The translations under genes were made by a program, and so were the position numbers. The notes beneath the pieces were generated by a model, which worked only from the letters and a program-made list of their open reading frames with translations, was not told the origin of the DNA and did not search any database. Positions 1 through 64,000 of a DNA stretch of 64,000 nucleotides are shown piece by piece. Source of the DNA: an uncultured Pseudomonadales bacterium (lineage in GTDB: Bacteria; Patescibacteriota; Microgenomatia; UBA1400; PJMF01); NCBI GenBank assembly GCA_964607285.1, contig CAZSJW010000005.1, positions 9,349-73,348 on the forward strand. The letters are read 5' to 3'. How positions within the stretch are numbered: the first letter of the stretch is position 1; every line of letters starts with the position of its first letter.

Positions 1-475
1 CAATCTGACATGCTTGCTTCACTGAGATAGGAACTGTAACTGAGTTGCGCCAAGTGTTGGTGGGGACGTTCAAGCCATATTTATCAAAGAGAGCTTTGAG
101 TGATGCAATGTGTTGTTCTTCTGCACCTTTGATGATCGAAAATGGCCGCACCTGTCCATACTTTGCCAACACTGCTTCGTAAGTAGAAAGTGCTTTGTAC
201 TCATCTTCAATAGCCATATTCAGTGCCTGCTGCATCTCCTCTGGCAAGTCATCAACCGGATACGCCAAATCTTCTACCGCCAGACAATCATCAGCCAAAC
301 AATTTGCTCTTGTAACCTGGGTATCTATCTGACTACCCTTTTTCTCAGAGCGAATAGTACGCATCGGCAAATTTGAAGTAAACGCAACATATATGGCTGT
401 CACCGCCAATAAGGCGGCTCCAAAATACAGCAAAGTTTTATTAGAAACAGGTGGAAAAGGTTTAGATTTGGGCAT
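1..475 (-). CDS. DUF2202/ferritin-like family protein, partial; N-terminus at 475, runs off the window start
   Basis: The minus-strand translation from the ATG at 475-473 stays open to position 1. It reads MPKSKPFPPVSNKTLLYFGAALLAVTAIYVAF...LNMAIEDEYKALSTYEAVLAKYGQVRPFSIIKGAEEQHIASLKALFDKYGLNVP. That matches my recollection of the DUF2202 ferritin-like signature (AIEDEYKA...RPFSNI...AEEQHI...KYG) and begins with a hydrophobic signal/anchor. It is absent from the ORF track, presumably because no stop lies inside the window. Confidence 0.5.
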   Translation of the reverse strand, partial: MPKSKPFPPVSNKTLLYFGAALLAVTAIYVAFTSNLPMRTIRSEKKGSQIDTQVTRANCLADDCLAVEDLAYPVDDLPEEMQQALNMAIEDEYKALSTYEAVLAKYGQVRPFSIIKGAEEQHIASLKALFDKYGLNVPTNTWRNSVTVPISVKQACQI

Positions 476-580
476 ATATCTATAGTATTCCTATTCGTCA
501 ATGACATGAAAGTTTAGAACTTGCATTTTCACCACAGCTAAGTTCTCGATAGATTAGGCTACAGTTCACCTGAACGGAAT

Positions 581-1318
581 TTACGCACTTCTATTGACTC
601 TTGAAAAGTAACTGAAATTTTTAAACTCTATCTCAGAAAGACTATTGATAATTGAAACACCAGGAGGCAACTCTCCCCTCTGACTAGGGAGCAAATTAGA
701 GTGTCGTTGAATTAAGAATCCTATTGCACCTGCAGGGAGTCCGGAAAAAGCTATGGGTTTGTCGTCAATTAGGCAAACAGATTGTGCTTTAACCGTAGTT
801 CCATCTGGTTGTTGCAAATGGTACAAGCTGTCTGGAGATTGCCAAGAGGTGATAATTGCACCTTTGCTTGTAGTATTCACTATCTTGTATGGACCGGTGT
901 ATCCTGAAGCCTGAATTTTCAACTCTTGCCAATCTCTGCTGACGCCATACGTAAGTACACAATGTGGCAGAAACTTGATTACTTCAAGAAATGTTTGTGC
1001 ATCTTCATATAAAATAGTTTCCCTACCCAACTGGATGAATGTTTTTTTAAAAATGCTTCTTTCGGACTCTGACAATAATCTATAAATATGACTCAATGGC
1101 TCAAATGAACCACCATCATCTTCAGTTTGTTTCTGAGCCACCTTTATTTGTTGGGTAGTAATGCCAACTACGTCTGAAGCAGCATACAAACATTGCATAC
1201 TTGCGTCTACGTCACCCAAAGTTCGATCAAAATCAATTATAAGTAGTTGTTTGAAAGGGACTTCTTTATCTGTGTCGATCTCAGGATTTCTGATCATTTG
1301 CTTACATCCAGTTTTCAA
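581..1318 (-). CDS. HAD-superfamily hydrolase
   Basis: A 245-aa ORF carrying the HAD motif I, LLIIDFDRTLGD (DxDxT), near its N-terminus. Confidence 0.55.
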   Translation of the reverse strand: MKTGCKQMIRNPEIDTDKEVPFKQLLIIDFDRTLGDVDASMQCLYAASDVVGITTQQIKVAQKQTEDDGGSFEPLSHIYRLLSESERSIFKKTFIQLGRETILYEDAQTFLEVIKFLPHCVLTYGVSRDWQELKIQASGYTGPYKIVNTTSKGAIITSWQSPDSLYHLQQPDGTTVKAQSVCLIDDKPIAFSGLPAGAIGFLIQRHSNLLPSQRGELPPGVSIINSLSEIEFKNFSYFSRVNRSA

Positions 1319-1494
1319 TATTCATACATTGTATGTGTGTATTATATAGTCTCTGCACGACCACTCATCATAAAAAGTTTAGATGCATTGTTTGACGTTG
1401 TAAATGTCAATCTGTTGAGAATTGGACAAATAAAACAGGGGATTGTTAATCAAAAGACGGGATTAGAAGCAAAGAGAACAAAGCTTGAATTGAC

Positions 1495-1683
1495 ATGGAT
1501 TCATTAGAAGAAGTACTAGCTTTCACTAGAGATATATTCCAAACTTACAAAGATACGCCAGACTTTATTAAGTGTCATTACTTAAAGTTTTTACACAAGA
1601 AGATTATCATCGAAAATAAGGGGATTTTGGAAACTGTACCAACACCGATTTTCTTGGTTTTGCAATCTAATCAGCAGTTTTAA
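1495..1683 (+). CDS. small hypothetical protein (62 aa)
   Basis: The only non-overlapping ORF in the 370-nt gap between the HAD gene and the tRNA. It has no recognisable motif. Confidence 0.2.
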   Translation: MDSLEEVLAFTRDIFQTYKDTPDFIKCHYLKFLHKKIIIENKGILETVPTPIFLVLQSNQQF

Positions 1684-1697
1684 TAACAAACTGTGTG

Positions 1698-1769
1698 CTC
1701 CCCGACTAGGACTCGAACCTAGAACCCTCTCGTTAACAGCGAGATGCTCTGCCATTGAGCTATCGGGGA
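1698..1769 (-). tRNA. tRNA-Asn (anticodon GUU), CCA end not encoded
   Basis: Reverse complement reads UCCCCGAUAGCUCAAUGGCAGAGCAUCUCGCUGUUAACGAGAGGGUUCUAGGUUCGAGUCCUAGUCGGGGAG. It folds into a cloverleaf with a 7-bp acceptor stem (UCCCCGA/UCGGGGA), a D arm (GCUC/GAGC), an anticodon stem (UCUCG/CGAGA) with loop CUGUUAA and anticodon GUU, a T arm (CUAGG-UUCGAGU-CCUAG) and a discriminator G. The following bases are CAC, not CCA. Confidence 0.85.
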
Positions 1770-1903
1770 TTGGCACAGATGTATCTGCTGCAGGCGCACT
1801 ACAACAAACAAATCTGACGAGTTATTGTAACAAGAGGCATCACAGAACGCAATGACTCTAGCTCCATATCCAAACATCTGCAAAAGACAAACCGTAAAGG
1901 TAT

Positions 1904-2146
1904 CTACTCACGCCTAAAAATCACCTGCTCCACAGATGCAACCATGTCATTTCTTGTATCACATTTGATGCAGTTCCAATCAATCAGCACAGGACCAGAG
2001 GTAATGCCGTGAGGCAAAGACTGTCGATGTATCACACCACACACCCTACAAGCAGACACAGCCTCATACATGACTGGGAATGTAAATTCTATGCTTTTTT
2101 GAACAACTGGTTTCCCAACTCTGCCTGGTGACCGCAAATCAGTCAC
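1904..2146 (-). CDS. small zinc-ribbon protein (CxxC...CxxC), hypothetical
   Basis: An 80-aa ORF between rpoD and the tRNA, with CRVCGV...CIKCD cysteine pairs about 23 aa apart. Confidence 0.35.
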   Translation of the reverse strand: MTDLRSPGRVGKPVVQKSIEFTFPVMYEAVSACRVCGVIHRQSLPHGITSGPVLIDWNCIKCDTRNDMVASVEQVIFRRE

Positions 2147-2302
2147 TGACTCTCCAGCAACATCAACAGTTGGAGGTGTTACCGGTGCATCCTCTTCAGT
2201 GACTGCAGGTTTGGATAAATATTTTTGTAAGTTAGCCCATGCTTCATCTAGGCTTTTTCTGGTGTTCCAGTCATAGCTACCCCTTGAGTGATTAATATAC
2301 TC

Positions 2303-3547
2303 TTACTCCAAAAAGTCCTGCAACTTCTTCCGTCTACTAGGATGCTTCAACTTCCGCAACGCCTTGGCTTCAATCTGCCGAATGCGCTCACGCGTCACGC
2401 CAAACTTGCGCCCAACTTCTTCCAAAGTCATCATTTTGTTGCCACTGAGTCCAAACCGCATCTTCAACACCTTTGCTTCTCGGTCCGACAGTGCTGCCAA
2501 AACCTCATCTACATTCTCGCGCAACATTTGCTGACTAGTTGCCTCGTACGGTGAAACCTGGCGGTCATCGGAAATGAAGTCTCCCAACACACTGTCGTCA
2601 TCACCGTCACCAACTGGTGACTCAAGGGAAGTGGTGTTTTGGGAAATTTTCAGAATCTCGCGAACCTTGTCTGGTTCCATCTCCATAGCCTGACCAATTT
2701 CCTCGGGGGTAGGCTCGCGACCCAAGTCTTGCATCAGGCGGCGGGAAGTGCGCATCAGTTTATTGATGGTCTCCACCATGTGCACCGGAATACGAATCGT
2801 TCGGGCTTGGTCTGCAATCGAACGGGTTATTGCCTGGCGAATCCACCATGTGGCGTAAGTAGAGAACTTGAAACCTTTTGTCCAGTCGAACTTCTCGACT
2901 GCACGAATCAGTCCTTTGTTGCCTTCTTGGATCAAGTCCAGGAACGTCATGCCGCGACCAATGTATTTTTTGGCTATCGAGACAACCAAGCGCAAGTTAG
3001 CGTCAGTTAAGCCTTTTTTAGCCTTCAGATCCCCAGCTTCCACCTGCTGAGCTAGGCGAATTTCTTCCTCGCGATTAAGCAAAGGAATGCGCCCAATTTC
3101 CTTGAGGTACATGCGGACAGGATCGGCCACACTTTTATCACCAAGGGTTGAAAGTGACTCCAATTCCTGTGCTAGAACATCTTCCTCAACAACATCTTTT
3201 TGCTCGGAAACGGACTCAAAAATATCTATACTTTTATGGATAATCTCATCATAAAAATCATCGAGTTGTACTATGTACTGCTCAGGCTCCACAAACACTT
3301 CTAAAATTTCATCTTGGGTGATGTACCCTTGTTTCTTGGCCTTTGTTAGGAGCTTCCGTACATCATCGACTAGAGCTGCTGGTACTTTTTTTGCCTGGCC
3401 AGTTAGACCCAAGGTAAAATCTTGATCAGTAGGCTCTGTAGCCTCAGCTACTGCAATCTCCAAGGCTGGCTCTGCAACAACATTTGATGTGTCTTCTGGA
3501 ACAGTTTTGGGGGCTTTTACTTTGGGAGAGGAAACTTTTTTAGGCAT
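2303..3547 (-). CDS. rpoD: RNA polymerase sigma-70 factor RpoD
   Basis: Carries sigma-70 region 2 ([34 protein letters not shown]), region 1.2/3 blocks and a region 4 HTH ([30 protein letters not shown]). The ORF track extends it to 3715. The probable true start is the internal ATG at 3547 (MPKKVSSPK...), because the upstream 56 aa are Trp/Cys-rich and look like junk. Stop codon is TAA. Confidence 0.9.
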
Positions 3548-3735
3548 AACAACAAAACATAGAACCACCCGCGCCAGCCCTCTAATCGGCCAGCTGTCAA
3601 TACCTATCGAGCGTGAGTACCATGACGTACACCAGGTGTACTCACTGCGGGGGTCATAAGTTTTATAATTATACACTTGAAAGTCTAAAAAGAAAGAGGG
3701 GGGATTGCTAGACATTTCAACTGCACTCGTGCACG

Positions 3736-4053
3736 ATGGAACATGCTATGGCCGAACAAATTTCAACAAGTCCTCCAGTTACTCTAGAGCAAGCCCGCCA
3801 GCTACTGAAACCAGCTGTAATGTATCAGCGCACCGTAGATACGCTGGTCATGGCCTATCAGCAACTGGTTGCAAGAAACCCCACACATCTGGACTCACTA
3901 TCCGAGAAACACCTCCTAACGCTAAGTACCAACCCCAAACTAGAACGGAACAACCCACACAACCTCCCACAGCTCGCCAGCGAGAGTCAGAAGCTAGGGA
4001 CCGAAATCGAAATGAGCAACTGCAATACTGGAAAGATCGCATGGATGCGCTGA
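3736..4053 (+). CDS. hypothetical protein; its N-terminal domain is paralogous to the N-terminus of the 5049..6800 protein; possibly the first fragment of a decayed gene
   Basis: [45 protein letters not shown]...[12 protein letters not shown] aligns with MLEHVSLDLSDTQKLLKSPVTPKEVVDALVMAFLQLSAANH...SEHLKRLSLNHN of the downstream gene. Confidence 0.45.
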
Positions 4054-4241
4054 CATCATTTAGCGAGCTGCCAGCATTTGCAAAAGAATTTAGCAGTATT
4101 GTTGTGAACGATATGTTCTTCAGCTTTAGATTTTTCTAAATAGCCAGGAGACTAATTATTGAAGCAATAGACCAGTCACAAGATATAAATGAAATCCTCC
4201 AAGTTATACAAACACTCTACGACAATAACATCATCATTGAA

Positions 4242-4982
4242 TTGCAAAAGGACACACTTATAGAAAAACTGGAAAAAACTGGCGACATGGTTCGAGAACT
4301 GACTGACAGGCTTGCAAAATTAAAGCAAACTACTCTTGAAACACCTCTTGAAGCGTTTCTTCAAAAAACTCTTTCAATACTTCGGACAGCTGAACACCCA
4401 AAAACAAGTACGACACAGTACACATTGTATTTGCAAGACCTCTCTGAAAAAATTGCTACTATTGTGCCTGATAATATTCGTATGTACAGTTCTGCCCTAG
4501 AAGATGCTCTCCAATGTTATGACCTGCAAAAAGGTGTAGATACCCTCTTTAGTGAAGAACTTATTTCCACAAGTTTTTACTACTCGATTTCAAAAAGAAT
4601 TGGACACGCTCGCCTCAAAATAAAAACTGGACAAAATACAGAAAACATGAATCGCGCCTTTGATCTAGAAATCCGAAACATTGAAGATAGCCCACTAGAT
4701 ACTCATCCTAACTCTGTCTTCACAAATATTGTCATCATCGCCACACAAATACTTGAAACCCCAATGTCTGAACAGAAGTACGCAGAGCTGAGAGGAGTAT
4801 TGCTTGCAGTAGCTGCAGCAAAACTCAATGTATACGCACAACATAGAACACGCACAATGACAGAATGCAGCAAACTGAAAGATGCAGTACAAACGCTCAA
4901 CACTGGAGGTATCATTACCTCTGAAGCATTGCAGTACTACAAACAAAAGATACATCAAAAAGAACTTTCACTACGCAGATAG
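4242..4982 (+). CDS. hypothetical protein (246 aa, TTG start); possibly the C-terminal part of the same decayed gene
   Basis: The first start in an open frame is TTG at 4242. That frame is open from 4140 and is the same frame as ORF 3705..4139, separated from it only by the TAA at 4137-4139. Confidence 0.4.
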   Translation: MQKDTLIEKLEKTGDMVRELTDRLAKLKQTTLETPLEAFLQKTLSILRTAEHPKTSTTQYTLYLQDLSEKIATIVPDNIRMYSSALEDALQCYDLQKGVDTLFSEELISTSFYYSISKRIGHARLKIKTGQNTENMNRAFDLEIRNIEDSPLDTHPNSVFTNIVIIATQILETPMSEQKYAELRGVLLAVAAAKLNVYAQHRTRTMTECSKLKDAVQTLNTGGIITSEALQYYKQKIHQKELSLRR

Positions 4983-5048
4983 TTAGTGTTCCTCACTAAA
5001 ATAATAGCTAGACAATAACAACACATTACTGCACAATTACCTATAAAT

Positions 5049-6800
5049 ATGCTTGAACATGTATCATTAGACCTTTCAGACACGCAAAAGCTACTGAAAT
5101 CTCCTGTCACCCCAAAGGAAGTAGTAGATGCACTCGTCATGGCGTTTTTACAACTGAGTGCCGCTAACCATGCTCTACCAGATGACAAACAGTCAGAACA
5201 CTTAAAACGATTGAGTCTCAACCACAATGATACCCAATCCCGCCGTTGGCTAAGCAGCCAGCTGGAGAGACTTCTAAAGCAAACCAGAGAGTCAGGCTCG
5301 AGCACCAAAGAAACAAAAATAGTTGATTTTCTCAACACATTTGAACAAAGAGTACAGGGTATTAGGTCATATCGATACGTCAGAGAGATTGATCTCTCGG
5401 GCACGGTGCAAAGAAGCTCTGTCTCACAAGAAGACTGCTATCAAGTACTTGGAGTAGACAGAAATGCTGACGTGAAAGCAATTAAGCAAGCCTATATAGC
5501 GTGTGCCGAAGTGCTCAGGCCTATCATCGAACAGCAAGATGGTGAGCTCAGTGCAGATGTAAAAAAACGAGCAAATGATGCACTCAAACGTATCAACAAT
5601 GCCTGGGGGGTGCTCAGAGACCCCAGACAAAAATCTGACTTTGACAGTGAACTAACATTTTCTGGTGGTACAAGCTATCAGTGGAATCAAACTACAACCC
5701 AACGCCCTCCTGAACCTGCACCCACTAGAGAAAGACCAAGGCCCACAGAACGAACAGATGGCTGGCAATCATTCACTGTGCAGGATTGGATGAACTATAT
5801 CGATAGGCTGGTTTCGTTTCGTGAGCTAACTACAGTTGTAAACCAACTTGAAAAAGCCACATACTCAACACTCTCAATGGTGGATGCAGATAGAGTAGCG
5901 AAAATATTTAAACAAAAAGCAATCAAACTCATTGAAACAGCAGCAGACATAGCTAGTACCACGGAAGATAGGGATGAAATAAGAAAAGTGGTTTTCCATC
6001 TTCACATCAGGTCTATTTTTACCAATGAGGAAAGAGATCGTTTATATGCACTTAGCGCAATTGCCTCCTATAGGAGGGATATTCTCATTGAATTAAAAGA
6101 TATTCAAGACCTTTCTGAAGATACACCATTCACTGAGGTGGTAGAAAAAATTCTTTCTCTCAATAGAGTGTTTGCATTTATTGATGCTATCAATAGCAAA
6201 ACAGCTGAGAAGCTATCTGATCTAAAAGAAATGCTTGCTAATCTTACACGAAGCATGGTAAAAAAGTACGGTTCAGGGCTTCAGAATGCAAAAGAGTGTT
6301 CTGACTTGCAGGTGGGAATTGCCGTGCTCTTGCAGGAAGAGCTTATATCAGAACGGTTGTATACCTCGACTGTGTCTCAAATCAATGAGTTCTTGGAAAG
6401 GCAGGAATTAAGTCACACAGGGAATGAAGAAATTAGCAAATGGTTTGAACTTGCCATCGACCAAATTTTCAATATGTGGGTCAATACAGACCCAAAAATT
6501 ATGTTTGAAAACGTCAGTCATGCACATAAGCAGCTAGAAAAAGCAAGGCGAATAAAGAAGATAACAAACAAAGCATATGAGGATCATCTCGATGCATTAC
6601 GAAGTGGCCTTGATGCAAAAATCAAATTGTATATACGAGCAAACACTAACACACTTGATGAGCTTGCTTCATTAGCAATAGACATAGACCAACTGTTTAC
6701 TGATCAAGTAATTGACAATATAAACTATAGAGAGTACATAACTCTGATAGACAAAAAACGAAAAAAGGACTTCTCTTGGTGGAAAAAAGGGTTTCTTTAG
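5049..6800 (+). CDS. hypothetical protein with a J-like (DnaJ N-terminal-like) domain lacking the HPD motif
   Basis: Residues ~128-200 read DCYQVLGVDRNADVKAIKQAYIACAEVLRPI...ALKRINNAWGVLRDPRQKSDFD. This is the J-domain helix II/III pattern (DYYxxLGV...IKKAY...(HPD)...INxAYxVLxDxxxRxxYD) with HPD replaced by LRP. The rest is alpha-helical with no recognised domain. Confidence 0.7.
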   Translation: MLEHVSLDLSDTQKLLKSPVTPKEVVDALVMAFLQLSAANHALPDDKQSEHLKRLSLNHNDTQSRRWLSSQLERLLKQTRESGSSTKETKIVDFLNTFEQRVQGIRSYRYVREIDLSGTVQRSSVSQEDCYQVLGVDRNADVKAIKQAYIACAEVLRPIIEQQDGELSADVKKRANDALKRINNAWGVLRDPRQKSDFDSELTFSGGTSYQWNQTTTQRPPEPAPTRERPRPTERTDGWQSFTVQDWMNYIDRLVSFRELTTVVNQLEKATYSTLSMVDADRVAKIFKQKAIKLIETAADIASTTEDRDEIRKVVFHLHIRSIFTNEERDRLYALSAIASYRRDILIELKDIQDLSEDTPFTEVVEKILSLNRVFAFIDAINSKTAEKLSDLKEMLANLTRSMVKKYGSGLQNAKECSDLQVGIAVLLQEELISERLYTSTVSQINEFLERQELSHTGNEEISKWFELAIDQIFNMWVNTDPKIMFENVSHAHKQLEKARRIKKITNKAYEDHLDALRSGLDAKIKLYIRANTNTLDELASLAIDIDQLFTDQVIDNINYREYITLIDKKRKKDFSWWKKGFL

Positions 6801-6838
6801 GCAGTTGTGGAGATCTACCAGACTCAACAGCAGAAGCC

Positions 6839-8155
6839 CTACACCGTCCCCCGCACCATCATAGCATCCACTACCGCCCTGACTGCTCCAGAATAGGTAG
6901 CCATACGGGCACTCACTCCTGTTTTTTCCTTCAGTTGCCACATTTGATCAAATGAGTGCTCCATCAGGGGCTGCAGTTTTGCAAGAACCTCATCCTTAGT
7001 CCAATAATACCCTGCTAAGTTCTGCACCCACTCAAAGTAAGAAGTTGTTACTCCACCAGCATTTGCCAGAACATCAGGAATTGAGATTACTCCTGCCTTT
7101 TCTAGAATTGCATCTGCCTCAGGCGTGACGGGACCATTAGCCATCTCAATAATTGCTTTAGCCTTGATTCGATTAGCATTTTCAGCTGTTATCACGTTTT
7201 CTAGTGCAGCTGGCACAAGGATATCTACATCAAGTTCAAGTAATTCTGAGTTAGTAATTTTCTGACCAAGTGAAATGTGGCACTGCTCATCGGTACACAT
7301 ACACTCCTGAATGTTTCCAAACTTCTGTTTGCACTCCAAAGTTTTTTCAGGGTGCATACTTTGCTCAGCCATGTATACGCCACCACTTGAGTCAGACAAC
7401 GCCACTATCTGGTACCCACGCTGGTAGGCATGCCAAGCAAACCAGTAGCCCACATTACCAAAGCCTTGTATAGCAATACGTGCATCCTGCTTGCGCTCAA
7501 AGCCCATTTTCTCTACTAATTTATCTAAGATGTACACCCCACCCAACCCCGTTGCTTCCTCCCGACCCTGCGAGCCACCCAACCCGAGTGGTTTGCCCGT
7601 AAAGCTAGCTAAGGGATTCTCTGAGGTCTTTCCCTGTTCTTTTTGCCATTTTGCATACTCATCCACCATCCAAGCCATTATCTGAGGGGTAGTGTTTACG
7701 TCTGGCGCAGGCACATCCACCCAAGGGCCAATTGCCTCTGCCACAAACCTTGAGTATGCCCGACTTAGTCGTTGCAGTTCACCTTCACTGAGCTTGCGGG
7801 GATCTACTACTACGCCCCCTTTACCACCACCATACGGAATGCCTGTGACAGCACACTTCCACGTCATCCAAGTAGATAGAGCCATCACTTCTTCTTTAGT
7901 CACGTCCTGGTGAAACCTGATACCACCCTTGTACGGCCCGCGGGCCGCATTGTGCTGCGCACGAAATGCTTTAAATGTTTGTTGTGCTCCTGAATCCATC
8001 TCAATACTCAGATCAGCTTCCAACACACGCTCGGGCTGCTGCAACTGGGTAATTGCCGCATCAAATCGTTTGCGCTCAGCCTCAGGATATTGATCTCGCA
8101 GCAACGCCGCTACCTGCTCGAGTTGCTTGATCGCACTTTGGTGTGGATTGGTCAT
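6839..8155 (-). CDS. gdhA: NAD(P)-specific glutamate dehydrogenase
   Basis: Carries the Glu/Leu/Phe/Val dehydrogenase signature KGGIRFHQDVTKEEVMALSTWMTWKCAVTGIPYGGGKGG and a C-terminal Rossmann domain (GFGNVG). Confidence 0.9.
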   Translation of the reverse strand: MTNPHQSAIKQLEQVAALLRDQYPEAERKRFDAAITQLQQPERVLEADLSIEMDSGAQQTFKAFRAQHNAARGPYKGGIRFHQDVTKEEVMALSTWMTWKCAVTGIPYGGGKGGVVVDPRKLSEGELQRLSRAYSRFVAEAIGPWVDVPAPDVNTTPQIMAWMVDEYAKWQKEQGKTSENPLASFTGKPLGLGGSQGREEATGLGGVYILDKLVEKMGFERKQDARIAIQGFGNVGYWFAWHAYQRGYQIVALSDSSGGVYMAEQSMHPEKTLECKQKFGNIQECMCTDEQCHISLGQKITNSELLELDVDILVPAALENVITAENANRIKAKAIIEMANGPVTPEADAILEKAGVISIPDVLANAGGVTTSYFEWVQNLAGYYWTKDEVLAKLQPLMEHSFDQMWQLKEKTGVSARMATYSGAVRAVVDAMMVRGTV

Positions 8156-8197
8156 GTCTCTCTTTCACTTTCTGGTTTTTATAACCCGATTACGAAC

Positions 8198-9259
8198 TTA
8201 CTGTCGTTCTAGCCACCGTTCCACATCGAGTGCTGCGCTACAGCCCTGTCCAGCAGCTGTGATTGCTTGCTTGTAGCGCACATCGACATTGTCACCTGCG
8301 GCAAAAACACCTTCAACTGAAGTCATAGTGGGATAGGCAATAAGACCTTCTTCAGTCAGAGCAGCTTGTGCTGCATCCAACCCAATTTTGGTAGCACTCT
8401 GGCGAGTCACCAAGTAGTCATGACCATCCAACTGCACTTGATCTGCAAAAACTTGGGTGGTGGGTTTATGGCCAATCGCCATAAACACGCCCTCTGCTGG
8501 CAGCTCTTTTTCCACCCCATTTTCGTTTATCTTGATTTTTTCTACCTTTTCTGCACCAAGTATCTCTAGCACCTGTGTGTTCCATAGTACCTTGATTTTA
8601 GGATTGGCTAACACGCGCTCTTGCATAATCTTACTAGCTTTAAACGAGTCTCGGCGGTGTAGGATAGTCACGCTTTTGGCAAACTTGCTTAATGCCGTGG
8701 CATCTTCCATAGCACTGTCTCCACCACCTACTACAAACACAGTTTTCTCTTTAAAAAACGCAGCATCACACACAGCGCAAGTGCTCACGCCTTTTGAGAG
8801 CAACTCTTTCTCACCAGGCACTCCTAGCATAATCGAGGAAGCACCAGTGGAAAGTACCACCGCATCTGCCGTCCATTGTGGTTCTGTCTTCCGTAGTGTG
8901 GTCATGACTTCATGTAACTCTTCAGGTTTACCCATTTTGTACAGTTCATAGGGCGTGCCGTCAGGTAGCTCAGTCCAGATCTTAAACGGTCTTTGACTAA
9001 AATCTACAGCGGTAACCAACTCATCTCGCATCACCGCCCCAAATCGCTCAGATTGTGCACGCATGGCAAACATTAGTTCAGGCCCCTGAATTCCCTCAGC
9101 AAACCCTGCAAAGTTCTCAACCTCAGTGGTGTACATGAGCTGACCACCACTTTCAGGCCCGGTGAAGACTGTGGGAGCAAGCAAGGCTCGGGCTGTATAG
9201 ACAGCTGCTGAGTACCCAGCTGGTCCTGATCCAATAATTGCAACTTTTGTATGTGCCAT
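8198..9259 (-). CDS. trxB: thioredoxin-disulfide reductase
   Basis: FAD motif VAIIGSGPAGYSAAVYTARA, redox-active CAVCD, NADPH motif VVGGGDSAMEDA. The ORF track starts at 9301 and overlaps trxA. The likely start is the internal Met at 9259 (MAHTKVAIIG). It contains a ~30-aa insertion (LPDGTPYELYKMGKPEELHEVMTTLRKTEPQW) relative to the classical enzyme. Confidence 0.85.
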   Translation of the reverse strand: MAHTKVAIIGSGPAGYSAAVYTARALLAPTVFTGPESGGQLMYTTEVENFAGFAEGIQGPELMFAMRAQSERFGAVMRDELVTAVDFSQRPFKIWTELPDGTPYELYKMGKPEELHEVMTTLRKTEPQWTADAVVLSTGASSIMLGVPGEKELLSKGVSTCAVCDAAFFKEKTVFVVGGGDSAMEDATALSKFAKSVTILHRRDSFKASKIMQERVLANPKIKVLWNTQVLEILGAEKVEKIKINENGVEKELPAEGVFMAIGHKPTTQVFADQVQLDGHDYLVTRQSATKIGLDAAQAALTEEGLIAYPTMTSVEGVFAAGDNVDVRYKQAITAAGQGCSAALDVERWLERQ

Positions 9260-9284
9260 ACGTGCTTTCTGAGAAACGGTATTG

Positions 9285-9653
9285 TTAGTCGTTTGAAACA
9301 ACTACTTTGTCTAGTAACTTTCTGTAACCTGGTTCTCCAGGAAAACCGATGACTTTATCAACGGGCTTGCCATCTTTGAATGCAATGACTGTTGGAATAC
9401 TCATTACCCCAAACTTACCAGGTGTTTGCGTGTTTTCATCTACGTCCATTTTAACTATGATGGCTTTATCTGCGTACTCGTCAGATAATTTATCAATAAT
9501 AGGTGCGGCCAAGCGGCAGGGGCCACACCAAGTTGCGAAAAAGTCCACGATAACGGGCTTTTTTTCATCGGCAGCTTTTTTTAGCAGCGTGTCAAAGTCT
9601 GCATCAGTCCAATGTGCTGCACCTTTGTGTTGTGTGTTTTGTTGATCGTTCAT
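9285..9653 (-). CDS. trxA: thioredoxin
   Basis: Carries the WCGPC active site (FFATWCGPCRLAAP) at thioredoxin size (122 aa). Confidence 0.9.
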   Translation of the reverse strand: MNDQQNTQHKGAAHWTDADFDTLLKKAADEKKPVIVDFFATWCGPCRLAAPIIDKLSDEYADKAIIVKMDVDENTQTPGKFGVMSIPTVIAFKDGKPVDKVIGFPGEPGYRKLLDKVVVSND

Positions 9654-9688
9654 ACACTCCTTCTTATACCGAGCTGTGCTCGTATATG

Positions 9689-9934
9689 TTAATACCGAAA
9701 TACTTCTTTAAGAACATCTTCAAGTTCATCTGTTTTACGCTCCTGGGTACACCGAGAAGCTTCACTAGTCAGTAAGTCTCGGGCTACTCTGCCCAGGCTA
9801 CTGCGAGCGGCTATCACCTGGCGGACAATATCCACGCAATTGCGCTCGTCCTCATACATCTTAACGAGTCCATCAAGCTGACCGCGTATTCGCTTCAGCT
9901 GGGTAATTACTTTGTCTGATGGTTGTGCCGACAT
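9689..9934 (-). CDS. CsoR/RcnR/FrmR-family metal- or stress-sensing transcriptional repressor
   Basis: An 81-aa protein reading LKRIRGQLDGLVKMYEDERNCVDIVRQVIAARSSLGRVARDLL...CTQ. This is the DUF156 helical-bundle pattern with Cys residues at the conserved sensing positions. Confidence 0.7.
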   Translation of the reverse strand: MSAQPSDKVITQLKRIRGQLDGLVKMYEDERNCVDIVRQVIAARSSLGRVARDLLTSEASRCTQERKTDELEDVLKEVFRY

Positions 9935-10011
9935 GGAATCAATATACCCCTAGGGGGTATGTGGTGTCAAGCGGGAAAAGGTGTTTTGGTAATCACTAAC
10001 TGTACTTGATC

Positions 10012-11910
10012 TCAACGCCAGCGACCCAGATCTATACCTTGTTGTCCGTACAGTGCTACCTCAGGATATTGGCGTTCCAACGACTGATTTTGTAGTGCAG
10101 AAAGCAGTCTATTTCGTAGAGACGCTATAATTGCTCCAACCTCTTTGTTTGCTTGATTGAGAGTATCAGTGACTGCAGTATAGGTTGACTGCAATCTCTG
10201 CAATTTTCCTTCAGCTAACAAACGCCTTTCAGACATTGGTTCCAAATGCAAGTATTTTTCAGCGAACGCATACCCTTGCAATTCTGTCAGCAAACTATCA
10301 CTCTCCAGTGGGATCCTATTGAGGGGTGGCAAGTACTTTTGTCTCCAAAAGAAACCGAGTCCTTTTTGCCTGCCTGGATCAGTAGGTGCCTCTGATTTTG
10401 TGTACAAAGGAACTGAAGAAATGCGATCTGCCTCTGCTGATGGATCTGTGCTCACAGGAGCAAGTTCAGTTGCTTGCGGATTAACGGCAATAAGCCAATC
10501 ACTGACTGCCTGACTAATCTTGTCAGTGTCATACGAAAGTCTGAGACCTGCAGCAAACGCCAAGACACAAGCAACTTGTGCAGACCCTTCTGGAATCTGC
10601 TTGGATGTAAACAGTTCTTCAAGTTTGACCGCTCCCACAAAGGACAAATCTAGGACGACAAACAGTTTATTCCTCCAAGGAAAACCAGATTCGCTACTCC
10701 AAAGTTGGGCATGCTTAAACTCCAACTCTTCTATGGTGTCCCCAGGTTTTCTACCCGTTTTGAAACAGTCAATGATACTGTCATACAAATGAGCACCCTC
10801 AGTCTGAAAAGACTCTAGCGTTTCAGTTGGCAGCTCAGCACCCTTCTGTTCTGAATACAGCTTAGAAAACTCCAGTTGTGTGTGTGCTGCAACCACTGTA
10901 GCCTTAGCACGCTCTACGACAGCTTCACTGCGATGTTTGATATCGAACTTATCTTTTATTGATAGTCGATCTATAGTAAGGGAAAGTGGTGCAACATTGA
11001 CTCCTGAATCCTTCAATAACTCCCAAGCGTATGCTGATACTCCATCCTGTTTTTGTGATTTTAGTTCAAACAAACTAGACCATACTGGTCGGTCACCATC
11101 AATTACTCTCTTATACATCTCTTGAGCGCCTTGTATCTTCTGCATCAAAAGATACTCTTCCATGCTTGGATTCTCTATGGTGATCCCAATTTCTCTCTGG
11201 AGTGCACTACTGCTTTTTCGGTCCATCTGGCGCAAGCTATCTGTAAGCGTTGATGGTGTCTCTGGTACATTGGCCTGTGGTGCATTGCGGTCAGTCCTGA
11301 CTGTATTGCGAGACCAATTCTGTTGAAGTGCCTCTTGATGTCTAGGGTTTGCCAGTCTCTCATAGTACTCCCGAACCGAAGCTTCCTTTTTTTCCTGAAC
11401 TTCCCGCCATAACTTTTCATTACTCTTAAAACTATCCAACTTCACTCCATCATCAAGCAAAGTGTCGGATAGATTGTACAGTTTCCTCTCATTTTCCCGA
11501 ACATTAATCGGCTCTACTCGGGGAATAGAAAAAAGATTAAACCTTTTGCCAAAGTTGGCAAACATGTTTTGAACTCTGGCTAATAACTTTGAGCGATGCT
11601 GTAGCTTACTTGCTTCCCACTCCTGATTCTCGCGTTCTTCCCGTAGCTGCAAGCCTGTCTCAAACTTTTTATGTGATAGAAGTCTACGCTTAAAGTCAAT
11701 TGCAGGACCTGCCTCAGCTAGCTCTCTCAATTTTTGCTCAGCCCACTGTTGCTCTGGTGAAAAACTCCCAGAAGCTGATGTGCGAATTGGTCTAGAGGCT
11801 TGGTGCTTTTCTTGTGGATCAGAAATCATTGCCAGGGGCTGTTCACCATCAGAACTGTACCGTTTTTTGTCTCTATCAAATACTGATGTATCGAACTCTT
11901 TGTCTATCAT
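10012..11910 (-). CDS. large hypothetical protein (632 aa), no recognisable domain
   Basis: Long uninterrupted ORF, hydrophilic and helical, with no catalytic motif recognised by eye. Confidence 0.6.
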   Translation of the reverse strand: MIDKEFDTSVFDRDKKRYSSDGEQPLAMISDPQEKHQASRPIRTSASGSFSPEQQWAEQKLRELAEAGPAIDFKRRLLSHKKFETGLQLREERENQEWEASKLQHRSKLLARVQNMFANFGKRFNLFSIPRVEPINVRENERKLYNLSDTLLDDGVKLDSFKSNEKLWREVQEKKEASVREYYERLANPRHQEALQQNWSRNTVRTDRNAPQANVPETPSTLTDSLRQMDRKSSSALQREIGITIENPSMEEYLLMQKIQGAQEMYKRVIDGDRPVWSSLFELKSQKQDGVSAYAWELLKDSGVNVAPLSLTIDRLSIKDKFDIKHRSEAVVERAKATVVAAHTQLEFSKLYSEQKGAELPTETLESFQTEGAHLYDSIIDCFKTGRKPGDTIEELEFKHAQLWSSESGFPWRNKLFVVLDLSFVGAVKLEELFTSKQIPEGSAQVACVLAFAAGLRLSYDTDKISQAVSDWLIAVNPQATELAPVSTDPSAEADRISSVPLYTKSEAPTDPGRQKGLGFFWRQKYLPPLNRIPLESDSLLTELQGYAFAEKYLHLEPMSERRLLAEGKLQRLQSTYTAVTDTLNQANKEVGAIIASLRNRLLSALQNQSLERQYPEVALYGQQGIDLGRWR

Positions 11911-11931
11911 ATCCTCAGTACCTTTATGGAG

Positions 11932-12750
11932 TTAGTTCCTACCTTGCTTGTCATCCACTAAGCAGATGACACATACGTATTTGCCTCCAACTTTTTCGAA
12001 CCATATCGTACATGTCTGAGCATCATATGGATACGGTAGCGTAATCAGCAATGAGTTTTCATTCGCCTTGACGCGCGATAGGGTATTGATAGCCGACTCC
12101 CCTGACACAAAGTCAACTTTGCAGTCTAACCCCAAACCAGCCGTCCCTTGAGCCAAAATGTTGATTAAAGTATCTATCCCAACTTCCTCAAGTGCAATTT
12201 CATTCACTAAAAATAATTCCATACCAAACAGAAACTCACTGAGCACTTTATGAGCCATTCCAGTAATTGGCTCAATGTTCACGCCAAACTCACGAGCTCG
12301 AATACGGCTGGCTTCTACACCCTTTTGCACTAAACTAGCTATGCGTTTTTCCAATGTTTGTCTGCTTCCCAATTTTTCGAGATCTTTAATCAACACCATC
12401 GGGTCTAACAAAGTATCACCTTCACCATCCTTTATTAAGCTCAAGTACTGTTCTGGTTCAATCTTCAGATGTGCTGTGTGGCCAATTCTCTGTTCAACAG
12501 CTCCAAGGAAGACACCCTGATCAATGGCAGATAAACGCATTGAGCCTGCACTAATCTCTACTGTTTCGTCTGCAAGCATTGTATAGAATTCAAATTGACG
12601 TCCGTCATACCGAGCAAGGCTTTTCTGAAGCTCTGGCTTACTCTGGAATGCAGGGATGAGTGTGGCAGGAAAAACACTGTAGCGTTCATCTCGAATCAAA
12701 TAATTTACAACAAACTGCCACTCGGGATTTTGTTGTGAAAATACCTTCAT
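11932..12750 (-). CDS. hypothetical protein (272 aa)
   Basis: An ORF 21 nt downstream of the 632-aa gene on the same strand, with no recognisable motif. Confidence 0.55.
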   Translation of the reverse strand: MKVFSQQNPEWQFVVNYLIRDERYSVFPATLIPAFQSKPELQKSLARYDGRQFEFYTMLADETVEISAGSMRLSAIDQGVFLGAVEQRIGHTAHLKIEPEQYLSLIKDGEGDTLLDPMVLIKDLEKLGSRQTLEKRIASLVQKGVEASRIRAREFGVNIEPITGMAHKVLSEFLFGMELFLVNEIALEEVGIDTLINILAQGTAGLGLDCKVDFVSGESAINTLSRVKANENSLLITLPYPYDAQTCTIWFEKVGGKYVCVICLVDDKQGRN

Positions 12751-12988
12751 CTGCCCAAGCTACCAGGTAGTCAGCTCTTGTTTTCGAGGATGCTCCAACA
12801 ATTGCTCAAAATCTACTTCGGGTCGTACTTCAAATGAAGGTCTCTCAGATTGCTGCATACTACAATACTCCTTTAATGGGTATTATCCATTGTAGCAGCA
12901 CTACTAACCCAACTACAATCACTTATTTCAGCGATAGACACAAGGATATAAGCATTGCTATCATGTTGCTAGAAAATCAAAAAATTAT

Positions 12989-15619
12989 ATGCAAGAAGAA
13001 AAAGAAAAAATGGTCGGAACCTCAGGTGAATCACCAGAAGTGGAACAAGCCAAGCAAATCGGTGATCAACTTGCCGCCAGGTTTAAACGACTGGAGGACC
13101 CATATAGTCCCGATCCTGCAGCGAACCCCACACCAGAAACCATACAGCACCCAATTGAAGACTACCTTGGTGAAATTCACCTGTCGGGTGGCAGATGCCT
13201 ACAAGTTGCAATCGATGAAAAAGGCGATTTAGTAGTTTCTGACTCCTTCCAAAACCTGCAAATCCCTGATGACATTCTGCACCTACGCAGAGGCAACATG
13301 ACAGGATCGAACGAAGTCGATTTATCAAATTCAGGTTATACAAACATCATCCCAGTAGTCATGCCCATGGACAAAGCAAGTGTGGATTGGCAACATCTCA
13401 CAGAAAGCACCCGAGTCATCATCAACTTTGATGTCCAAATGCCACTGATGATACAGGATGGTACCAAGCGCAAACCATTTAGTGGGAGACCACTTCCCCT
13501 GCAATACACACCCGAACAGTTCCTACAAATTTTTGCTGAAAACAAGTCACCATTCTTTGAGCTGGCCCGACACAACAGACGTGACGCATCTGTTTTTATG
13601 TTGCTCCCTGTTCCCCCAGAATTCTCACTTGGTGATGACGCGACAGCTCTAGCCATATGCTTTGAAGATATCATCAATCCAGATATAAGATTGACTGGGA
13701 TGCAAGGGAGTGAATCACTAATTACCTTAGCTAAATTTATCTCATCAGTGATTGACGGATTAAACGAGCACTACAACGGAAAGTACACCGAGCTCCTGCA
13801 AATGGTTGATGAGCAAATGATTGAGAATAAGCCAGGTCTGCTTGCCCGCATACTAGAAAAAATAGTCGATCATACCGATGGCAAAGTAAAAAAACTGCTG
13901 CGACTCATGCGCAATGAAGTGTCAGCTCCAAAGCATCCATTTAAAACGTTACTGCGCCAAATTCAAGCTATGGCTCAATTTGACAAAATTTTGGAGTTAC
14001 CTGCGCCGATTGGCCAAAGAATTTCCTACAAAACTCGAGCTAGGCTTTTAGGTAGAGATCCTAGCCAAACCCTAACACCAAAACAAGTGTCTATATGGCT
14101 AAATGAGCATAAACCCCAACCGCTGCAACTGCATAATGAGCCGCTGCCAGCTCTCGCTGCTGGTGCAGAACAACCGCAGCAGATTGAAGCTCATGCTATA
14201 CAACAGCACGGTTTTTACTTTGAAAGCAACCCCGTACTGTTTCCAAAACTAGCAGTGATCGATAGCAAACATCTTAGGATGGAAAAAACTCCAAACGTTC
14301 CTTGGGGACACGAGGCACACAAACCAAAGGATTTGATTTCCTGGGCTACACAACTGACAGAAGCTGTCAAAGCTTCAGGTTCGCCAATTCCTGTGGGAAT
14401 AGAAGTTTTACGAAAATTTTCTGTATACCTAAAGAGTGGTCATCATAAAGACGCGGAGTTTGAGCTGACTATTGATAACATCAGTAAGTTGCAGAGTATC
14501 AGACAAGCATTTCAGTTTGAAGCAACAAAAATTTTAAATCACATACTTGATTTTAGTCAGGACGATTTAGATTTACATAACGTCTATACTTCAAGCTTTA
14601 TTACAGTTGCTGGTCAATTTTTAGTAGCAGACATGTTCAAAAGTAAGGTAAATGCTGAATACTCGAGACTATCCGATTGGTTGTATCGTGGATTTCGTAT
14701 AATAAATGGTTTACACACACCATACCAGAAAGCTGACAAGGAGATTTTAGAATCTCTTCTAGAAGCAACTGATGAGTTACTAGAAAAGTATGATAATCAG
14801 ATCCAAATGAATCACCCTAACTTTGCATTAATTCGCCAGATGATTATTGCCCTGAAATCTACAGTGAAAATACGAATACTCACTTATAGTTCAAAGGTGT
14901 TTCCCAATTACGTTACTGACATTGCTCTTGATAAAAAACTCTTTACACTAAATAACTTCACCGCGAGAAAAAACTCTTGGATAATCGAGTACCAGCAGTT
15001 CTCCCCAACTACAAAGGAGTACGAGGCATGGCTGAAAGAACTTCCAGCTCTTGTTGAAAAATCTCAATCGCTACAGCTCCGCAGAAGCATGCTGGAGAAA
15101 CTTGAAAACTTTAGGGTTAATAAAATGAGCTACACTTCTTCTGTTCCCCTCAGTTATCTGATGAGTAATAACCGAACACTAGAACAAATGATACTTGATA
15201 CTCAGATCGAAATTCGCAGCATGGACATTCCAGAGCACACTATGGCAGACACGGAGGAAATTAAGGAAGCTGAGTATCTCCTTGAGATGCTCTATGGGTA
15301 TAACCACAATAATAATGAGGTTGTGAATCGGCACTCGATACCAATTGAAATTTACGCCCGTTTCATCAGTGAAAGTTATCATTTGCTAAACGGCATTAAT
15401 TCAAAAACCGATCTTTTTAACTTTATTTCTACAGATCACCGCGCGCAAGAGATGATAAAAAAGTTACTTGAAGCAATAAGTTCCGTAATCAGCTATTTCG
15501 GAACCATGCAAAGACATTCGCTGTTAGCTCCAACTTCAAAAAGAGAAATCATATTACTAGAAACAGTAACTAAAAACATCAAAAAAAGCCTTGAATCAGC
15601 AGCCAAAGTTGCAGAATGA
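12989..15619 (+). CDS. large hypothetical protein (876 aa), no recognisable domain
   Basis: Long ORF transcribed divergently from the 272/632-aa pair across a 238-nt AT-rich spacer. Confidence 0.6.
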   Translation: MQEEKEKMVGTSGESPEVEQAKQIGDQLAARFKRLEDPYSPDPAANPTPETIQHPIEDYLGEIHLSGGRCLQVAIDEKGDLVVSDSFQNLQIPDDILHLRRGNMTGSNEVDLSNSGYTNIIPVVMPMDKASVDWQHLTESTRVIINFDVQMPLMIQDGTKRKPFSGRPLPLQYTPEQFLQIFAENKSPFFELARHNRRDASVFMLLPVPPEFSLGDDATALAICFEDIINPDIRLTGMQGSESLITLAKFISSVIDGLNEHYNGKYTELLQMVDEQMIENKPGLLARILEKIVDHTDGKVKKLLRLMRNEVSAPKHPFKTLLRQIQAMAQFDKILELPAPIGQRISYKTRARLLGRDPSQTLTPKQVSIWLNEHKPQPLQLHNEPLPALAAGAEQPQQIEAHAIQQHGFYFESNPVLFPKLAVIDSKHLRMEKTPNVPWGHEAHKPKDLISWATQLTEAVKASGSPIPVGIEVLRKFSVYLKSGHHKDAEFELTIDNISKLQSIRQAFQFEATKILNHILDFSQDDLDLHNVYTSSFITVAGQFLVADMFKSKVNAEYSRLSDWLYRGFRIINGLHTPYQKADKEILESLLEATDELLEKYDNQIQMNHPNFALIRQMIIALKSTVKIRILTYSSKVFPNYVTDIALDKKLFTLNNFTARKNSWIIEYQQFSPTTKEYEAWLKELPALVEKSQSLQLRRSMLEKLENFRVNKMSYTSSVPLSYLMSNNRTLEQMILDTQIEIRSMDIPEHTMADTEEIKEAEYLLEMLYGYNHNNNEVVNRHSIPIEIYARFISESYHLLNGINSKTDLFNFISTDHRAQEMIKKLLEAISSVISYFGTMQRHSLLAPTSKREIILLETVTKNIKKSLESAAKVAE

Positions 15620-15629
15620 TTTTTTACAT

Positions 15630-16232
15630 ATGAATTCTGAAGAACCAACAAAAATCAAACGAAATATATTTCGAACACTCGAGGCTAAATCACTTAGGCA
15701 AAGACCCTTTACAACTCGAATGGCTGATGAACTCACACAGTTGACTAGTACACCTACCTTCCTCTTTCTAAACGCTATCTTTTTTATACTCTGGATTCTA
15801 GTAAACACCGGAGTCATTCCCTTGTTCACACCGTTTGATCCCTATCCTTTTGGTTTTCTCACTATGGCTGTTTCTTTAGAAGCGATCTTTCTTTCCATCT
15901 TTGTGCTGGTCTCACAGAATAGAGCAGCGCAAATAGCTACGCTCCGTGATGAGCTGAACTTACGGGTAAACCTCATAGCTGAACAGGAAATTACCAAGTT
16001 ACTGCAGTTAGAGGTAGAATTACTTAAAAAATTGAATTCAGCTGATATCGTGGATAAAAAGGATACTGAACTGCAATTAATGCTCCAAGACCTCAGTGCC
16101 AGCTCACTGGAGCAATCCATTATCGATCAGTTGGAGCGAGCTGATCAGCCTTTGTTTCACGCCATCACCAAAAAAGAGTTTCCCGAAATTATCCAGGCAC
16201 TCACAGGTATCAGAAAAAAGAAACAAGCCTAA
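15630..16232 (+). CDS. DUF1003-family membrane protein
   Basis: Two TM helices and the motif FTPFDPYPFGFLTMAVSLEAIFLSIFVLVSQNRAAQ followed by a coiled coil, which fits my recollection of the DUF1003 signature (PFDPYPF...SQNRQ). The ORF track starts at 15591 inside the preceding gene. The internal Met at 15630 is more plausible. Confidence 0.5.
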   Translation: MNSEEPTKIKRNIFRTLEAKSLRQRPFTTRMADELTQLTSTPTFLFLNAIFFILWILVNTGVIPLFTPFDPYPFGFLTMAVSLEAIFLSIFVLVSQNRAAQIATLRDELNLRVNLIAEQEITKLLQLEVELLKKLNSADIVDKKDTELQLMLQDLSASSLEQSIIDQLERADQPLFHAITKKEFPEIIQALTGIRKKKQA

Positions 16233-18019
16233 CCCTGCTGCAACTGGACAATCTTTCGTAACAGTTCTTCCTGTCGGGCCTCCTGTTCAGGTGTTTTTTG
16301 AGAATTTGTATCCAGTTCAGTCAGCTCCCGAGTGAGTTCTTGTACTTCAATTTTACGAATCTCTTGTTGCAACTCTGCAAAACTGGATGCTAATTCAGGC
16401 TCAGGATGAAATCCTTTGGGTGCTTCTTTCAGAACAATGTGTTGTGGATCAGTGGTAATTTCAAACAACAGTAGCTGCTGATCATCAGCCAGTGATCGAT
16501 TAAACGCAGCTAAGTCAAAATCGCTTGAATTCTGTTTCAACTGCTTTACTAAATCTGCAATACCTGGTGTAGAAAACTGTACCGTAGAAAGTTTCGCACT
16601 CCAGGTGGCAAATGAAGTGCCTGACAGGTGCAAAAGAAGGAATACACACAGTTGCTCAAGAACCTGCCTTCTCGTTGCTTTAGAAATTGGCTTGGACTCT
16701 GGCTCTGCAATTTTCTGGTTGGTACTTTGCCCAAACTGTTTACCATGCTTAAACTTCTCCATATCAGCGCGAACACTGTCTTGTTTGACACCCAGCAGCT
16801 CTGCCACCTCACGTATGTAGTGCTCCTGCTCCACAGCGTGTGGAATGCCAGAGAGCAGTGGCGCAAGCTCAGCCATAATTTTTCTCTTGCCATCACCTGT
16901 TTTTTGATCAAACTGTTTACACGTAGCCCTAATCACAAATTCATACGCTGGTATAGCGGAGTTGACACTCTCTCTCCACAACTTAGGATCTGAGCGTGCT
17001 AAATCATCGGGATCTTTACCTTTTGGTAATACCACTACTTTTAGATCTAAAGTTGTCTCACGTAAAGTGATAATTGCTTTCTTTGTCGCTGCCACACCTG
17101 CTGCATCAGTATCTAGTGCCAACAGTACCGTTTGGACAGTCCTTCCCAGCAACTTAGCATGATCTGTAGTGAGAGCTGAACCTTTGATTGCTGCTACGGT
17201 ATCTACATGAGCCTGAGCGGATGAGATCACATCAAACTCACCCTCAACAATCACAATATGCCCAGCCTTCCTGATCTGCTGATACAACTCACTCAAACCG
17301 TACAGCATTTTGCTTTTGTGGTACACCATCGTTTCTGGGGAGTTTATATACTTTGCTTCTTTCTCAGATTTCTCCAAAACTCTACCCGAAAAACCAACTA
17401 TTTGTCCACGATGATTGCGCAGCGGAAACATAATCCGACCTCTGAACCGATCGTAGTACCGTCCAGAATTTCCTTTAAGTATCAGTCCTGCCTTTTCTAA
17501 AACTACCATGGAGTACTTTTTTTTGCCGTTCATGAACGTGAGCAATCCATCCCAAGCAGGCAGAGCATACCCAAGCTGAAAAAGCTTAATAGAATCTTTT
17601 GAAATGCCCCGCCCTTTTAGTACTACACGACCTGGTTCACCAGCTTTGTGTTCAGTTAATAGAAAATGGTAATACTCTTTTGCTAAGCTTAATGCAGCTA
17701 AGATCTCATCTCGCTCTGAGTCATCTGAGGTTTTATGAAACGTCTCCAGCTGCACCCCTTGCTCGTCAGCAAGGTACTTGAGTGCTTCATAGAAGCTCAT
17801 GCCATCATATTTTTCAAGAAAGGTGTACACATCACCAGTTTCTCCACACCCAAAACATTTATACCGTTGCATGGTTTGGTTGACGAAAAATGACGGACTG
17901 CGTTCTGAATGGAACGGACACAAGCCCCGATAGTATGCTCCAGAGCGCGACAAGTTCAGCCGTTCGCCAATAACGGCCACAATATCTGCTGCTTCTTTGA
18001 TCTGACGGATTTGGGACAT
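16229..18019 (-). CDS. dnaG: DNA primase
   Basis: CHC2 zinc finger CPFHSERSPSFFVNQTMQRYKCFGCGETGD, a TOPRIM region (EGEFDVIS...DTDAAG) and a C-terminal helical domain. It overlaps the preceding gene by 4 nt. Confidence 0.9.
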   Translation of the reverse strand: MSQIRQIKEAADIVAVIGERLNLSRSGAYYRGLCPFHSERSPSFFVNQTMQRYKCFGCGETGDVYTFLEKYDGMSFYEALKYLADEQGVQLETFHKTSDDSERDEILAALSLAKEYYHFLLTEHKAGEPGRVVLKGRGISKDSIKLFQLGYALPAWDGLLTFMNGKKKYSMVVLEKAGLILKGNSGRYYDRFRGRIMFPLRNHRGQIVGFSGRVLEKSEKEAKYINSPETMVYHKSKMLYGLSELYQQIRKAGHIVIVEGEFDVISSAQAHVDTVAAIKGSALTTDHAKLLGRTVQTVLLALDTDAAGVAATKKAIITLRETTLDLKVVVLPKGKDPDDLARSDPKLWRESVNSAIPAYEFVIRATCKQFDQKTGDGKRKIMAELAPLLSGIPHAVEQEHYIREVAELLGVKQDSVRADMEKFKHGKQFGQSTNQKIAEPESKPISKATRRQVLEQLCVFLLLHLSGTSFATWSAKLSTVQFSTPGIADLVKQLKQNSSDFDLAAFNRSLADDQQLLLFEITTDPQHIVLKEAPKGFHPEPELASSFAELQQEIRKIEVQELTRELTELDTNSQKTPEQEARQEELLRKIVQLQQG

Positions 18020-18065
18020 CTATGGGTAATTGTACCCTATTGAAACAAATAATTGGAATTACTTC

Positions 18066-18314
18066 CTACCGAAGGTTAAACCAAAACCCAGAGGGAACAT
18101 CTTGGCTTGGGTAGGTCAAACGGTTCGCTATTTTTATAGCATCTGGGCCGAACTGTCTCTTAAGAGTAGCGGCACATTCACTTCCAAGTGTCTGAGAGCG
18201 TGCCCTTGCCCCGAAATCGTCCATCTCCGCAATTTCTTCCAGCAGCCGCTGTAAATAACCCTCTACCACTTCATAAATTGCAGTTTCGTCCAACGATTCT
18301 TTGTTCTCGCTCAT
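18066..18314 (-). CDS. small acidic hypothetical protein (82 aa) immediately upstream of dnaG
   Basis: ORF in the position where rpsU often sits, but the sequence is acidic and unlike S21. It could be spurious, as the mazG-like gene starts 23 nt away on the other strand. Confidence 0.3.
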   Translation of the reverse strand: MSENKESLDETAIYEVVEGYLQRLLEEIAEMDDFGARARSQTLGSECAATLKRQFGPDAIKIANRLTYPSQDVPSGFWFNLR

Positions 18315-18336
18315 ATGCTGTGTATACTACACATAT

Positions 18337-18690
18337 ATGCAGCAACCAAAAAAACAAACAAAACAAGCCTATCACACCACACCTTTCAGTAAGTACTTCA
18401 ATGCCCTCTCTGACATAGATAAAAACAGACGCTACTCCCCTGAGTATGGTTCTATTCTTATTCTCAGTTTGGTGGAAGAGGTTGGCGAGATGGCTCGTGC
18501 GTATTTGGCAGAACATGGGCGAAAGAAACTAAACAAGGCTGCGCAGATGGACGAAACCTACGTGGAAGAATTGGGCGACTTGCTACTTACAATTTTGAGA
18601 TTTGCACGAATCAAAAAGATTAATTTAGACAAACAGTTGACACGATCCCTGGAAAAAGTTAAAAAACGCTTGACTCAGCCGAAAGAGTAG
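18337..18690 (+). CDS. MazG-like nucleotide pyrophosphohydrolase (small all-alpha NTP-PPase)
   Basis: SLVEEVGEMARAY...EELGDLLLTILRFARIKKINLD is the EExGE...EExGD/L pattern of MazG/HisE-type pyrophosphatases. The likely start is Met 13 of the tracked ORF. Confidence 0.55.
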   Translation: MQQPKKQTKQAYHTTPFSKYFNALSDIDKNRRYSPEYGSILILSLVEEVGEMARAYLAEHGRKKLNKAAQMDETYVEELGDLLLTILRFARIKKINLDKQLTRSLEKVKKRLTQPKE

Positions 18691-18691
18691 C

Positions 18692-20272
18692 ATGCCTGCA
18701 CTCCCATCCCAGCGCGTGCTAGGGCACATTGCCTTATGGGCACTCATAGGGTACACCTGTCTTTTTTTTCTACAACAAACAAATTTGGTAACATCGGATT
18801 TAGGTAGACATATCACTAACGGCCGTGTGGCGACTGCAGCAATACAAACAGGTAACTGGCAGCAATTTACCCAACTGCTCACCACAAACTTCTATTCCTA
18901 CACCGAACCAAACTTTTCTACGCAAATGCACCATTGGCTGTTTGGGGTGCTGGCATCTGGAGTAGAACATACCTTCGGCTTTGCTGGTTTGACATTGCTC
19001 AACATGAGTGTGGTTGGGACAGCATTTGGACTGGTAGTGTGGCTGACTGCTAAACAGTTTGGCATACGAATTGCGGCAGCAGCTGGGTTGCTAGTACTCC
19101 CACTACTTGCCAGTCGAACCGAGGTCCGCCCTGAATCCTTCAGCTTACTTTTCTTAGCTCTGAGCATTTGGCTTATCGATCATGCTACTCAGGGAAAAAG
19201 CTTCATGCGACTTGCAGTACTGGGTGGAGGAACACTACTTATGCAAGCGCTGTGGGTCAACATACATATTTTTTTTGCCCTTGGTTTAGGCGTTTTTTTC
19301 CTCAGCTGGCTAGAGCACTGGTGGCTCAAGCGAGCTCCAAACCCTGGACTCACTGCACTAGTACTCGGCAGTATCCTTGGCACTTTTTTCACCCCCTTAG
19401 GACTAGCTGGTGTATTTGCTCCTTTCACTTTATTTCGCAACTATGGCTATCAGATAGCTGAGAATATGCCTCTGTGGTTCATGCTGGAGCGAATTGGCTC
19501 TCCGTTGTATTGGTACATTGCCAACCTGTTTATAGCAGTGCTACTAGCGTTAGTGGTTTTACACCAAAAAATATTGAGTACTAAACCTAAAATAGTGGTT
19601 TTAGCACTGATTGGTATATTGGGCACGACTGTGCTCAACCGCTTTGCAAATGTTGGCGCTCTGCTGCTTGTACCCGCTCTTAGCCTGCTACTTGCAGAGA
19701 TACCTGTACACAGGATTTGGCACAAACTTACCAACTCAACCTCAGGCTTGCTGCTCACTTCAACAGTAGCAACTAGCACGGTAATTGCTGCCATTTCTAC
19801 ACAGTTGTTCATACCCCAACTCGCAACAGTTGGTGTAGGGTTGCAACCTGATTCCCTACTAGCAGCTGAGTTTATTCGCACCCAACAATTACCTGGACCA
19901 ATGTTTAATAACTACGATATCGGTAGTTACCTAATTTATGCCCTCCCTCCAAACGAAAAAGTATTTGTAGATAATCGACCTGAAGCCTACTCAACAGAAT
20001 TTCTACAAAAAAGGCTAGTAGCAGCCCAAGAAGATGAAGAAGTATGGAAGGAACAACTATCACAGTACCAGTTCAACTCGATTATGTTTTATCGTCATGA
20101 TCAGACTCCTTGGGCGCAGCCATTCTTGATTCGCCGCATACAGGATGAGGACTGGGAACCAGTGCACGTAGATGCATATACTTTAGTGCTAGTGCGCAAC
20201 ACGCCAGAAACAGCCGAATTCATCCAACAGCACAAACTTCCTAAGAGTATGTTCAACACAGTGCCACAGTAA
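18692..20272 (+). CDS. polytopic membrane protein with a C-terminal soluble domain (possible GT-C-type glycosyltransferase)
   Basis: A 526-aa protein with ~12 predicted TM segments followed by a ~150-aa hydrophilic tail (PPNEKVFVDNRPEAYS...). That architecture is typical of GT-C/ArnT/PMT-like enzymes. No catalytic motif confirmed. Confidence 0.45.
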   Translation: MPALPSQRVLGHIALWALIGYTCLFFLQQTNLVTSDLGRHITNGRVATAAIQTGNWQQFTQLLTTNFYSYTEPNFSTQMHHWLFGVLASGVEHTFGFAGLTLLNMSVVGTAFGLVVWLTAKQFGIRIAAAAGLLVLPLLASRTEVRPESFSLLFLALSIWLIDHATQGKSFMRLAVLGGGTLLMQALWVNIHIFFALGLGVFFLSWLEHWWLKRAPNPGLTALVLGSILGTFFTPLGLAGVFAPFTLFRNYGYQIAENMPLWFMLERIGSPLYWYIANLFIAVLLALVVLHQKILSTKPKIVVLALIGILGTTVLNRFANVGALLLVPALSLLLAEIPVHRIWHKLTNSTSGLLLTSTVATSTVIAAISTQLFIPQLATVGVGLQPDSLLAAEFIRTQQLPGPMFNNYDIGSYLIYALPPNEKVFVDNRPEAYSTEFLQKRLVAAQEDEEVWKEQLSQYQFNSIMFYRHDQTPWAQPFLIRRIQDEDWEPVHVDAYTLVLVRNTPETAEFIQQHKLPKSMFNTVPQ

Positions 20273-20280
20273 AGCGAACA

Positions 20281-21963
20281 CTACCTCCTGTGGAACAAAG
20301 TCTCTAGCTGCTCTACTCTGAGCAGCACTTGCGTTGGTCTTCCATGTGGGCAGGTGAGTGCACCAGTTTCTCTGATTTTTTCCACCAACTCGCGCTTTTG
20401 CTCTTGGGTTAAGACCTCACCTGCTTTAATAGCAGTACGACACGCCAAATAGGAAAGTGTACGGTGCGTGGTTTGATCCAGCTGCGGTACACCCGTCTCT
20501 GCCGCTTCTGCTAGTTCTATGAAATAGTCATGCAAAGGGTACCCTTCAAGGAGTATCGGTATTTGTTTGACAACTACTGAATGCGTCTCAGGAACAAACT
20601 GTACGGAAAATCCCATGGCTTCTAAATCTGGCAATAATTCTTGAAGCACTTGCCAATGGAACAGTGAGAGTTGTATTGTTTCTGGAGGATGGCAGGTTTG
20701 TGACTCACTGTTCTCTCGTTCTAACTCTGTTTGTGCTTTCATCTGCGCATACAATATAGACTCATGAGCAGCGTGTTGATCTATTAGCAGCATTCCCTCC
20801 GAAGTTGGCACTACCAAATACGTTTTTGCAATCTGCTGAATGGATGAAAGATCAAGTTCTGCATGTACAGCAGGCATCCAAGGCTCTACTGTTTGTCTAA
20901 ACTGTGCTGCAAGCTCCTCGTTTATACCATATTTTTTCAGCACCCCAAAAGGCGTCTGGTGTATACCTGCACTGGCAGCACGCACCACCTCTTCGGCTGC
21001 TTGGCGAACTGCTTGTAATACAGCGTCAGTATGCATAAACCGTACTGTAGACTTAGTTGGATCAACATTTACATCAACTAATCCAGGATCAAGCTGAATA
21101 TCGAGTAAAAACACAGGGACCGCTTTGGGTTCAAGCAGCGTAGCGTAAGCAGCTTTGATAGTTTGCACGAGCTGTGGAAACTGCACGGGTCTTTTATTCA
21201 CAAAAATAAATTGATTGCGATACGCGCGCTCTGCGTGCTCAGGTGGTGCTAAATGCAATGTTGCCCGCAAATGCGGCTCTGCAATTTCCTGTGCTACGAT
21301 CACAGCCTTTTCTGGCAAGCCTATACATTCACGGAAGCGCAGTAATACATCTTGGTTCGGTGACACTGTTAGCGTGCGCTGCCCATTGTGTGTCACGCTA
21401 AAACTCACCTCGGGGTGCGCCAAACTCAAGTTCACAATAATCGCTATAATTGCGCGATACTCTGATTGGGCTTTTTTTAGAAATTTTTTCCGAGCTGGCA
21501 CGGTAGCGAATAGATCCTCGACCACTAGTTGAGTGCCAACTGGCATACCCAGTGGGCGCGCTGGTGTAGTAACACTACCATCTTGCACTGTCAGCTGAAA
21601 CCCATGCGCTGAGCCTGCAGCTCTGCTTGCAATTGTGACCCTAGCAACTGCAGCCATACTAGCCAAAGCCTCCCCGCGAAACCCAAAACTGTGTATTGCT
21701 TGCAAATCATCGACTGTAGCTATCTTGCTAGTGGTATGGGGTAGAAAACTTTGTTCTAAGTCTGCCAGCTCCATGCCGTGACCGTCATCCAATACTACAA
21801 TTTTTTCAATACCTCCAGCTTGCAATGAGATATCAATGGTTCTGGCTCCAGCGTCGAGGGCGTTTTCAATCAGTTCCTTAACCATCGCTGATGGACGGTC
21901 TACTACTTGGCCAGCTGCGATGCGTTGGATGACTTTATTGGAGAGTTGTTTGATTATTCCCAT
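20281..21963 (-). CDS. mutL: DNA mismatch repair protein MutL
   Basis: GHKL ATPase motifs (ELIENALDAGA, DDGHGM, GFRGEALASM) and a C-terminal dimerisation domain. Confidence 0.9.
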   Translation of the reverse strand: MGIIKQLSNKVIQRIAAGQVVDRPSAMVKELIENALDAGARTIDISLQAGGIEKIVVLDDGHGMELADLEQSFLPHTTSKIATVDDLQAIHSFGFRGEALASMAAVARVTIASRAAGSAHGFQLTVQDGSVTTPARPLGMPVGTQLVVEDLFATVPARKKFLKKAQSEYRAIIAIIVNLSLAHPEVSFSVTHNGQRTLTVSPNQDVLLRFRECIGLPEKAVIVAQEIAEPHLRATLHLAPPEHAERAYRNQFIFVNKRPVQFPQLVQTIKAAYATLLEPKAVPVFLLDIQLDPGLVDVNVDPTKSTVRFMHTDAVLQAVRQAAEEVVRAASAGIHQTPFGVLKKYGINEELAAQFRQTVEPWMPAVHAELDLSSIQQIAKTYLVVPTSEGMLLIDQHAAHESILYAQMKAQTELERENSESQTCHPPETIQLSLFHWQVLQELLPDLEAMGFSVQFVPETHSVVVKQIPILLEGYPLHDYFIELAEAAETGVPQLDQTTHRTLSYLACRTAIKAGEVLTQEQKRELVEKIRETGALTCPHGRPTQVLLRVEQLETLFHRR

Positions 21964-21977
21964 AGAAACTACTACCG

Positions 21978-22448
21978 TTAGAAACTTGCTTCGTGTAACT
22001 CTAGTTTAATTACTTTTAAGTTGGTATCAAAAGTAAACATACCTATAATTTTGTGCCCATTCAAAATGGCTGGCAACCAAAATTGAGCATCATCCCACAT
22101 GTGCTGCAACGGCAACTCACTGATACTAAACCATTCGGGCCTGATTTCCTCAGTTTCCTGTGGAATATTCTGCCATTTTTTAGTTAGATACACATGAACC
22201 TGTTGACTCCATGTTGGCTTTTCGGGAAAGTAAAAATTCAGATCTGCCACTTTTTCTAATTCTAAATCCTCTACCACTATTTCCTCTTTTACTTCTCTGG
22301 TCGCTGCTTGCTCAATTGTTTCATTTTCTTCGACTTTCCCACCAATTCCCAAGTACTTTCCACTGCCAAACCCTGTCTTTTTGTACCCTAGCAGAACTTG
22401 CCGACCATCAATAAGGAATGTCACTGTGCTCTGACTAAGATTTTGCAT
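21978..22448 (-). CDS. Nudix hydrolase (MutT-like)
   Basis: Nudix box GGKVEENETIEQAATREVKEEIVV. The track starts at 22475, abutting the mutS stop. Met 10 at 22448 is an alternative start. Confidence 0.7.
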   Translation of the reverse strand: MQNLSQSTVTFLIDGRQVLLGYKKTGFGSGKYLGIGGKVEENETIEQAATREVKEEIVVEDLELEKVADLNFYFPEKPTWSQQVHVYLTKKWQNIPQETEEIRPEWFSISELPLQHMWDDAQFWLPAILNGHKIIGMFTFDTNLKVIKLELHEASF

Positions 22449-22471
22449 ATCAAGCCCATTGTAACAAAAAT

Positions 22472-24931
22472 TCAAACCTTCACGTTCCGTGTCTCCATCT
22501 CCCGCAGCAGCTCTTCCGCCCGCTCCGTCACGCCCTTTGGCACTCCCGCCAACCGCGCCACTGCTACCCCATAACTATGTGATGCAGCACCCTCAGTCAG
22601 AGTATGCAAAAACACAGGCTCACCGTTATGCTCTGCTACAGCCAGGTGGTAATTGCGAATCGCTTTGGGAAACTCACTTTCCAACTGCTGCAGCTCATGG
22701 TAGTGGGTAGCAAACAAAGTTTTACTATGCCGCTGAGTCAAATGTTCTGCCACAGCCCAAGCAATGCTAATGCCATCGTATGTACTTGTACCTCGACCGA
22801 TCTCATCTAAAATAACCAAACTGCGCTCAGTAGCATGCTGCAAAATAAACGCGGTTTCCACCATCTCCACCATAAATGTAGAAAGTCCACCTGCAATTGC
22901 ATCAGACGCACCACTACGGACAAATATTCTATCTACTAAACTGATCTCAGCTGTCTGCGCAGGCACAAAACACCCAATGTGTGCCAACAACACTACCACA
23001 GCCACTTGCCGCATATACACCGATTTGCCAGCCATGTTTGGACCCGTCAGTACAAGCAGTTGATGATCAGATTGATTGAGGAGGGTATCATTTGGCACAA
23101 AAAGCGTATCGCCCAACGCTTGTTCCACCACTGGGTGCCGCCCTGCCTTGATGCCAATACTACCATCTGTTGTAAACTGCGGTCGCACTAGCCGCTGCTC
23201 CACAGCCAGGTGCGCAAACGCCGCAATGCAGTCTAGCCAACTGAGGGCTGCAGCCAACTGCAACAGTGGTTGGCGATGAGCGAGCACCTGTTCAACAAGC
23301 TCAACAAATAGTTGGTACTCTAACTCCTGAGCTTTTTCTTGGGCAGTAAGAATGATTACTTCTTTCTCTTTTAATTCTGGGGTGATGAAACGTTCAGCGT
23401 TTACTAATGTCTGCTTCCGCTCATACTCGGGTGGTACTGCTGCCAACTGTCCACGACTGATTTCAATATAGTAACCAAACACCTTGTTGTATCTTACTTT
23501 TAATGTCCCTATGCCTGTTCGTTCACGCTCCTGAGTTTCTAGGTTCTTCACCCAAGCTTTGCTGCCGCCAAGCATAGAGCGCAGTTCGTCTAGCTCAGCT
23601 GAATAGCCATCTGAAAACATCTTCCCACCCCGAATGTCCGCTGATGGGTCTGGTAGTAGCTGTTCATCAATCACTGTAGCAATCACAGAACAATCACGCA
23701 GTAGTGCTGAAAAATTTACAAGAAACTCACTTTGTTCAGCTGCTGCCAATAGCTCATCAATACGCTGGGCTGCAACTACTGACTGTGACATCGCCACTAA
23801 GTCTCGTGCCGTGCCCAACCCAACTGAAAGCCGAGAAACAATACGCTCAATATCACCAACACTCCGAAGATCTTCTCTTAGTCTGATGCGCAAACTTTTT
23901 TCTTGCACTAACCGCTCTACAGCTGCCAGTCGCTCCTCAATTGGCAGTAACTCAGCCAATGGCTGCCGTAGCCAGGTACGCAGTAATCTACCCCCACCAG
24001 CAGTTTTAGTGTGCGCCAAAAACTGCAACAACGTACCGTCCTGCCCACGGCCACGTACACTCTGGAACACTTCTAAGTTCGCAACAGTTGCCTGATCTAG
24101 AGCCACAAACGCCTCGGGAGCATACGTCCGCAACTCCCAACACTGTGGAACTTCCGCTTGCTGCGTATACTTGAGGTATCCAAGCAATGCACTTGCGGCC
24201 TTGTGTGCCACAGAGCCAGTAGTTATCCCAAATCCTGCCAAGGCTTGCACCCCGAACTGCCGCTCCACATGCTTAGCACTTGGTCTTGCATCACGATCCC
24301 AATCTGGATAGTGATACACCATAAGTCCAGTATGCCTGCGCAATACTGCCAGTAATTCTGGTCTCTCATAATGAGCCGTGTTTACTATACACTCAGCGGG
24401 ATTAAACCTTAGTAGCTCAGGCTCCAATGCTACCGCTAGAGACTCCCCGAGTGGTAACTCAGCAACTTGAAAGTCTCCAGTAGAGATGTCTGCCCAGGCA
24501 ACCCCCACCCTGTTCTTGTGTTCAAACAGGCTCAGCACATATCGGTTTTCTGTAGCACGCACTGCTTGTTCTGAAAGTTGTGTTCCTGGTGTGATAATCC
24601 GCACCACTGCCCGATCCACTAAACCTTTGGCGGAAGGATCACTAACTTGTTCACAAATAGCCACTTTATGGCCAGCACGCACCAGTTTAGCAATGTACCC
24701 GTCAGCTGCATGAAACGGCACACCTGCCATTGGAATGTCCCCATCCCCCCCTCTTGGGCGAGCCGTAAGAGTTATGTTCAGAATTTCTGCCCCTAACAGG
24801 GCATCATCCAGAAACAATTCGTAAAAATCTCCTAAGCGAAAGAATAGTAAACAGTCAGGATACTCAGCCTTGATACGCAAGTACTGTTGCATCATGGGGG
24901 TAGAAAACTCGCGCTCTGATCCACTAGACAT
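22472..24931 (-). CDS. mutS: DNA mismatch repair protein MutS
   Basis: An 819-aa protein with the N-terminal mismatch-binding motif GDFYELF, Walker A GPNMAGKSVYMRQVA and the ABC signature/TH motif (STFMVEM, LILDEIGRGTSTYDG). Confidence 0.9.
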   Translation of the reverse strand: MSSGSEREFSTPMMQQYLRIKAEYPDCLLFFRLGDFYELFLDDALLGAEILNITLTARPRGGDGDIPMAGVPFHAADGYIAKLVRAGHKVAICEQVSDPSAKGLVDRAVVRIITPGTQLSEQAVRATENRYVLSLFEHKNRVGVAWADISTGDFQVAELPLGESLAVALEPELLRFNPAECIVNTAHYERPELLAVLRRHTGLMVYHYPDWDRDARPSAKHVERQFGVQALAGFGITTGSVAHKAASALLGYLKYTQQAEVPQCWELRTYAPEAFVALDQATVANLEVFQSVRGRGQDGTLLQFLAHTKTAGGGRLLRTWLRQPLAELLPIEERLAAVERLVQEKSLRIRLREDLRSVGDIERIVSRLSVGLGTARDLVAMSQSVVAAQRIDELLAAAEQSEFLVNFSALLRDCSVIATVIDEQLLPDPSADIRGGKMFSDGYSAELDELRSMLGGSKAWVKNLETQERERTGIGTLKVRYNKVFGYYIEISRGQLAAVPPEYERKQTLVNAERFITPELKEKEVIILTAQEKAQELEYQLFVELVEQVLAHRQPLLQLAAALSWLDCIAAFAHLAVEQRLVRPQFTTDGSIGIKAGRHPVVEQALGDTLFVPNDTLLNQSDHQLLVLTGPNMAGKSVYMRQVAVVVLLAHIGCFVPAQTAEISLVDRIFVRSGASDAIAGGLSTFMVEMVETAFILQHATERSLVILDEIGRGTSTYDGISIAWAVAEHLTQRHSKTLFATHYHELQQLESEFPKAIRNYHLAVAEHNGEPVFLHTLTEGAASHSYGVAVARLAGVPKGVTERAEELLREMETRNVKV

Positions 24932-24983
24932 AGGTATTCACTATAGCAAACTGGTTAAAGTTGTCACGATCAAACTGCACTGC

Positions 24984-27401
24984 TCAATTCGGCACTGAGA
25001 CCCTTTGTTTGGATTCAACAATATCTCGCCTGGCACGAAATAAATTGAGTGCAAATAAATGGAACAAGAGTCCTTTGTAAGATGCTTGAACATCAGAAGC
25101 TGTCTCTTCTTGATCTAAAACAGCACCTTCATATCCTGTTAGGGTAAAGAAATTGTCAACTGAAATTTTTAGCAACGTAACTCCACCTCGAGCAGTTGCT
25201 GTTGCCGTTCTCACCCCAAGTCCTAACAAAGCTGCGTCCCCAAAACACCATCTTTTTCCAACTCCACGCTTGCAAATGGATTTCCAGTAAAAGAGTCGAG
25301 CACAACTGGTGGGCCTTCCCCAATACTATCAAGCACAATATATACACTATTGTTCTTATCGCCCACTGCAAAAAGAACTGTTTGCTCGGTTACTTCAATC
25401 CGCTCATAGGGAATAGACTTACTATCCAACGCCTGAAGGACAGTGTTTCCATCGTCGGGCACGAACCACTGATGCATGGAATTTTTTCTGGATTAGCTAT
25501 CTCTGCCGCAATCTCTTTACTAACTCTTGCTTGCCCACTTTTTCCTGGGCTTCTATCTCTGACAGTCGCTATAAACTCAAATGGAAAGTATCGCAGGAAG
25601 TACTCAGCCAGATACTGCAAAAGGGTAGCTGTATCTGTAGCCGTTTTAAGCTCAAGGAGAAAATTGTTTTGAGAATTGGATTTTGCAACACACTGCGAAT
25701 ACCTTCCCCACTGAGCTTGTACACGGTAACATCATCTATCGCACTTACGTCTGCAGTGCGAGGAATACCTAGTAAAACTAGGATCTCTCCTACACTCAGA
25801 GAGTATGGTCGTACTAACTTTTTTTGCGATCCCCCTTCCTCTGTAAACCTAATTTCCAGCAGACCTTGCTTAGAATGTCCAGGCTCTGAAGGCGGAATGA
25901 TCTACAGAGCATCTTCAGAATCATCACCTTGCGAAATTAGTGTAGTGCCAGCCAAGATATGCTCTTTTGTTATACCTAAGGCCTTACTTAACCGAAGCAG
26001 TACATCCATCAGTGCACGCCCCGTAGCATTACTGTCATAAATATCTTCAGCAGAACGTCGGTACTCTATACCAGCTGAGCTTGCCCAGTTAAAAATTAAC
26101 AGCTCACACTTAGCGCAATACTTACCCCAAACAGAAGGGTTAAAACGTAGTGACTCAGATTGATCTGGATACGTAAGCAGTGAGGTAGTGCTAGGGGAAT
26201 CTAGTGTGTACAGGGGATCTGTGCGAAGTCGTTCTGCTTGCTGCAAGAGTGCGAGCACGCTGACAGAAATTGATTCTTCACCGTACTTTCTGATAAAAGA
26301 CATAAAGATCGTTTCTGGTGGATAACTAGCGTGCAGCAACAAATGGGTCAAGTGTTGTTGTGCTTCTCTTTGATTTCTTTCTGGTATGCCTGCAAACGCT
26401 TTTGCTAAACCTATACGTATAGCAGTTTTTGACACCCGTTTTGCTCTAGAAACCCAGTCTTCTTTACCTCGCGTCTCAGCATTATATGTATCTGATCGAA
26501 CAAAAGAAGAAAAAACAAGTGCATCCAATCTATAGAATCACCACGCTCTAAAACAATTCTCTCAGCAATCTCAGTCGGACACACCTGAACCTGTGTCCAT
26601 TCTCTCAACCACAATGTTTTTCTGACCAATTTTTCTACTTCCCTAACTGAATGAGAGAGCATTCGCATACTCATGTATGTATACAGAGCAACTAGCCCAG
26701 AATGTTCTATCCTTTGTGAGGATACCTCCAAAGTTGGGTCTATAGACTCCATGACAGTTATAGCACCATCCTCACCGACAACACCGTTTAAATACTCATA
26801 CAATCGCTGGAAGTGTACCTCAATCGGCCTATGCTGATTTACGCGCTCATCGATGGTCTTTAAAAGATGCTTAGAAATTGCTTTCTATCTCCGTTTGAGA
26901 GTGTTCCCACATAGATACAACGCATATCAAAATCAGATATTGTATCACCTGGGGTGGGTGATTGATTACCATACTCAGTAAAAAAAAGTACTTGGGGAAA
27001 TTGCTGTGAATCACACAACTCACGTGTGATACTTGCCATTGCCTGGCGTTCAGAACTCACAAAAGGATCCATAGGACGTTCACCTATTGCTTGCTTGTTG
27101 GATCGAACAATAAATCCTGGATCATCAGGATCTGAAATGTTTCTCCCCTCACGCTGTATCGCTTGTTTAAAATGGTGTATCTCTTGATCGACTAATCTAG
27201 ATGTTGATCTTCGATTAACTGATCGCAATGGATCTGCGAACGACTTTTGTCCATCATACTGAGCAACAAACTTTTTTTTCGCCCCCTGGGGGGGGCCTCT
27301 TTCCATTTCCTGAGTACTGCAATCAGCTCTTGCTCTGTCAATTGCGCCGCAGGTAATTCAGTATCAGGTAGTTGTGATTTTTCAATGGCATTAACTATCA
27401 A
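24984..27401 (-). pseudogene. decayed ~800-codon multi-domain gene; the C-terminal half encodes two tandem cyclic-nucleotide-binding domains, the N-terminal half is of unknown function
   Basis: Six or more partly overlapping minus-strand ORFs tile 2.4 kb contiguously, each in a different frame. They start at 27401, 27306, 26803, 26528, 25620 and 25477, with an unlisted segment at 25900-25620. The minus-strand translation across 25900-25620 reads ...LAGTTLISQGDDSEDAL*IIPPSEPG...SVGEILVLLGIPRTADVSAIDDVTVYKLSGEGIRSVLQNP, a cNMP-binding domain with an in-frame TAG at the position where the conserved Tyr of GDxGDxxYIIxxG is expected. A second cNMP-binding domain (VLFAVGDKNNSVYIVLDSIGEG...GLGVRTATATARGGVTLLKISVDNF) is split by a frameshift near 25225. 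Confidence 0.55.
27272..27296. repeat. homopolymer cluster T8-CG-C5-T-G8 inside the frame-overlap zone of the decayed gene
   Basis: The plus strand reads cttttttttcgccccctggggggggcc. It encodes the GPPQGAKKK stretch of one fragment and lies where two fragment frames overlap (27192-27306). Confidence 0.6.
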
Positions 27402-27512
27402 TACAGATCACTGCTGGTTTCTGAAGTTGGCTTAGATAGCCAGAGCTAAAATCTGTCTAGCAAGTATAATAAAGATTAGACTCCGTGCACGACACCCACT
27501 GAGTATGTACTT

Positions 27513-27797
27513 TTACTCTTGCCCCTGATTGACATTTACGTCAACTTCATCTGGAATATCGATGTTTGGATCGGGTACATTAATCTCTTGTGTAGCATTT
27601 CCACCTTCACCACCAATTGGTGCATCAGTTTCATCCATACTTGGCCCTGTAGACTGACCATTTGGCTTTGTAACGGGAGTGGTTACTCTGTCAATCTCTC
27701 CCATTCCAACCACTACTAGTGCTACAAGCACTACAACTACTACCAGAATACCAACTACCATACCTGTTCCCATTCCAGACTGTGACTCATCTTTCAT
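27513..27797 (-). CDS. small membrane-anchored protein with an acidic/Pro-rich tail
   Basis: A 94-aa protein with one strongly hydrophobic segment (VVGILVVVVVLVALVVVG) followed by a D/E/P-rich tail. It is transcribed divergently from the two-component system. Confidence 0.4.
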   Translation of the reverse strand: MKDESQSGMGTGMVVGILVVVVVLVALVVVGMGEIDRVTTPVTKPNGQSTGPSMDETDAPIGGEGGNATQEINVPDPNIDIPDEVDVNVNQGQE

Positions 27798-27961
27798 AAA
27801 GACTCCTTACAATGTAATACTACGAGAAGTTAAGCAAATTACTTTGTCTAGATGTTGAAAGCTAGGTAAGAGTTGCGTGAGAAGTTGTTCAGTATGTCGC
27901 TATCAAGTCAGGTATTAAACTTCAGCAGTTTTTCAGAATCGCTAAGCTATACTATCTGAGT

Positions 27962-28645
27962 ATGCGCATCCTGGTTGTCGAAGACGAACATCGCATCGCG
28001 GCCGCACTCAAAAAAGGTTTTGAACTTGAACAGTTCGCAGTCGATGTAGCTCACACTGGTGCTGAAGGCTATGATTTAGCAACTTCGGAAAATTATGATG
28101 CTATATTGCTAGACCTGATGCTTCCAGAAATGGATGGCGTCACCATTTGCAAAAAACTGAGAGAAAAACGCATTCATACTCCTATACTCATTTTAACAGC
28201 TAGAGGACAGCTGGAAGACAAAATCTTAGGTTTAAACACTGGTGCTGACGATTACGTAACTAAACCATTTTCATTTGAAGAGTTACTTGCCCGAGTACGA
28301 GCACTGCTACGAAGACCACCGCAAACCCAAACTACTGTACTTAGCTTAGCAGATTTAGTCCTAAATCCTCAAGATTTTACGGTAAGCAGAGGTGACACAG
28401 CTATTAGCTTGTCCAGTAAGGAATTTGCTTTACTTGAATACCTGCTACGGCACAAAAACACTATACTCAGCAAGCAGCAACTCATAGACCATGTTTGGGA
28501 CTACGATGCTGATATTTTGCCAAATACTGTAGAGGTCTATATCAAAAATTTACGTACCAAGATTGATGCGCCGTTCCCAAATTCACCTTCACTACTACAG
28601 ACAGTACGTGGTTTTGGCTACAAGTTAGCGAAGGAGAAAGTCTAG
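27962..28645 (+). CDS. OmpR-family two-component response regulator
   Basis: Receiver domain (MRILVVEDE...LDLMLPEMDG...KPF) plus a C-terminal winged-helix trans_reg_C domain. Confidence 0.9.
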   Translation: MRILVVEDEHRIAAALKKGFELEQFAVDVAHTGAEGYDLATSENYDAILLDLMLPEMDGVTICKKLREKRIHTPILILTARGQLEDKILGLNTGADDYVTKPFSFEELLARVRALLRRPPQTQTTVLSLADLVLNPQDFTVSRGDTAISLSSKEFALLEYLLRHKNTILSKQQLIDHVWDYDADILPNTVEVYIKNLRTKIDAPFPNSPSLLQTVRGFGYKLAKEKV

Positions 28646-28651
28646 GAACCT

Positions 28652-29707
28652 ATGTTTCGCTCAGCTCGATTTCAACTAATGATCTGGTATGCATTCACTA
28701 TCATGATGGTAAGCGTGCTGTTTAGCCTGATCATTTACCGTGGAGCATCACAAGAAATTGACCGCTTCTCACAGTCTCAAAGAACTCGTATCCAACGCCA
28801 GCTACGGGAAAGCGAGCTACTACCTGCAGAAATTCGCAAAAATATTGTAATCCCTGTTCCGCTACTGGCTGACCCAGATTTAGCTGAAGAGACGAAAGTG
28901 CGTTTCGCTGTGCTGCTGATAATTTTAAACAGCAGCATTGTTTTTTTGGCAACCATATTTGGGTATTTGTTGGCAGGGAAAACGTTGGGTCCAATCCAAA
29001 CCATGATGTCAGAACAGCATAGATTTATTTCAGACGCCTCGCATGAGCTACGCACGCCACTCACTGCACTCAAAGCCTCACTAGAAGTAGGATTACGAGA
29101 TGCCAAGCTAAGTGCATCTGAGGCAAGAACACTGTTGGAAGAAAGTCTAACAGACGTACACAAATTACAAAAACTTTCCGATAATCTTCTACACTTAGCT
29201 CAGTACCGAAAACCCACTACTATAGAACAGTTTAGCGCAGTTTCAATTGAATCACTCATCAAGCAGGCTGTTAAAGCAGTTTCAGGGTTAGCCAAGAAAA
29301 AACATATTTCTATTGAACGCATGGTCGACCCAGGCACAATCTGGGGACAAGCTGAGAGTTTGCATGAACTGCTAGTTATTATTTTAGACAATGCTATCAA
29401 GTACAGTCCCGCCGAAACGAAGATAACTTGCTCTACCAAATCAAGCCGCAGCAAACTTATAATTACCATTTCAGACCAAGGTGAAGGGATTGCCCAGGTA
29501 GACCTTCCGCATGTCTTTGATAGATTCTATCGTGCTGATGCTGCTCGTCAGCATGATACAGCTGATGGGTACGGACTGGGTTTAGCCATCGCGAAAGAAA
29601 TTGTGAGCAGACATGGCGGTACAATTACAGCTGAAAGCAACCTTGGTACAGGAACTAGTATTCGCATTACACTGCCTGGTTATAAACTAGTAAAGTCACA
29701 TGCCTAG
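28652..29707 (+). CDS. two-component sensor histidine kinase
   Basis: Two N-terminal TM helices, the HisKA H-box SHELRTPLTALK, and HATPase N/G boxes (DNAIKYSP, GEGI, GLGLAIAKEIV). Confidence 0.9.
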   Translation: MFRSARFQLMIWYAFTIMMVSVLFSLIIYRGASQEIDRFSQSQRTRIQRQLRESELLPAEIRKNIVIPVPLLADPDLAEETKVRFAVLLIILNSSIVFLATIFGYLLAGKTLGPIQTMMSEQHRFISDASHELRTPLTALKASLEVGLRDAKLSASEARTLLEESLTDVHKLQKLSDNLLHLAQYRKPTTIEQFSAVSIESLIKQAVKAVSGLAKKKHISIERMVDPGTIWGQAESLHELLVIILDNAIKYSPAETKITCSTKSSRSKLIITISDQGEGIAQVDLPHVFDRFYRADAARQHDTADGYGLGLAIAKEIVSRHGGTITAESNLGTGTSIRITLPGYKLVKSHA

Positions 29708-29800
29708 TCAACACCTCTTTGGGAATCATATGAATGTGTCCACCATTAAGCTAAATTTCAGCTTTGACTCGTACAGTACACACTAAGAAAGGATGAGTTT

Positions 29801-30304
29801 ATGAACAGACACCTCATCATACCAGTACTCGCAGTTACAATCGCAGGAGCCACCGCTTTCGCGGCGAGCCAAGCATCCGCCCAAACAGCGGATGACACGC
29901 CAACTCGTTTGGTACAGCGAATCGCGCAACGCTTTAACCTCAGTGAATCTGATGTTCAAGTAGTGTTCAATGAAGCTCGGGCCGATCATAGAATCGAGAT
30001 GCAAGCTCGATTCGAAGAACGACTCAACGCTGCGGTAACTAATGGGAGTATTACACAAGAACAAAAACAAGCCATCATCACCAAACACACGGAACTCATG
30101 GCTGAACACGAAGCTGAGTATGAAGCTTTGAGGGATATGACCCCAGAGGAACGCAGGGCGCACCATGCATCTGAGCGCGCTGAGCTTGAAGCCTGGGCTG
30201 AGTCACAAAATATAGACCTTCAATTCTTTATGCCAATGGGCAGAAAAGGTGGCAACCATATGCGAGGCGCCTACGGCGCACCTGCTGAATTTAATAAGCA
30301 GTAA
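29801..30304 (+). CDS. secreted/periplasmic helical protein, possibly CpxP/Spy-like (LTXXQ-type)
   Basis: A signal peptide (MNRHLIIPVLAVTIAGATAFAASQASA) is followed by a helical, charged body with two xTxxQ/E motifs (ITQEQKQAI, MTPEERRAH) reminiscent of the CpxP/Spy LTXXQ repeats. It lies immediately downstream of the kinase and is preceded by the SD-like sequence aaaggatgag. Confidence 0.45.
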   Translation: MNRHLIIPVLAVTIAGATAFAASQASAQTADDTPTRLVQRIAQRFNLSESDVQVVFNEARADHRIEMQARFEERLNAAVTNGSITQEQKQAIITKHTELMAEHEAEYEALRDMTPEERRAHHASERAELEAWAESQNIDLQFFMPMGRKGGNHMRGAYGAPAEFNKQ

Positions 30305-30315
30305 AAATAACCCGC

Positions 30316-30334
30316 CTCCCACAAGAGGTGGGAG
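30316..30334 (+). other. perfect 7-bp stem-loop (CTCCCAC-AAGAG-GTGGGAG), not followed by a U tract
   Basis: Read directly from the sequence 12 nt after the stop codon of the preceding gene. Confidence 0.5.
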
Positions 30335-30353
30335 AAGCTGGACAGACACTAAA

Positions 30354-30383
30354 CCTCCTCATCGTACGTGGGGAGGTTTTTTT
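30354..30383 (+). terminator. intrinsic terminator (8-bp stem CCTCCTCA/TGGGGAGG, 7-nt loop, T7)
   Basis: The stem has one G-U wobble and is followed by ttttttt. It would terminate the TCS/LTXXQ transcript. Confidence 0.6.
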
Positions 30384-30441
30384 ATGAATGACAAAACATT
30401 CGTGCTTGCCAAAACATACTGTATGCGTATATACTCACGTC

Positions 30442-30468
30442 CTAGTGCCAACCACTAGATTTTTTTTT
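30442..30468 (+). terminator. intrinsic terminator-like hairpin (CTAGTG-CCAAC-CACTAG followed by AT then T8)
   Basis: Perfect 6-bp inverted repeat with a 5-nt loop followed by a T-rich run. Confidence 0.5.
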
Positions 30469-30532
30469 GCCAGTTTGACCAAAAAGCTTCTCCAAGACAA
30501 AATCGGAGACGCACAGTCGTTTAATTTCATTC

Positions 30533-30557
30533 CCCGCCAAAAGGCGGGATTTTTTTT
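30533..30557 (+). terminator. intrinsic terminator-like hairpin (CCCGCC-AAAA-GGCGGG followed by A then T8)
   Basis: GC-rich 6-bp stem, tetraloop and a T8 run, 66 nt upstream of the argG start. Confidence 0.6.
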
Positions 30558-30622
30558 GCAATTTTTGATTCACCCTTTTCCACCTGTACAAACCCCTCTC
30601 GGCTCCCAAAGGAAGCCACTGC

Positions 30623-32239
30623 ATGCAAACACTTCCCTACACTAAGGTATCCAACTACGAAGGCCGCAAGGGCGAAGTCAAGAAAGTAGTCCTTTTATAT
30701 TCCGGTGGGCTAGACACGTCAGTCATGCTCAAATGGATACAAGATGAGTACAACGCAGAGGTAGTTGCATTGACTATAGATATCGGCCAGCAAGCCGATG
30801 ACTTGGAAGCAATTCGCCAAAAAGCCATCAAGCTGGGTGCAGTCAAAGCAATGGTCATAGACGCTAAAAACGACTTTGCCTACAACTACATCGCCAAAGG
30901 TATCAAGGCCAACGCAAGTTATCAAGGTCGCTATCACCTGAGCACCCCTCTCGGCCGTCCGCTGCTCGCTAAACTGGCAGTCCAAGTCGCCCGCGAAGAG
31001 AACTGTGACTGTATCGCCCATGGCTGTACGGGTAAAGGCAACGATCAAGTTCGCATTGAGGGTTCTGTGCTGACATTAGCACCAGAGATGAAAATTATTG
31101 CCCCAGTTCGAGAGTGGAGTATGGGACGTGATGAAGAACTGGTATATGCAAAAAAACACAACATCCCCGTCAAACAAACCGTCGACTCGCCCTACTCCTA
31201 CGATGACAATATGTGGGGAGTGACTGGTGAGAGTGGTGAAATTGAGAATCCCACACTCATTCCTCCACTCGAAAAAATCTTGCAAGTTTGTAGCATTGTA
31301 GAAAAAACGCCCAACAAACCTGAGTATGTAAAAATTCAATTCATCAAAGGATTACCTGTTTCGGTCAACGACGAAGCCATGAATTTAACAGATCTGATTT
31401 TGCACCTCAATCTGGTAGGTGCCAAACACGGCGTGGGTGTCACCCATCACATTGAGGATCGCGTAGTCGGCCTCAAAGTCCGCGGTCTCTATGAAGCACC
31501 AGCTGCCGAAATCATCATCAATGCTCACTTCAACCTAGAAAAATACGTTTGTACCCGGGTTGAAAATGAGTTTAAATCAGAAGTGGACACCAAGTGGGCG
31601 TATCTCTGTTACGGCGCACTCTGGTATGAGCCGCTACTTGATGATCTGAATGCTCTGATTGATCATGTCAACGAAAAAGTCAGTGGTTTGGTTACAGTCA
31701 AACTGTTCAAGGGCGTTGCCGAAGTTGTGGCTGTGGAAACTGCCAACACAATTTTTGACGAAAAGCTGGCAACATTCATGAAAAACTCAGCCTTCAATCA
31801 AAACGCTTCACCAGGATTTATCGAAATTTACACTTTGCAAATGCGCATGGCACAGCACAAGGAACGGTTTGCACTCCTCACCATTGGCGAAGAGAAAAAT
31901 AAAAAGGCCTTCCTGCCTGTAGTAGAAGAACTCGTGAAACTTGGGTTCAAGTTTTATGCCACCGAGAACTCACATGCTTTTTACAAGCAGCATGGCATCG
32001 AGTCCGTGCTCCTGCACAAAATGTATGCCAAACAGGCGCCCAAACTTGAGGACGCGATGAAGCAGAATTTGTTTGATTTGGTGATAAACCTGCCATATGC
32101 CAAGCAAACTGACGAGTCTAAAAAAGACGAGGCTACTATTCGAAAATGGGCAGTGGCAAATGAAATTCCACTTATCACCGATTTACAGACAGCGCAAACG
32201 CTGGTTAGTAAGTTGCAGCAGCATATGATTGTGCGGTAA
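30623..32239 (+). CDS. argG: argininosuccinate synthase fused to a C-terminal MGS-like domain
   Basis: ArgG motifs VLLYSGGLDTSV, AHGCTGKGNDQVRIE and PVREWSM. An extra ~120-aa C-terminal domain (LLTIGEEKNKKAFLPVVEELVKLGFKFYATENSHAFYKQHGIESVLLHK...DLVINLPYAKQTD...) resembles the methylglyoxal-synthase-like allosteric domain at the C-terminus of CarB. Total length is 538 aa against ~400-450 for a classical ArgG. Confidence 0.85.
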   Translation: MQTLPYTKVSNYEGRKGEVKKVVLLYSGGLDTSVMLKWIQDEYNAEVVALTIDIGQQADDLEAIRQKAIKLGAVKAMVIDAKNDFAYNYIAKGIKANASYQGRYHLSTPLGRPLLAKLAVQVAREENCDCIAHGCTGKGNDQVRIEGSVLTLAPEMKIIAPVREWSMGRDEELVYAKKHNIPVKQTVDSPYSYDDNMWGVTGESGEIENPTLIPPLEKILQVCSIVEKTPNKPEYVKIQFIKGLPVSVNDEAMNLTDLILHLNLVGAKHGVGVTHHIEDRVVGLKVRGLYEAPAAEIIINAHFNLEKYVCTRVENEFKSEVDTKWAYLCYGALWYEPLLDDLNALIDHVNEKVSGLVTVKLFKGVAEVVAVETANTIFDEKLATFMKNSAFNQNASPGFIEIYTLQMRMAQHKERFALLTIGEEKNKKAFLPVVEELVKLGFKFYATENSHAFYKQHGIESVLLHKMYAKQAPKLEDAMKQNLFDLVINLPYAKQTDESKKDEATIRKWAVANEIPLITDLQTAQTLVSKLQQHMIVR

Positions 32240-32247
32240 GGAACCAT

Positions 32248-33219
32248 ATGCAAAACTGGGATTTGATAACACCTATTCTTGAGAACATCGAAAAAAAGGG
32301 CGGTTGGGTGAACACACACACTCACTTAGATCGAGCCTACACGATCACACCAGAAACACTTAAACATGCCAATGCGCCGCTAAAAGCTAAATGGGACTTG
32401 GTTGATGATTTAAAAAAACGTTCTAGTGTTGACCAAATTTATGATCGTATGGCGTATTCCTTAGAGCGTCAACTAGAGCAAGGGGTAACTGCACTCGGAA
32501 CCTTTATAGATGTCGACGAAGTCATTCAGGATAAAGCCATTCTAGCGGCTGATCGTTTACGGGAAAAGTACAAGGATGTTATTCAACTGAAGTTTTTAAA
32601 CCAAACACTCAAGGGAGTGCTTACCCCTGATGCTCGCGAATGGTTTGATCGTGGTGCAGAGTTTGTAGATATCATAGGTGGATTACCTGGCAAAGACCAA
32701 GGACATGAGGCGGAGCACTTTGATGTATTGCTTGGTACTGCAAAACGAATGGGAAAAATGGTACATGTGCACACAGATCAATTCAACGACCAAACTGAAA
32801 CTGAAACTGAGCTGTTAGCGCTAAAAACAATCGAACATGGTATGGAGGGAAAAACTTGTGTCATACATGGCGTTTCAGTTGCCGCCCACCCAATACAGTA
32901 TCGTCAAAAAGTATATACGTTGCTGAAAAAAGCCAAAGTTCAGTGGATTTGCTGCCCAACTGCCTACATTGATGCTCGTCGCAACGAAACTCTGACAGTG
33001 ACCCACAATTCTATTTCGCCTGTTGATGAGCTAGTGCCTGCTGGCATTAGTGTTGGCATAGGAACCGACAACATTGCAGATATCTATTTACCTTTTGGCA
33101 CAGGGAGTATGCTAGAAGAACTTTTACAATTGATTCGTTGTACTCGCATCTTTGATCCTGAATTGTTAGCAGCAATTGCAACGACAAATGGTAGAAAAAT
33201 TTTGGGAATTTCCGCATGA
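32248..33219 (+). CDS. amidohydrolase-superfamily protein, cytosine-deaminase (CodA)-like
   Basis: Conserved blocks align with CodA: NTHTHLDRAY (HxH metal site, cf. EPHIHLD), VHVHTDQFND (cf. VHCDEIDD), CVIHGVSVAAH (cf. VTASHTTAMH) and GIGTDNIADIYLPFGTGSMLEELL (cf. [23 protein letters not shown]). It lacks the N-terminal beta-sandwich and sits directly upstream of pyrD-pyrE. Confidence 0.55.
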   Translation: MQNWDLITPILENIEKKGGWVNTHTHLDRAYTITPETLKHANAPLKAKWDLVDDLKKRSSVDQIYDRMAYSLERQLEQGVTALGTFIDVDEVIQDKAILAADRLREKYKDVIQLKFLNQTLKGVLTPDAREWFDRGAEFVDIIGGLPGKDQGHEAEHFDVLLGTAKRMGKMVHVHTDQFNDQTETETELLALKTIEHGMEGKTCVIHGVSVAAHPIQYRQKVYTLLKKAKVQWICCPTAYIDARRNETLTVTHNSISPVDELVPAGISVGIGTDNIADIYLPFGTGSMLEELLQLIRCTRIFDPELLAAIATTNGRKILGISA

Positions 33220-34298
33220 ACCGACCCACACCGTTCTACGACCCAAGCAAGTCATACCAAGAAAACTACGATCAAGGTCCCTTTGGATTATTTGCAGAAG
33301 AAGCTTCTCCGTTCAAACGCCAAGGCAAACCCGAACACACGTTTCTTGGACACGCAGTCTTTCTGCCATTCGGTATCCCAGCAGGTCCGCTACTCAATGC
33401 AAAGTTTGTAACTGCAGCGTTCAAACAAGGGTTTGACATCTGTACCTACAAAACTGTTCGTACTCGCCCCCATCCCTGTCACCCCTGGCCGAATGTGTTG
33501 GCGGTGCATCCAGAGGGTAAACTCGTGGCGGATCGCCCTGAGCCACTAATTGCTGATCAAATATACGATGCCCCCGTTTCAATTACTAACTCATTTGGCG
33601 TACCTTCAGCCAACCCCGATATCTGGCAAGCAGACATGCAACTCGCCCTCAAATCTGCTGGCAAAGGTCAAGTGATGATCGGCAGTTTCCAAGCAACAAG
33701 CGATGGTTCGGGGTCTGTCAAACAGTATATCGATGACTTCGTAAATGCAGCCAAGCTCGTTACCGAAACGGGTGCCAAAATCCTGGAAGCAAACTTAAGT
33801 TGCCCCAACGAAGGATCTGCACACTTGCTTTGTTTTGATATCGAGCGAACCACACAAATCGCAGCCAACATCAAAGAAGCAATTGGCAACATTCCATTGA
33901 TCCTGAAAATTGCATACTTTGCCGAAGACAAACAGCTAGAAACCCTCGTCAAAAATCTCGCCCCAATAGTCGATGGATTCGCTGCAATCAACACCATTCC
34001 CGCAGCAATTGTTGATGCTACTGGCGAACAAGCCCTCCCTGGCCAAGGCCGTCTGCGCAGCGGAGTCTGTGGTTCGGCAATTCAGTGGGCAGGCTTGGAA
34101 ATGACCGAGCGACTCGTGGCGATGCGAGAAAATCTCAACTTGCAGTACACTGTAATAGGAGTGGGCGGGGTCACCACAGCTGAGGACTTTACTAGATACC
34201 GAGCAGCTGGAGCAGACGCAGTGCAAAGTGCCACTGGCGCTATGTGGAATCCTGATTTAGCACAAAATATTTGGAAAAAACAGAAAGAATCAGTATGA
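33216..34298 (+). CDS. pyrD: dihydroorotate dehydrogenase-family flavoprotein
   Basis: FGIPAGPLLNAKFV...TYKTVRTRP (substrate/FMN N-terminal block) and EANLSCPN (the NLSCPN active-site loop of DHOD/DHPD). It overlaps the upstream gene by 4 nt. Confidence 0.7.
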   Translation: MNRPTPFYDPSKSYQENYDQGPFGLFAEEASPFKRQGKPEHTFLGHAVFLPFGIPAGPLLNAKFVTAAFKQGFDICTYKTVRTRPHPCHPWPNVLAVHPEGKLVADRPEPLIADQIYDAPVSITNSFGVPSANPDIWQADMQLALKSAGKGQVMIGSFQATSDGSGSVKQYIDDFVNAAKLVTETGAKILEANLSCPNEGSAHLLCFDIERTTQIAANIKEAIGNIPLILKIAYFAEDKQLETLVKNLAPIVDGFAAINTIPAAIVDATGEQALPGQGRLRSGVCGSAIQWAGLEMTERLVAMRENLNLQYTVIGVGGVTTAEDFTRYRAAGADAVQSATGAMWNPDLAQNIWKKQKESV

Positions 34299-34951
34299 AC
34301 ACACAGTCAGTCATTGCCCAAGCACTTGTCGACATCGGTGCAGTCGGATTTGCCGTTGAGTCGCCAATAACTTTCAAATCTGGCATAGTGTCCCCTATTT
34401 ACATTGATAACCGTACATTCCCTGCACATCCCACCGAGTGGAAACTAGTTGTGCAAGGTTTTTCAAAGTTAATCACTGACAAGAAACTCAAGTACGACAT
34501 GATTGCAGGCATTGAAACAGCAGGTATTCCCCACAGTGCAGCTCTTGGATTAACCCTTATGAAGCCTTCAGTGTTTGTGCGAAAAACTGCCAAAGATCAT
34601 GGAACAAAAAAATTGGTTGAAGGTGGTTCGGTTGTAAGCAAAACAGTACTGCTTGTAGAAGATCACGTTTCTACTGGGCTTTCCAGCCTAGCAGGAGTTG
34701 CAGCACTCCGTGACTCTGGCGCAGTAGTTACTGACTGCCTATCTATCACAAGCTTCGAAATGCAAGAGGCCACTGAACAATTTGCTACTGCAAATGTAGA
34801 ACTGCATACATTGACAACAATTACCCATATAGTCCAGGCAGCAGTAACTTCCAAAGTGATTTCCTTATCAGATGCTACAATAATCAAAGAGTGGCTAGCA
34901 GATCCACATGGCTGGTTTGCCAAACGCTCAAAAAAGTCAGGCAATCTATGA
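34295..34951 (+). CDS. pyrE: orotate phosphoribosyltransferase-like type I PRTase
   Basis: PRPP-binding motif VLLVEDHVSTGLSS. ATGA overlap with the pyrD stop (ATG 34295-97, TGA 34296-98). The ORF track begins at an upstream TTG at 34271. Confidence 0.6.
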   Translation: MNTQSVIAQALVDIGAVGFAVESPITFKSGIVSPIYIDNRTFPAHPTEWKLVVQGFSKLITDKKLKYDMIAGIETAGIPHSAALGLTLMKPSVFVRKTAKDHGTKKLVEGGSVVSKTVLLVEDHVSTGLSSLAGVAALRDSGAVVTDCLSITSFEMQEATEQFATANVELHTLTTITHIVQAAVTSKVISLSDATIIKEWLADPHGWFAKRSKKSGNL

Positions 34952-36399
34952 TGCAACCGAACGACGTATATACAGCTGTATACAAAAACAACAATCTGTT
35001 CGGCCTCGAAAAAGCATCTAAAACTGATCTCTTCCATCCCAAACATCGCCGACAGAACTCAATCGCAGTGGTGGGTGGCGCACTAGGCGATGAAGGCAAG
35101 GGACGCCTAACTGACGAGCTTACCGCTCAATTTCTAAAAAAACATAAAAAAGTCATCCACTATCGTGATAACGGTGGATCGAACGCTGGACATACGGTTT
35201 CAGTCGGGAAAACCAAAATTGCGTTACACCAACTGGGATCGGGCATTCTACAACCAGGCTGTGTGGTGATACTCGGGAAAGAAATGGTGTTACACCCCAC
35301 TGATCTTGTTTCTGAGATCGAAGCAGTTGCAGCAGTTTCTCCTAAAAAAAACTTGCCCTCTGAACTACAAATAGATGAACAGGCATTCCTTTGCTTGGAT
35401 GTACATCGTGCATTTGAACAAGTACTTAAACAACACTCAACTGGCAGCTCTGGGGCAACAGGACGAGGCATAGCACCAGCGTATGCTGACGTACTATATC
35501 GGCATCCTCTTCGAGTGAGAGATTTGTTCGCTCGAAACTGGCAAGATCTGCTGCGCACCCATTACGAACTGTACAATCGGCTTGTGCAAGGCTTTGGCCA
35601 GAACCTTGCAGACATTTCAGTCCCACAGTTTATTGGGCAATCAATTGTAGTGGGAACAATAGAGAACCAAATTCAGCGACTGAAAACAGCAAAACTAATA
35701 CTAAAACCATACGTACAGAATGTGCGCATTTCACTCGATCAACTTTGGCGTTCAGACTGCCCCTTTGTCTTCGAGAAAGCACAAGCACTTGGTCTGGATA
35801 AACGATGGGGAGTATACCCAGATGTAACAGCGTCTAATTGTGGATTTGATGGCATTTTCTCTTCTACTGAAGGCGTGGTAGACCATCAAGACATTGCTGT
35901 CAGGGCGGCTGCTATCAAAGCTACTTATACCTCCAGTGTTGGTTCTCGCAAACTGCCCTCAATCATGGACGAAGCACTTGCGCATCGAATTCGCGAGGAC
36001 GCTAATGAATACGGTGCTACAACTAAACGGCCCCGAGATATCGTCCACATCGATATCCCCATGCTTTCCTACCTACTTGAAACTGGACGTGTTGAGTACC
36101 TGCTGCTCACACACCTTGATATTGCTTACCCAGACGTTCCAATACGCGTGTGCACAGAGTATAAAATCGGGACTCTCACGGTTCCATATCGCCCAGATCA
36201 AGCTTATCTGTCGCTAGTTGAACCTGTGTATATTGAAGTGCCTTCTTGGGACGGTGTAGCTGCACAGAACGCAACATCTCCCGCCGAACTTCCCCTGGCT
36301 GCCATACAGTATGTCGCTTTCCTCACCCAGTGTCTGGGAGTACCACCACTGTGGGCAACTACTGGTCCAAAACGTCACCAGACAGTGCGATGGTTTTAA
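34948..36399 (+). CDS. purA: adenylosuccinate synthetase
   Basis: P-loop IAVVGGALGDEGKGRLTDEL, LHQLGSGIL and the GTP/IMP-loop TGRGIAPAYAD. ATGA overlap with the pyrE stop. It has a ~35-aa N-terminal extension before the P-loop. Confidence 0.85.
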   Translation: MMQPNDVYTAVYKNNNLFGLEKASKTDLFHPKHRRQNSIAVVGGALGDEGKGRLTDELTAQFLKKHKKVIHYRDNGGSNAGHTVSVGKTKIALHQLGSGILQPGCVVILGKEMVLHPTDLVSEIEAVAAVSPKKNLPSELQIDEQAFLCLDVHRAFEQVLKQHSTGSSGATGRGIAPAYADVLYRHPLRVRDLFARNWQDLLRTHYELYNRLVQGFGQNLADISVPQFIGQSIVVGTIENQIQRLKTAKLILKPYVQNVRISLDQLWRSDCPFVFEKAQALGLDKRWGVYPDVTASNCGFDGIFSSTEGVVDHQDIAVRAAAIKATYTSSVGSRKLPSIMDEALAHRIREDANEYGATTKRPRDIVHIDIPMLSYLLETGRVEYLLLTHLDIAYPDVPIRVCTEYKIGTLTVPYRPDQAYLSLVEPVYIEVPSWDGVAAQNATSPAELPLAAIQYVAFLTQCLGVPPLWATTGPKRHQTVRWF

Positions 36400-36409
36400 G
36401 AGAAGTTGT

Positions 36410-37054
36410 ATGCAAACTGACACCGTAGAAGAAGTCGACATCCTTATCCCGCCACTTTTTGTAAAAAGTGGCATAGTCAAATCTAGAACAGAGGCATTCA
36501 ATGCAGGTGACTGGATTGGTACGTTTAACCTTTGGATTATTCAGTCACAACCAATTCCAGCAATTTTGTACCAACAGCGCAGTTCAAACTCAACTTGGGA
36601 GCCCAACAAGCTTGACGTTTCAGCAGGTGGGCACTTCACAGCAGGTGAGTCAATTTACGATGGATTACGGGAAGTACGAGAAGAGCTAGGGCGTGACTAT
36701 CAAACTGAGTCGTTGACCAGTGTAGGCAGGAAATTGTATGTTGGTCCAGATGCCAGAGGAAAGGAGAGAAGAAACATTGTAGATATCTTTTTTGTGACGG
36801 ACAACTCACCAATCGAGTCTTTCCTGCTTGAAAAGAATGAAGTGTTTGCCCTCTTCTCTTGCCCAATCGCTCAGCTCATTGCTGTGCATGAAGCCAATAT
36901 GCCATTTACTGCACATGGGTGTACAAACGCTGGAGACACAATTAGTTTAAATGTGACCAAAGATTCTTTTCCCATAAACTGGGATAACTACCACTACAAA
37001 ATTGCTTTACTTGCCAAACGGTACCTAAATGGAGAACTACATCTAGTATACTGA
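36410..37054 (+). CDS. Nudix hydrolase
   Basis: Nudix box SAGGHFTAGESIYDGLREVREELG. The tracked ORF begins at 36311 inside purA. The ATG at 36410 just after the purA stop is the likely start. Confidence 0.7.
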   Translation: MQTDTVEEVDILIPPLFVKSGIVKSRTEAFNAGDWIGTFNLWIIQSQPIPAILYQQRSSNSTWEPNKLDVSAGGHFTAGESIYDGLREVREELGRDYQTESLTSVGRKLYVGPDARGKERRNIVDIFFVTDNSPIESFLLEKNEVFALFSCPIAQLIAVHEANMPFTAHGCTNAGDTISLNVTKDSFPINWDNYHYKIALLAKRYLNGELHLVY

Positions 37055-37059
37055 TCACT

Positions 37060-37404
37060 ATGACTACTCTCTCCCAAAAACACTGCGCCGCTTGTGAAGG
37101 TGAAGCTGATCGACTCAATTCAGCGAAAGCTATTCAGCTCCAATCTAAAATCAATCCCAAGTGGTTTCTAGATGTACAACAACAAACCATTAGCCGTAAC
37201 TGCAAGTTCACTGACTTTGGGGCGGCAGTGCGGCTTTTCAATCAAGTGGCTGAGCTAGCTGAGTCTGAAGGTCATCATCCAGACATATATCTGCATAATT
37301 ACAGGTATGTGAAGATAACACTCACCACCCATGCAGTAAATGGACTTTCTGAAAATGATTTCATTCTTGCAAGCAAAATAGACCAACTGTTGCCTTCTAA
37401 ATAA
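37060..37404 (+). CDS. phhB: pterin-4a-carbinolamine dehydratase (PCD/DCoH)
   Basis: Signature [EDKH]-x(3)-H-H-P-x(5,6)-[YW]-x(9)-H-x(8)-D: ESEGHHPDIYLHNYRYVKITLTTHAVNGLSENDF. Confidence 0.85.
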   Translation: MTTLSQKHCAACEGEADRLNSAKAIQLQSKINPKWFLDVQQQTISRNCKFTDFGAAVRLFNQVAELAESEGHHPDIYLHNYRYVKITLTTHAVNGLSENDFILASKIDQLLPSK

Positions 37405-37409
37405 GAAAC

Positions 37410-39269
37410 CTACTGTAAAGGAACAGTGATTGTATGATAGCCATGGTATTTTTTTGCTTCAAGGTAAGCAAGACTCGTGTGCAACGTGTATGCAGCTGCA
37501 TTCAGTTCTGAAGGCTGCTGGGTGAAACTATCTGTAAATATTAAAAACTTAATCTTTCCTTCTTTTGGTGTTATATAGAGTCGGATGCTATTTCCAATAT
37601 TCACGGTTATTTTCTCAAGAAGACTATCCTTTTTTTCTTTGTATGCTAACTCAAAAGTCATGTAATCACTTAATACTGAAAAATCCATAACACCCATATT
37701 CTTAAACCTTTTGGTTACACCATCCTGCTTAAAGCCAGTAATCATTGAAAAAACGCCAGCAATTTTGCTATACACAGTTTCACTTAAAATAGTGTCACTG
37801 ACCTCGGCAAAAGGGTTATCGAACTGACTAGGCTGCAGTATGTCTTCGTGCGTTCCCTCACTTGGGTGTCGCCACGGCCAATGTTCATACACATCTGCCA
37901 GAGTCAGAGGCATGCGAAGCACGGGTGAAATGGGTAGCCCAAAAGTGTTGATTGTTAAGGTAAGATAAATGACGCCATTTTCTGTAACCTGAACACTGCA
38001 TCTTTCATGATTATAGCTTTCTGCTTCAAGATCTACGCCTTTAATTTTTTCCCGAAGCTGGATGTACATTTCTTCGAGAGATAGAGGTCTGTCTAGGGAT
38101 TTCGGGACTGTAGCCATACTGTCACGCAGCATTTGCATTCCTGCCTCTTTGGCATTTGAACGGGAACCGATTACACCTGCCATTGCGTATCGCACCATCG
38201 CTTTCTCATCTGAATTCCTCAGGTTATTCTTAACTTTACTGAGTACATCATCAATATAATTTGAACCAAACACATGATCCTTAATAATTTCTGTTATACG
38301 TGGAATATCCAATCGAGGAAAAACACTATCAGAGTACAACTCAAAATCGTATATGGCACAAAACTCGGGAAAGTTTTTTCTCATGCCTTCAAAAAACCAA
38401 CTATCTCCAAGCGTAAACATGAAATTTACTGGATCTTTACTCAAGTAATCCATACTTTCATAATCTGTAAAAATGACATCACCATTCCGATTTTTAAACG
38501 CATTATGTCCGTCAATTTCAAAAAATGCATGTGAAAACATATATGCATCAGTTAAAAACGGTAAAATTTTTTTTATTTGCTTTAGCAACTCTTTTCTTGA
38601 TACATTTCTCTTACCATCATCTCTTATGACTGCGGAACACTCTGCCACATCATACCGATATTCCATCCATGGCTGATACTGTAGAATCTTATAAATTCTG
38701 GCAAACTGGGGCTGGCCAAAGTGTAAGTATGATTGGGTCCACAATCTTTCTGCATAGTGCTTTTGCAGATCTACACTCGTGCTGTCTACACCCCCACCTA
38801 TATCAATGGCACCTGAGTTTCTCACAAATGGTCCATCAACACCAAACCCACGCTGTTCTCTTCCCTCGTAGTGCACTAAACCAGTGCCTTGCACACTGTA
38901 CTGCCCAAACAAGTATGCACGAGCGGCATTGTTAGTTAATTGTGAAGTCCTCCAACCATAGCCAAAAATCCCACCCGAATATTGCGTCGTCTCACCTCCA
39001 ACACTCAAATGAGGGACTCCATCAGTTTCACCAACTAAGTTCAACTCCTGCATAACATCCAGTAATCCAAACTCTCTGCCATCGCACTCAAATGAAGCAG
39101 TCTGGAACTGGGATTCCTCAAAAGGAATGCCCAACATAGCAGCAACAGGCCCTTCACTTCCTCCTGGTGAAAAAAATCTAGCAATTTTCAGCTTAGAATC
39201 CAGTGGTTCTGTTTCAAGTGCTCTCGTTCTTTCACTTCTGAAACTATGATCAACGCTGCCTTCATTCAT
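37410..39269 (-). CDS. large hypothetical protein (619 aa), no recognisable domain
   Basis: Long ORF rich in Gly/aromatic residues in the N-terminal third (FGYGWRTSQ..., GAIDIGGGVDSTS). Nothing matches a family I can name. Confidence 0.6.
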   Translation of the reverse strand: MNEGSVDHSFRSERTRALETEPLDSKLKIARFFSPGGSEGPVAAMLGIPFEESQFQTASFECDGREFGLLDVMQELNLVGETDGVPHLSVGGETTQYSGGIFGYGWRTSQLTNNAARAYLFGQYSVQGTGLVHYEGREQRGFGVDGPFVRNSGAIDIGGGVDSTSVDLQKHYAERLWTQSYLHFGQPQFARIYKILQYQPWMEYRYDVAECSAVIRDDGKRNVSRKELLKQIKKILPFLTDAYMFSHAFFEIDGHNAFKNRNGDVIFTDYESMDYLSKDPVNFMFTLGDSWFFEGMRKNFPEFCAIYDFELYSDSVFPRLDIPRITEIIKDHVFGSNYIDDVLSKVKNNLRNSDEKAMVRYAMAGVIGSRSNAKEAGMQMLRDSMATVPKSLDRPLSLEEMYIQLREKIKGVDLEAESYNHERCSVQVTENGVIYLTLTINTFGLPISPVLRMPLTLADVYEHWPWRHPSEGTHEDILQPSQFDNPFAEVSDTILSETVYSKIAGVFSMITGFKQDGVTKRFKNMGVMDFSVLSDYMTFELAYKEKKDSLLEKITVNIGNSIRLYITPKEGKIKFLIFTDSFTQQPSELNAAAYTLHTSLAYLEAKKYHGYHTITVPLQ

Positions 39270-39346
39270 GTTTATATTCTAGAAAGTGTAGCTATACTAC
39301 TGAGACCCTCAACGGTAAGTTTAGCATAATTTTTCTCAGCTTTTTA

Positions 39347-40312
39347 TCAACGAAAATTAAAAAGAAGCCGTAGCAGCAAGGTATGTGAGAGATAGATGTG
39401 ATACGACCAAACTCCAAGCCACTCTACTATTGTAGGCACTCTTTTTATGGACTGAACTGCCGTAAGCAGCGTTGTCACTGCTAGTGTGGCATACAAAACA
39501 ACTTCGTATCGAGTAAACTTGAGTGCCAGCAGCGGATCAATGCCACTGTTGATTGCACTCACCGCACCTACTACCATGCCAACCCAAACAACTGAACTGA
39601 GCAGCATTAAAACTGTAAATACCTGTCTCTGCCGTAGATACGAAATAACACTAGGCAGCTGCATACCAAGCACAAAGTACCAAATCCAGTTCGGTGACCA
39701 CAGGTATTGTTCACTATCACCCATGAAAAACACAAGATCCAACGGCACATGCATGCCGTAACTATAGTACGCATACCAAGCGAGTTGCACTGCTAGTGCA
39801 CCAACAAGCAGCACCATAGGCCACCGCCACTGCACCCATGCCAACAAGGGAAATAACAGGTACAACTGCAAAATCATTGGCACAAAGTATAGGTGATAAT
39901 CAGCTCTACCCCATACCAACTGCCATGGAAAACTTGGCAGAGTTTCTCTGGTCGTCCATGTTGGAAAAATAGTAAAAACCAATGCAAACACAATGCTCCA
40001 CGCTACATAAGTGGGCAGCAATTTACGTAAACGTCTATACAAAAACCCTGGAAAATCTTGGAATTTCATACTCTGCCCATACCCCAGCCACAACCCATAG
40101 CCTGAAAGTGCCACAAATAATGGAACACTAACTCTTGAGGCCTGATCCAAACCAACCGCTACCCATTGCCACACACCAGAGTCTGCATAAAATGGTGATG
40201 GCTTAATACTGGAAAGCACATGGATTAGCACAACAGCAACTATGGCAACTGCACGTAGTACAGTGTCCGCACTTCGCTCTGTCTGCACTGCTGCTTTACT
40301 TGGTTTTGTCAT
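39347..40312 (-). CDS. acyltransferase family 3 (OatA/NolL-like) integral membrane protein
   Basis: About 10 TM helices and the N-terminal LRAVAIVAVVLIHV motif typical of acyltransferase_3. The start is ambiguous between 40339 and 40312. Confidence 0.55.
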   Translation of the reverse strand: MTKPSKAAVQTERSADTVLRAVAIVAVVLIHVLSSIKPSPFYADSGVWQWVAVGLDQASRVSVPLFVALSGYGLWLGYGQSMKFQDFPGFLYRRLRKLLPTYVAWSIVFALVFTIFPTWTTRETLPSFPWQLVWGRADYHLYFVPMILQLYLLFPLLAWVQWRWPMVLLVGALAVQLAWYAYYSYGMHVPLDLVFFMGDSEQYLWSPNWIWYFVLGMQLPSVISYLRQRQVFTVLMLLSSVVWVGMVVGAVSAINSGIDPLLALKFTRYEVVLYATLAVTTLLTAVQSIKRVPTIVEWLGVWSYHIYLSHTLLLRLLFNFR

Positions 40313-40922
40313 AGTAGGCCCAGAGTGCAAACGCGCCAAAACTTCTATGCGGCGCCCAAGCAGCCGTCACAGTTGGCAACTGGGTACGCGCTGCAGCTTC
40401 ATCAGCTATACCATACAACTTCTGGAATCCACGCAGCAACCCCAAATCACCAAACGAAAACACATCTGGTCTTCCTAGGGTAAACATGAGGAACATTTCG
40501 CTAGTCCAACGCCCAATACCTTTGACTTTGGTAAGTTCGATGACAACATCTTCATCCGATAGCTCATTGAGACGCTCGAACTGCACAGTACCTGCTACTG
40601 TTTGTGCAGCTAAATCCCGCACATACCGAACTTTTGCCCAAGATAAACCCACATCACGCAGTTGCTGTTCTGGTATTTTCAGTAGTGTTTCAGGGTTTAC
40701 TCGTCCACCAGGAAACAATCCAATCACTCGCGCCCAGATTGCATCAGCAGCTTTGATAGCTAGCTGTTGCGAAACAATTGAGTCAAAGAGCTTAGTAAAA
40801 AACTGTGTATGGTCGAGCATGGGCTCAATTTGACGACAGAGTAAGTTCTGCTCAGTGATAGCTTGGTATAAGTGTGGATCTGCCACCTTGAAGTGTTTTA
40901 GAACAGGCTCTGGAAACTGCAT
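40296..40922 (-). CDS. HhH-GPD base-excision DNA glycosylase (AlkA/3-methyladenine glycosylase II-like)
   Basis: QQLAIKAADAIWARVIGLF...LLKIPEQQLRDVGLSWAKVRYVRDLA (helix-hairpin-helix) and a Gly/Pro-rich loop with catalytic Asp (GIGRWTSEMFLMFTLGRPDVFSFGD). Confidence 0.7.
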   Translation of the reverse strand: MQFPEPVLKHFKVADPHLYQAITEQNLLCRQIEPMLDHTQFFTKLFDSIVSQQLAIKAADAIWARVIGLFPGGRVNPETLLKIPEQQLRDVGLSWAKVRYVRDLAAQTVAGTVQFERLNELSDEDVVIELTKVKGIGRWTSEMFLMFTLGRPDVFSFGDLGLLRGFQKLYGIADEAAARTQLPTVTAAWAPHRSFGAFALWAYYDKTK

Positions 40923-40981
40923 AGCTGAATTGTATCAAGATGAGCCAGATGTGCACAGGTGAGTATTGTATAGTCAACTGT

Positions 40982-41257
40982 ATGAATTCAATACCTTGGC
41001 ACGTCTACATAGTCCGCTGTGCTGACGGTACATACTACACAGGGGTCACGAATGATGTAACCCGAAGAACGGCACAACACTCAGAAGGGACTGGCGCGCG
41101 GTATACACGAGGTAGAGGACCAGTAGAGTTAGTGTATGCAGAGCAAGTTATTGACCGTTCAACTGCGCTAACTAGAGAAGTAGCAATCAAGAGGCTTACT
41201 CATAAACAAAAAGTTGCATTAATCCAGACAAGTGCTACTCAGATGAGTAACCAGTGA
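40982..41257 (+). CDS. GIY-YIG nuclease-domain protein (UPF0213-like)
   Basis: WHVYIVRCADGTYYTGVTNDVTRRTAQHSEGTGARYTRGRGPVELVY. The tracked ORF starts at 40940, and Met 15 at 40982 is more typical for the family. Confidence 0.7.
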   Translation: MNSIPWHVYIVRCADGTYYTGVTNDVTRRTAQHSEGTGARYTRGRGPVELVYAEQVIDRSTALTREVAIKRLTHKQKVALIQTSATQMSNQ

Positions 41258-41263
41258 AACTGC

Positions 41264-41827
41264 TTATTTTTCAAGTGAGATGTGCCCCACAACAGTTTTT
41301 TTCTGTCCTCTAACTCCCACTACCACCGCAACCACACTGCAAATAATACCAATACCCGCAATCAAAAGTGGAGTGAACAAACTGGCCCCCTCCTCAACAC
41401 TAGGTGCTGCTGCGACTTGCCGCACTACTCGAACCTCATACTCCAGCGTAAACTCATCAAACCAATCATTTGTGACAGGCTTACCAATCAGCTGAACTTT
41501 GTATACTCCGATCTCCGGGAAAACCACAGTAGAGTACAACGTCTTGGCACCATCAGCTAAATCATACCCACTAATTCTGGCAGAAGTAATGACAGTGTCG
41601 TTTTGCAACACTTGTACGCTGCAGTAACACTGCGCGGGATCAAAAGCACCAGCCTTATCAGTTAACTCAAAAACTAAATCTGTGTTTGTTCCAGCGATGG
41701 GATCATCGTTGGGCACTACATGTAGGACTGCACCAATTGGTTCATTAGTCTCAAGTACATGTGCGAAACTTGGCACTACAGCTGCCATGAACAAAATTAG
41801 TATTGTAATTGCTGAAACTACTTTCAT
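41264..41827 (-). CDS. secreted beta-rich protein with a C-terminal membrane anchor
   Basis: Signal peptide (MKVVSAITILILFMAAVVPSFA), a ~130-aa beta-strand-like body and a C-terminal TM segment (LLIAGIGIICSVVAVVVGV). ATGA overlap with the upstream membrane protein gene. Confidence 0.5.
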   Translation of the reverse strand: MKVVSAITILILFMAAVVPSFAHVLETNEPIGAVLHVVPNDDPIAGTNTDLVFELTDKAGAFDPAQCYCSVQVLQNDTVITSARISGYDLADGAKTLYSTVVFPEIGVYKVQLIGKPVTNDWFDEFTLEYEVRVVRQVAAAPSVEEGASLFTPLLIAGIGIICSVVAVVVGVRGQKKTVVGHISLEK

Positions 41828-42627
41828 TCAGTGTGATGTGTCCCTTGCGTACCTACTACATTCTCGTACTCATAATGCCCATCATGGCCACTAAGCGAGT
41901 ATGGGTTGACTGGATTATGTATCATATACCAGCCAGTTGCCAGAACCAATATGCTGCCCGCCACCTCAACCAGATGCCATTGCCGCAGTTTTGGCTGCAA
42001 GTTGCCCAACCAAACGTCAGCTCTATTACACTCTAGCAAGCATAAAAATGAAACAGCGAGATAACTTAGCACTGCTACCCAACCATGCAAATCTGCAAAT
42101 CTACTCCCTAACAAGACCATATGAAACAGCACTAACACCCCAACCAGATACACCAAGCGATGAATTACCTTCCACATACTCCTCCCAAGCCAGAGCACTA
42201 CTCTATTTGGAGATGTGGCTGTCAGCAAAACTAATAGCAGTGCTGCATTCAAGCCTAGTGCCAATGCAAATAAGTATCGAGTAGATAAGAACTGTAAACC
42301 AGCAATCCCACCAAGCTGAAACAAAAACGCCGTACCACTATGCAACAAACCAAACAGCAAAACACAGATACCAACTGACTGTCGAGCTTTCAGAGCAACA
42401 GCTGACCATAGATTACTTTTTGTCCAGTATGTCAAGGGACCAATCAACAGTGTGAGGTATAAATAAATACCAGCTGTATCAGCAAAAATTCGTGATAGCT
42501 GAATGTACCTAGATGAACTTGGAGGGACTGTAGCAACTAAAAAACTAAGTACTAATGCTATCCAAAAAAAACTTGTTATCCAAATCATTTTTCGAATGTG
42601 CAAAAGAAACCATGTGATTCTAGCCAT
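41824..42627 (-). CDS. ferric-reductase-like / MsrQ-like haem-binding transmembrane protein
   Basis: Six TM helices with the paired conserved His pattern of PF01794-type domains (ARQSVGICVLLFGLLHSGTAFLF and WKVIHRLVYLVGVLVLFHMVLLG) and a His-rich C-terminal tail. Confidence 0.45.
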   Translation of the reverse strand: MARITWFLLHIRKMIWITSFFWIALVLSFLVATVPPSSSRYIQLSRIFADTAGIYLYLTLLIGPLTYWTKSNLWSAVALKARQSVGICVLLFGLLHSGTAFLFQLGGIAGLQFLSTRYLFALALGLNAALLLVLLTATSPNRVVLWLGRSMWKVIHRLVYLVGVLVLFHMVLLGSRFADLHGWVAVLSYLAVSFLCLLECNRADVWLGNLQPKLRQWHLVEVAGSILVLATGWYMIHNPVNPYSLSGHDGHYEYENVVGTQGTHHTE

Positions 42628-42701
42628 CTAAGCAGTATACCGATAATAGTCAACTTGAGCAAAGATGATAAAATCGACGCAAGTTAAACCCAGAAAATGA
42701 A

Positions 42702-43322
42702 GTGATTGTGTGCGATACGGATGGTGTCTTGGTAGAGTCGCATGTACCTATGACTGATGCCATAAATAACAAGCTCATACACTATTTTCTCCATGGAAAG
42801 CTCCTCCACTAACATGAATGGATCACTGATAAAGACTGGAAATCATTTGAGGCACCGATAGAAATTTGTGAAAAGTTTCTTGGGCAAGCACCAACAGAAA
42901 TTGCTGCATGGTTATTTGCAAATGAAGTCCTCTGCGCAGGACAAGGAGTTTCTGCCGCACAGCACTACCTAGCTGCAATGGCAAGCAAGGGTGCAAAAGT
43001 ACATGTTGTTACAAGTAGAGCTCCAGACCAACTCCAGGCTACAAAGGAATCTATACAAAAATGGTACCCATTCATTCCGCAATCTAACATACATTTGCGC
43101 ACTGACTCAACACAATCTGGCCGAGAGTTTAAACTGGAATAAGCTATTGAACTAGGAGCGACTCAATACTTTGATGATGATGTCTCAGTCATTCGCTTAG
43201 CAGAAAAACTCCTGCCTCCTTGGATTGCACTCCATATGATCCGTCAAAGATGGAACGAGCAGCATGTAGATTTCCAAAAATACCTTGTTACATGGCAACA
43301 ACTAGTATCACGCCTCAAATAA
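42702..43322 (+). pseudogene. HAD-superfamily 5'(3')-deoxyribonucleotidase-like gene interrupted by two in-frame TAA codons
   Basis: A single frame open from 42672 reads (V/M)IVCDTDGVLVESHVPMTDAINNKLIHYFLHGKLLH*HEWITDKDWKSFEAP...AKVHVVTSRAPDQLQATKESIQKWYPFIPQSNIHLRTDSTQSGREFKLE*AIELGATQYFDDDVSVIRLAEKLL...SRLK*. HAD motif I (DTDGVL), motif II (VVTSR) and motif IV (YFDDD) are all present. The gene is invisible in the ORF track because every piece is under 60 aa or lacks a start. Confidence 0.6.
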
Positions 43323-43352
43323 AAACTTTTCCTTCATGCTACAATTCCTGAT

Positions 43353-44258
43353 ATGGAATTCAAAATAGCTGTACCATCAGGCTGGCAAGACTATGAACTG
43401 CTCGATAGCGGCGATGGAGAGAAACTAGAGCGATACGGTGCCTACACCATCCGCAGACCAGACCCCCAAATTTTGTGGAAAAGGACACTACCTGAGTCCG
43501 AGTGGCGTTCTGCCGATGCTTCATTCCTGCGTACCATTGGTGACAAAGGCGACTGGAGAACAACTAGCAAACTCCCAGAGTCCTGGGAAGTGCACTGGCA
43601 AAATATAACACTGCACGCACGGCTCTCACCGTTTAAGCATACGGGGATCTTTCCAGAACAAAGTGCGCATTGGCAGTGGATTCGCGATATTTTAGCAGCT
43701 GATCACACACAAAGACCTGACTATCAACCCAACATCTTGAACCTGTTTGCGTATACTGGAGGCGCCAGCGTTGTCTGCGCTGCAGCAGGTGCCAAAATCA
43801 CACACGTGGATGCGTCTCGCTCTAGCATAGGATGGGCAAAACAAAACCAGCTAGCATCAGGCTTAGATGAGCGTTCAATTCGCTGGATACTCGATGACGT
43901 GATGAAGTTCGTTCGCCGTGAAGCTACACGTGGTGTGCAGTACGACGGCATCATTATGGATCCACCTGTGTACGGCCACGGACCAGCGGGTGAGCGATGG
44001 GAATTCAAGGAGTCTTTACCTCAGTTATTAGAAGTCTGCCAAAACATCCTGAGTCCTCAGCCACTCTTCTTCGTGATAAATGCTTATGCAGTGAGTACCT
44101 CAGCCGTTACATTAGGCAACTTGGTCGATGACCTACTTGGTAAGCTCGGGGGTAAAACTGAGATGGGCGAACTAGCACTCACACAAAAAAGCGGTAGGAT
44201 GATCTCAACCGGAATTTTTGCACGGTGGCAGACAGAATCTGGGAAATCAAAAACTTAA
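43353..44258 (+). CDS. class I SAM-dependent methyltransferase, RlmI/YccW-like (PF10672-type)
   Basis: LNLFAYTGGASVVCAAAGAKITHVDASRSSI...IRWILDDVMKF...YDGIIMDPPVYG, i.e. SAM motifs I, II and IV with the DPP motif of nucleic-acid methyltransferases. Confidence 0.65.
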   Translation: MEFKIAVPSGWQDYELLDSGDGEKLERYGAYTIRRPDPQILWKRTLPESEWRSADASFLRTIGDKGDWRTTSKLPESWEVHWQNITLHARLSPFKHTGIFPEQSAHWQWIRDILAADHTQRPDYQPNILNLFAYTGGASVVCAAAGAKITHVDASRSSIGWAKQNQLASGLDERSIRWILDDVMKFVRREATRGVQYDGIIMDPPVYGHGPAGERWEFKESLPQLLEVCQNILSPQPLFFVINAYAVSTSAVTLGNLVDDLLGKLGGKTEMGELALTQKSGRMISTGIFARWQTESGKSKT

Positions 44259-44719
44259 TGCGCACTAACTCCCGCTAACCCCGGTGACTGCTCCGCTAAT
44301 TGCAAAACTTTCGCCAGTACTGGCAACTGCACATCTGCCAATTTTTTAAACCGAATGCAACTCTTCCCTACGCTCACTTTCCCAAGTTCAGCAGCATAGT
44401 TTTCAGCTAAATACTTGCCATCCGTCACGGCACAAACATAGATGCTGACATAGTTTTTCTGGTTTGCCAAAGCAATAATCGGCCACTCAATTGATTCTTT
44501 TTTGTAGTTTTTATATGGGAAACTGCCATACCCAAGCATGTTGTATGCAAAGTGTGGTTTAAGTGCAGGGACAGTCTTCTGTATAAACGCATGTAGTGTC
44601 TCAATTAGTTCCTTGCGTTCTGCAGGCACAGCTGCTAAGTATGACTCGATACTGGTAGCTTTCGTTTTGGCGAACATGTTCATATAGTGCACACAGTATA
44701 CCGTATCTGTGTTTTGCAC
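44255..44719 (-). CDS. hypothetical protein, possibly DUF1801 (YdhG-like)
   Basis: A 154-aa ORF overlapping the upstream gene by 4 nt. Weak resemblance to DUF1801 proteins (SIESYLAAVPAERKELIETLHAFIQK...). Internal Met residues at positions 13 and 15 are alternative starts. Confidence 0.4.
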   Translation of the reverse strand: MQNTDTVYCVHYMNMFAKTKATSIESYLAAVPAERKELIETLHAFIQKTVPALKPHFAYNMLGYGSFPYKNYKKESIEWPIIALANQKNYVSIYVCAVTDGKYLAENYAAELGKVSVGKSCIRFKKLADVQLPVLAKVLQLAEQSPGLAGVSAH

Positions 44720-44742
44720 AAAAATGAACTTATACTAAATGC

Positions 44743-46059
44743 ATGCATACGCCAGACTCTTTTGATCAAGAACCACCTGTTCAAAACAGTACTAGCGAAG
44801 TAAAAAAATACCCTGCATTCTTACTTTTCATCATTCTTACCGTTTTTCTTGGATTTCTAGTTACTCTGTATCTCTGGAAATCAGCAGAACAGCACAGCAC
44901 AAATACCCTGACTCAACCTGAATTTCTCATATCCAACTCTGCACAGAAGTATGAAGACCCCGCCACAGGATATGCTTTTTCATACCCTGGCTCCTACGTA
45001 CTGCACGCAAATGCTAGATTGCAAGGCATTAGTCTCGGTCTTGGTACTACCGAAAAAAGTGCACTAGACATAGTTGTTATCAGTGACACTGACGACCTGA
45101 CAAGCTGGTGGAACTCCGTGGGTGCTGAGTTTTTTTCGTATTACTTCTCAAGAAGCGCGAATGATGAAGATCTGTTCGTGTTTTCAGAAGTACCTGTAAG
45201 TACTACAGACAAGCCGAAAACTACAATCTCGGTTGTAAAGAAGATTTACCATGGTGCTCAAGAGACTAATCCAGTTGCATCAATCAGGTTTCTGCCTGTC
45301 TCAGATCACTATCTGGCTATAATTTCGTATCCAACAAGTTCTGAAGTTGATGTTCAAGGCATAGTCGAGAGCATACATGAAACTGCAACCAGTGCAGTGC
45401 CTGCCCAAAAACGAAGATTTGATCCTAACATTCCTATGATCTCACTTGGTATGTACCAGAACCAGCCTGGGCTTTCGGCCTCTTGGCCAGAAGAGTTGTT
45501 ATCCATAGAAGAATCAGAACTCGTTGGGGTAACTTGTGCGAAATACTTCATGGCTCACACTGCACTAAGTTTTTCACAGGAAACCCAACAATTCATTGCG
45601 CAAAACTATCTGCACCTTACTATTCGTGATATGGTTTCTGAGTACTTGCAAGCCACAGAGCTTGTAGAGCTTGCCATTTGCAGCACTTCTGATGAAATTT
45701 CATACATTTCAGTTGGCAGTGGATACTCGGGAAAAGATATAAGTTTTTCATTGATTCCAAAAGCGTATGCTGCAGGTGGCAGTGGAACTGATACGCACTT
45801 CTTCACCTACTCAAGTGAGTCAAAACAGCTTCATAAGTTTGGCTATATACCAGTAGGCGAGTTCGCATACTGGAGTTGCCAACGGATACTTCAAATTACT
45901 AGCTCTGGGTATCTGTATGTACTGTGCGGGGGTGGTGATGGGGGTGGACCAAGCAATCAAAGCGTATACCGAATTAACTCTATAAACAAATCTGTGCAAA
46001 AAATTTACAGTTGCACTATTTCCCAAGTGAATCAGAAACCTCAACTTCATTGTAAGTGA
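44743..46059 (+). CDS. membrane-anchored hypothetical protein (438 aa)
   Basis: An N-terminal TM helix (FLLFIILTVFLGFLVTLYLW) followed by a large extracytoplasmic body with no recognised domain. Confidence 0.55.
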   Translation: MHTPDSFDQEPPVQNSTSEVKKYPAFLLFIILTVFLGFLVTLYLWKSAEQHSTNTLTQPEFLISNSAQKYEDPATGYAFSYPGSYVLHANARLQGISLGLGTTEKSALDIVVISDTDDLTSWWNSVGAEFFSYYFSRSANDEDLFVFSEVPVSTTDKPKTTISVVKKIYHGAQETNPVASIRFLPVSDHYLAIISYPTSSEVDVQGIVESIHETATSAVPAQKRRFDPNIPMISLGMYQNQPGLSASWPEELLSIEESELVGVTCAKYFMAHTALSFSQETQQFIAQNYLHLTIRDMVSEYLQATELVELAICSTSDEISYISVGSGYSGKDISFSLIPKAYAAGGSGTDTHFFTYSSESKQLHKFGYIPVGEFAYWSCQRILQITSSGYLYVLCGGGDGGGPSNQSVYRINSINKSVQKIYSCTISQVNQKPQLHCK

Positions 46060-46065
46060 GGTGAC

Positions 46066-47082
46066 TTACTGCTGTAACACTGTCTGCCCATTCGTCTCCA
46101 ACCTGATAGGGATTTCTCGAAACTGCATAGTGGCATCAGGCAGTATCAGCATCTCGACTAGCCAACCAGCTCGCACTGCTGGCTCAAAATACTGATCAAA
46201 CACAAAGTTGCCAAGCGAGTAGTAAATCCGTTTTCCACGGTAGTCCTCCACTGACTGTATGACATGCGGATGTGCGCCAATAATTACATGCGCGCCCGCA
46301 TCAATCAATTGGTGGGCTTGCTGCTGGATTACTGTGTTTGGTTCGGGTGTATACTCTTCCCCCCAATGCGGCATAACAATCACGACATCAGCACTTTTAG
46401 TGGCTTCCTTCGTGTCAACCAGTGCTGACTCAAATCCTCTGCTTGTGAACTGATTGAGATTAACAAATGCTACTGTGAGTTGGCCAAACTCCTGATAGTG
46501 AGTTCGCTCTGCAGGCACTAGTTCTTGGCCAGTATTGCCAAAAAAAGCTACGCCACCTGCTTGGAGCAACTGTTTTGTCTCCGCAATACCCTCCACGCTA
46601 AAGTTAGTGATGTGATTATTGCCAAGATTCACAATGGATAGGTTATTCGCCAAAAGCATAGGAACAATCTCTGGCTGAAACGTGAAGAAAAAGTTATTAG
46701 TGGATCCAGGTTCAGAACCAACACTTCGGGACTTGGAGGAAGTAATTGGACCTTCCAAGTTAGCTATTACCGCATCATAGCTACTTAACAAAGGTGTTAG
46801 TTGTTCAAGCGGATGGTCTACCCCAAACTCCTGCATACGCAACCGAATATTGCGGTCAAACATCAGATCCCCGCCGAACAACAAACGCACAGGCTGTGTA
46901 GTCGGTGATGGCTCAGGCTCAACCAGTTGTTCTTCTGAAATCGGCACAGCCACAGCTGAAACAGATTCTCCGTCTGCCTGACCACGTAACTGCGTGAGAA
47001 ATACCAGTCCTACAGAAACTACACTGAGTACTATGACAACCACAAACAAAATCCGTGAACCATACCCCATATCTTTCTCCAA
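46066..47082 (-). CDS. capA: CapA-family metallophosphoesterase (poly-gamma-glutamate/capsule biosynthesis-like)
   Basis: An N-terminal TM segment and the calcineurin-like phosphoesterase blocks LLFGGDLMFDR, NLEGPIT, VNLGNNH, VIVMPHWGEEY and GAHPH. Confidence 0.8.
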   Translation of the reverse strand: MEKDMGYGSRILFVVVIVLSVVSVGLVFLTQLRGQADGESVSAVAVPISEEQLVEPEPSPTTQPVRLLFGGDLMFDRNIRLRMQEFGVDHPLEQLTPLLSSYDAVIANLEGPITSSKSRSVGSEPGSTNNFFFTFQPEIVPMLLANNLSIVNLGNNHITNFSVEGIAETKQLLQAGGVAFFGNTGQELVPAERTHYQEFGQLTVAFVNLNQFTSRGFESALVDTKEATKSADVVIVMPHWGEEYTPEPNTVIQQQAHQLIDAGAHVIIGAHPHVIQSVEDYRGKRIYYSLGNFVFDQYFEPAVRAGWLVEMLILPDATMQFREIPIRLETNGQTVLQQ

Positions 47083-47090
47083 GCACTAGC

Positions 47091-47942
47091 CTATTGTAGC
47101 AAATAAGCAATGAGTGGATCGCCTTCACGCAACACAACAATGTTTTGGAAGCCAAACAACTCATGTGTTACAGGGCGATACGGACCAAGTGGAAACAAAC
47201 CATTTGGTAATAGCCTGAAAAAAACATACCCAGGTATGACCTCAATGAAGTCCTTCAAAAATGTACGGGTGTACACATTCATCTCATTAAACTCAAACTG
47301 GATCACTCTAATTTTTTGTTGCTTGAGCAGTCGCTTTGCACCCTGTAGCACCGCGAGCTCAAACCCTTCAGTATCTATTTTCAATACATCAATGTACTCA
47401 ATCTTCAATTGCTTAGTCAGTCTATCTAGCGTATCAACTTTCACTGAAAAACTTTGCGCTGTTTGACCATGCAGTTCCTCAATAACCTCTTTGCTGAGTG
47501 ATGATAACGTAGAGGTTGGCTGCAAGTGTTTTTTATCAGCATCAGCTGCAAAATCCCAAAGTTGCATCGTGCCTGCTCGCACTCCAATTGCTAACTCATG
47601 CACCTGAACCTGCTTGAAGCCATTTTTTTTCACAATAGCTCTCAGTTTGCGAGCTGTTTTTGGATGTGGTTCTATGGCGTAAATCTTTGCGTTCGGTAGT
47701 TCGACTACACCAAATACGTCTGTATTGGCCCCAACATCTACGACAGTGCGTACCTGTCCACTTGCTGCTAACTGACGAATAAACCAAGCTTCACCCGTTG
47801 CCACTGGGCCTTCAGAGTTAAGCACACCAAGCCCGCGCAACACAAGTTTAAATACGTGAGTATTCCATACATGCAGCCACGAACGAGCTGTGATCCATCG
47901 ATACCAAGAAACCAAAAAATACATGTTTTCCTTGGTATGCAT
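47091..47942 (-). CDS. FkbM-family methyltransferase
   Basis: VVDVGANTDVFGV (SAM glycine-rich motif) and the C-terminal block IDVLKIDTEGFELAVLQGAKRLL...IQFEF typical of Methyltransf_21/FkbM. Confidence 0.75.
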   Translation of the reverse strand: MHTKENMYFLVSWYRWITARSWLHVWNTHVFKLVLRGLGVLNSEGPVATGEAWFIRQLAASGQVRTVVDVGANTDVFGVVELPNAKIYAIEPHPKTARKLRAIVKKNGFKQVQVHELAIGVRAGTMQLWDFAADADKKHLQPTSTLSSLSKEVIEELHGQTAQSFSVKVDTLDRLTKQLKIEYIDVLKIDTEGFELAVLQGAKRLLKQQKIRVIQFEFNEMNVYTRTFLKDFIEVIPGYVFFRLLPNGLFPLGPYRPVTHELFGFQNIVVLREGDPLIAYLLQ

Positions 47943-48039
47943 TGTACTGTGGTTTCTGTAAATTTCTACTCATGCTTGCTAAGCTTTGTCAGCACGGTAT
48001 ACTCAAGGTGTATCACATGTATCTTCCTACAAGGACCTT

Positions 48040-49335
48040 ATGCCAACTATTTCCAAAATAATCGGTCGAGAAATCTATGACTCGCGTGGCGGGCCAACTG
48101 TTGAAGTTGACCTAACCCTCAGTGATGGTTCTTTCGGTCGGGCTTCCGTACCTTCGGGTGCTTCCACAGGTGCCTATGAAGCAGTTGAACTGCGTGATGG
48201 AGATACAGGTAGACTAGAAGGAAAAGGTGTTCGTACAGCCGTAGAAAATGTAAGTGTTACGCTGCAAAGCAAACTAGTGGGCACTGAAGCCGAGCAGTCA
48301 GTAGTAGACGCCCAAATGATCGAACTGGATGGCACCCCAAACAAGGGCAAACTTGGTGCGAATGCAATTCTTGGCGTTTCAATGGCACTCAGCAAAGCAG
48401 TGGCGCAATCTCGCAAACAACCACTGTGGGAGTACTTTAGCAGTCTTTCCCAGACTGCACCAAAGCAGTGGACTATGCCCGTACCCATGATGAACTTGAT
48501 GAACGGCGGGAGACACGCCACCAAATCTGCTGACTTCCAAGAGTTTATGATTATGCCTGTAGGTGGTACTAGCTTTGCTCACGGATTGGAAATGGGTGCT
48601 ACTGTTTTCATGAAACTTAAAAAAATCCTCCATGAGGCTGGCCATGCAACAACGGTAGGAGATGAGGGTGGATTTGCACCCAGCCTGGGTACAAACCAAG
48701 CAGTGCTCGATATTCTAGTACAAGCTGTCGAGCAATCAGGGTACACACTAGGAACTGACATTGTGTTTGCACTCGATGTAGCAGCCAGTGAGCTTTATAA
48801 AGATGGTAAGTATGAACTAGCTAGCGAACACCGTACACTCAGTGCTGTTGAGCTGATTGATGTCTATGCTGATTGGATAAAGAGATACCCAATAGTTTCC
48901 ATTGAAGATGGACTAGACCAAGATGCATGGAGTGATTATCAGGTATTGACCGAACGCTTAGGGAACACCACCCAAATCATGGGTGATGACTTCTTTGTGA
49001 CAAACGTAGAGCGTCTGCAGCGTGGTATTACTGAAAAATCTGCCAACTCTATTCTCATAAAACTAAACCAGATTGGTACCGTCACAGAGACTGTGGCGAC
49101 AATTGACCTTGCACGCCAAAATGGCTTTACCGCGATTGTCTCTCACCGTAGTGGAGAAACTGAGGATACGACAATTGCAGATTTTGTGGTTGGACTTGGA
49201 ACAGGACAGATAAAGACTGGCTCGCTATCTCGGTCGGAGCGGATGGCTAAGTACAACCAACTTCTACGCATTGAAGAAACCCTGGGTTCTTCTGCAGTAT
49301 ATCTCGGTATGGAGACTTTCCACTCCCGAAAATAA
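48040..49335 (+). CDS. eno: enolase (phosphopyruvate hydratase)
   Basis: IIGREIYDSRGGPTVEVDL N-terminus and SHRSGETEDTTIADF (active-site loop). The tracked ORF begins at 47986. The likely start is the Met at 48040 (MPTISKIIGREI). Stop is TAA at 49333-35. Confidence 0.9.
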   Translation: MPTISKIIGREIYDSRGGPTVEVDLTLSDGSFGRASVPSGASTGAYEAVELRDGDTGRLEGKGVRTAVENVSVTLQSKLVGTEAEQSVVDAQMIELDGTPNKGKLGANAILGVSMALSKAVAQSRKQPLWEYFSSLSQTAPKQWTMPVPMMNLMNGGRHATKSADFQEFMIMPVGGTSFAHGLEMGATVFMKLKKILHEAGHATTVGDEGGFAPSLGTNQAVLDILVQAVEQSGYTLGTDIVFALDVAASELYKDGKYELASEHRTLSAVELIDVYADWIKRYPIVSIEDGLDQDAWSDYQVLTERLGNTTQIMGDDFFVTNVERLQRGITEKSANSILIKLNQIGTVTETVATIDLARQNGFTAIVSHRSGETEDTTIADFVVGLGTGQIKTGSLSRSERMAKYNQLLRIEETLGSSAVYLGMETFHSRK

Positions 49336-49336
49336 C

Positions 49337-49353
49337 AAGACAGTTACTGTCTT
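49337..49353. terminator. short perfect hairpin (AAGACAG-TTA-CTGTCTT) between convergent genes, overlapping the stop codon of the minus-strand gene
   Basis: A 7-bp inverted repeat 2 nt after the eno stop. The stop of the 1104-aa minus-strand gene lies within its 3' arm. Confidence 0.4.
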
Positions 49354-52300
49354 ACCTGCCTTGCTGTTTGGGCGGCTTCGGTTTGTCCCGCTTATCTGCT
49401 GCCTCCCTGATTCTGTCCGCTGCACGCTTTTCATCTTGCCGTTGTTTAAGCTGCCTCTCAACTGCATCCTGACGTTCTTTTCTATCTGCTTCAGCTACAG
49501 CTCTATCCGCTGCCTCTTTCCGCTTTTTCTGCTCGTCTAGTTCCCGTTGTTTTTCTCTCTGTTTTTCCTCCAAAGCCTCACGTACCTTTTGCTTTTTTCT
49601 TTCCTCTAGATCTATAGCATCCTGACGTTCCTTTGCTTTGCGCCTCTCTTCCGCAGCCTCTGCTTCACGCCTGGCTTGTTCACGTGCTTCTGCTGCTACA
49701 ACTATTGCAATGGCTTCTTCTGCTGCCCGTCTAGCTTGGTTTGCCAAACTCTCTGCAGATGCCGCCTTGGTGATGACACTCTCTACGAAACTGACTGCAG
49801 CTCCTCGATTAGGCATCGGCGGCAATGCATCTGTCGCTGCATTCATGTATGAATTTCCTGCTCCTTTTGCCCTATGGTCGTTGACTTTATTTTCTGCTTC
49901 TCTAATTGCCGATCTTGCCGAACCTATGGCACTATCAGCTCTATCTAATAACTGCTCATACTCTCTTTTATCCTCAGCAAGATACTCCAACACTTGGCGC
50001 ACTTGCTGTCTTTCTAATCTTTCGTACGCATCAATCGTGTTCTGTAGCTCAGATGCAAGCTGCCTATCTTCAAAACGATTCAGCCGCTGCTCTGAGTTTT
50101 GGAGCTCTGTGAGCTGTCCTTTCATTCGCCTATCTGCCTCCATTGTCCGTATAGAAACAATGGCATCCTCTTCTGCTGCAACTTCTCTTGAAGTATTCTG
50201 AACTATTCTTACAGCATCTGATTTAGCAGCTTCTAACTCCGAGTACAACGATTTTATTTCAGAAATCTGCTGATTTTTCTCTTGCTTTGCTACTATGGCA
50301 ATTCGACTTGCCTCGTTGGCTAAGGAGTTTGCTGTAATAAATATTTTGCTTACGCCTTTTTCTCTCGCCTCTGTAAGTAGCCTTCTAGCTTCATCCAGTT
50401 GTGCATCTACTTCAGGACCAACCATCCTATTTAGGAACGGATCAGATCCAGCAAGTGTTGCAGATGAAACATCTCGTTCTGCAGAGCTAATAGCAGATGC
50501 GTATCCATCACGTGCTGACTCGACAAGCTTATGGTGACTTTGTAGTTGGTCCATCAGTGACTCTGCTGTAACGAAAGATCGCTCCATCTTCTTTATTGTT
50601 GCTTCAGCTGTAGTAAATGCTTGCTGCTCCATTGAATTTTCTCTACCTGCTTGGCTGGCAAGATCGTTCTCGGATGCAGGATCGTCAAACACTTCTTGCA
50701 GCAGTTTACTGGCATTTGCGAAATGAGATTCAAATCCCCTATAGTTCTCAGTATGGTAGTTCATTTCTAAATCGCTCCACAGTGCCGCAATTGTTGTGGA
50801 ATGAAGCGATTGCGCCAGAGATACACTCGAGCTTAATCTTTGCAATGCAGCTTCATTTCGCTGCCTGAGCTCTCTAATCGTCTGCATTTCCTGAACACAA
50901 GCATCTGCAGTATCCTTGATGATATTGACTGACTCTAGTGCTGTATCCCACTGTCCACTTCTACCGAGCTGCACTGCCTGATTGATGTAGCGTGCAACAG
51001 CCTCTTTAGTTTCCGCAATGTGAGACTCACTAAACCCTTGGCCTGTAAACTCAAGTAGTGCAGTAAACTTTGCATCACGGTACTGTAGAGCACGTTCTAA
51101 CTCTCTGCAGTACTTTTCAGTTGTCTCCAGCTGCTCTGAAGCTCTATCTATCAAAGCACTTACTTCTGAGCTTGGAGCGTGCTGCCTGAGTGCATCTGAT
51201 ATTTCCTCAAGTTGCTTCAGCACAGGTGAAAGAAACGCGGCAGGCTCACTGATGTCCTCAGACCAGTCTTGAAACCTTTGGGGTTGTTCTGTTTGTGCAG
51301 CTTGTGCAGCAGTAATCAGGTTGGGAAACTTGGTAAATATACTCTTTTCTTCTTCAAGTTGCTGGATTATTTTTGCGAGTAAATCACTGCCAAGCAGCAA
51401 TTTTTTATTTTCAGTGCCAAAACATTCTGATGCTTCTTTCAGTTTTTGATAAATGTCTGAGAGCAATTCATCTGCAGGGCCAATATACTCTGGGTGCTTT
51501 GTATGTAACCTGCTTACCCAATCCGTTGTAGTTGCTACCATAGATTTTACCAAGTCAAAACGCGCATTTGCTTGATCAATCTGATCCTTAATCACATTAA
51601 ACTGGCCGATGGTTTTTTCAATCTCATCCAGAATATTTTGCAGGAAATTATAGAGATCTGTCTGCTCAATGCGAACTGCATCAATCGCAGCTCGTTTGCT
51701 AAAGTAGCCTACTTTAGTCGTTTCAATATAGCTGTACGCTTTATTGATAATACTGACAATACTCAAGAAGTTTGTATACCTATTTTGTACAGAAACTGCT
51801 TCCTTAGGATAGCTTTCCGTATATATTTCCTGTAGTAACCTGTATGCCTTAGAAGGCGTATCCCACTCCATGTGTTTTACAAATTTTTCATAAAGTGGTG
51901 CAATTTTTTTATTTAGTTCAGAAATTTGAGCAAAGACGGCCCTTCTGCGGGTAAACTCAGCTTTCCCATACAGTGCCATTGTAACTAGTCCAATAATTCC
52001 CAAAGCTCCCCCCACCCACGACACTACTTTCTCTGGTCGTACGCCTGTTTCAGGAACACCCACAGAAGTCTCTAGCTCAGCCTCCGATTCTTGCTCAGCC
52101 ATGCTCGCTTGTATTTCTTCTGCAAAATACTCCAGCGCAAACCTGACAGCAGCTTGGTTGTTTTCCACACTACCCCTGCCTGCTTGACCATCGATCATCC
52201 GCTCTGCCAAATCCAGCTCGTGCTGTTCTAAGGCCGACCCCCAAGTATTACCAGCATCACAGGCAACACCAGTCACGTTCCCCTGATCAAAAGCAATAAG

Positions 52301-52666
52301 ACAGGCAACTACGTCTGGTTTAATATCACCACTGCTGTCTGTAAAACCAGTATCAATAAGTTCTTTTGTAAGAGCAGCTTCTGCTGACAGAATTTGTCCT
52401 ACATCAGACCTGCTGACTCCGTCTGTAGTGAATACTACAACCTGCACACCAAGATCAGTTAGTTTTTCGATCGGTACTTTGAGTTTAGAGAAAAAATCAC
52501 TACCTAAAGTTCTTGCATCATCAATCAAGTAAAACTCTCCACCTGGTCTCTGCTGCTCCTGCCCACCCCGCTGAGCAATCATCTGGTTTTCAGATTCGCG
52601 TGAACCAAAGAACTCTGTTGCTGGAAGGTTGTCCATAAAACCAAAATAATCTTCAGATGAGTGCAT
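49352..52666 (-). CDS. giant coiled-coil protein with an N-terminal TPM-like domain, one TM helix and a K/E/R-rich C-terminal tail
   Basis: An 1104-aa protein. The N-terminal ~180 aa (GVQVVVFTTDGVSRSDVGQILSAEAAL...DVVACLIAFDQGNVTGVACDAGNTWGSALEQ) fit the TPM (TLP18.3/Psb32/MOLO-1) pattern as I recall it, followed by a TM segment (VVSWVGGALGIIGLVTMALYG). About 800 aa of heptad-like helical sequence follow, ending in ~100 aa of REQARREAEAAEERRKAKERQD... charge repeats. Confidence 0.6.
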   Translation of the reverse strand: MHSSEDYFGFMDNLPATEFFGSRESENQMIAQRGGQEQQRPGGEFYLIDDARTLGSDFFSKLKVPIEKLTDLGVQVVVFTTDGVSRSDVGQILSAEAALTKELIDTGFTDSSGDIKPDVVACLIAFDQGNVTGVACDAGNTWGSALEQHELDLAERMIDGQAGRGSVENNQAAVRFALEYFAEEIQASMAEQESEAELETSVGVPETGVRPEKVVSWVGGALGIIGLVTMALYGKAEFTRRRAVFAQISELNKKIAPLYEKFVKHMEWDTPSKAYRLLQEIYTESYPKEAVSVQNRYTNFLSIVSIINKAYSYIETTKVGYFSKRAAIDAVRIEQTDLYNFLQNILDEIEKTIGQFNVIKDQIDQANARFDLVKSMVATTTDWVSRLHTKHPEYIGPADELLSDIYQKLKEASECFGTENKKLLLGSDLLAKIIQQLEEEKSIFTKFPNLITAAQAAQTEQPQRFQDWSEDISEPAAFLSPVLKQLEEISDALRQHAPSSEVSALIDRASEQLETTEKYCRELERALQYRDAKFTALLEFTGQGFSESHIAETKEAVARYINQAVQLGRSGQWDTALESVNIIKDTADACVQEMQTIRELRQRNEAALQRLSSSVSLAQSLHSTTIAALWSDLEMNYHTENYRGFESHFANASKLLQEVFDDPASENDLASQAGRENSMEQQAFTTAEATIKKMERSFVTAESLMDQLQSHHKLVESARDGYASAISSAERDVSSATLAGSDPFLNRMVGPEVDAQLDEARRLLTEAREKGVSKIFITANSLANEASRIAIVAKQEKNQQISEIKSLYSELEAAKSDAVRIVQNTSREVAAEEDAIVSIRTMEADRRMKGQLTELQNSEQRLNRFEDRQLASELQNTIDAYERLERQQVRQVLEYLAEDKREYEQLLDRADSAIGSARSAIREAENKVNDHRAKGAGNSYMNAATDALPPMPNRGAAVSFVESVITKAASAESLANQARRAAEEAIAIVVAAEAREQARREAEAAEERRKAKERQDAIDLEERKKQKVREALEEKQREKQRELDEQKKRKEAADRAVAEADRKERQDAVERQLKQRQDEKRAADRIREAADKRDKPKPPKQQGR

Positions 52667-52853
52667 GAGTTTTTCCTATTCAAACAATACGTACTACTCT
52701 GTATGAATGTAGTGCTGCATATATCATACCAAAATTCACACTACAAAACGATAGAAATAGGATGAAATATAGGCTGATCGGGGACAATGCTGTACAACAA
52801 GCTACTAGTTCTAGTATAGTTGATCTCAACATTCCTAAACACCTCATGCATCT

Positions 52854-54989
52854 ATGGTTTCCGAAGATACTTCATTCATAAACAATCAATCAGATGCAGC
52901 ATATGAAATACATGTGCATGGCAGGCCTGCTGCTTTCTTAGATCAAGCAAACAATTCAGTACAACACCTGCTTGAAAAGGACTTTAAACGAAGAGAATTT
53001 TTAGTACAAGGTTTAGAGCGTTGGCTACAAAAAAAATATGGCAATGAAACGCTAAAGCTCAAACCAATTATGGAGCTGTTTGCAGAACTTCAAAACTACT
53101 ACAATAGTTACAAAGTACTTCTCTCCCCAGAAAGAATTGTACCTCAGCAGTACCAAGAGTTTCAAGGTTTTCAGACTGGTGTGACGATTCAATCACAAGG
53201 AAAATCAAGAAAAGAGAGGAATATAGGAAACGTTGAACTTAATGACCTTCACTTTAGAATCGGAGTCTTAGCAATTGAAATTGGTGAGGATGCCTCAAAC
53301 AATATTAAACTTGCTAACTGTCAAGTTGATCATACCGTATGGCGATTGTATAACTTACTATACCCTGACAAACTCTATGCTGAACTTGCGTCCCGAGATA
53401 CGTCTGGTACCAATACAAGTCTTGAGTTAGCCAGACGGTTCTCTCGTGCTGTCTTTCCTCGAGAATTTATTGCTATGCTCAATGCAATTGAACTCGGCAA
53501 TCATGACTTTACCGTTCATGCACTCTTTGATGACAATCCAAATATTTCATCATCTGCTGGAGATATCAAAAAAGACTACAATTTGAGCGAAATTCCAATC
53601 ACTGCAGTTATCAACCAGATTGATGGTAAAGCTATCTCTCAGCCACCACTTTCTACAAAACCAGACTCCGATGGCACATTCAGCACGATGAACATCTATG
53701 AAGTCCTTGCATTCCATCTCCATGCCATGGCATGGAAAGAGGTTTTTTCCAAACAGCCCGAAGGTCCAAAGATAAAAAAAGCACTACTTAACCAAATCAA
53801 ATCTCTTCATTATTCGTTGTATGGCAACGAGTCAAACCAGCAATCAGTCTTACAGCGAGCCTTATCTACACCCGCAATTCAAAACGAGTTTACACCCAAA
53901 CAAACTCAAGACGCTGTGGGATACGTACAGAAAGTACAACTTAACTTCCTGTTTAACATACTTGATCCTCAGGACCCTGAAGTGGCACGAACGCTTGCGG
54001 AACTCGGTATTCATCACACCGTAAGTGACAAGCAAAGAATTTTACATCACGAAAATCTACTTGATGAACTGAAACTTGATGTCTCTAAACTACTTATTGA
54101 TTTTCATGATCGACTCAAAGAGGCCAAGCCTGAACATGCTAAGAAGAAGCTAGTTAAGCAGGCTGAGAAGCTATTGGCTGAATTAGGGAGCGACAAACTG
54201 ACGATCAGTAAACAACTAGATGAAATGCTACCAACTATTGAAAAACTACTACAAGAATCTTTTTCTATTACAGATAGAAAATTACTTGCCCACATTTTCT
54301 TTGCTACAGATCAGTCAGAAAAAGCTCTGAAACTTCTGATAGATACTAGTTTTAACACCGTTGATTTTGGAGCTCCAATCGCTGTGCAAGTTAACCGATG
54401 CCTGAATATACTCGTGGAATCTAGCCAAAATCTGCCTGTCGATGTACTTGATTTTGCAAAACGAATTGCTGTAAGAATCAAGCAACTGCCTACTGAAAAT
54501 AAACCCACCATTGAGGAAGTTGATAGTATCGTCTCGAAAATTACACTAAGATTAGGCATGTTATCACTCGACGGTGAGATACTACCTATCACGAACTCAT
54601 TACTTGAGTCGCTCGATCTTACTGAAATACAGAAGCTACGCACTATTCTCTCTACCATGGAGTGGTATGCCAAATCAGTTGAACCCAGCCAAGTCTGCTC
54701 AATACTGGCAGATGTAACAAAACGGTACTCAGAACTTAACCACCCTGACTTTTTACTAGACACAGATCCAGAAGGAGATCCAGATAATCATCGTGAAGCA
54801 AGACTTTTTATGAATATTGCCGAACATTACTTTGACATTGGCCAGTTTGCTGAAGCCAAACAAGTTGCAGATTTTGCCTTACGTGCAGTCAATCCAGCGG
54901 TAAAAATTCAAGGCGTGTCTTTTTCTCACCTGATAGCGAAGCTCAACAGGATATCAGCTGAGAGCGAGCAGCGACAGGAAACAAATTAA
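52854..54989 (+). CDS. large hypothetical protein (711 aa), no recognisable domain
   Basis: Long ORF transcribed divergently from the TPM coiled-coil gene. Helical and Leu/Lys/Glu-rich. Confidence 0.6.
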   Translation: MVSEDTSFINNQSDAAYEIHVHGRPAAFLDQANNSVQHLLEKDFKRREFLVQGLERWLQKKYGNETLKLKPIMELFAELQNYYNSYKVLLSPERIVPQQYQEFQGFQTGVTIQSQGKSRKERNIGNVELNDLHFRIGVLAIEIGEDASNNIKLANCQVDHTVWRLYNLLYPDKLYAELASRDTSGTNTSLELARRFSRAVFPREFIAMLNAIELGNHDFTVHALFDDNPNISSSAGDIKKDYNLSEIPITAVINQIDGKAISQPPLSTKPDSDGTFSTMNIYEVLAFHLHAMAWKEVFSKQPEGPKIKKALLNQIKSLHYSLYGNESNQQSVLQRALSTPAIQNEFTPKQTQDAVGYVQKVQLNFLFNILDPQDPEVARTLAELGIHHTVSDKQRILHHENLLDELKLDVSKLLIDFHDRLKEAKPEHAKKKLVKQAEKLLAELGSDKLTISKQLDEMLPTIEKLLQESFSITDRKLLAHIFFATDQSEKALKLLIDTSFNTVDFGAPIAVQVNRCLNILVESSQNLPVDVLDFAKRIAVRIKQLPTENKPTIEEVDSIVSKITLRLGMLSLDGEILPITNSLLESLDLTEIQKLRTILSTMEWYAKSVEPSQVCSILADVTKRYSELNHPDFLLDTDPEGDPDNHREARLFMNIAEHYFDIGQFAEAKQVADFALRAVNPAVKIQGVSFSHLIAKLNRISAESEQRQETN

Positions 54990-55001
54990 ATCTCGCAGTG
55001 G

Positions 55002-55565
55002 TTACTTCAGAGATACATTACTTATGTTTCCAAGTAGTAATTTTGCAACACTTGCAACTGCTTGCTGGATGTTTCGGATCTTGTCAAAAGAATACACATC
55101 TGCACTTACTCTTTCTGACATTGCCAGTAACGTATTTGGATGTTCTAGTTCCATATGTGTGACAATATTTTCTGCTCGCCGCTCTACATCCGGAAACTCA
55201 TTTCTCATCTCATCCAGAGTACCTGCTGCTCTAGCTTCTGCTAAAAGCCACACACAGTTCGCGTCTCGAGTTTCGCCATAGGCGGTTCTAAAAAATGCTG
55301 CCACCTGTTCATACCCTACTGGTGCTACTTTACCCGCATCGATTGCCAGGGCTGCTTCCAAATTCATAACAGTTGAACCATTGATTAGTTCTTCAGCCGT
55401 AAGTCGCAAACCCTCGGGTTTTTCTGCATCATTAGAAATTTCTGATGTAGAACTAAATGGCTCTCGATCTGCCATGATGTCAACCACTTTTAAGCGATTT
55501 AATCGGTTATCGCGTTCTGGTGCGGCTGCACCAGCAGGAGCTTTCTCTCCTGGTCTATTTGTCAT
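55002..55565 (-). CDS. hypothetical protein (187 aa)
   Basis: ORF convergent with the 711-aa gene. Ala/Gly-rich N-terminus, no motif. Confidence 0.5.
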   Translation of the reverse strand: MTNRPGEKAPAGAAAPERDNRLNRLKVVDIMADREPFSSTSEISNDAEKPEGLRLTAEELINGSTVMNLEAALAIDAGKVAPVGYEQVAAFFRTAYGETRDANCVWLLAEARAAGTLDEMRNEFPDVERRAENIVTHMELEHPNTLLAMSERVSADVYSFDKIRNIQQAVASVAKLLLGNISNVSLK

Positions 55566-55766
55566 GTCGTTCAGTAACTCAAGAATTTTTTAAGTGGCTT
55601 GCCTGTCTGTCCCTTGAAGCGTGTGAACCCATCAATTCTCCAAGAGTGCTTTCACTTTGCATAGTTGTTTCCTTTTTTCATTGAGTACCTAAGCTCAATC
55701 GTACCATATTTTCACAGTAAGACCTAAAAGTAATCATCTCTGTCAGTTCATTTACTGTATTAGTAA

Positions 55767-58700
55767 GTGCAGTTCTGCCACCATATTGCTACACTCAATG
55801 TAGCCTATATGGAAACTACCACAGAAGAGTATACACAAAAGATTGCAAGCATAGCGTCAGATGAGCTGTCAAAAAGAACAGTGGGTGTTGCATTTATTGC
55901 CTTGGAACAAGGAGGCGTCAAATTAACCGATGAGTCGTTGCAGTTACCACCTGAACTGCAAGCAAGGATCACAAACTTGCTAGGAATTACAGAATTGATT
56001 ACAGAGCTTCGTCACTCCTTGTTTGAACAAGCCTTAAAAAGCGAAATTACCGATCAAAGTAAGTTATATCCCGATCCTGTAGCAATACCAAATCAAGAAA
56101 CATTCGTACAAGACCTTTTGGGGAAAAGTCCGAAATTGTTGGAAAAATTGGCTGAAATCACGGCAAAAGCAAGCGTTTGTCTTACGGTATTACAAGATAC
56201 ACCTCAACATCCAAAAGTATCTGCAATCAAAACTCAAATGGCTGCATGGAAAAGCACTATTGATGCAGTTGCAAGCTCCTTATGTGCAAATGAAACAACT
56301 GAACAGAACTTCTACACGCTCGTTCAAAATAATATTTCTCTGCTAAGAACTGCATCAGAGAAACAGCTGAATCCCACAAACCCACACGGTAAAAAAAATC
56401 GCGGGGAAAGTTATGCTGAGAAATTTACTAGATTACTGCAGATTCCAAGAGCGGTTGATCTCATAGCAGCAGGCACGGATGCTGGGCGTGCTAAAGAATT
56501 TTCAGACAAGCTTATTGATGAGTATTTAGAGACTGCATTTACATTGAACGCTGTCAAAGTACTACACAGAATTCAAAGCCCGCTTACGCTAGAGGGCAAA
56601 GTTAGTAAGTTATTTTCTTGTTTGCGCCAGCACGAGAGTGACCCTATATACTTAGAAATTATTCAAAATAATGGTATAGCAGTTGAGTTTGCAGCGTTAG
56701 GAAATAAGATCAAAAATATCAAGAATGCTGGGTTACTCTACAAAGATGAAAAGCAACAAATTCAAGATCTGAATGCAGCTTTTAAAGAAAAATGTACAAC
56801 AATTGTCGCGACATACTTTGAAAATAACCCAATAGATGAAGAAGTCATAGATCTTGTCTCCACAAAACAAAAACTCCGCGCATTTTTTTTACAATCTGAA
56901 GCACTACGAGCCTCGGGCTCAGATTCTGAAGAGTCAAAAGGCAAGATAACTAAACTTGATGAACAAATGCAAGAGCTGATGATACAAATTGCCAATAAAA
57001 TTGCCCGCATTTTCCCTCATAAAACCTCAACCAATCTCATTGACGTTATAGAAAATTCTGATGCAATCTGTGCTGGAAAGGTAAACATTTTGCTTGCGGT
57101 CTCTAAATACTTAGACCTAAATGCCCGAGCAAACTCGGTGAGAGAAATGATGATTCCAAGCAACAGTGGTCATGTCTGTTTAGAATGCGACCTACCAAGT
57201 GGCAAAAAATTAGTGATTGATGCTGATAGCTCTAATAAAAATAGGCTAGAATCTGCATCCACTACAGATCTTATTGCGTTGATTCGCAAAAACTCACCAG
57301 GTATCACCGATCAGGAACTAAAGTCTGCATTGCGGTATTATGACTTGGCAATACCAAACGCAAGTTCTATCCCATCCAATGCACGTATCGTGCTGTACAC
57401 TACTGAAGAAACAGATATTATCGCCGCAGATGCAGACCAAATAAAGAAATTCAAAAATACTCCCTACCACTTCATCAGACAAAATCCTTACTCAGGAATA
57501 AAGGAAGTCTGGAAAGCAAGCATTCCTTATCCTCACCATATTACGTTGCCTGATAGAGATGGCTACTTTCACATAAACTCTTCGTTCACAAATAATTCAG
57601 GACATTTTCTCGCTAGAGGTTATACAGAACTCGGGTTATATCTGTTTAAAAAACACCTAGCTATGAATCCTTACGATGTTAAAGCATATAAAGGAATTGG
57701 GGGACTGTTACCAAAAACAGAGATGCATACTTTCTTTGCCCAGGTAAAAAAAGAGCAGCCATCACTGTATTGGGACGGAATCAGTGTAGAACACGCAGTA
57801 CTGTGTGCTTATAACGCAATGTTTGATACCGCACTAGAAATCTTTGAACAAACAAAAGCTAAAAGCCCACTCCAATACTACAACAACTTATGGCAACTCT
57901 CTCTAGCAATACGAAATACTATGGGAACAGATGAGTATCAAAATATTACTAAACGAAAATCCAAAGTTAGAAGTTTGCTGCAAGAAGCAAAAAATGCAAA
58001 TCCCACACTTTTTTTCTCAAACTTGTCTAATCCAGAAGAACTTCTTCGTCTGTATGATGCTGAAGCTGATAAAGAGATCGCTATCTTAGAAGAATTGAAA
58101 AAAAATAACCCAAATGGTTTTTGGGATGAAGAACACACTATTCAGTTTTTTCAGAAGCTTCTGAAGCTGTATGCACAAAAGGGATCGAAAGACATTTCAC
58201 AACGTAGTACGGCAGAAAAGATGGCGGAGGAAATAAAAAATAAGCTAAGAGCTTGGTACGATAAAGGTATTTGCAACTATGTTTCTGAACTATACTTACA
58301 CGGGAGTATAAGAGACCCCGACCAAGCATTGTTAGTTCTTCAAGAGTCGAAAACTCATTCGCCTGCTACTTTTTTTAGCAAACCAGAAAATTGCAATCTT
58401 ATGATCCGTATCTATGAAGCACAGAAGGACTTTGCAGGTGCGATCGCTTTTTGTAATGAAGTAAAACAGCAAAATCCAAACTTATTTTGGACCTATCAAT
58501 ACACACCAATTCATGAAGTTTTAGCGGGACTACAAGTAAAAACTGGACTGATTGATACAGCGATCCATCTCTTTGAGGAAGCAAAATCAAAGAACAAACA
58601 TTTCTGGACTGCTTCATACAATGGAGGTTATGCTCAACTTGTAAAGTTATACGCTGCAACTCAGCGAATCCCTGAGGCACTTGCCTTATGTACAGAAGCG

Positions 58701-59141
58701 CAAACTAAAGATCCCAAGTTTATGAGTTCAGAAAGTGGGTATGGAGGGTATGTTCAGCTAGCAGAACTATTCGATTTGAGTGGTCGCACTAGTGATGCTA
58801 TCGAACTACTGCTAGAAGCTCAGCACACAGACACTCGGTTCTGGCAAAGAGAATACTTAAACCCAAACGTGTTTAAATTAGTTGAGTATTATACAAAGAC
58901 AAATCAACTAGCTGAAGCTATAGATTTCCTTGAACAGCTCAAAGTAAAAAATCCTAACTACTTAGGTACCGACTACTATACGCTGTGTGAACTTTACGAA
59001 AAAAACGGTCAACACGCTGAAGCAATACAATGTAAAGCAGACTTACTTCGCACATATGAGGCACTCAGCCTATCAAATCCCAATGTATTCAAGCAATATG
59101 CGGCAAAAGTTAATAGATTGAAGGCAATTGCCTTATCCTAA
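55767..59141 (+). CDS. very large repeat protein (1124 aa) with a C-terminal array of ~36-40-aa TPR/Sel1-like repeats and a possible transglutaminase-like Cys-His-Asp core
   Basis: The C-terminal ~450 aa contain at least 8 repeats of the form A(I/L)xLxxEAxxxNPxxFW (AIELLLEAQHTDTRFW, ALALCTEAQTKDPKFM, AIHLFEEAKSKNKHFW, AIAFCNEVKQQNPNLFW, LLVLQESKTHSPATFF, and others). Mid-protein, ICAGKVNILLAVSKYLDLNARAN...SGHVCLECDLPSGKKLVIDAD places a Cys, a His 43 residues later and an Asp 17 residues after that, as in transglutaminase-like cysteine proteases. An alternative start is the ATG at 55809. Confidence 0.6.
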   Translation: MQFCHHIATLNVAYMETTTEEYTQKIASIASDELSKRTVGVAFIALEQGGVKLTDESLQLPPELQARITNLLGITELITELRHSLFEQALKSEITDQSKLYPDPVAIPNQETFVQDLLGKSPKLLEKLAEITAKASVCLTVLQDTPQHPKVSAIKTQMAAWKSTIDAVASSLCANETTEQNFYTLVQNNISLLRTASEKQLNPTNPHGKKNRGESYAEKFTRLLQIPRAVDLIAAGTDAGRAKEFSDKLIDEYLETAFTLNAVKVLHRIQSPLTLEGKVSKLFSCLRQHESDPIYLEIIQNNGIAVEFAALGNKIKNIKNAGLLYKDEKQQIQDLNAAFKEKCTTIVATYFENNPIDEEVIDLVSTKQKLRAFFLQSEALRASGSDSEESKGKITKLDEQMQELMIQIANKIARIFPHKTSTNLIDVIENSDAICAGKVNILLAVSKYLDLNARANSVREMMIPSNSGHVCLECDLPSGKKLVIDADSSNKNRLESASTTDLIALIRKNSPGITDQELKSALRYYDLAIPNASSIPSNARIVLYTTEETDIIAADADQIKKFKNTPYHFIRQNPYSGIKEVWKASIPYPHHITLPDRDGYFHINSSFTNNSGHFLARGYTELGLYLFKKHLAMNPYDVKAYKGIGGLLPKTEMHTFFAQVKKEQPSLYWDGISVEHAVLCAYNAMFDTALEIFEQTKAKSPLQYYNNLWQLSLAIRNTMGTDEYQNITKRKSKVRSLLQEAKNANPTLFFSNLSNPEELLRLYDAEADKEIAILEELKKNNPNGFWDEEHTIQFFQKLLKLYAQKGSKDISQRSTAEKMAEEIKNKLRAWYDKGICNYVSELYLHGSIRDPDQALLVLQESKTHSPATFFSKPENCNLMIRIYEAQKDFAGAIAFCNEVKQQNPNLFWTYQYTPIHEVLAGLQVKTGLIDTAIHLFEEAKSKNKHFWTASYNGGYAQLVKLYAATQRIPEALALCTEAQTKDPKFMSSESGYGGYVQLAELFDLSGRTSDAIELLLEAQHTDTRFWQREYLNPNVFKLVEYYTKTNQLAEAIDFLEQLKVKNPNYLGTDYYTLCELYEKNGQHAEAIQCKADLLRTYEALSLSNPNVFKQYAAKVNRLKAIALS

Positions 59142-59857
59142 TGCTTTTTCTTGAACTGGAACACTATATAACTTGGAGTTCCTTTTGCATGAATTTTGTT
59201 GGCGATTTCGACAGGAGTATCTGCTGATAATGGGCACTCATCCAAAGCAGTTAGCTGCAAATTAGCACGATGTGCAGCTTTCATGTAGTCGGTGAATGTC
59301 CAGTGATAATCAGTGAATACAAAGTCTGAGTCACCTAACTTTCGCATAACCTTGTACTTGCTGCCTGACTGAAAGTATCCTTTGAACTCTGTCTCAATAT
59401 CCGTTCTTCCAAAAAACTTTTTTCCCATGTATCCATCGAAACAAGGATGACCTGAGCTTACAATCAATGTTCCATCATCTAGCAGTAAATCTGCTCCTGT
59501 TTGAAACACAGCGTTGAAGGCAGCTTTCGTTGCAACTGAAGGCAGCAACATATTACATAGTACAACGTCAAACATGTCACTTCGTTTCAATTCTGTAGCA
59601 TCACCAAGTAAAAACGTTCCGTCAGGATGTCTCCTTTTTGCCTGAGCAAGCATGTCCTCTGAAATATCAATTCCTGTGTACGAGTACCCTTTGTTTCCAA
59701 CAAAAGAATATAGGTCGCCTGTGCCGCAAGCCAAATCTAACAATGATTGCTTGCCCTTTGCATCTGCTAGTAAGCGATCAAGCGCAGGAAAGAGTGTGTA
59801 AAATTTATCCTGAGGTTGCTTGTAGTTTTTTACTGAACTGCCATAATATTCTTCCAT
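59138..59857 (-). CDS. class I SAM-dependent methyltransferase
   Basis: LLDLACGTGDLYSFV (motif I), GIDISEDML (motif II/post I) and FDVVLCNMLL (motif IV region). It overlaps the preceding gene by 4 nt. Confidence 0.75.
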   Translation of the reverse strand: MEEYYGSSVKNYKQPQDKFYTLFPALDRLLADAKGKQSLLDLACGTGDLYSFVGNKGYSYTGIDISEDMLAQAKRRHPDGTFLLGDATELKRSDMFDVVLCNMLLPSVATKAAFNAVFQTGADLLLDDGTLIVSSGHPCFDGYMGKKFFGRTDIETEFKGYFQSGSKYKVMRKLGDSDFVFTDYHWTFTDYMKAAHRANLQLTALDECPLSADTPVEIANKIHAKGTPSYIVFQFKKKH

Positions 59858-59913
59858 ACATACCTTTTGATTGATACTCTGCTCCCCAGTGTATTGTATA
59901 GTATGCAGTATCT

Positions 59914-60276
59914 ATGCTTAATGCGAACGAGGTAACTGCAGTAAACTGGGATGATGATCCCACGCAATTGTACATAGGCCCTGATGAAGCTTTTAGCAGA
60001 CTTGCCAGCAGATGTTTAGAGGTCATCAGTAGTGAAAAGCTTGAAGAGCTAATGCAGGGATATAGTAAGTTTAATGAACCAATCTACATTCGGGGCCTTA
60101 GTTCTTATCACAAAGATGATAACTTCAAACTCAAAGCATTTTTTAGGGTTATCCCCGAGTATTTTGCAAGTGCACTGCAAGTAGGCTTGTCACAGGATCA
60201 GGCGCAAAAGCTAATTCTTACTGTTCTAGAAGCCAGTCCATATGTTTTGATCAACCAGAGAAAACATTTCTACTGA
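59914..60276 (+). CDS. hypothetical protein (120 aa)
   Basis: First ORF of a three-gene plus-strand run transcribed divergently from the methyltransferase. Confidence 0.45.
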   Translation: MLNANEVTAVNWDDDPTQLYIGPDEAFSRLASRCLEVISSEKLEELMQGYSKFNEPIYIRGLSSYHKDDNFKLKAFFRVIPEYFASALQVGLSQDQAQKLILTVLEASPYVLINQRKHFY

Positions 60277-60305
60277 TTAGTCGAGCATTTAGAAATGCAA
60301 AATCA

Positions 60306-60962
60306 ATGCACCTACCCCTCCCTAAAGAGGATTTTGTTGCACTGTGTGATTTTTTTGCTTCGGCTGCTAAGTATGGAGTTGATGATTCTTCTGCGTATGC
60401 GTACTCATTAGCACAACGCATGGGACTATCTACTTCTCAGAGCATACAATTGATCTCCAAACTAATAGACGCTGATGGAGCAATCAGTGGCTATACATTT
60501 GGCTCATTTTCTAGAGCATTACGAACACTGGTCCTTTCGGATGTTAAACCAGAAAGTGTTGTCAGAATGTTCGATGTATTAGGTGGTACAAGACCGTACT
60601 TGCACCAAGACAAGTTTGATGCTTTCCAGAACATGGTGACGTTTGATTGCCCACTGCATAGAATTTCACCACAAGAACTAATGGATATGCTGCTGAGTGC
60701 TGTCGATTCAGGAGAAACCATAGAAGCAGTGTTAACTCGATTTCAAAATAGTGATCAAAAGCAACTATCTGGAACATTGCCTTTTGAAGTATTCAGTAGT
60801 CAATCTGAAAAAAACCAATATTTTATACAAAAACCAGGAAAACTTGAACTTGCAGCTTTGCCCTATCAGACAAAGAGGTCACTGCAAAACGGACATCGAG
60901 ATTTAGAGGAAATAGCTATAGCGTCATCGGCTGAAATGCAAGAAGTTGGAGAGGGTTTTTAG
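60306..60962 (+). CDS. hypothetical protein (218 aa)
   Basis: ORF 30 nt downstream of the previous one, with no motif. Confidence 0.5.
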   Translation: MHLPLPKEDFVALCDFFASAAKYGVDDSSAYAYSLAQRMGLSTSQSIQLISKLIDADGAISGYTFGSFSRALRTLVLSDVKPESVVRMFDVLGGTRPYLHQDKFDAFQNMVTFDCPLHRISPQELMDMLLSAVDSGETIEAVLTRFQNSDQKQLSGTLPFEVFSSQSEKNQYFIQKPGKLELAALPYQTKRSLQNGHRDLEEIAIASSAEMQEVGEGF

Positions 60963-61040
60963 GTATATGATCCTGATACACAGACTTGGTATTCGCTGGG
61001 AGGAAAATTAGAGGTCAAACACAGTGGAGTAAGACATACT

Positions 61041-61532
61041 ATGGCGAACTATGATGTGAGTCAACTGAGCGCAAAACCATTGTTATTTCACTGTCACCCA
61101 GAAGAGTATGAAATAATGGTCATGCCCCCAAATAAATCAAACATTTGCCCCGAACAATATAGAGATCAAGTTACAAAATTTTTCAGTGCAACACCGAGTG
61201 GAGCAGATTATGCCGTGATTGCTGATTTTATAGAGCAAGCTACCAGCCCTATGACCACTCGTTCCTTTATTGTGCATTCTCTGGGTACAACAGAATGTAC
61301 CTACACACCTGATCTTGAGTTGCTTAATAAAATGTCACTTTTTTCAAGATGGCTGAGAGATCAGGTGCTGTTTGATTTTAACTGGAACGAGCTAGGAGGT
61401 AGAGATATAGCACCTATGGAACTAGTAGAGCACTTGGTAAGCAGACTGAACAGGAAACTACCTCCAGGTTTCAGCATTTCACTATACCCACCTGGCCATA
61501 TTATTGACAACACGGATAAACCTCCAGCCTAA
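61041..61532 (+). CDS. hypothetical protein (163 aa)
   Basis: An ORF containing FHCHPEE and PSGADY segments. A JAMM-like reading was considered and rejected. Confidence 0.5.
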   Translation: MANYDVSQLSAKPLLFHCHPEEYEIMVMPPNKSNICPEQYRDQVTKFFSATPSGADYAVIADFIEQATSPMTTRSFIVHSLGTTECTYTPDLELLNKMSLFSRWLRDQVLFDFNWNELGGRDIAPMELVEHLVSRLNRKLPPGFSISLYPPGHIIDNTDKPPA

Positions 61533-62123
61533 CTACTGAAGGAGATCTATATCATTCCTAGCATTCACTGTATTGTTAGGTCTAAACTTATCATAGACTT
61601 TTTGTGCAGGTACTTTTAAGACACTAGTATCAACCTGCAAGATTATCGCATTGAACACTAACTTCCAAGCTGATAACGCCAGTGTTACCCCTAACGCATT
61701 TTCAATAAATGGCCTGCTTCCACTACCTGCCTGGACCGATAAAACATTTAAAATCTGAACAGGATTTGCCAAAAAAACCTGAGTAAAGTTGATAAGATGA
61801 CCTGCTGCTGCAATTCCCATTGAATTTCTAATGAAAACTTTGATTGCTGTAGACATAACACTAGCACTGTAAAATTTTTCTTCCAATGCTTTCGTTTCTA
61901 ATGCCACACTAACAATGTTTGCTATGCCAATCATAGCCACAGCAATCAGTTGCATTTGTTCATTGGATAGATGCTCACCTACTTCATGAACTAGGTACGT
62001 TAAAAAAGATTGAAGAGGAACCAATACTGGGAGTGAAATCGTCCCGATCGCACCAGAAATCACCAATTTTTCAGGATGAACTGCTTTTTTGGCAGCTTCA
62101 TATTTTTCTAAAAAACTTACCAT
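61533..62123 (-). CDS. hypothetical integral membrane protein (196 aa)
   Basis: Four to five hydrophobic segments and no motif. Confidence 0.5.
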   Translation of the reverse strand: MVSFLEKYEAAKKAVHPEKLVISGAIGTISLPVLVPLQSFLTYLVHEVGEHLSNEQMQLIAVAMIGIANIVSVALETKALEEKFYSASVMSTAIKVFIRNSMGIAAAGHLINFTQVFLANPVQILNVLSVQAGSGSRPFIENALGVTLALSAWKLVFNAIILQVDTSVLKVPAQKVYDKFRPNNTVNARNDIDLLQ

Positions 62124-62149
62124 TGGATATTCCCATGCGCAAACAATGA

Positions 62150-62722
62150 CTAAGTATACATTTCTAAATCCAACTCAAATCTGACTCGGCCTGCCTGAAC
62201 TGTACCTTCACCAAATTGATTTGTAAGATTCTTCTTTGATCCTTCATTCTTTTCAGAAGTTGAGGCCATTACCTTCTTAAAACCAAGCTCTTTTGCATGT
62301 TTGAGTATCATATTTCCCACGGTGCTTGCTATGCCTTGTCTCCAGTATTGTTTCTCACCAATTGTAATTGCTCTCTCAAAGATCATATCATCAAGAGCTA
62401 TACCGTTCATGCTTACATGACCAATAAATCCATATTGTGGATGCTCAATGCGAAAGAAAGCGAACATAGGACTTTCAACCGTGTACCTTATAAACTCGGA
62501 TACTGCCACTTTGGTATTTCTATCAACTGTGTACGGAGTATTTGTAGCAAGATATCGAAAAACTTCTAAATCTGCAAACCACTTTTCATGCTCAGCAACT
62601 TCAGTTCCGTTAAAAGGTACGAGTTGAATTCCTGACACCTCATCCCAAACGGCTATCGTTTTGAGCTTCTGAATTACCAAAGGATATCCCAGGAATTCAC
62701 CATACTGTGCTACCTCTTTCAT
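62150..62722 (-). CDS. GNAT-family N-acetyltransferase
   Basis: Acetyl-CoA binding motif A, RQGIASTVGNMILKHAKELGFKKV (R/Q-x-x-G-x-A/G), at RimL/RimJ-like size. Confidence 0.6.
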   Translation of the reverse strand: MKEVAQYGEFLGYPLVIQKLKTIAVWDEVSGIQLVPFNGTEVAEHEKWFADLEVFRYLATNTPYTVDRNTKVAVSEFIRYTVESPMFAFFRIEHPQYGFIGHVSMNGIALDDMIFERAITIGEKQYWRQGIASTVGNMILKHAKELGFKKVMASTSEKNEGSKKNLTNQFGEGTVQAGRVRFELDLEMYT

Positions 62723-62836
62723 ATCTTATAATAGTATGCAATAAATGGATACAATTCACTACCTGCAGACAAAAATACAATAACTGACCACATTCTAGCA
62801 GTCAGTTACTGTGTAAATACTCTTACCTCAGCTATG

Positions 62837-63151
62837 TCAATCAGTGGCACGATCCCATAATTCCTCAGCACGATTTTGGAGCATATCTAGCCTGTCTTTT
62901 ACGCTAACTTTAAACTCAGACCAGGATTGCTCAGCATCTGTTTGCATATCACTTACATCATTCGTGTACGTGTTGATCTTAATCTCTATTTGATCACGGC
63001 GGTTGCGAAACTCAGTTTTCCAGTCCTTGCTTCTCATCTCATCATCATTTTTTTTCACCATCCAGTCATCTACTTCGCTCTGGAAATCAGATATTGTTTG
63101 CTCAACCTGATCCTTAAAAGTTGGTTTTGCTAACTGTGTATCATTCATCAT
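62837..63151 (-). CDS. small acidic helical hypothetical protein (104 aa)
   Basis: ORF with coiled-coil-like composition. Confidence 0.45.
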   Translation of the reverse strand: MMNDTQLAKPTFKDQVEQTISDFQSEVDDWMVKKNDDEMRSKDWKTEFRNRRDQIEIKINTYTNDVSDMQTDAEQSWSEFKVSVKDRLDMLQNRAEELWDRATD

Positions 63152-63172
63152 GACCTTTCTTGTAATTGATAC

Positions 63173-63379
63173 TTACTTTTTCTCTCCCTCTACCCAGTCG
63201 CCAGCCTTATTTTTGTGATACTTATGTTTCACAGCTGACCAGGCGACCTTATGGGCAGTTACTTCTTCATCATACTGTTCAAGTGCGCAGTTGAACGCTT
63301 CGCGATATATTTCCTGCGCATGATAGGGTAGACTGCCTCGTACTGATTCTGGTAAATCTGTATTTTTTGCAAATGGCAT
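63173..63379 (-). CDS. chaB: cation transport regulator ChaB
   Basis: MPFAKNTDLPESVRGSLPYHAQEIYREAFNCALEQYDEEVTAHKVAWSAVKHKYHK aligns almost residue for residue with E. coli ChaB (MPYKTKSDLPESVKHVLPSHAQDIYKEAFNSAWDQY...ETAHKVAWAAVKHEYAK). Confidence 0.8.
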   Translation of the reverse strand: MPFAKNTDLPESVRGSLPYHAQEIYREAFNCALEQYDEEVTAHKVAWSAVKHKYHKNKAGDWVEGEKK

Positions 63380-63399
63380 GCAAGTCCTCTAAGCTGTCT

Positions 63400-63774
63400 C
63401 TACAACACCATGACAATTATTCTGTATACAAGGATTATTACTAAAACGCTTATCAAAATGTCGAATACTGCACCCAGTGCTAGAGGACCTCTTCCAACCA
63501 CAGCGCCTACTATAAGGAGAATTAAAATTAGTTCAAGCAATCCCCTACGTTCCTTTCCTTTGAACCATCGGTTCGAGAGTACTTCAGCATACGGTTGCTG
63601 TCTGTATATAAGTTTAAAGTGGCCGTTTGTGAATTTGGCAAGCCTTATGTAACAGTCCCGTAAGTGAGAAATGTCTGGATCTACCTGAATTATAAAGCTG
63701 ATAATGAAATGTAGATAACGTACACAACGTACATTCCAATTAATAGCAGCCCTGCTCTTCTCCCAATTGTCCAT
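63400..63774 (-). CDS. small membrane protein; only the C-terminal ~50 aa look genuine
   Basis: The C-terminal [42 protein letters not shown] resembles DUF1328/YtjA-like small membrane proteins. The 5' part of the tracked ORF overlaps the exchanger gene and is probably not translated. Confidence 0.3.
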
Positions 63775-64000
63775 TTTCGGACTACTAGAATGAATAAAAT
63801 AGCTATTACCGTAGCGAATAGGAGAAAGACACTACTCAGTAAGTTATCAGTACCTACAGCAATTGAGCCACCTCTTGCTAACAGGATTATTAGCCAAGGT
63901 AGACCTAAACCAACCAGAATATCAAAAATATTTGACCCAACAGCATTGCTCACTGCCATGTCGCCTCTGCCTTGCTTAGCTACGATGATTGATGAGAGCA
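63690..64000 (-). CDS. CaCA-family cation/Ca2+ exchanger, C-terminal part only; the gene continues beyond the window end
   Basis: [22 protein letters not shown] is the alpha-2 repeat signature (GSNIFNIL) of Na+/Ca2+ and H+/Ca2+ exchangers, followed by two TM helices. The ORF is open to position 64000. Confidence 0.7.

Follow-up and report, generated by a model that had tools for sequence, protein, structure and literature searches.

A probably recently inactivated tandem paralogue of an orphan J-like gene in a Patescibacteria metagenome-assembled genome

Several described systems share features with the locus analysed here. In ordinary tandem-duplicate pseudogenes, which arise through a homopolymer indel and a later nonsense change, an intact copy likewise stands beside a copy with a 1-nt frame change and a stop further downstream, and, as in recent pseudogenes, gene-like codon usage is kept in the upstream copy of this locus. 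In gene fission, N-terminal and C-terminal domains likewise come to lie in separate open reading frames, and here they have been annotated as separate coding sequences by the depositor. Programmed −1 frameshifting, as known from dnaX and the IS3-family transposases, likewise joins overlapping frames through a −1 shift, with a run of identical bases at the junction. Finally, the J-domain proteins, including the HPD-less Pam16/Tim16, offer a comparison at the level of the protein, as the 583-aa product of the downstream gene passes the Pfam DnaJ threshold and the upstream copy stands without the J region.

The locus lies in a 64-kb stretch of DNA (the window, to which all positions refer) from a Patescibacteria (Microgenomates/Pacebacteria-like) MAG, whose rpoD shares 79-84% identity with that of Patescibacteria MAGs carrying the labels Pacebacteria, Paceibacterota, Woesebacteria or Microgenomates. 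We read positions 3736-4982 as a gene that was recently inactivated, at a probability of roughly 55%, with loss of function as the likely consequence of one frame change and one stop codon. The original prediction had proposed a decayed ancestral paralogue of about 415 amino acids, with two or three genuine small genes as the alternative, and all of its coordinates for the open reading frames, the TAA and a tandem hexamer proved correct when re-read from the sequence. The features are as follows.

2303-3547, reverse strand: rpoD, one flank of the insertion
3548..6838, 3.3 kb: lineage-specific insertion between rpoD and gdh, holding both paralogues on the strand opposite to these two genes
3705..4139, forward strand: open reading frame of 144 aa in frame 0, one base back from frame 1
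3736-4982, forward strand: remnant of the upstream paralogue, with N-terminal domain, linker and C-terminal domain, in tandem with the 583-aa gene
3736..4053, forward strand: open reading frame of 105 aa in frame 1
3736..3936, forward strand: N-terminal domain in frame 1, matching residues 1-58 of the 583-aa protein with an alignment score of 83; codon score 0.27
3933..3939, forward strand: CCCCAAA run, the most probable site of a 1-nt deletion, where reading on needs a −1 shift
3936..4136, forward strand: frame-0 stretch with a linker rich in P/T/Q/R and, after it, the C-terminal domain's first helices, corresponding to residues 214-283 of the 583-aa protein
3937..4053, forward strand: out-of-frame tail of the N-terminal open reading frame, 38 codons with a non-coding codon score, ending in TGA at 4051-4053
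4002..4013, forward strand: tandem hexamer, cgaaat twice (cgaaatcgaaat), read as R-N-R-N in frame 0, within the linker
4137..4139, forward strand: in-frame TAA, the sole frame-0 stop between 3679 and 4982
4140..4241, forward strand: 34 coding-like codons with no in-frame ATG, GTG or TTG and a codon score of 0.35
4242..4982, forward strand: open reading frame of 246 aa in frame 0, shared with 3705..4139; the rest of the helical C-terminal domain, open from TTG 4242 and ending in TAG at 4980-4982
5049..6800, forward strand: intact paralogue of 583 aa, with N-terminal domain, J-like domain, disordered linker and all-helical C-terminal domain
6839-8155, reverse strand: gdh, the other flank of the insertion

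The NCBI record divides this region into three coding sequences, of 101, 231 and 583 aa, as separate genes. Its N-terminal coding sequence starts at ATG 3748 (3748..4053, product P0003, 101 aa), and its C-terminal coding sequence starts at ATG 4287 (4287..4982, product P0001, 231 aa). The counterpart of the start of the 583-aa protein is ATG 3736, with M-EH facing MLEH.

The intact downstream gene provides the reference for everything that follows. Its J-like domain spans residues 129-199 (nt 5433-5645), scores 37.1 bits against Pfam DnaJ (PF00226; cut-off 27.8 bits) and aligns with the J domain of E. coli DnaJ at E = 1e-10. As the HPD motif of E. coli DnaJ (H33-P34-D35) aligns to R-P-I in the 583-aa protein, the latter is J-like and not a canonical co-chaperone. 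Matches to NCBIfam fall in the J region alone, and the flanking N-terminal and C-terminal domains match no known family; a PDB profile search returned one marginal and meaningless match. Only secondary structure was taken from a single-sequence AF2 model of this protein, which has a mean pLDDT of 49 and is of low confidence. A promoter-like TAGACA-17-CACAAT is found ahead of the gene, at 5009-5037. The pieces of the upstream copy matched nothing in Pfam, NCBIfam or PHROG, and are not members of the J-domain proteins by these searches.

In 11 related Patescibacteria genomes gdh and rpoD are direct neighbours on one strand, and for most of these the fetched locus also shows the longer order csoR-trx-trxB-gdh-rpoD. 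Relatives of either paralogue were found at none of 80 related loci. At one locus (L009), the gdh-rpoD junction holds an unrelated 177-aa open reading frame on the opposite strand. Word-indexed searches of 5.8 billion proteins with the 280-aa C-terminal part, the 583-aa protein and the conceptual 134-aa N-terminal part returned only the proteins of the same contig, as did a full HMMER profile search of 1.84 billion representatives. No relative was found in GTDB genomes, in JGI metagenomes (protein-pattern scan and exact 20-mer) or in IMG/VR. The family is thus an orphan, so far limited to a single Patescibacteria MAG. An origin from a phage or a defence system was considered and rejected, as PHROG matches are confined to the J region, with none outside it, and a search for repeats flanking the insertion found none.

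The evidence that the upstream segment was once a single gene comes from its alignment to the 583-aa protein. Translation in frame 1 and onward in frame 0, with the TAA rendered as X, gave a conceptual product of 416 residues. Two blocks of it align to the 583-aa protein, residues 5-87 to 1-75 and residues 97-395 to 244-555, the second with 25% identity, an E value of 1e-19 and no gap at the position of the stop. This is the alignment of the −1-shifted, stop-suppressed translation that had been proposed as a check, and the match is colinear. The similarity claimed between the start of the 105-aa frame and the start of the 583-aa protein is real, as the N-terminal domain (3736-3936) scores 83 where shuffled sequences score 30 ± 4.4 and none of 2000 scores as high. 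For the remainder, the frame-0 translation of 3936-4916 matches residues 214-555 at a tblastn E value of 2.5e-20, or 4e-29 against the region alone, and the portion at 4242..4982 is about 25% identical to residues 334-570 (within alignments of E = 1e-19 to 4e-29). N-terminal domain, linker and C-terminal domain match residues 1-58 and 214-570 of the paralogue in the same order, and the frame is broken relative to that paralogue by a −1 change, located between 3936 and approximately 4019, and by the TAA.

The shorter segments around the break were also compared individually. From 3936 onward, a 16-residue stretch at the start of the linker aligns with QTTTQRPPEPAPTRER, residues 214-229 of the 583-aa protein; in a shuffle test of the linker (3921-4019), 113-116 of 2000 shuffles scored as high (p ~0.057), which is suggestive. 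Closer to the stop, in 4020-4136, a 17-residue stretch aligns with VQDWMNYIDRLVSFREL, residues 244-260, with 20 of 5000 shuffles as high and the best match colinear. Beyond the stop, the similarity of 4140-4241 to the paralogue is colinear, and weak and not significant when this segment is tested alone. No similarity to the 583-aa protein was found for the frame-1 tail at 3937-4050, the score of which is reached by 632 of 2000 shuffles. A custom-written, frameshift-aware protein-to-DNA alignment of the upstream DNA against the paralogue keeps to a single frame between 3936 and 4961, crosses the TAA and needs no further frame change or lesion.

The two copies also differ in what they contain. 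The upstream copy is without a counterpart of residues ~59-213 of the 583-aa protein, which comprise two helices and the J domain. It is more than a shorter twin, as the whole middle of the 583-aa protein is missing, J domain included.

The position of the frame switch was located with codon log-odds scores trained on 30 long genes of the window, which gave the following values on the forward strand.

3736-3936, frame 1: 0.27, normal coding
3937-4050 (tail), frame 1: 0.00, within the lowest 1% of real in-frame windows
3705-3935, frame 0: −0.04, non-coding
3936-4019, frame 0: 0.26, coding
4020-4136, frame 0: 0.18, coding
4140-4241, frame 0: 0.35, coding, at the median of real genes
4242-4979, frame 0: 0.30, coding

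At approximately 3936, frame-1 homology stops, frame-0 homology begins and the codon scores swap frames, and the tblastn search of the 583-aa protein against the DNA likewise takes the frame-0 block back to 3936. The CCCC at 3933-3936, followed by AAA to 3939, is the sole homopolymer of at least 4 nt in 3900-4030. Because both the homology and the coding signature start near 3936 and not near 4010, the frame switch most probably occurred at this CCCC run, although the exact site and type of the indel are read indirectly from these signals. The original prediction had placed the switch at the tandem hexamer (4002-4013), which does not hold, as frame-0 homology is already present 66 nt upstream of it and a 6-nt repeat is neutral with respect to frame; the CCCC run lies ~70 nt upstream of the repeat. 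Two other elements of that prediction are borne out: a frame scan of 3679-4982 places 3705..4139 and 4242..4982 in the same frame with the lone TAA at 4137-4139 between them, and the 5′ half of 3705..4139 is junk-like and its 3′ end protein-like in the codon scores (−0.04 for 3705-3935 against 0.26 and 0.18 across 3936-4136). The frame-0 open reading frame from TTG 3705 was rejected as a real gene, as its first 77 codons are non-coding in their statistics and similar to nothing. This TTG is preceded by a G6 run that resembles a Shine-Dalgarno (SD) sequence. Also rejected was a compensating pair of local frameshifts around the TAA, since neither of the other frames is open at that place and the frameshift-aware alignment never leaves its frame.

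The proposed ancestor of about 415 codons is therefore recovered from the three open reading frames as colinear pieces (67 + 67 + 1 + 280), and joining them takes one −1 shift and passage through one TAA. Within the stretch from 3936 to 4136 no start codon is present that would connect it to the N-terminal domain. The 100 codons from 3936 to 4241 are coding-like, and part of them (3936-4070) is similar to the paralogue, and they nevertheless lie outside any open reading frame that has a canonical start and the N-terminal domain, which favours one former gene and disfavours the alternative of two or three original small genes. The 34 codons at 4140-4241, with their coding score of 0.35 and no ATG, GTG or TTG, belonged to a longer open reading frame until recently. 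In total, the model of a single ancestral gene is well supported.

How that gene would have reached its present state can be outlined from these observations. The ancestor would have been a single gene of ~415 codons, an old tandem paralogue of the orphan 583-aa J-like gene without a J domain, which presumably stayed intact long enough to diverge to ~25% identity. As a first lesion, a single base would have been lost, with the CCCC/AAA run (3933-3939) as the most probable place, and the linker and C-terminal domain would have been thrown into another frame. A second, a point change creating the TAA at 4137-4139, would have been neutral once the frameshift was present, although this order of the two lesions is itself conjectural. 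The product made at present from ATG 3736 (or 3748) would then consist only of the 67-residue N-terminal domain and a 38-residue nonsense tail, and the linker and C-terminal domain, which lack both a promoter and a ribosome-binding signal, are probably not made. Stops arise from 4.4% of the possible point changes in 3936-4979, and a single stop would correspond to roughly 2% neutral divergence, suggesting a young lesion, whose youth in turn accounts for the frame having stayed open elsewhere.

The strongest competitor to recent inactivation, which we regard as possible and clearly the less probable of the two, is a functional fission into separate working genes, one for an N-domain protein of 101-105 aa and one for a C-domain protein of 231-246 aa from TTG 4242 or ATG 4287. 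The NCBI record holds exactly such coding sequences (P0003 and P0001), and the C-terminal frame stays open over 280 codons, normal in its codon statistics and free of any additional frameshift. Fission would, however, leave ~100 coding-like and partly paralogue-homologous codons (3936-4241) untranslated, and the N-terminal open reading frame would end in a 38-codon tail with non-coding statistics. No canonical start was found in 4140-4241, and neither an SD sequence nor a −10-like or promoter-like box was found before TTG 4242 or ATG 4287, so that the pieces do not each show a start of their own with a translation or transcription signal. In addition, the TAA falls inside a predicted helix of the paralogue (residues 277-301, in the low-confidence model) and not at a domain boundary. 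A variant of this explanation has a C-domain protein of ~274 aa produced through re-initiation after the TAA at ATT 4158. Two ATT codons, at 4155 and 4158, come after an AGGAGA (4146-4151) that encodes Arg-Arg. The motif AGGAG, at ~0.00066 per nt, is rare, yet one occurs 7 nt before ATT 4158, just past the stop. Against this, the AGGAGA is explained as Arg-Arg codons in a basic patch that matches K-Q-K of the paralogue, and among the 35 genes here just 7 have an SD core. As a start codon, AUU is very weak. As to the frame after the TAA, its 280 codons, fully open with normal codon usage, count against recent inactivation, being equally expected if the segment is still expressed or if the lesions are errors.

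That second possibility, an artefact of assembly or consensus, is unlikely. It would hold that the real gene is an intact open reading frame of ~415 codons, and that the MAG consensus combines a homopolymer indel error with a wrong base, or mixes strains. The source is indeed a metagenome-assembled contig (82,323 bp, NCBI), the frame change falls on the sole homopolymer run of the area, and the remainder of the open reading frame looks intact and coding. Two unlike lesions, an indel and a substitution, would nevertheless have to fall within 200 nt, and at 4 nt the run is short for an error of the homopolymer type. Furthermore, ~50 other open reading frames of the window are uninterrupted, several of them of 800-1100 codons, and since these other long genes are intact, the assembly is unlikely to be error-prone in general. 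Base accuracy is also favoured by an independent Logan assembly of SRR12762285, which matches 1772 nt of the contig outside the locus (9130-10901) at 100% identity. This 1.8-kb Logan contig was reached through thioredoxin; exact look-ups of the 583-aa protein, P0001 and gdh led to no contig.

Far less probable than either is a live locus read through unconventional decoding, in which tRNA-Pro would slip by −1 on the C-CCC at 3933-3936, translation would re-initiate at AUU 4158, and three products would result. Under this reading, the slip would fuse the N-terminal domain to the linker and a helix with the pattern W-x4-D-x-L-x-SF-x-EL, giving a 134-aa product, and after termination at the TAA the C-terminal domain would be made through re-initiation. 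The sole hints of such decoding in the sequence are an unusually open −1 frame over the N-terminal domain and the SD-like element just past the stop.

The least probable of the readings is programmed recoding, with a −1 slip at AAC CCC AAA C, readthrough of the TAA, or both, so that short and long forms would be made in a regulated mixture. A tRNA-Pro in the P site at CCC (3934-36) could pair again without mismatch one base back, at CCC (3933-35), and the −1 frame is open over the whole N-terminal domain, which is seen in only 0.85% of comparable real-gene windows and in 3.5% of shuffles of codon order. However, AAC CCC AAA is not a heptamer of the form X XXY YYZ, the A-site AAA would have to re-pair with CAA, and no slippery heptamer in the upstream frame was found in 3900-4050. 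A stimulatory RNA structure was not found either, as the 91 nt at 3940-4030 reach −10.4 kcal/mol when folded, less stable than the mean of their shuffles, −13.9 (z = +1.15), and the region after the TAA shows no notable structure (z = −1.3). Two recoding events would be required in one gene. A TAA followed by A, as here, is an efficient bacterial terminator. An alternative genetic code or stop reassignment was rejected: the 35 long open reading frames in the window end in TAA (15), TAG (10) and TGA (10), TAA being the commonest, and with all three stops in use the standard code applies.

Recent inactivation of one former gene thus remains our preferred reading, and under it the public 101-aa and 231-aa coding sequences would be better described as fragments of one disrupted gene of ~415 codons. 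The locus would then offer a small and clean case of lineage-specific gene birth, duplication, domain loss and decay in an ultra-small bacterium, within an insertion that separates two housekeeping genes whose synteny is otherwise tight. Beyond annotation it carries little importance, and it would become more interesting only if the pieces were expressed.

Set against the known systems, the locus departs from each of them in some respect. Unlike the frameshifting of dnaX and the IS3-family transposases, it showed no canonical slippery heptamer, no stem-loop or pseudoknot and no homologues, and it carries an extra in-frame stop 200 nt further on. Unlike gene fission, it leaves ~100 formerly coding codons outside open reading frames with canonical starts, its second piece is without an evident start signal, and the break lies within a predicted helix. 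Unlike the J-domain proteins, in which HPD is needed for Hsp70 stimulation, the 583-aa protein has R-P-I at this position. Unlike an ordinary tandem-duplicate pseudogene, for which the broken copy would be a fresh duplicate, the upstream copy, for which no orthologues were found, is long diverged and domain-reduced, with no J domain. In sum, the upstream copy, most likely a young pseudogene or else a split gene, is a feature of an ordinary kind, and the orphan family to which it belongs is the unusual part.

The entire paralogue pair, comprising the interrupted upstream copy and the intact gene for the 583-aa protein, is encoded on the strand opposite to gdh and rpoD, in a 3.3-kb insertion (3548-6838) that separates these two genes; in 11 related Patescibacteria genomes gdh directly adjoins rpoD. 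At the same junction in L009, a locus from a related genome, an unrelated ORF of 177 aa is found on the opposite strand (9321-9854), which makes this gdh/rpoD site a possible hotspot for lineage-specific genes. Judged by rpoD, many of the nearest relatives (their genes being approximately 80% identical to this Patescibacteria gene) carry the name “uncultured Pseudomonadales bacterium” or “Gammaproteobacteria” in their record titles (L002, L004, L005, L010-L012 and others), apparently a case of mislabelling in public databases.

A perfect 8-bp inverted repeat, possibly an operator or an RNA hairpin, lies in the intergenic region from which rpoD and the N-domain ORF diverge:

3613-3620, left arm, GTGAGTAC
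3638-3645, right arm, GTACTCAC, after a 17-nt spacer

Further downstream, the -1 frame (the frame of 3705) is open over the whole N-domain coding region (3679-3935); among 67-codon windows of real genes 0.85% are open in this way, as are 3.5% of codon-order shuffles. At its head, a run of six G residues (3698-3703) is followed by a TTG at 3705 at SD-like spacing. Because the codon statistics of this open frame are non-coding, it is probably open by chance in T-poor sequence.

Across the window, a -10-like TANNNT box was found 5-18 nt upstream of the ATG at 12 of 34 starts, compared with 14.7% at all ATG triplets; examples include 16229..18019, 27962, 40922, 42627, 43353, 44743 and 5049. Together with an SD core in only 7 of 35 genes, these sequence signals suggest that leaderless or very short-leader mRNAs are frequent in the host organism.

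Other candidate orphan genes also reside in the window. Between 25223 and 27306, a string of short minus-strand ORFs in differing frames, all four scoring like genes in codon usage (0.25-0.36) and lacking a Pfam match, could represent a second fragmented orphan gene. Two large hypothetical proteins adjoining the conserved csoR-trx-trxB-gdh block likewise match no Pfam family; each is a singleton in the protein collection, and both are missing from the syntenic loci of relatives.

26860..27306, minus, short ORF, 148 aa
26411..26803, minus, short ORF, 130 aa
25902..26528, minus, short ORF, 208 aa, overlapping 26411..26803 by 118 nt
25223..25477, minus, short ORF, 84 aa
10012..11910, minus, large hypothetical protein, 632 aa
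11932..12750, minus, large hypothetical protein, 272 aa

Finally, the J domain of the 583-aa protein spans residues 129-199 (5433-5645) and is probably only J-like and unable to stimulate Hsp70, as its sequence reads R-P-I at the position of the essential H-P-D of DnaJ.

What the first reader, a model, noticed from the sequence alone, without database searches (positions are those of the whole stretch)
24984..27401. Decayed 2.4-kb gene encoding tandem cyclic-nucleotide-binding domains, broken by multiple frameshifts and an in-frame TAG
A run of six or more minus-strand ORFs, each in a different frame, tiles the whole mutS-proximal 2.4 kb with no other coding explanation. Translating the unlisted gap by eye shows a textbook cNMP-binding domain (ISQGDDSEDAL*IIPPSEPG...GEILVLLGIPRTADVSAIDDV). 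Its conserved Tyr codon is replaced by TAG. A second cNMP domain (VGDKNNSVYIVLDSIGEG...LGVRTATATARGGVTLLKISVDNF) lies directly downstream. Two consecutive cNMP domains at the C-terminus recall PKA-R/Epac-type architecture, attached here to ~500 aa of unknown N-terminal sequence. Either this is a recently inactivated cyclic-nucleotide-responsive signalling or effector protein, or the local assembly is poor. In either case the intact ancestral architecture would be unusual for a small bacterial genome.
Basis: partly seen in the sequence, partly recalled or inferred. Interest (0 to 1): 0.6.

Follow-up and report, generated by a model that had tools for sequence, protein, structure and literature searches.

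The report
Dead cyclic-nucleotide sensor gene beside mutS
This 2.3-kb stretch is a real, recently broken gene (five single-base deletions and one premature stop) that once encoded a rare protein with two cyclic-nucleotide-binding domains; it is an ordinary pseudogene of an unusually rare family.

Summary
On the minus strand of 24984-27306 (possibly to 27401), codon usage follows a chain of ORFs that change frame.

- **Orthologue.** One intact orthologue exists: P0001, 774 aa, about 65% identical, in NCBI metagenome assembly GCA_020049755.1. It aligns end to end with the window.
- **Lesions.** That alignment needs exactly five frame changes. Each is a 1-nt deletion in or beside a short homopolymer. 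It also needs one in-frame TAG, where the orthologue has Tyr (LYIIPP). A sixth frameshift in a C8-G5-A8 tract near the 5' end is possible.
- **Domains.** The repaired protein has two Pfam cNMP_binding domains (54.9 bits) after about 445 aa that match no known family.
- **Not an artefact.** A separate 1324-nt contig differs from the window by 2 SNPs and carries the same three frameshifts and the same TAG. The other 52.8 kb of ORFs in the window hold 839 homopolymers of 4 or more bases and show no frame breaks. TAG is a normal stop codon in this genome.
- **Recent.** Codon usage in the pieces is undecayed. dN/dS against the orthologue is 0.17, against 0.10-0.12 for neighbouring genes.

No third family member was found in any database searched. 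The N-terminal fold and function stay unknown. Overall this is an ordinary pseudogene, with mild interest for the orphan family.

The parts
24984..27306 (-). Pseudogene body, from ATG 27306 to the TGA stop at 24986-24984. It is homologous over its full length to the intact 774-aa protein P0001.
   Evidence: Frameshift-aware protein-to-DNA alignment, score 2287, covering 27336-24990. The repaired protein is 65-66% identical to P0001.
27297..27401 (-). Possible 5' extension of the ancestral ORF (frame 2, TTG 27401). If real, it would need a sixth 1-nt deletion in the tract below.
   Evidence: Codon-usage LLR is 19.4 per 60 codons over 35 codons. There is no clear homology to the N-terminus of P0001. 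Unresolved.
27272..27295 (-). C8-G5-A8 homopolymer cluster near the 5' end. It is the candidate site of the possible sixth frameshift.
   Evidence: Sequence shown.
26878..26884 (-). Frameshift 1: 1 nt missing at AGAAAG/CA. Translation from ATG 27306 then stops at TAA 26862-26860 after 148 aa.
   Evidence: The same sequence is present in contig L082.
26509..26515 (-). Frameshift 2: 1 nt missing directly 3' of a T6 run. The orthologue has TTTTTT GCT.
   Evidence: Also present in L082.
25902..25904 (-). In-frame TAG where the orthologue has TAC (Tyr of LYIIPP), inside cNMP domain 1.
   Evidence: Also present in L082. TAG ends 7 of 26 intact long ORFs in the window.
25666..25670 (-). Frameshift 3: 1 nt missing at or beside an A4 run.
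   Evidence: Also present in L082.
25482..25487 (-). Frameshift 4: an A7 run in the orthologue (GAAAAAAAC) is A6 here.
25238..25245 (-). Frameshift 5: 1 nt missing in the TTTTGGGG run. Adding one G restores VLGDAALLG, which matches VLGDGALLG in the orthologue.
25680..25964 (-). cNMP-binding domain 1, with phosphate-binding cassette GEILVLLGIPRTADVSA. It is interrupted by the TAG.
   Evidence: Pfam PF00027, 34.3 bits, E 2.3e-8, profile positions 2-88 of 89.
25140..25396 (-). cNMP-binding domain 2, with cassette LGDAALLGLGVRTATATA. It is interrupted by frameshift 5.
   Evidence: Pfam PF00027, 27.1 bits, E 4.1e-6, profile positions 3-85 of 89. The orthologue's domain 2 scores 28.4 bits.
25980..27306 (-). 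Remnant of an N-terminal module of about 445 aa with no match to any known family.
   Evidence: No hit in Pfam, NCBIfam, PADLOC, PHROGs or PDB. phmmer against 1.84e9 representative proteins found only the window's own ORF.
24940..24967 (-). Promoter-like site (GTGACA-16-TG-TATAGT) in the 52-nt spacer between the pseudogene stop and the mutS ATG. mutS probably does not depend on the dead gene for transcription.
   Evidence: This is a consensus match only. The region holds no more such matches than shuffled sequence does.

Best explanation
This is a genuine, recently inactivated gene. Its ancestor encoded a soluble protein of about 775 aa. That protein had a lineage-specific N-terminal module of about 445 aa, followed by two cyclic-nucleotide-binding (CNB) domains and a conserved C-terminal helix. 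In this lineage the gene took five 1-nt deletions, each in or next to a short homopolymer, and one Tyr-to-TAG change. A sixth deletion is possible. Translation from ATG 27306 now ends after 148 aa, so no CNB domain can be made. What is shown: the homology, the lesions, their presence in a second haplotype, and the intact state of the neighbouring genes. What is inferred: in the intact protein (P0001 type), binding of cAMP, cGMP or a related nucleotide to the CNB pair probably controlled the N-terminal module allosterically. This is by analogy with PKA-R, PKG, Epac and mycobacterial Pat. The organism has lost this sensor. The deletions are most simply explained by replication slippage together with the known deletion bias of bacterial pseudogenes (my own knowledge).
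For: An intact orthologue, P0001 (774 aa), covers 96% of the repaired protein at 64-66% identity. The frameshift-aware alignment needs exactly five 2-nt residual codons, meaning five 1-nt deletions, and one stop aligned to Tyr. Contig L082, from assembly GCA_020049755.1, matches window 26956-25633 at 1322 of 1324 bases with no gaps. It carries frameshifts 1-3 and the TAG. One of its two SNPs is a Leu-to-Ser change in the conserved EYLNGV motif, which fits relaxed selection. There are no frame breaks in 52.8 kb of other ORFs, which hold 839 homopolymers of 4 or more bases and 135 of 6 or more (Fisher p = 1.3e-7). Overlapping ORF pairs elsewhere in the window are separate genes with different Pfam domains. 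TAG is a normal stop codon here. Codon usage of the pieces lies within the range of intact genes. dN/dS against the orthologue is 0.17, against 0.10 and 0.12 for two neighbouring genes. cNMP_binding matches twice, 54.9 bits in total.
Against: No reads are available. The window's contig and L082 could come from the same sequencing run, so a systematic, sequence-specific error cannot be fully excluded. L082 does not cover frameshifts 4 and 5. All five indels are deletions at homopolymers, which is also the error signature of some sequencing platforms. The allosteric-sensor model for the ancestor rests on analogy alone. The structure model failed (pLDDT 34.5) and the N-terminal module has no known relatives.
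Confidence: 0.88

Rival explanations
1. The gene is intact in the organism. The frame breaks are sequencing or assembly errors, from homopolymer under-calling or a badly polished region.
For: All five indels are 1-nt deletions in or beside homopolymers. No read data could be checked.
Against: The same lesions occur in a separately assembled contig with 2 SNPs. The TAG is a substitution, not a homopolymer error. The rest of the window has 839 homopolymers of 4 or more bases in intact ORFs with no break, and homopolymer density is the same inside and outside the pseudogene. Several of the sites are runs of only 3-4 bases.
Confidence: 0.07
2. The gene is still expressed. This would need programmed ribosomal frameshifting, transcriptional slippage or phase variation at homopolymer tracts, plus readthrough of the TAG.
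For: The C8-G5-A8 tract near the 5' end resembles a contingency-locus tract. All the shifts go in the same direction.
Against: It would need five separate -1 events plus stop readthrough in a single mRNA. The sites share no slippery motif. The orthologue is a plain uninterrupted ORF. TAG is used as a stop in 7 of 26 genes.
Confidence: 0.02
3. The region is non-coding, and the ORFs and the domain match arise by chance.
For: None beyond the lack of a long ORF.
Against: There is end-to-end homology to P0001 (1040 bits). Codon usage is coding-like in the right frame throughout. The plus-strand ORFs of 158 and 169 aa have no family match.
Confidence: 0.01

Closest known systems
Tandem CNB-A/CNB-B modules of cGMP-dependent protein kinase I and PKA regulatory subunits (PDB 3shr, 4z07, 1rgs)
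   Same: There are two consecutive cNMP-binding domains in the same order. Both phosphate-binding cassettes keep the Arg-Thr-Ala core. These are the best matches among solved structures (E 8e-4 to 0.04).
   Different: The matches are weak. The two cassettes lie about 166 aa apart, against about 105 in PKG. There is no kinase domain, docking domain or inhibitor site. The CNB pair is C-terminal to an unrelated module of about 445 aa. Domain 2 has Gly-Asp where the canonical motif has Gly-Glu.
Bacterial single-CNB effector fusions: mycobacterial acetyltransferase Pat (NF058543) and the Pycsar effector PycTIR (PADLOC PDLC02371)
   Same: A cNMP-binding domain is fused to an output module. The CNB domain 1 of P0001 matches the CNB part of these models (E 6e-6 and 8e-5).
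   Different: Only the CNB part matches. No GNAT, TIR or transmembrane effector domain was detected. No cyclase gene was recognised beside either the window gene or the orthologue, though not all of the orthologue's neighbours could be typed.
Ordinary bacterial pseudogenes formed by slippage deletions and nonsense mutations
   Same: There are several small deletions at homopolymers and one premature stop. Homology to an intact orthologue is kept, and codon usage is still intact.
   Different: Nothing essential. The only unusual points are that all indels are deletions and that the parent family is an orphan.

Membership tests
cNMP-binding domain superfamily (Pfam PF00027) | Profile HMM score above the curated gathering score of 27.5 bits | tested here: met
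   The repaired protein scores 54.9 bits with two stretches. The orthologue scores 44 bits. Scored alone, domain 1 gives 34.3 bits and domain 2 gives 27.1 bits.
cNMP-binding domain superfamily (Pfam PF00027) | Phosphate-binding cassette with Gly-Glu ... Arg-[Thr/Ser]-Ala | tested here: met
   Domain 1 reads GEILVLLGIPRTA, and GEIAALLKSRRTA in P0001. Domain 2 reads GDAALLGLGVRTA, with Asp in place of Glu in both proteins.
cNMP-binding domain superfamily (Pfam PF00027) | Eight-stranded beta-barrel fold and actual nucleotide binding | not testable with these tools
   The single-sequence AlphaFold2 model of P0001 had mean pLDDT 34.5 and cannot be used. There is no alignment depth, because the family has two members.
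PKA-R / PKG / Epac type regulators | Tandem or single CNB joined to a kinase, docking/inhibitor or GEF module | tested here: not met
   Tandem CNB domains are present. The other 445 aa match no Pfam, NCBIfam or PDB entry.
Pseudogene | Full-length homology to an intact gene, plus lesions that prevent translation of the product | tested here: met
   Five frameshifts and one TAG relative to P0001.
Pseudogene | The lesions are real in the organism and not artefacts | tested here: met
   An independent contig with 2 SNPs shares three frameshifts and the TAG. No breaks occur in 52.8 kb of other ORFs. Read-level confirmation was not possible, and frameshifts 4 and 5 lie outside that contig.
Pycsar / CBASS-like defence effector | CNB sensor fused to a killing domain and encoded next to a nucleotide cyclase | tested here: not met
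   Only the CNB part matches PycTIR. The window's neighbours are a small membrane protein, mutS, a NUDIX gene, mutL and a two-component pair. The orthologue's neighbours include a small membrane protein, a 525-aa protein with no family hit and a MazG gene; two genes cut by the contig ends were not typed.
Pol-beta-type nucleotidyltransferase (lead for the N-terminal module) | Motif hG[GS]-x9-13-DhD on a beta-turn-beta, with detectable profile similarity | tested here: not met
   A look-alike motif is present (YGNQ-x10-SDFDMRCIYV). hhalign against kanamycin nucleotidyltransferase aligned only that 13-residue strand, at probability 0.6%. The template sequence was verified against PDB 6un8 and 1kny. 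There is no NTP_transf hit in Pfam.
Phase-variable or programmed-frameshift gene | One switchable tract or slippery site restores a full ORF | tested here: not met
   Five separate sites and a stop codon would all have to be bypassed.

The most novel reading that the evidence does not exclude
The P0001-type protein, whose dead copy lies in this window, could be a new class of bacterial cyclic-nucleotide effector. Its 445-aa N-terminal output module would have a fold or activity not yet described. It would be confined to a narrow, probably Patescibacteria-like clade, and the window would record that clade losing the pathway.
Probability: 0.2. Interest if true: 0.45.

Novelty: new member of a known kind. 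Interest (0 to 1): 0.25.

Why it matters
For genome annotation, this locus should be marked as one pseudogene and not as six or seven hypothetical proteins. For biology, it shows loss of a cyclic-nucleotide sensor in an organism whose nearest MutS relatives are Levyibacteriota/Microgenomates-type bacteria, at about 50% identity only. It also points to an orphan family: searches of 5.8 billion proteins (whole protein and N-terminal module) and of 1.84 billion representative proteins (a 211-aa piece of the N-terminal module) found no member beyond P0001 and the window's own fragments. The intact member, P0001, could be tested for nucleotide binding and for the activity of its unknown N-terminal module. 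The pseudogene itself is not surprising.

Tried and rejected
- **Synteny through MutS in GTDB genomes.** The best hits were only about 50% identical, and none of the 80 loci encodes a relative of the gene.
- **Exact look-up of window proteins.** MutS and the 148-aa, 84-aa and 208-aa ORFs are not on record, so the window's own record could not be identified.
- **First word-based search.** The 329-aa repaired piece found nothing. The repaired full-length query was needed to find P0001.
- The exact 211-aa piece found only the window's own ORF.
- **Further family members.** A profile search with the N-terminal alignment found only P0001. JGI metagenomes and IMG/VR gave none. A degenerate DIYDSNATG pattern gave three chance matches.
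- **Fold of the N-terminal module.** PDB sequence searches gave nothing and PHROGs gave nothing. Single-sequence AlphaFold2 failed. A MAFFT alignment of P0001 with the exact window pieces misplaced several fragments, so the second structure job was not used. The nucleotidyltransferase idea was not supported.
- **Source assembly.** A literature search for the assembly accession found nothing.
- **Plus-strand ORFs.** The ORFs of 158 and 169 aa are antisense by-products with no family match.

Full report
**What is in the sequence.** Between mutS (22472-24931, minus strand) and a small membrane-protein gene (27513-27797, minus strand), the minus strand holds a chain of ORFs of 69-208 aa in alternating frames. 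I trained a codon-usage log-likelihood on 26 intact long ORFs of the window. Along 27400-24990 it follows the frames 2>1>0>2>1>0>2. Each piece, read in its own frame, scores 10.9-17.4 per 60 codons. Intact genes score 13.6 +/- 4.6. The two plus-strand ORFs of 158 and 169 aa have no family match. The tiling is therefore real and is coding sequence.

**Domains.** With the TAG read as Tyr, the longest piece matches Pfam cNMP_binding at 31 bits. A repaired 807-aa protein matches twice, for 54.9 bits in total and E 8.6e-15. Scored separately, domain 1 gives 34.3 bits and domain 2 gives 27.1 bits. Both cover nearly the whole profile. Both phosphate-binding cassettes keep Arg-Thr-Ala. Domain 1 has the canonical Gly-Glu, while domain 2 has Gly-Asp.

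**An intact orthologue.** A search with the repaired full-length protein found one protein, P0001 (774 aa, 1040 bits, 64% identity, 96% coverage). It lies on a 5993-nt contig of NCBI assembly GCA_020049755.1 (locus L081). The repaired protein aligns with it end to end at 65-66% identity. I wrote a frameshift-aware protein-to-DNA alignment. It needs exactly five frame changes, each leaving a 2-nt residual codon, which means one nucleotide missing. They lie near 26880, 26509, 25667, 25494-25487 and 25243. It also needs one stop, aligned with Tyr of LYIIPP.

Side-by-side codons show the detail:
- The orthologue's A7 run is A6 in the window.
- TTTTTT-GCT in the orthologue is TTTTTT-CT in the window.
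- One G is missing from TTTTGGGG.
- TAC in the orthologue is TAG in the window.

The upstream frame-2 piece (27401-27297) does have coding-like codon usage, and it ends at a C8-G5-A8 tract. A sixth deletion therefore remains possible.

**Real or artefact.** Three lines of evidence argue that the lesions are real.
- A search of 1.84 billion representative proteins with the exact 211-aa piece returned a single hit, a 100% identical 177-aa ORF. It lies on a different, 1324-nt contig of GCA_020049755.1 (L082). L082 equals window 26956-25633 at 1322 of 1324 bases with no gaps. It therefore carries frameshifts 1-3 and the TAG, and its two SNPs mark it as a different haplotype. One SNP is a Leu-to-Ser change inside the conserved EYLNGVVGEDG motif, and the other is synonymous. 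The window's own 208-aa ORF is on record from an 82,323-nt NCBI contig.
- The other 44 ORFs of 150 aa or more cover 52.8 kb. They contain 839 homopolymers of 4 or more bases and 135 of 6 or more, at the same density as the pseudogene, and show no frame break (Fisher p = 1.3e-7). ORF pairs that overlap elsewhere in the window are distinct genes with different Pfam domains.
- The TAG is a substitution, and TAG ends 7 of 26 intact genes.

A uniform homopolymer error process is thus excluded. A local artefact is unlikely but cannot be ruled out without reads, and frameshifts 4 and 5 lie outside L082.

**Age.** dN/dS against the orthologue is 0.17. The two neighbouring gene pairs shared with L081 give 0.10 and 0.12. 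Amino-acid identity is 66%, against 66-72% for those neighbours. Codon usage is undecayed. Most of the divergence therefore built up under purifying selection, and the inactivation is recent relative to the split from the L081 lineage. It is nevertheless older than the 0.15% divergence between the two haplotypes.

**Context.** L081 shares the upstream small membrane protein and has the homologue of window 18692-20272 directly downstream of the gene. In the window, mutL, a NUDIX gene and mutS lie in between. A promoter-like site sits in the 52-nt spacer in front of mutS. An OmpR-type response regulator and a histidine kinase lie on the other side. No cyclase or defence gene was recognised next to either copy, though two genes cut by the ends of L081 were not typed. 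The best MutS relatives are Levyibacteriota/Microgenomates-type genomes at about 50% identity, so the taxonomic placement is loose.

**What the ancestral protein was.** Residues 1 to about 445 have no match in Pfam, NCBIfam, PADLOC, PHROGs or PDB sequences. They also have no relatives beyond P0001 in the protein collections, JGI metagenomes or IMG/VR. The CNB part weakly resembles the tandem CNB-A/B of PKG I and PKA-R (E 8e-4 and above), and the CNB parts of Pat and PycTIR. A motif that resembles the nucleotidyltransferase G[GS]-x10-DxD strand was tested by hhalign against kanamycin nucleotidyltransferase. Only the 13-residue strand aligned, at probability 0.6%, so this lead is not supported. 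The template sequence had been verified against the PDB. The single-sequence AlphaFold2 model of P0001 was unusable, with pLDDT 34.5. By analogy with other CNB fusions, the CNB pair most likely acted as an allosteric switch for the N-terminal module. This step is inference.

**Verdict.** This is a true, recent pseudogene of a very rare protein that contains cNMP-binding domains. The phenomenon is ordinary. The only unusual aspect is the orphan family.

Noticed in passing
window 42813-43322 (+): A 725-nt ORF-poor gap holds one coding-like frame broken by an in-frame stop at 43140-43142. It gives a weak sub-threshold match to the HAD-type 5'-nucleotidase family NT5C (E 0.0045, 17.3 bits against a cutoff of 24.8), and the N-terminal catalytic part is missing. 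This may be a second gene remnant. Rfam found nothing there.
   Followed up: partly
window 27272-27295 (-): A C8-G5-A8 homopolymer cluster lies near the 5' end of the pseudogene and has no counterpart in the orthologue. It may be the site of a sixth frameshift, or a former slippage-prone tract.
   Followed up: partly
window 20281-24931 (-) compared with L081 3595-3604: mutL, a NUDIX gene and mutS lie between the pseudogene and the homologue of the gene that directly follows the orthologue in L081. This is an insertion or rearrangement between the two lineages. Both mismatch-repair genes look intact, even though slippage deletions accumulated in the gene next to them.
   Followed up: partly
L082 position 167 = window 26790: The second haplotype carries a Leu-to-Ser change in the otherwise invariant EYLNGVVGEDG motif of the dead gene. 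This fits relaxed selection after inactivation.
   Followed up: yes
window 27513-27797 (-) and L081 859-1149: A conserved small membrane protein of 94-96 aa, with a conserved AAGGAG ribosome-binding site, lies just upstream of the cNMP gene in both lineages. Its function is unknown and it has only weak, sub-threshold Pfam matches.
   Followed up: partly
window 12989-15619 (+) and 18692-20272 (+): Two large intact ORFs of 876 and 526 aa have no Pfam match at E 0.001 or better. The second is conserved at 72% identity in L081.
   Followed up: no

What the first reader, a model, noticed from the sequence alone, without database searches (positions are those of the whole stretch)
30316..30557. Four consecutive hairpins, three with U tracts, packed into 240 nt upstream of argG
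After the stop of the LTXXQ-like gene come a perfect 7-bp hairpin (30316-34) and three terminator-like structures (30354-83, 30442-68, 30533-57). Each of the three ends in 7-9 T residues and they are spaced ~85-90 nt apart. One terminator is expected here, not three. The two ~90-nt units between them could be independent small RNAs or a staged attenuator controlling argG read-through. The first two hairpins share CCTCC/GGAGG cores. No Arg-rich leader peptide is present: the only short ORF reads MNDKTFVLAKTYCMRIYSRPSANH.
Basis: seen in the sequence. Interest (0 to 1): 0.5.

Follow-up and report, generated by a model that had tools for sequence, protein, structure and literature searches.

The report
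Translated attenuator leader upstream of argG
The four hairpins are two unrelated modules: the terminator of the upstream gene, and a conserved leader that seems to be translated and most likely controls read-through into a pyrimidine-type operon starting with argG, a known kind of ribosome-coupled control not yet described in these uncultured (Patescibacteria) bacteria.

Summary
All four hairpins and the three T runs are real and non-random: 3 of only 7 plus-strand terminator-like sites in 64 kb fall here. They are not one array. Hairpins 1-2 (30316-30383) are the 3' end of the CpxP/LTXXQ-like gene; in the closest relative they stay with that gene, separated from argG by an extra gene. Hairpins 3-4 belong to a leader with its own promoter (-35 at 30406, -10 at 30430). 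I found 28 copies of this leader in relatives, in front of argG, of upp+argG, of a DDAH-like gene+argG, and once of an unknown gene. It opens a 66-codon frame that runs through U9, the terminator and into argG. In relatives this frame is open (median 49 codons against 9 and 3). Its stop is never more than 12 nt before the last terminator. Some relatives leave only 24-40 nt between terminator and argG, so there is no room for a second promoter. Best reading: a ribosome-coupled attenuator like E. coli pyrBI, probably UTP-sensitive. No transcript, translation or ligand data exist. No Rfam family matches.

The parts
29801..30304 (+). Upstream gene: 167-aa CpxP/LTXXQ-like protein with a signal-peptide-like N terminus, downstream of a response regulator and a histidine kinase. 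Context only, not part of the leader.
   Evidence: ORF. Family hits are weak (Pfam; NCBIfam CpxP E 8e-4, below cut-off). 72% identical homologue in L001.
30316..30334 (+). Hairpin 1: 7-bp stem-loop 12 nt after the stop codon, with no U tract. It is a 3'-end structure of the upstream gene.
   Evidence: In L001 it follows the same gene with compensatory changes (CUCCCAC/GUGGGAG becomes CCUUUCGC/GCGAAAGG).
30351..30383 (+). Hairpin 2 plus T7: intrinsic terminator of the upstream gene.
   Evidence: 12 bp, -16.6 kcal/mol. Nearly identical in L001 directly after the homologous gene and about 1.1 kb away from argG.
30406..30435 (+). Promoter of the leader and argG operon: -35 TTGCCA (30406-30411), 18-nt spacer, -10 TATACT (30430-30435). 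The predicted start site is about 30441-30444.
   Evidence: 10 of 12 matches. In 28 of 28 family copies a TTG / 17-19 nt (17-18 in 27) / TAnAnT promoter ends exactly 9-10 nt before the GUG.
30442..30468 (+). Hairpin 3 (CUAGUG-CCAAC-CACUAG, 30442-30458) plus A and U9 (30460-30468). It is the 5'-terminal hairpin of the leader transcript. It contains the leader start codon in its left arm and is followed by a pure U run. Proposed roles: pause or early-termination site, and gate for start-codon access.
   Evidence: Conserved in relatives. All stem departures are G.U or compensatory (L106 copy 2 and L085).
30445..30645 (+). Leader ORF: GUG plus 65 codons plus stop (VPTTRFFFASLTKKLLQDKIGDAQSFNFIPRQKAGFFLQ...). 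It runs through U9 (Phe-Phe-Phe), the middle hairpin and terminator 4, and ends 23 nt inside argG.
30486..30512 (+). Middle hairpin (GC.UCUCC-loop-GGAGA.GC). A hairpin is present here in relatives, but its sequence varies.
   Evidence: relatives.
30520..30531 (+). U-rich stretch UUUAAUUUCAUU directly before terminator 4. Similar U-rich stretches occur in relatives. Candidate second UTP-sensitive slow zone.
   Evidence: Sequence; relatives.
30533..30557 (+). Hairpin 4 (CCCGCC-AAAA-GGCGGG) plus A and U8: the attenuator, an intrinsic terminator inside the leader ORF, 65 nt before argG.
   Evidence: -13.1 kcal/mol. Present in 27 of 28 family copies with different, fully complementary stems.
30610..30615 (+). 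Shine-Dalgarno-like AGGAAG, 7 nt before the argG ATG.
   Evidence: Sequence.
30623..32239 (+). First structural gene: argininosuccinate synthase fused to a C-terminal MGS-like domain that resembles the allosteric domain of the carbamoyl-phosphate synthase large subunit. Next come the PRK06886 amidohydrolase, a DHODH-like gene, pyrE and purA.
   Evidence: cluster conservation.

Best explanation
The region holds two modules. Module 1 (hairpins 1-2) is the 3' end and intrinsic terminator of the CpxP/LTXXQ-like gene.

Module 2 is the leader of the argG operon. Transcription starts at about 30441-30444, 6-9 nt after TATACT. The RNA begins with hairpin 3, whose left arm carries a GUG start codon only 2-4 nt from the 5' end, so the message is nearly leaderless.

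A ribosome that initiates there translates a non-conserved peptide through the U9 run, the middle hairpin and terminator 4, as far as the argG start. If the ribosome follows RNA polymerase closely, it covers the left arm of hairpin 4. The terminator then cannot fold and the polymerase reads into argG, the amidohydrolase, the DHODH-like gene, pyrE and purA. If translation lags or does not start, hairpin 4 folds and transcription stops at 30550-30557.

The signal is most likely UTP, by analogy with E. coli pyrBI. This rests on the pure U8-9 runs, on the U-rich stretch before the attenuator, and on the pyrimidine character of the controlled genes. Low UTP slows the polymerase in the U stretches, so the ribosome can load and catch up.

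Hairpin 3 plus U9 is proposed to do two things. It is a hairpin-stabilised pause or early terminator. It is also a kinetic gate: while the polymerase crawls through U9, the right arm is still inside the enzyme and the GUG is unpaired. With fast transcription the hairpin closes over the GUG.

Shown: the structures, the promoter, the conservation, the open frame, the stop-codon geometry and the gene content. Inferred: the start site, translation of the frame, coupling, UTP as the signal, and the role of hairpin 3.
For: 1. Modules are separable. In L001 (argG 93% identical) hairpins 1-2 follow the homologous upstream gene. A 276-aa gene then lies between them and the leader.

2. Promoter. There are 28 leader copies in relatives. 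All have TTG / 17-19 nt (17-18 in 27) / TAnAnT ending 9-10 nt before the GUG.

3. Linkage. The upstream neighbour varies. The leader always precedes argG, or upp+argG (L106; upp at 245 bits), or a DDAH-like gene+argG (L003), or once an unknown gene (L106 copy 2).

4. No second promoter. Only 24-40 nt separate the terminator from argG in L021, L023, L027, L002 and L018. No promoter-like site lies between 30557 and 30623.

5. Open frame. The GUG frame has a median of 49 codons, against 9 and 3 in the other frames. Shuffles give a Fisher P of 2e-6. Downstream of the U run it is the longest open frame in 20 of 23 representatives, although the run length varies from 7 to 10.

6. Stop-codon geometry in the 28 family copies that have a downstream terminator (27 in relatives plus the window; L082 has none). 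The stop lies beyond the last terminator in 21, in its loop in 3, and 5-12 nt before the stem in 4. It is never further upstream. ATGA overlaps with the next gene occur in L023, L027 and L106.

7. Other clades. Clades without the CUAGUG hairpin keep a start codon at the same place and the same stop geometry. L015 has TACAAT-gaccg-AUGGUG and an ORF through two terminators. L014, L004, L046, L034, L054, L063 and L030 are further examples.

8. RNA-level selection on hairpin 3. All departures are G.U or compensatory: L011/12, L013, L020, L087, L085 with 3 G.U pairs, and L106 copy 2 with CCAAGUG/CACUUGG.

9. Published support. Ribosomes close to a terminator suppress it; the pyrBI attenuator lies inside its 135-bp leader gene and is governed by coupling (PMC4824070, PMC5021804). 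Leaderless AUG/GUG short ORFs act as attenuators in mycobacteria (bioRxiv 10.1101/834739).

10. Gene content. The cluster argG-MGS, amidohydrolase, DHODH-like and pyrE, with upp inside or next to it, is conserved.
Against: - There are no transcript ends, no ribosome data and no physiology for this organism. The start site is inferred only from the promoter.
- GUG with a 2-4 nt leader is an unusual start, and whether it works in Patescibacteria is unknown.
- The GUG is base-paired in hairpin 3.
- Single-sequence shuffle tests are weak (P 0.005-0.5 each). Significance comes from combining related, not fully independent, sequences.
- One of the two comparison frames is closed by conserved motifs (the TAG of CACUAG; the UGA in UUGACC), which inflates the frame contrast.
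- No ribosome can shield hairpin 3 itself. Simple kinetics predict more, not less, termination at U9 when UTP is low, so its role is unsettled.
- The U run is lost in L025, L087 and L013, and terminator 4 is missing in L082.
- One Silvanigrellales leader (L042) has an ORF that stops 56 nt before the terminator.
- The first gene is annotated as an arginine enzyme, so pyrimidine control is an inference from the neighbouring genes.
Confidence: 0.55

Rival explanations
1. Translation-independent attenuator. Hairpin 3 is the sensor, and the open frame is incidental. Hairpin 3 could be bound by a protein or a small ligand. Alternatively it could be made or not made depending on which nucleotide the transcript starts with. 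That would be NTP-sensitive start-site switching, as at E. coli pyrC/pyrD and upp/codBA. A C or U start gives the full hairpin and termination at U9. An A or G start gives no hairpin and read-through.
For: The stem sequence CUAGUG/CACUAG is almost invariant. The hairpin sits exactly at the predicted start site. Its stability collapses as the 5' end moves: -6.3, -5.9, -3.0, -1.6 and -0.5 kcal/mol for starts at 30441 to 30445. The order pyrimidine-pyrimidine-purine-purine (C-U-A-G) at the start site is conserved. The sequence G-A-U8-9-G resembles the E. coli upp initially transcribed region GATTTTTTTTG (PMC7039003).
Against: This does not explain why the GUG frame stays open for 26-124 codons, or why its stop tracks the last terminator and the next gene's start. 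It does not explain why clades without the hairpin keep a start codon at that place. The loop is free to vary and the middle region is unalignable, so there is no aptamer-like core. No Rfam family matches, and that includes the PyrR-binding site. Start-site switching could coexist with the main model.
Confidence: 0.17
2. Constitutive elements without a sensing role. Hairpin 3 plus U9 is a back-up terminator or insulator for transcription coming from upstream, and a 5' stem that stabilises the mRNA. Hairpin 4 is a leaky terminator that only sets the expression level.
For: Hairpin 3 lies downstream of a same-strand gene in the window and in L001, where no other terminator precedes the promoter. 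5'-terminal stems are a general stabilising device (my own knowledge).
Against: The element is kept where the upstream gene is divergent, so nothing needs insulating (L003). Neither conservation of the stem sequence, nor the promoter register, nor the open frame is required for this role.
Confidence: 0.1
3. One or two independent small RNA genes. These would be roughly 85-116-nt transcripts ending at U9 and U8 and acting in trans.
For: The stretch 30442-30557 has its own promoter and terminator. A roughly 116-nt terminated RNA (and perhaps a roughly 27-nt one) will be made whenever attenuation occurs. Attenuator-derived RNAs can act in trans in other bacteria (PMC6614838).
Against: Unit 1 (30384-30468) contains the promoter, not an RNA body. 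The body between the hairpins is not conserved in sequence. The element is always directly upstream of, and on the same strand as, the operon. Relatives leave no space for a separate argG promoter. No Rfam hit was found.
Confidence: 0.05
4. DNA operator. The palindrome CTAGTG-N5-CACTAG overlapping the start site is the binding site of a dimeric repressor, for example one for arginine or pyrimidines.
For: It is a perfect 6+6 palindrome at +1 with strong sequence conservation. CTAG-containing palindromes are classical operators such as TrpR (my own knowledge).
Against: Substitutions in one arm are all of the kind that keeps plus-strand RNA pairing: C to U opposite G, and A to G opposite U. These break DNA symmetry. 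L085 has three such pairs. L106 copy 2 swaps a pair on both sides. L025 inserts a pair on both sides. The spacer varies from 4 to 5 nt.
Confidence: 0.05
5. Classical amino-acid attenuator that senses Phe (UUU codons) or Arg through ribosome stalling and an alternative antiterminator.
For: The peptide contains FFF and FFL at the two U runs. The first gene is annotated argG.
Against: There are no tandem Arg codons. The Phe codons are simply the U tracts and fall in all three frames at the second run. No antiterminator pairing appears in the minimum-energy or centroid folds. The stop codons lie at or beyond the terminator, which is the occlusion geometry, not the trp/his geometry of more than 20 nt upstream (PMC4824070).
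Confidence: 0.04

Closest known systems
E. coli pyrBI (pyrL) attenuator: UTP-sensitive, translation-coupled attenuation
   Same: An intrinsic terminator lies just before the first structural gene and inside a leader ORF. Read-through depends on a ribosome staying close behind RNA polymerase. U-rich stretches and a hairpin precede the attenuator. The controlled genes are pyrimidine-type. Sources: PMC5021804 and PMC4824070; the details of UTP-sensitive pausing are from my own knowledge of Turnbough's work.
   Different: There is no sequence homology. Here the ORF has no Shine-Dalgarno sequence, starts with GUG 2-4 nt from the predicted 5' end and sits inside a 5' hairpin. A first hairpin plus U9 comes only about 17 nt after the start site. 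The ORF usually runs on to, or overlaps, the start of the structural gene. The host phylum is Patescibacteria. UTP dependence is untested.
Leaderless polycysteine short ORFs of mycobacteria (Cys 'ribulon'), bioRxiv 10.1101/834739
   Same: A (near-)leaderless AUG/GUG short ORF is the first cistron of an operon and acts as a ribosome-dependent sensor. Several loci share the design.
   Different: Those ORFs sense an amino acid through a codon run and control an RBS-sequestering structure, so they act on translation. Here there is no codon run for a plausible effector, and the target is an intrinsic terminator.
E. coli upp-uraA, codBA and pyrC/pyrD: UTP- or CTP-sensitive start-site switching and reiterative transcription
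   Same: A long T run lies close to the start site of pyrimidine genes. [quoted passage not shown] Stability of the 5' hairpin depends on the exact start nucleotide, as at pyrC.
   Different: The T run starts at about +19, not +2. Reiterative transcription at initiation is therefore not possible, and only elongation slippage would be. The pyrC hairpin blocks translation of the structural gene, not transcription.
trp/his leader pause hairpins (hairpin-stabilised pauses that synchronise ribosome and polymerase)
   Same: A short hairpin lies about 10-11 nt upstream of a U-to-G step, and in many members there is a G 10 nt before the last U. This is the geometry of hairpin-dependent and consensus pauses (my own knowledge). 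The hairpin lies in the leader ORF.
   Different: Here the hairpin contains the start codon itself and is followed by a full terminator-like U9. A ribosome probably cannot be fully loaded while the polymerase is still on the U run.
PyrR-dependent pyr attenuators of Gram-positive bacteria (Rfam PyrR binding site)
   Same: Tandem attenuators precede pyrimidine genes, and a phosphoribosyltransferase-family gene lies in the operon.
   Different: There is no match to the PyrR-binding RNA even at E up to 10. The phosphoribosyltransferase here scores as PyrE. No anti-antiterminator architecture is present.

Membership tests
Intrinsic (Rho-independent) terminator | G+C-containing stem-loop directly followed by a U tract | tested here: met
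   Hairpins 2, 3 and 4 meet it (energies). Hairpin 1 does not, because it has no T run. Hairpin 3 is weak at -6.3 kcal/mol.
pyrBI-type translation-coupled attenuator | Terminator immediately upstream of the structural gene, with no promoter in between | tested here: met
   65 nt in the window with no promoter-like site. 24-40 nt in L021, L023, L027, L002 and L018.
pyrBI-type translation-coupled attenuator | Leader ORF that runs through, or ends at, the terminator so that a ribosome can occlude it | tested here: met
   Of the 28 family copies with a downstream terminator (27 in relatives plus the window; L082 has none), the stop is beyond the terminator in 21, in its loop in 3, and 5-12 nt before the stem in 4. 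Actual translation was not tested.
pyrBI-type translation-coupled attenuator | UTP-sensitive pausing upstream of the attenuator | not testable with these tools
   Sequence prerequisites are present: hairpin plus U9 at 30442-30468 and a U-rich stretch at 30520-30531. Pausing and UTP dependence need in vitro transcription.
pyrBI-type translation-coupled attenuator | Controls pyrimidine nucleotide genes | tested here: inconclusive
   The operon holds pyrE (above the TIGR00336 cut-off), a DHODH-like gene (below cut-offs), a cytosine-deaminase-like amidohydrolase and purA. upp follows the leader in L106 and sits in the cluster in L010. However, the first gene scores as argininosuccinate synthase.
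pyrBI-type translation-coupled attenuator | Homology to enterobacterial pyrL | tested here: not met
   No Rfam family matches at gathering thresholds in the window or in 15 relatives. An E up to 10 scan of the leader returned 8 matches, all far below their gathering scores and none to a leader or PyrR family. The peptide is not conserved. This is an analogue, not a homologue.
Classical amino-acid (trp/his/phe-type) attenuator | Tandem codons for the regulating amino acid in the leader peptide | tested here: not met
   There is no Arg run. The Phe codons are the U tracts and are not kept in frame at the second run.
Classical amino-acid (trp/his/phe-type) attenuator | Mutually exclusive antiterminator and terminator pairings | tested here: inconclusive
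   None is seen in the minimum-energy or centroid folds. The middle region is too divergent to align for covariation.
Riboswitch | Conserved ligand-binding core (sequence and structure) upstream of the expression platform; a known family | tested here: not met
   Only the 17-nt hairpin, the U run and a CCA are conserved. The loop and the middle region vary. No Rfam match.
Independent small RNA gene | Own promoter and terminator, a conserved body, and genomic independence from the flanking gene | tested here: not met
   A promoter and terminator exist for 30442-30557. But the body is not conserved and the element is strictly linked to the downstream operon. Unit 1 is the promoter region.
Leaderless short-ORF attenuator | Start codon at or within a few nt of the transcript 5' end, with no Shine-Dalgarno sequence | tested here: inconclusive
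   The GUG is 9-10 nt after the -10 in 28 of 28 copies. An AUG is 5 nt after the -10 in the L015 group. The start site is predicted, not mapped.
PyrR-binding attenuator | PyrR-binding stem-loop motif | tested here: not met
   Not among the matches at E up to 10 in 29500-31200.

The most novel reading that the evidence does not exclude
This would be a nucleotide-sensing 'kinetic gate' not described before. A nearly leaderless GUG start codon is buried in a 5' pause hairpin that is followed by a pure U8-9 run. The speed of RNA polymerase through the run, set by UTP, would decide whether a ribosome captures the 5' end before the hairpin closes. Only then would the ribosome escort the polymerase through a terminator embedded in the same ORF. 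The element would define a small regulon (the argG-MGS operon, upp, and a DDAH-like gene) in Microgenomates-type Patescibacteria. That regulon would control a possibly carbamoyl-phosphate-independent route from arginine or citrulline to orotate.
Probability: 0.25. Interest if true: 0.7.

Novelty: new variant of a known kind. Interest (0 to 1): 0.5.

Why it matters
Almost nothing is known about gene regulation in Patescibacteria (CPR), which are uncultured, have tiny genomes and carry few recognisable regulators. A conserved, protein-free, ribosome-coupled attenuator would be a concrete and testable example of how they regulate a biosynthetic operon.

It would also show that (near-)leaderless translation is used as a sensor outside Actinobacteria.

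The leader flags its target operon (ArgG fused to a CPSase-type allosteric domain, an uncharacterised amidohydrolase, a DHODH-like enzyme, PyrE, and often Upp and a DDAH-like enzyme) as a co-regulated pyrimidine-type pathway. That pathway deserves biochemical study.

If the leader turns out to be only a leaky terminator array, the finding is ordinary.

Tried and rejected
- Rfam. The leader at E up to 10, the whole window at gathering thresholds and 15 relatives at gathering thresholds gave only sub-threshold chance matches and tRNAs.
- Exact look-up of the ArgG protein in the assembly index found nothing.
- Other copies in the window. A pattern search and covariance model R1 found only the copy at 30439-30477.
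- ARG-box idea. The hairpin ATGAATG...CATTCGT at 30384-30403 has the wrong spacing for an ARG box and is absent from L001, so I dropped it.
- Promoter-like TTGACC-N17-CAAAAT inside the leader (30475-30503). The TTGACC arises from the U run plus GACC, and no -10 is conserved in relatives, so I rejected it as a promoter.
- Arg-rich leader peptide: none.
- Literature searches on the ArgG-MGS/pyrimidine cluster and on attenuators in Patescibacteria returned nothing relevant. The primary pyrBI paper (PMC282141) is not held.
- Covariation on hairpin 3 is limited because the stem is nearly invariant. Alignment A3 also contains two non-member hits: the L010 terminator and an L082 minus-strand hit.
- I did not try to align the middle region for a consensus structure, because it is unalignable.
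Full report

| Hairpin | Coordinates | Stem | Energy | T run |
|---|---|---|---|---|
| 1 | 30316-30334 | 7 bp, perfect | -15 kcal/mol (MFE register 30311-30332) | none |
| 2 | 30351-30379 | 12 bp | -16.6 kcal/mol | T7, 30377-30383 |
| 3 | 30442-30458 | 6 bp | -6.3 kcal/mol | A + T9, 30460-30468 |
| 4 | 30533-30548 | 6 bp | -13.1 kcal/mol | A + T8, 30550-30557 |

The spacer folds much better than shuffles (z = -4.2). Under a strict hairpin+T-run rule only 7 plus-strand sites exist in the 64-kb window, and 3 of them lie here (P about 0.0014 for uniform placement).

**Organism and relatives.** The ArgG protein retrieved 160 loci from genome and metagenome collections. The closest are Patescibacteria of the Microgenomates, Woesebacteria and Pacebacteria type; L001 is 93% identical. 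More distant ones include other Patescibacteria and Silvanigrellales (Bdellovibrionota). Window G+C is 43.6%.

**Two modules, not one array.** In L001 the homologue of the upstream gene is followed by the same two hairpins. Hairpin 1 there carries compensatory changes (CUCCCAC/GUGGGAG becomes CCUUUCGC/GCGAAAGG). Hairpin 2 is almost identical. A 276-aa gene then separates them from the argG leader. Hairpins 1-2 are therefore the 3' end and terminator of the upstream gene.

Hairpins 3-4 behave differently. CUAGUG-loop-CACUAG plus a U run, followed by a strong terminator, is found upstream of argG in many relatives whose upstream genes differ or are divergent. Covariance model R1 found 28 copies of the leader in relatives in 850 kb, plus two non-member hits, and a single copy in the window.

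**Promoter.** The scan found TTGCCA-18-TATACT at 30406-30435. In all 28 copies a TTG / 17-19 nt (17-18 in 27) / TAnAnT promoter ends exactly 9-10 nt before the GUG of CUAGUG. Hairpin 3 therefore lies at the very 5' end of a transcript.

No promoter-like site lies between hairpin 4 and argG. In L021, L023, L027, L002 and L018 only 24-40 nt are available. The operon must therefore be expressed by read-through of hairpin 4, which makes this a leader with an attenuator.

**What the leader controls.** The genes downstream of the leader in the window are:
- argG, fused to an MGS-like domain similar to the allosteric domain of carbamoyl-phosphate synthase;
- an uncharacterised cytosine-deaminase-like amidohydrolase (NF005365);
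- a DHODH-like protein;
- pyrE;
- purA.

The argG-amidohydrolase-DHODH-like-PRTase cluster is conserved across the 160 loci.

The same leader precedes upp+argG in L106 (upp at 245 bits) and a DDAH/arginine-dihydrolase-like gene+argG in L003. upp also sits inside the cluster in L010 and next to it in L083. DDAH-like genes flank argG in many loci. L106 holds a second copy in front of an unknown 297-aa gene. The targets look pyrimidine-related, with arginine or citrulline as a likely input.

**The missed leader ORF.** The GUG in the left arm of hairpin 3 (30445) opens a 66-codon frame, VPTTRFFFASLTKKLLQDKIGDAQSFNFIPRQKAGFFLQ... It passes through U9 (Phe-Phe-Phe), the middle hairpin and terminator 4, and stops at 30643-30645, inside argG.

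The frame statistics across the family are as follows.
- The GUG frame is open for a median of 49 codons (minimum 22). The other two frames have medians of 9 and 3.
- Dinucleotide shuffles of the downstream sequence give individually weak P values, but a combined P of 2e-6.
- Downstream of the U run the GUG frame is the longest open frame in 20 of 23 representatives, although the run length varies from 7 to 10 nt (P 1.6e-7 against one in three). One frame is often closed by the conserved UUGACC, so a fairer one-in-two null still gives about 2e-4 by my own calculation.

The stop-codon geometry is the strongest single point. Among the 28 family copies that have a downstream terminator (27 in relatives plus the window; L082 has none), the stop lies beyond the last terminator in 21, in its loop in 3, and 5-12 nt before its stem in 4. 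It is never further upstream. It often coincides with the next gene's start: ATGA overlaps in L023, L027 and L106, and +20 nt in seven loci including the window.

Window and L001 peptides align in frame, with two 3-nt indels.

Clades that lack the CUAGUG hairpin keep a start codon at the same distance from the -10 and the same geometry.
- L015 has TACAAT-gaccg-AUGGUG and an ORF through two terminators.
- L014 and L004 have UUGGUG, with a stop 1-2 nt before the stem.
- L046, L034, L054, L063 and L030 have short AUG ORFs that stop 9 nt before to 3 nt inside the stem.
- L048, L052, L085 and L028 have ORFs that run through the terminator.
- One exception, L042, stops 56 nt upstream.

**RNA-level selection on hairpin 3.** The six inner pairs are nearly invariant. 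All departures in true members are G.U or compensatory:
- L011/12: UACUAGG;
- L013 and L020: CGCUAG;
- L087: UGCUAG;
- L085: UUUGGUG/UACUAAG, with three G.U pairs;
- L025: an extra U-A pair inserted on both sides;
- L106 copy 2: CCAAGUG/CACUUGG.

The loop is free to vary (CCAAC, CCAGU, CAAGC, AAUUA, GCAA and others). This argues for a plus-strand RNA hairpin, against a DNA operator, and against loop-specific protein recognition.

**Mechanism.** A terminator inside an ORF works only if the ribosome is not close behind the polymerase. This is established for the E. coli pyrBI attenuator, which lies within its 135-bp leader gene. It is also shown by experiments in which a stop codon a few nt before a terminator lowers termination from about 90% to under 10%, with an effect out to about 27 nt (PMC4824070, PMC5021804). 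The geometry found here is the occlusion geometry, not the trp/his geometry.

I therefore read hairpin 4 as a ribosome-occluded attenuator of a leader ORF translated from a nearly leaderless GUG. Leaderless AUG/GUG short ORFs acting as attenuators are documented in mycobacteria (bioRxiv 10.1101/834739).

The likely signal is UTP. The arguments are the gene content, the pure U8-9 runs, and the U-rich stretch (30520-30531) before the attenuator. By my own knowledge of the pyrBI model, low UTP slows the polymerase so that the ribosome catches up.

Hairpin 3 plus U9 cannot itself be shielded by a ribosome. Its hairpin base lies 10-11 nt from the last U and is followed by G. That is pause-like geometry (my own knowledge), and it is also a weak terminator.

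I propose that hairpin 3 plus U9 works as a pause and as a kinetic gate for access to the GUG. This step is inference, and its direction of regulation is not obvious.

An alternative or additional device is start-site switching. Hairpin stability falls from -6.3 to -0.5 kcal/mol as the 5' end moves from 30441 to 30445. The E. coli upp initially transcribed region GATTTTTTTTG (PMC7039003) resembles the G-A-U9-G found here, although here the run lies at about +19.

**Comparison with known families.** No Rfam family matches. There is no PyrR site, no riboswitch-like conserved core, no Arg codon run and no visible antiterminator. The element works like pyrBI/pyrL but is not homologous to it. It differs in four respects: the near-leaderless GUG start inside a 5' hairpin, an additional start-proximal hairpin plus U9, an ORF that reaches the structural gene, and the host phylum. 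I rate it a new variant of a known kind.

**Limits.** Everything beyond sequence, structure prediction and comparative statistics is inferred. There is no start-site mapping, no evidence of translation and no physiology. The representatives used in the statistics are related, although their middle regions are unalignable. GUG initiation with a 2-4 nt leader in these bacteria is unproven.

Noticed in passing
window 30623-36399 (argG-MGS 30623-32239; amidohydrolase 32248-33219; DHODH-like 33216-34298; pyrE 34271-34951; purA 34891-36399): Argininosuccinate synthase is fused to a C-terminal MGS-like domain that resembles the allosteric domain of the carbamoyl-phosphate synthase large subunit. It is always followed by an uncharacterised cytosine-deaminase-like amidohydrolase (NF005365/PRK06886), a DHODH-like protein and pyrE. 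The cluster is conserved from Patescibacteria to Silvanigrellales, often with upp or a DDAH/arginine-dihydrolase-like gene. It may be a carbamoyl-phosphate-independent route from arginine or citrulline to orotate. I found nothing on it in the held literature.
   Followed up: partly
L106 228-340 and 1611-1712: One contig carries two copies of the leader. One lies before an unknown 297-aa gene; its hairpin is CCAAGUG/CACUUGG, a two-sided compensatory change, and its leader ORF stops 5 nt before the terminator. The other lies before upp, followed by argG. This suggests a small regulon.
   Followed up: partly
L052, L063, L042, L038 (Silvanigrellales) and L030, L034, L046, L048, L054 (AT-rich Patescibacteria), the 100-180 nt upstream of argG: Other phyla and classes have non-homologous leaders of the same design: a strong TTGACA-type promoter, a short AUG ORF with no Shine-Dalgarno sequence that is rich in U-run codons, and a terminator overlapped by or adjacent to the ORF end. 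In L052 the ORF runs through the terminator and stops 3 nt before the argG ATG. L042 is an exception.
   Followed up: partly
window 30468-30476 and the equivalent position in relatives: A near-universal (G/A)(A/C)CCA follows the U run. In about half of the members the +1 frame meets UGA immediately after the run (UUUUGACC). A one-nucleotide change in U-run length, by transcriptional slippage on U8-9, would therefore end leader translation at once. This could be a second way of reading UTP. It is untested.
   Followed up: no
window 27962-30304: An OmpR-type response regulator, a histidine kinase and a small secreted helical protein with a weak CpxP/LTXXQ resemblance form a Cpx-like envelope-stress module. 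The module ends in a two-hairpin 3' structure that is conserved, with compensatory changes, in L001.
   Followed up: partly
window 34891-36399: The purA ORF as listed (502 aa, GTG start) overlaps pyrE by 61 nt, and the Pfam match begins only at residue 59. The true start is probably an internal codon.
   Followed up: no
L003 3160-3978; L059, L041, L150 upstream of argG; L075, L146, L147, L154, L078, L069 and others downstream of argG: A DDAH/arginine-dihydrolase-like gene (NF045659, 266 bits) is repeatedly adjacent to argG-MGS. In L003 it lies between the leader and argG. This fits arginine as the feedstock of the pathway.
   Followed up: partly
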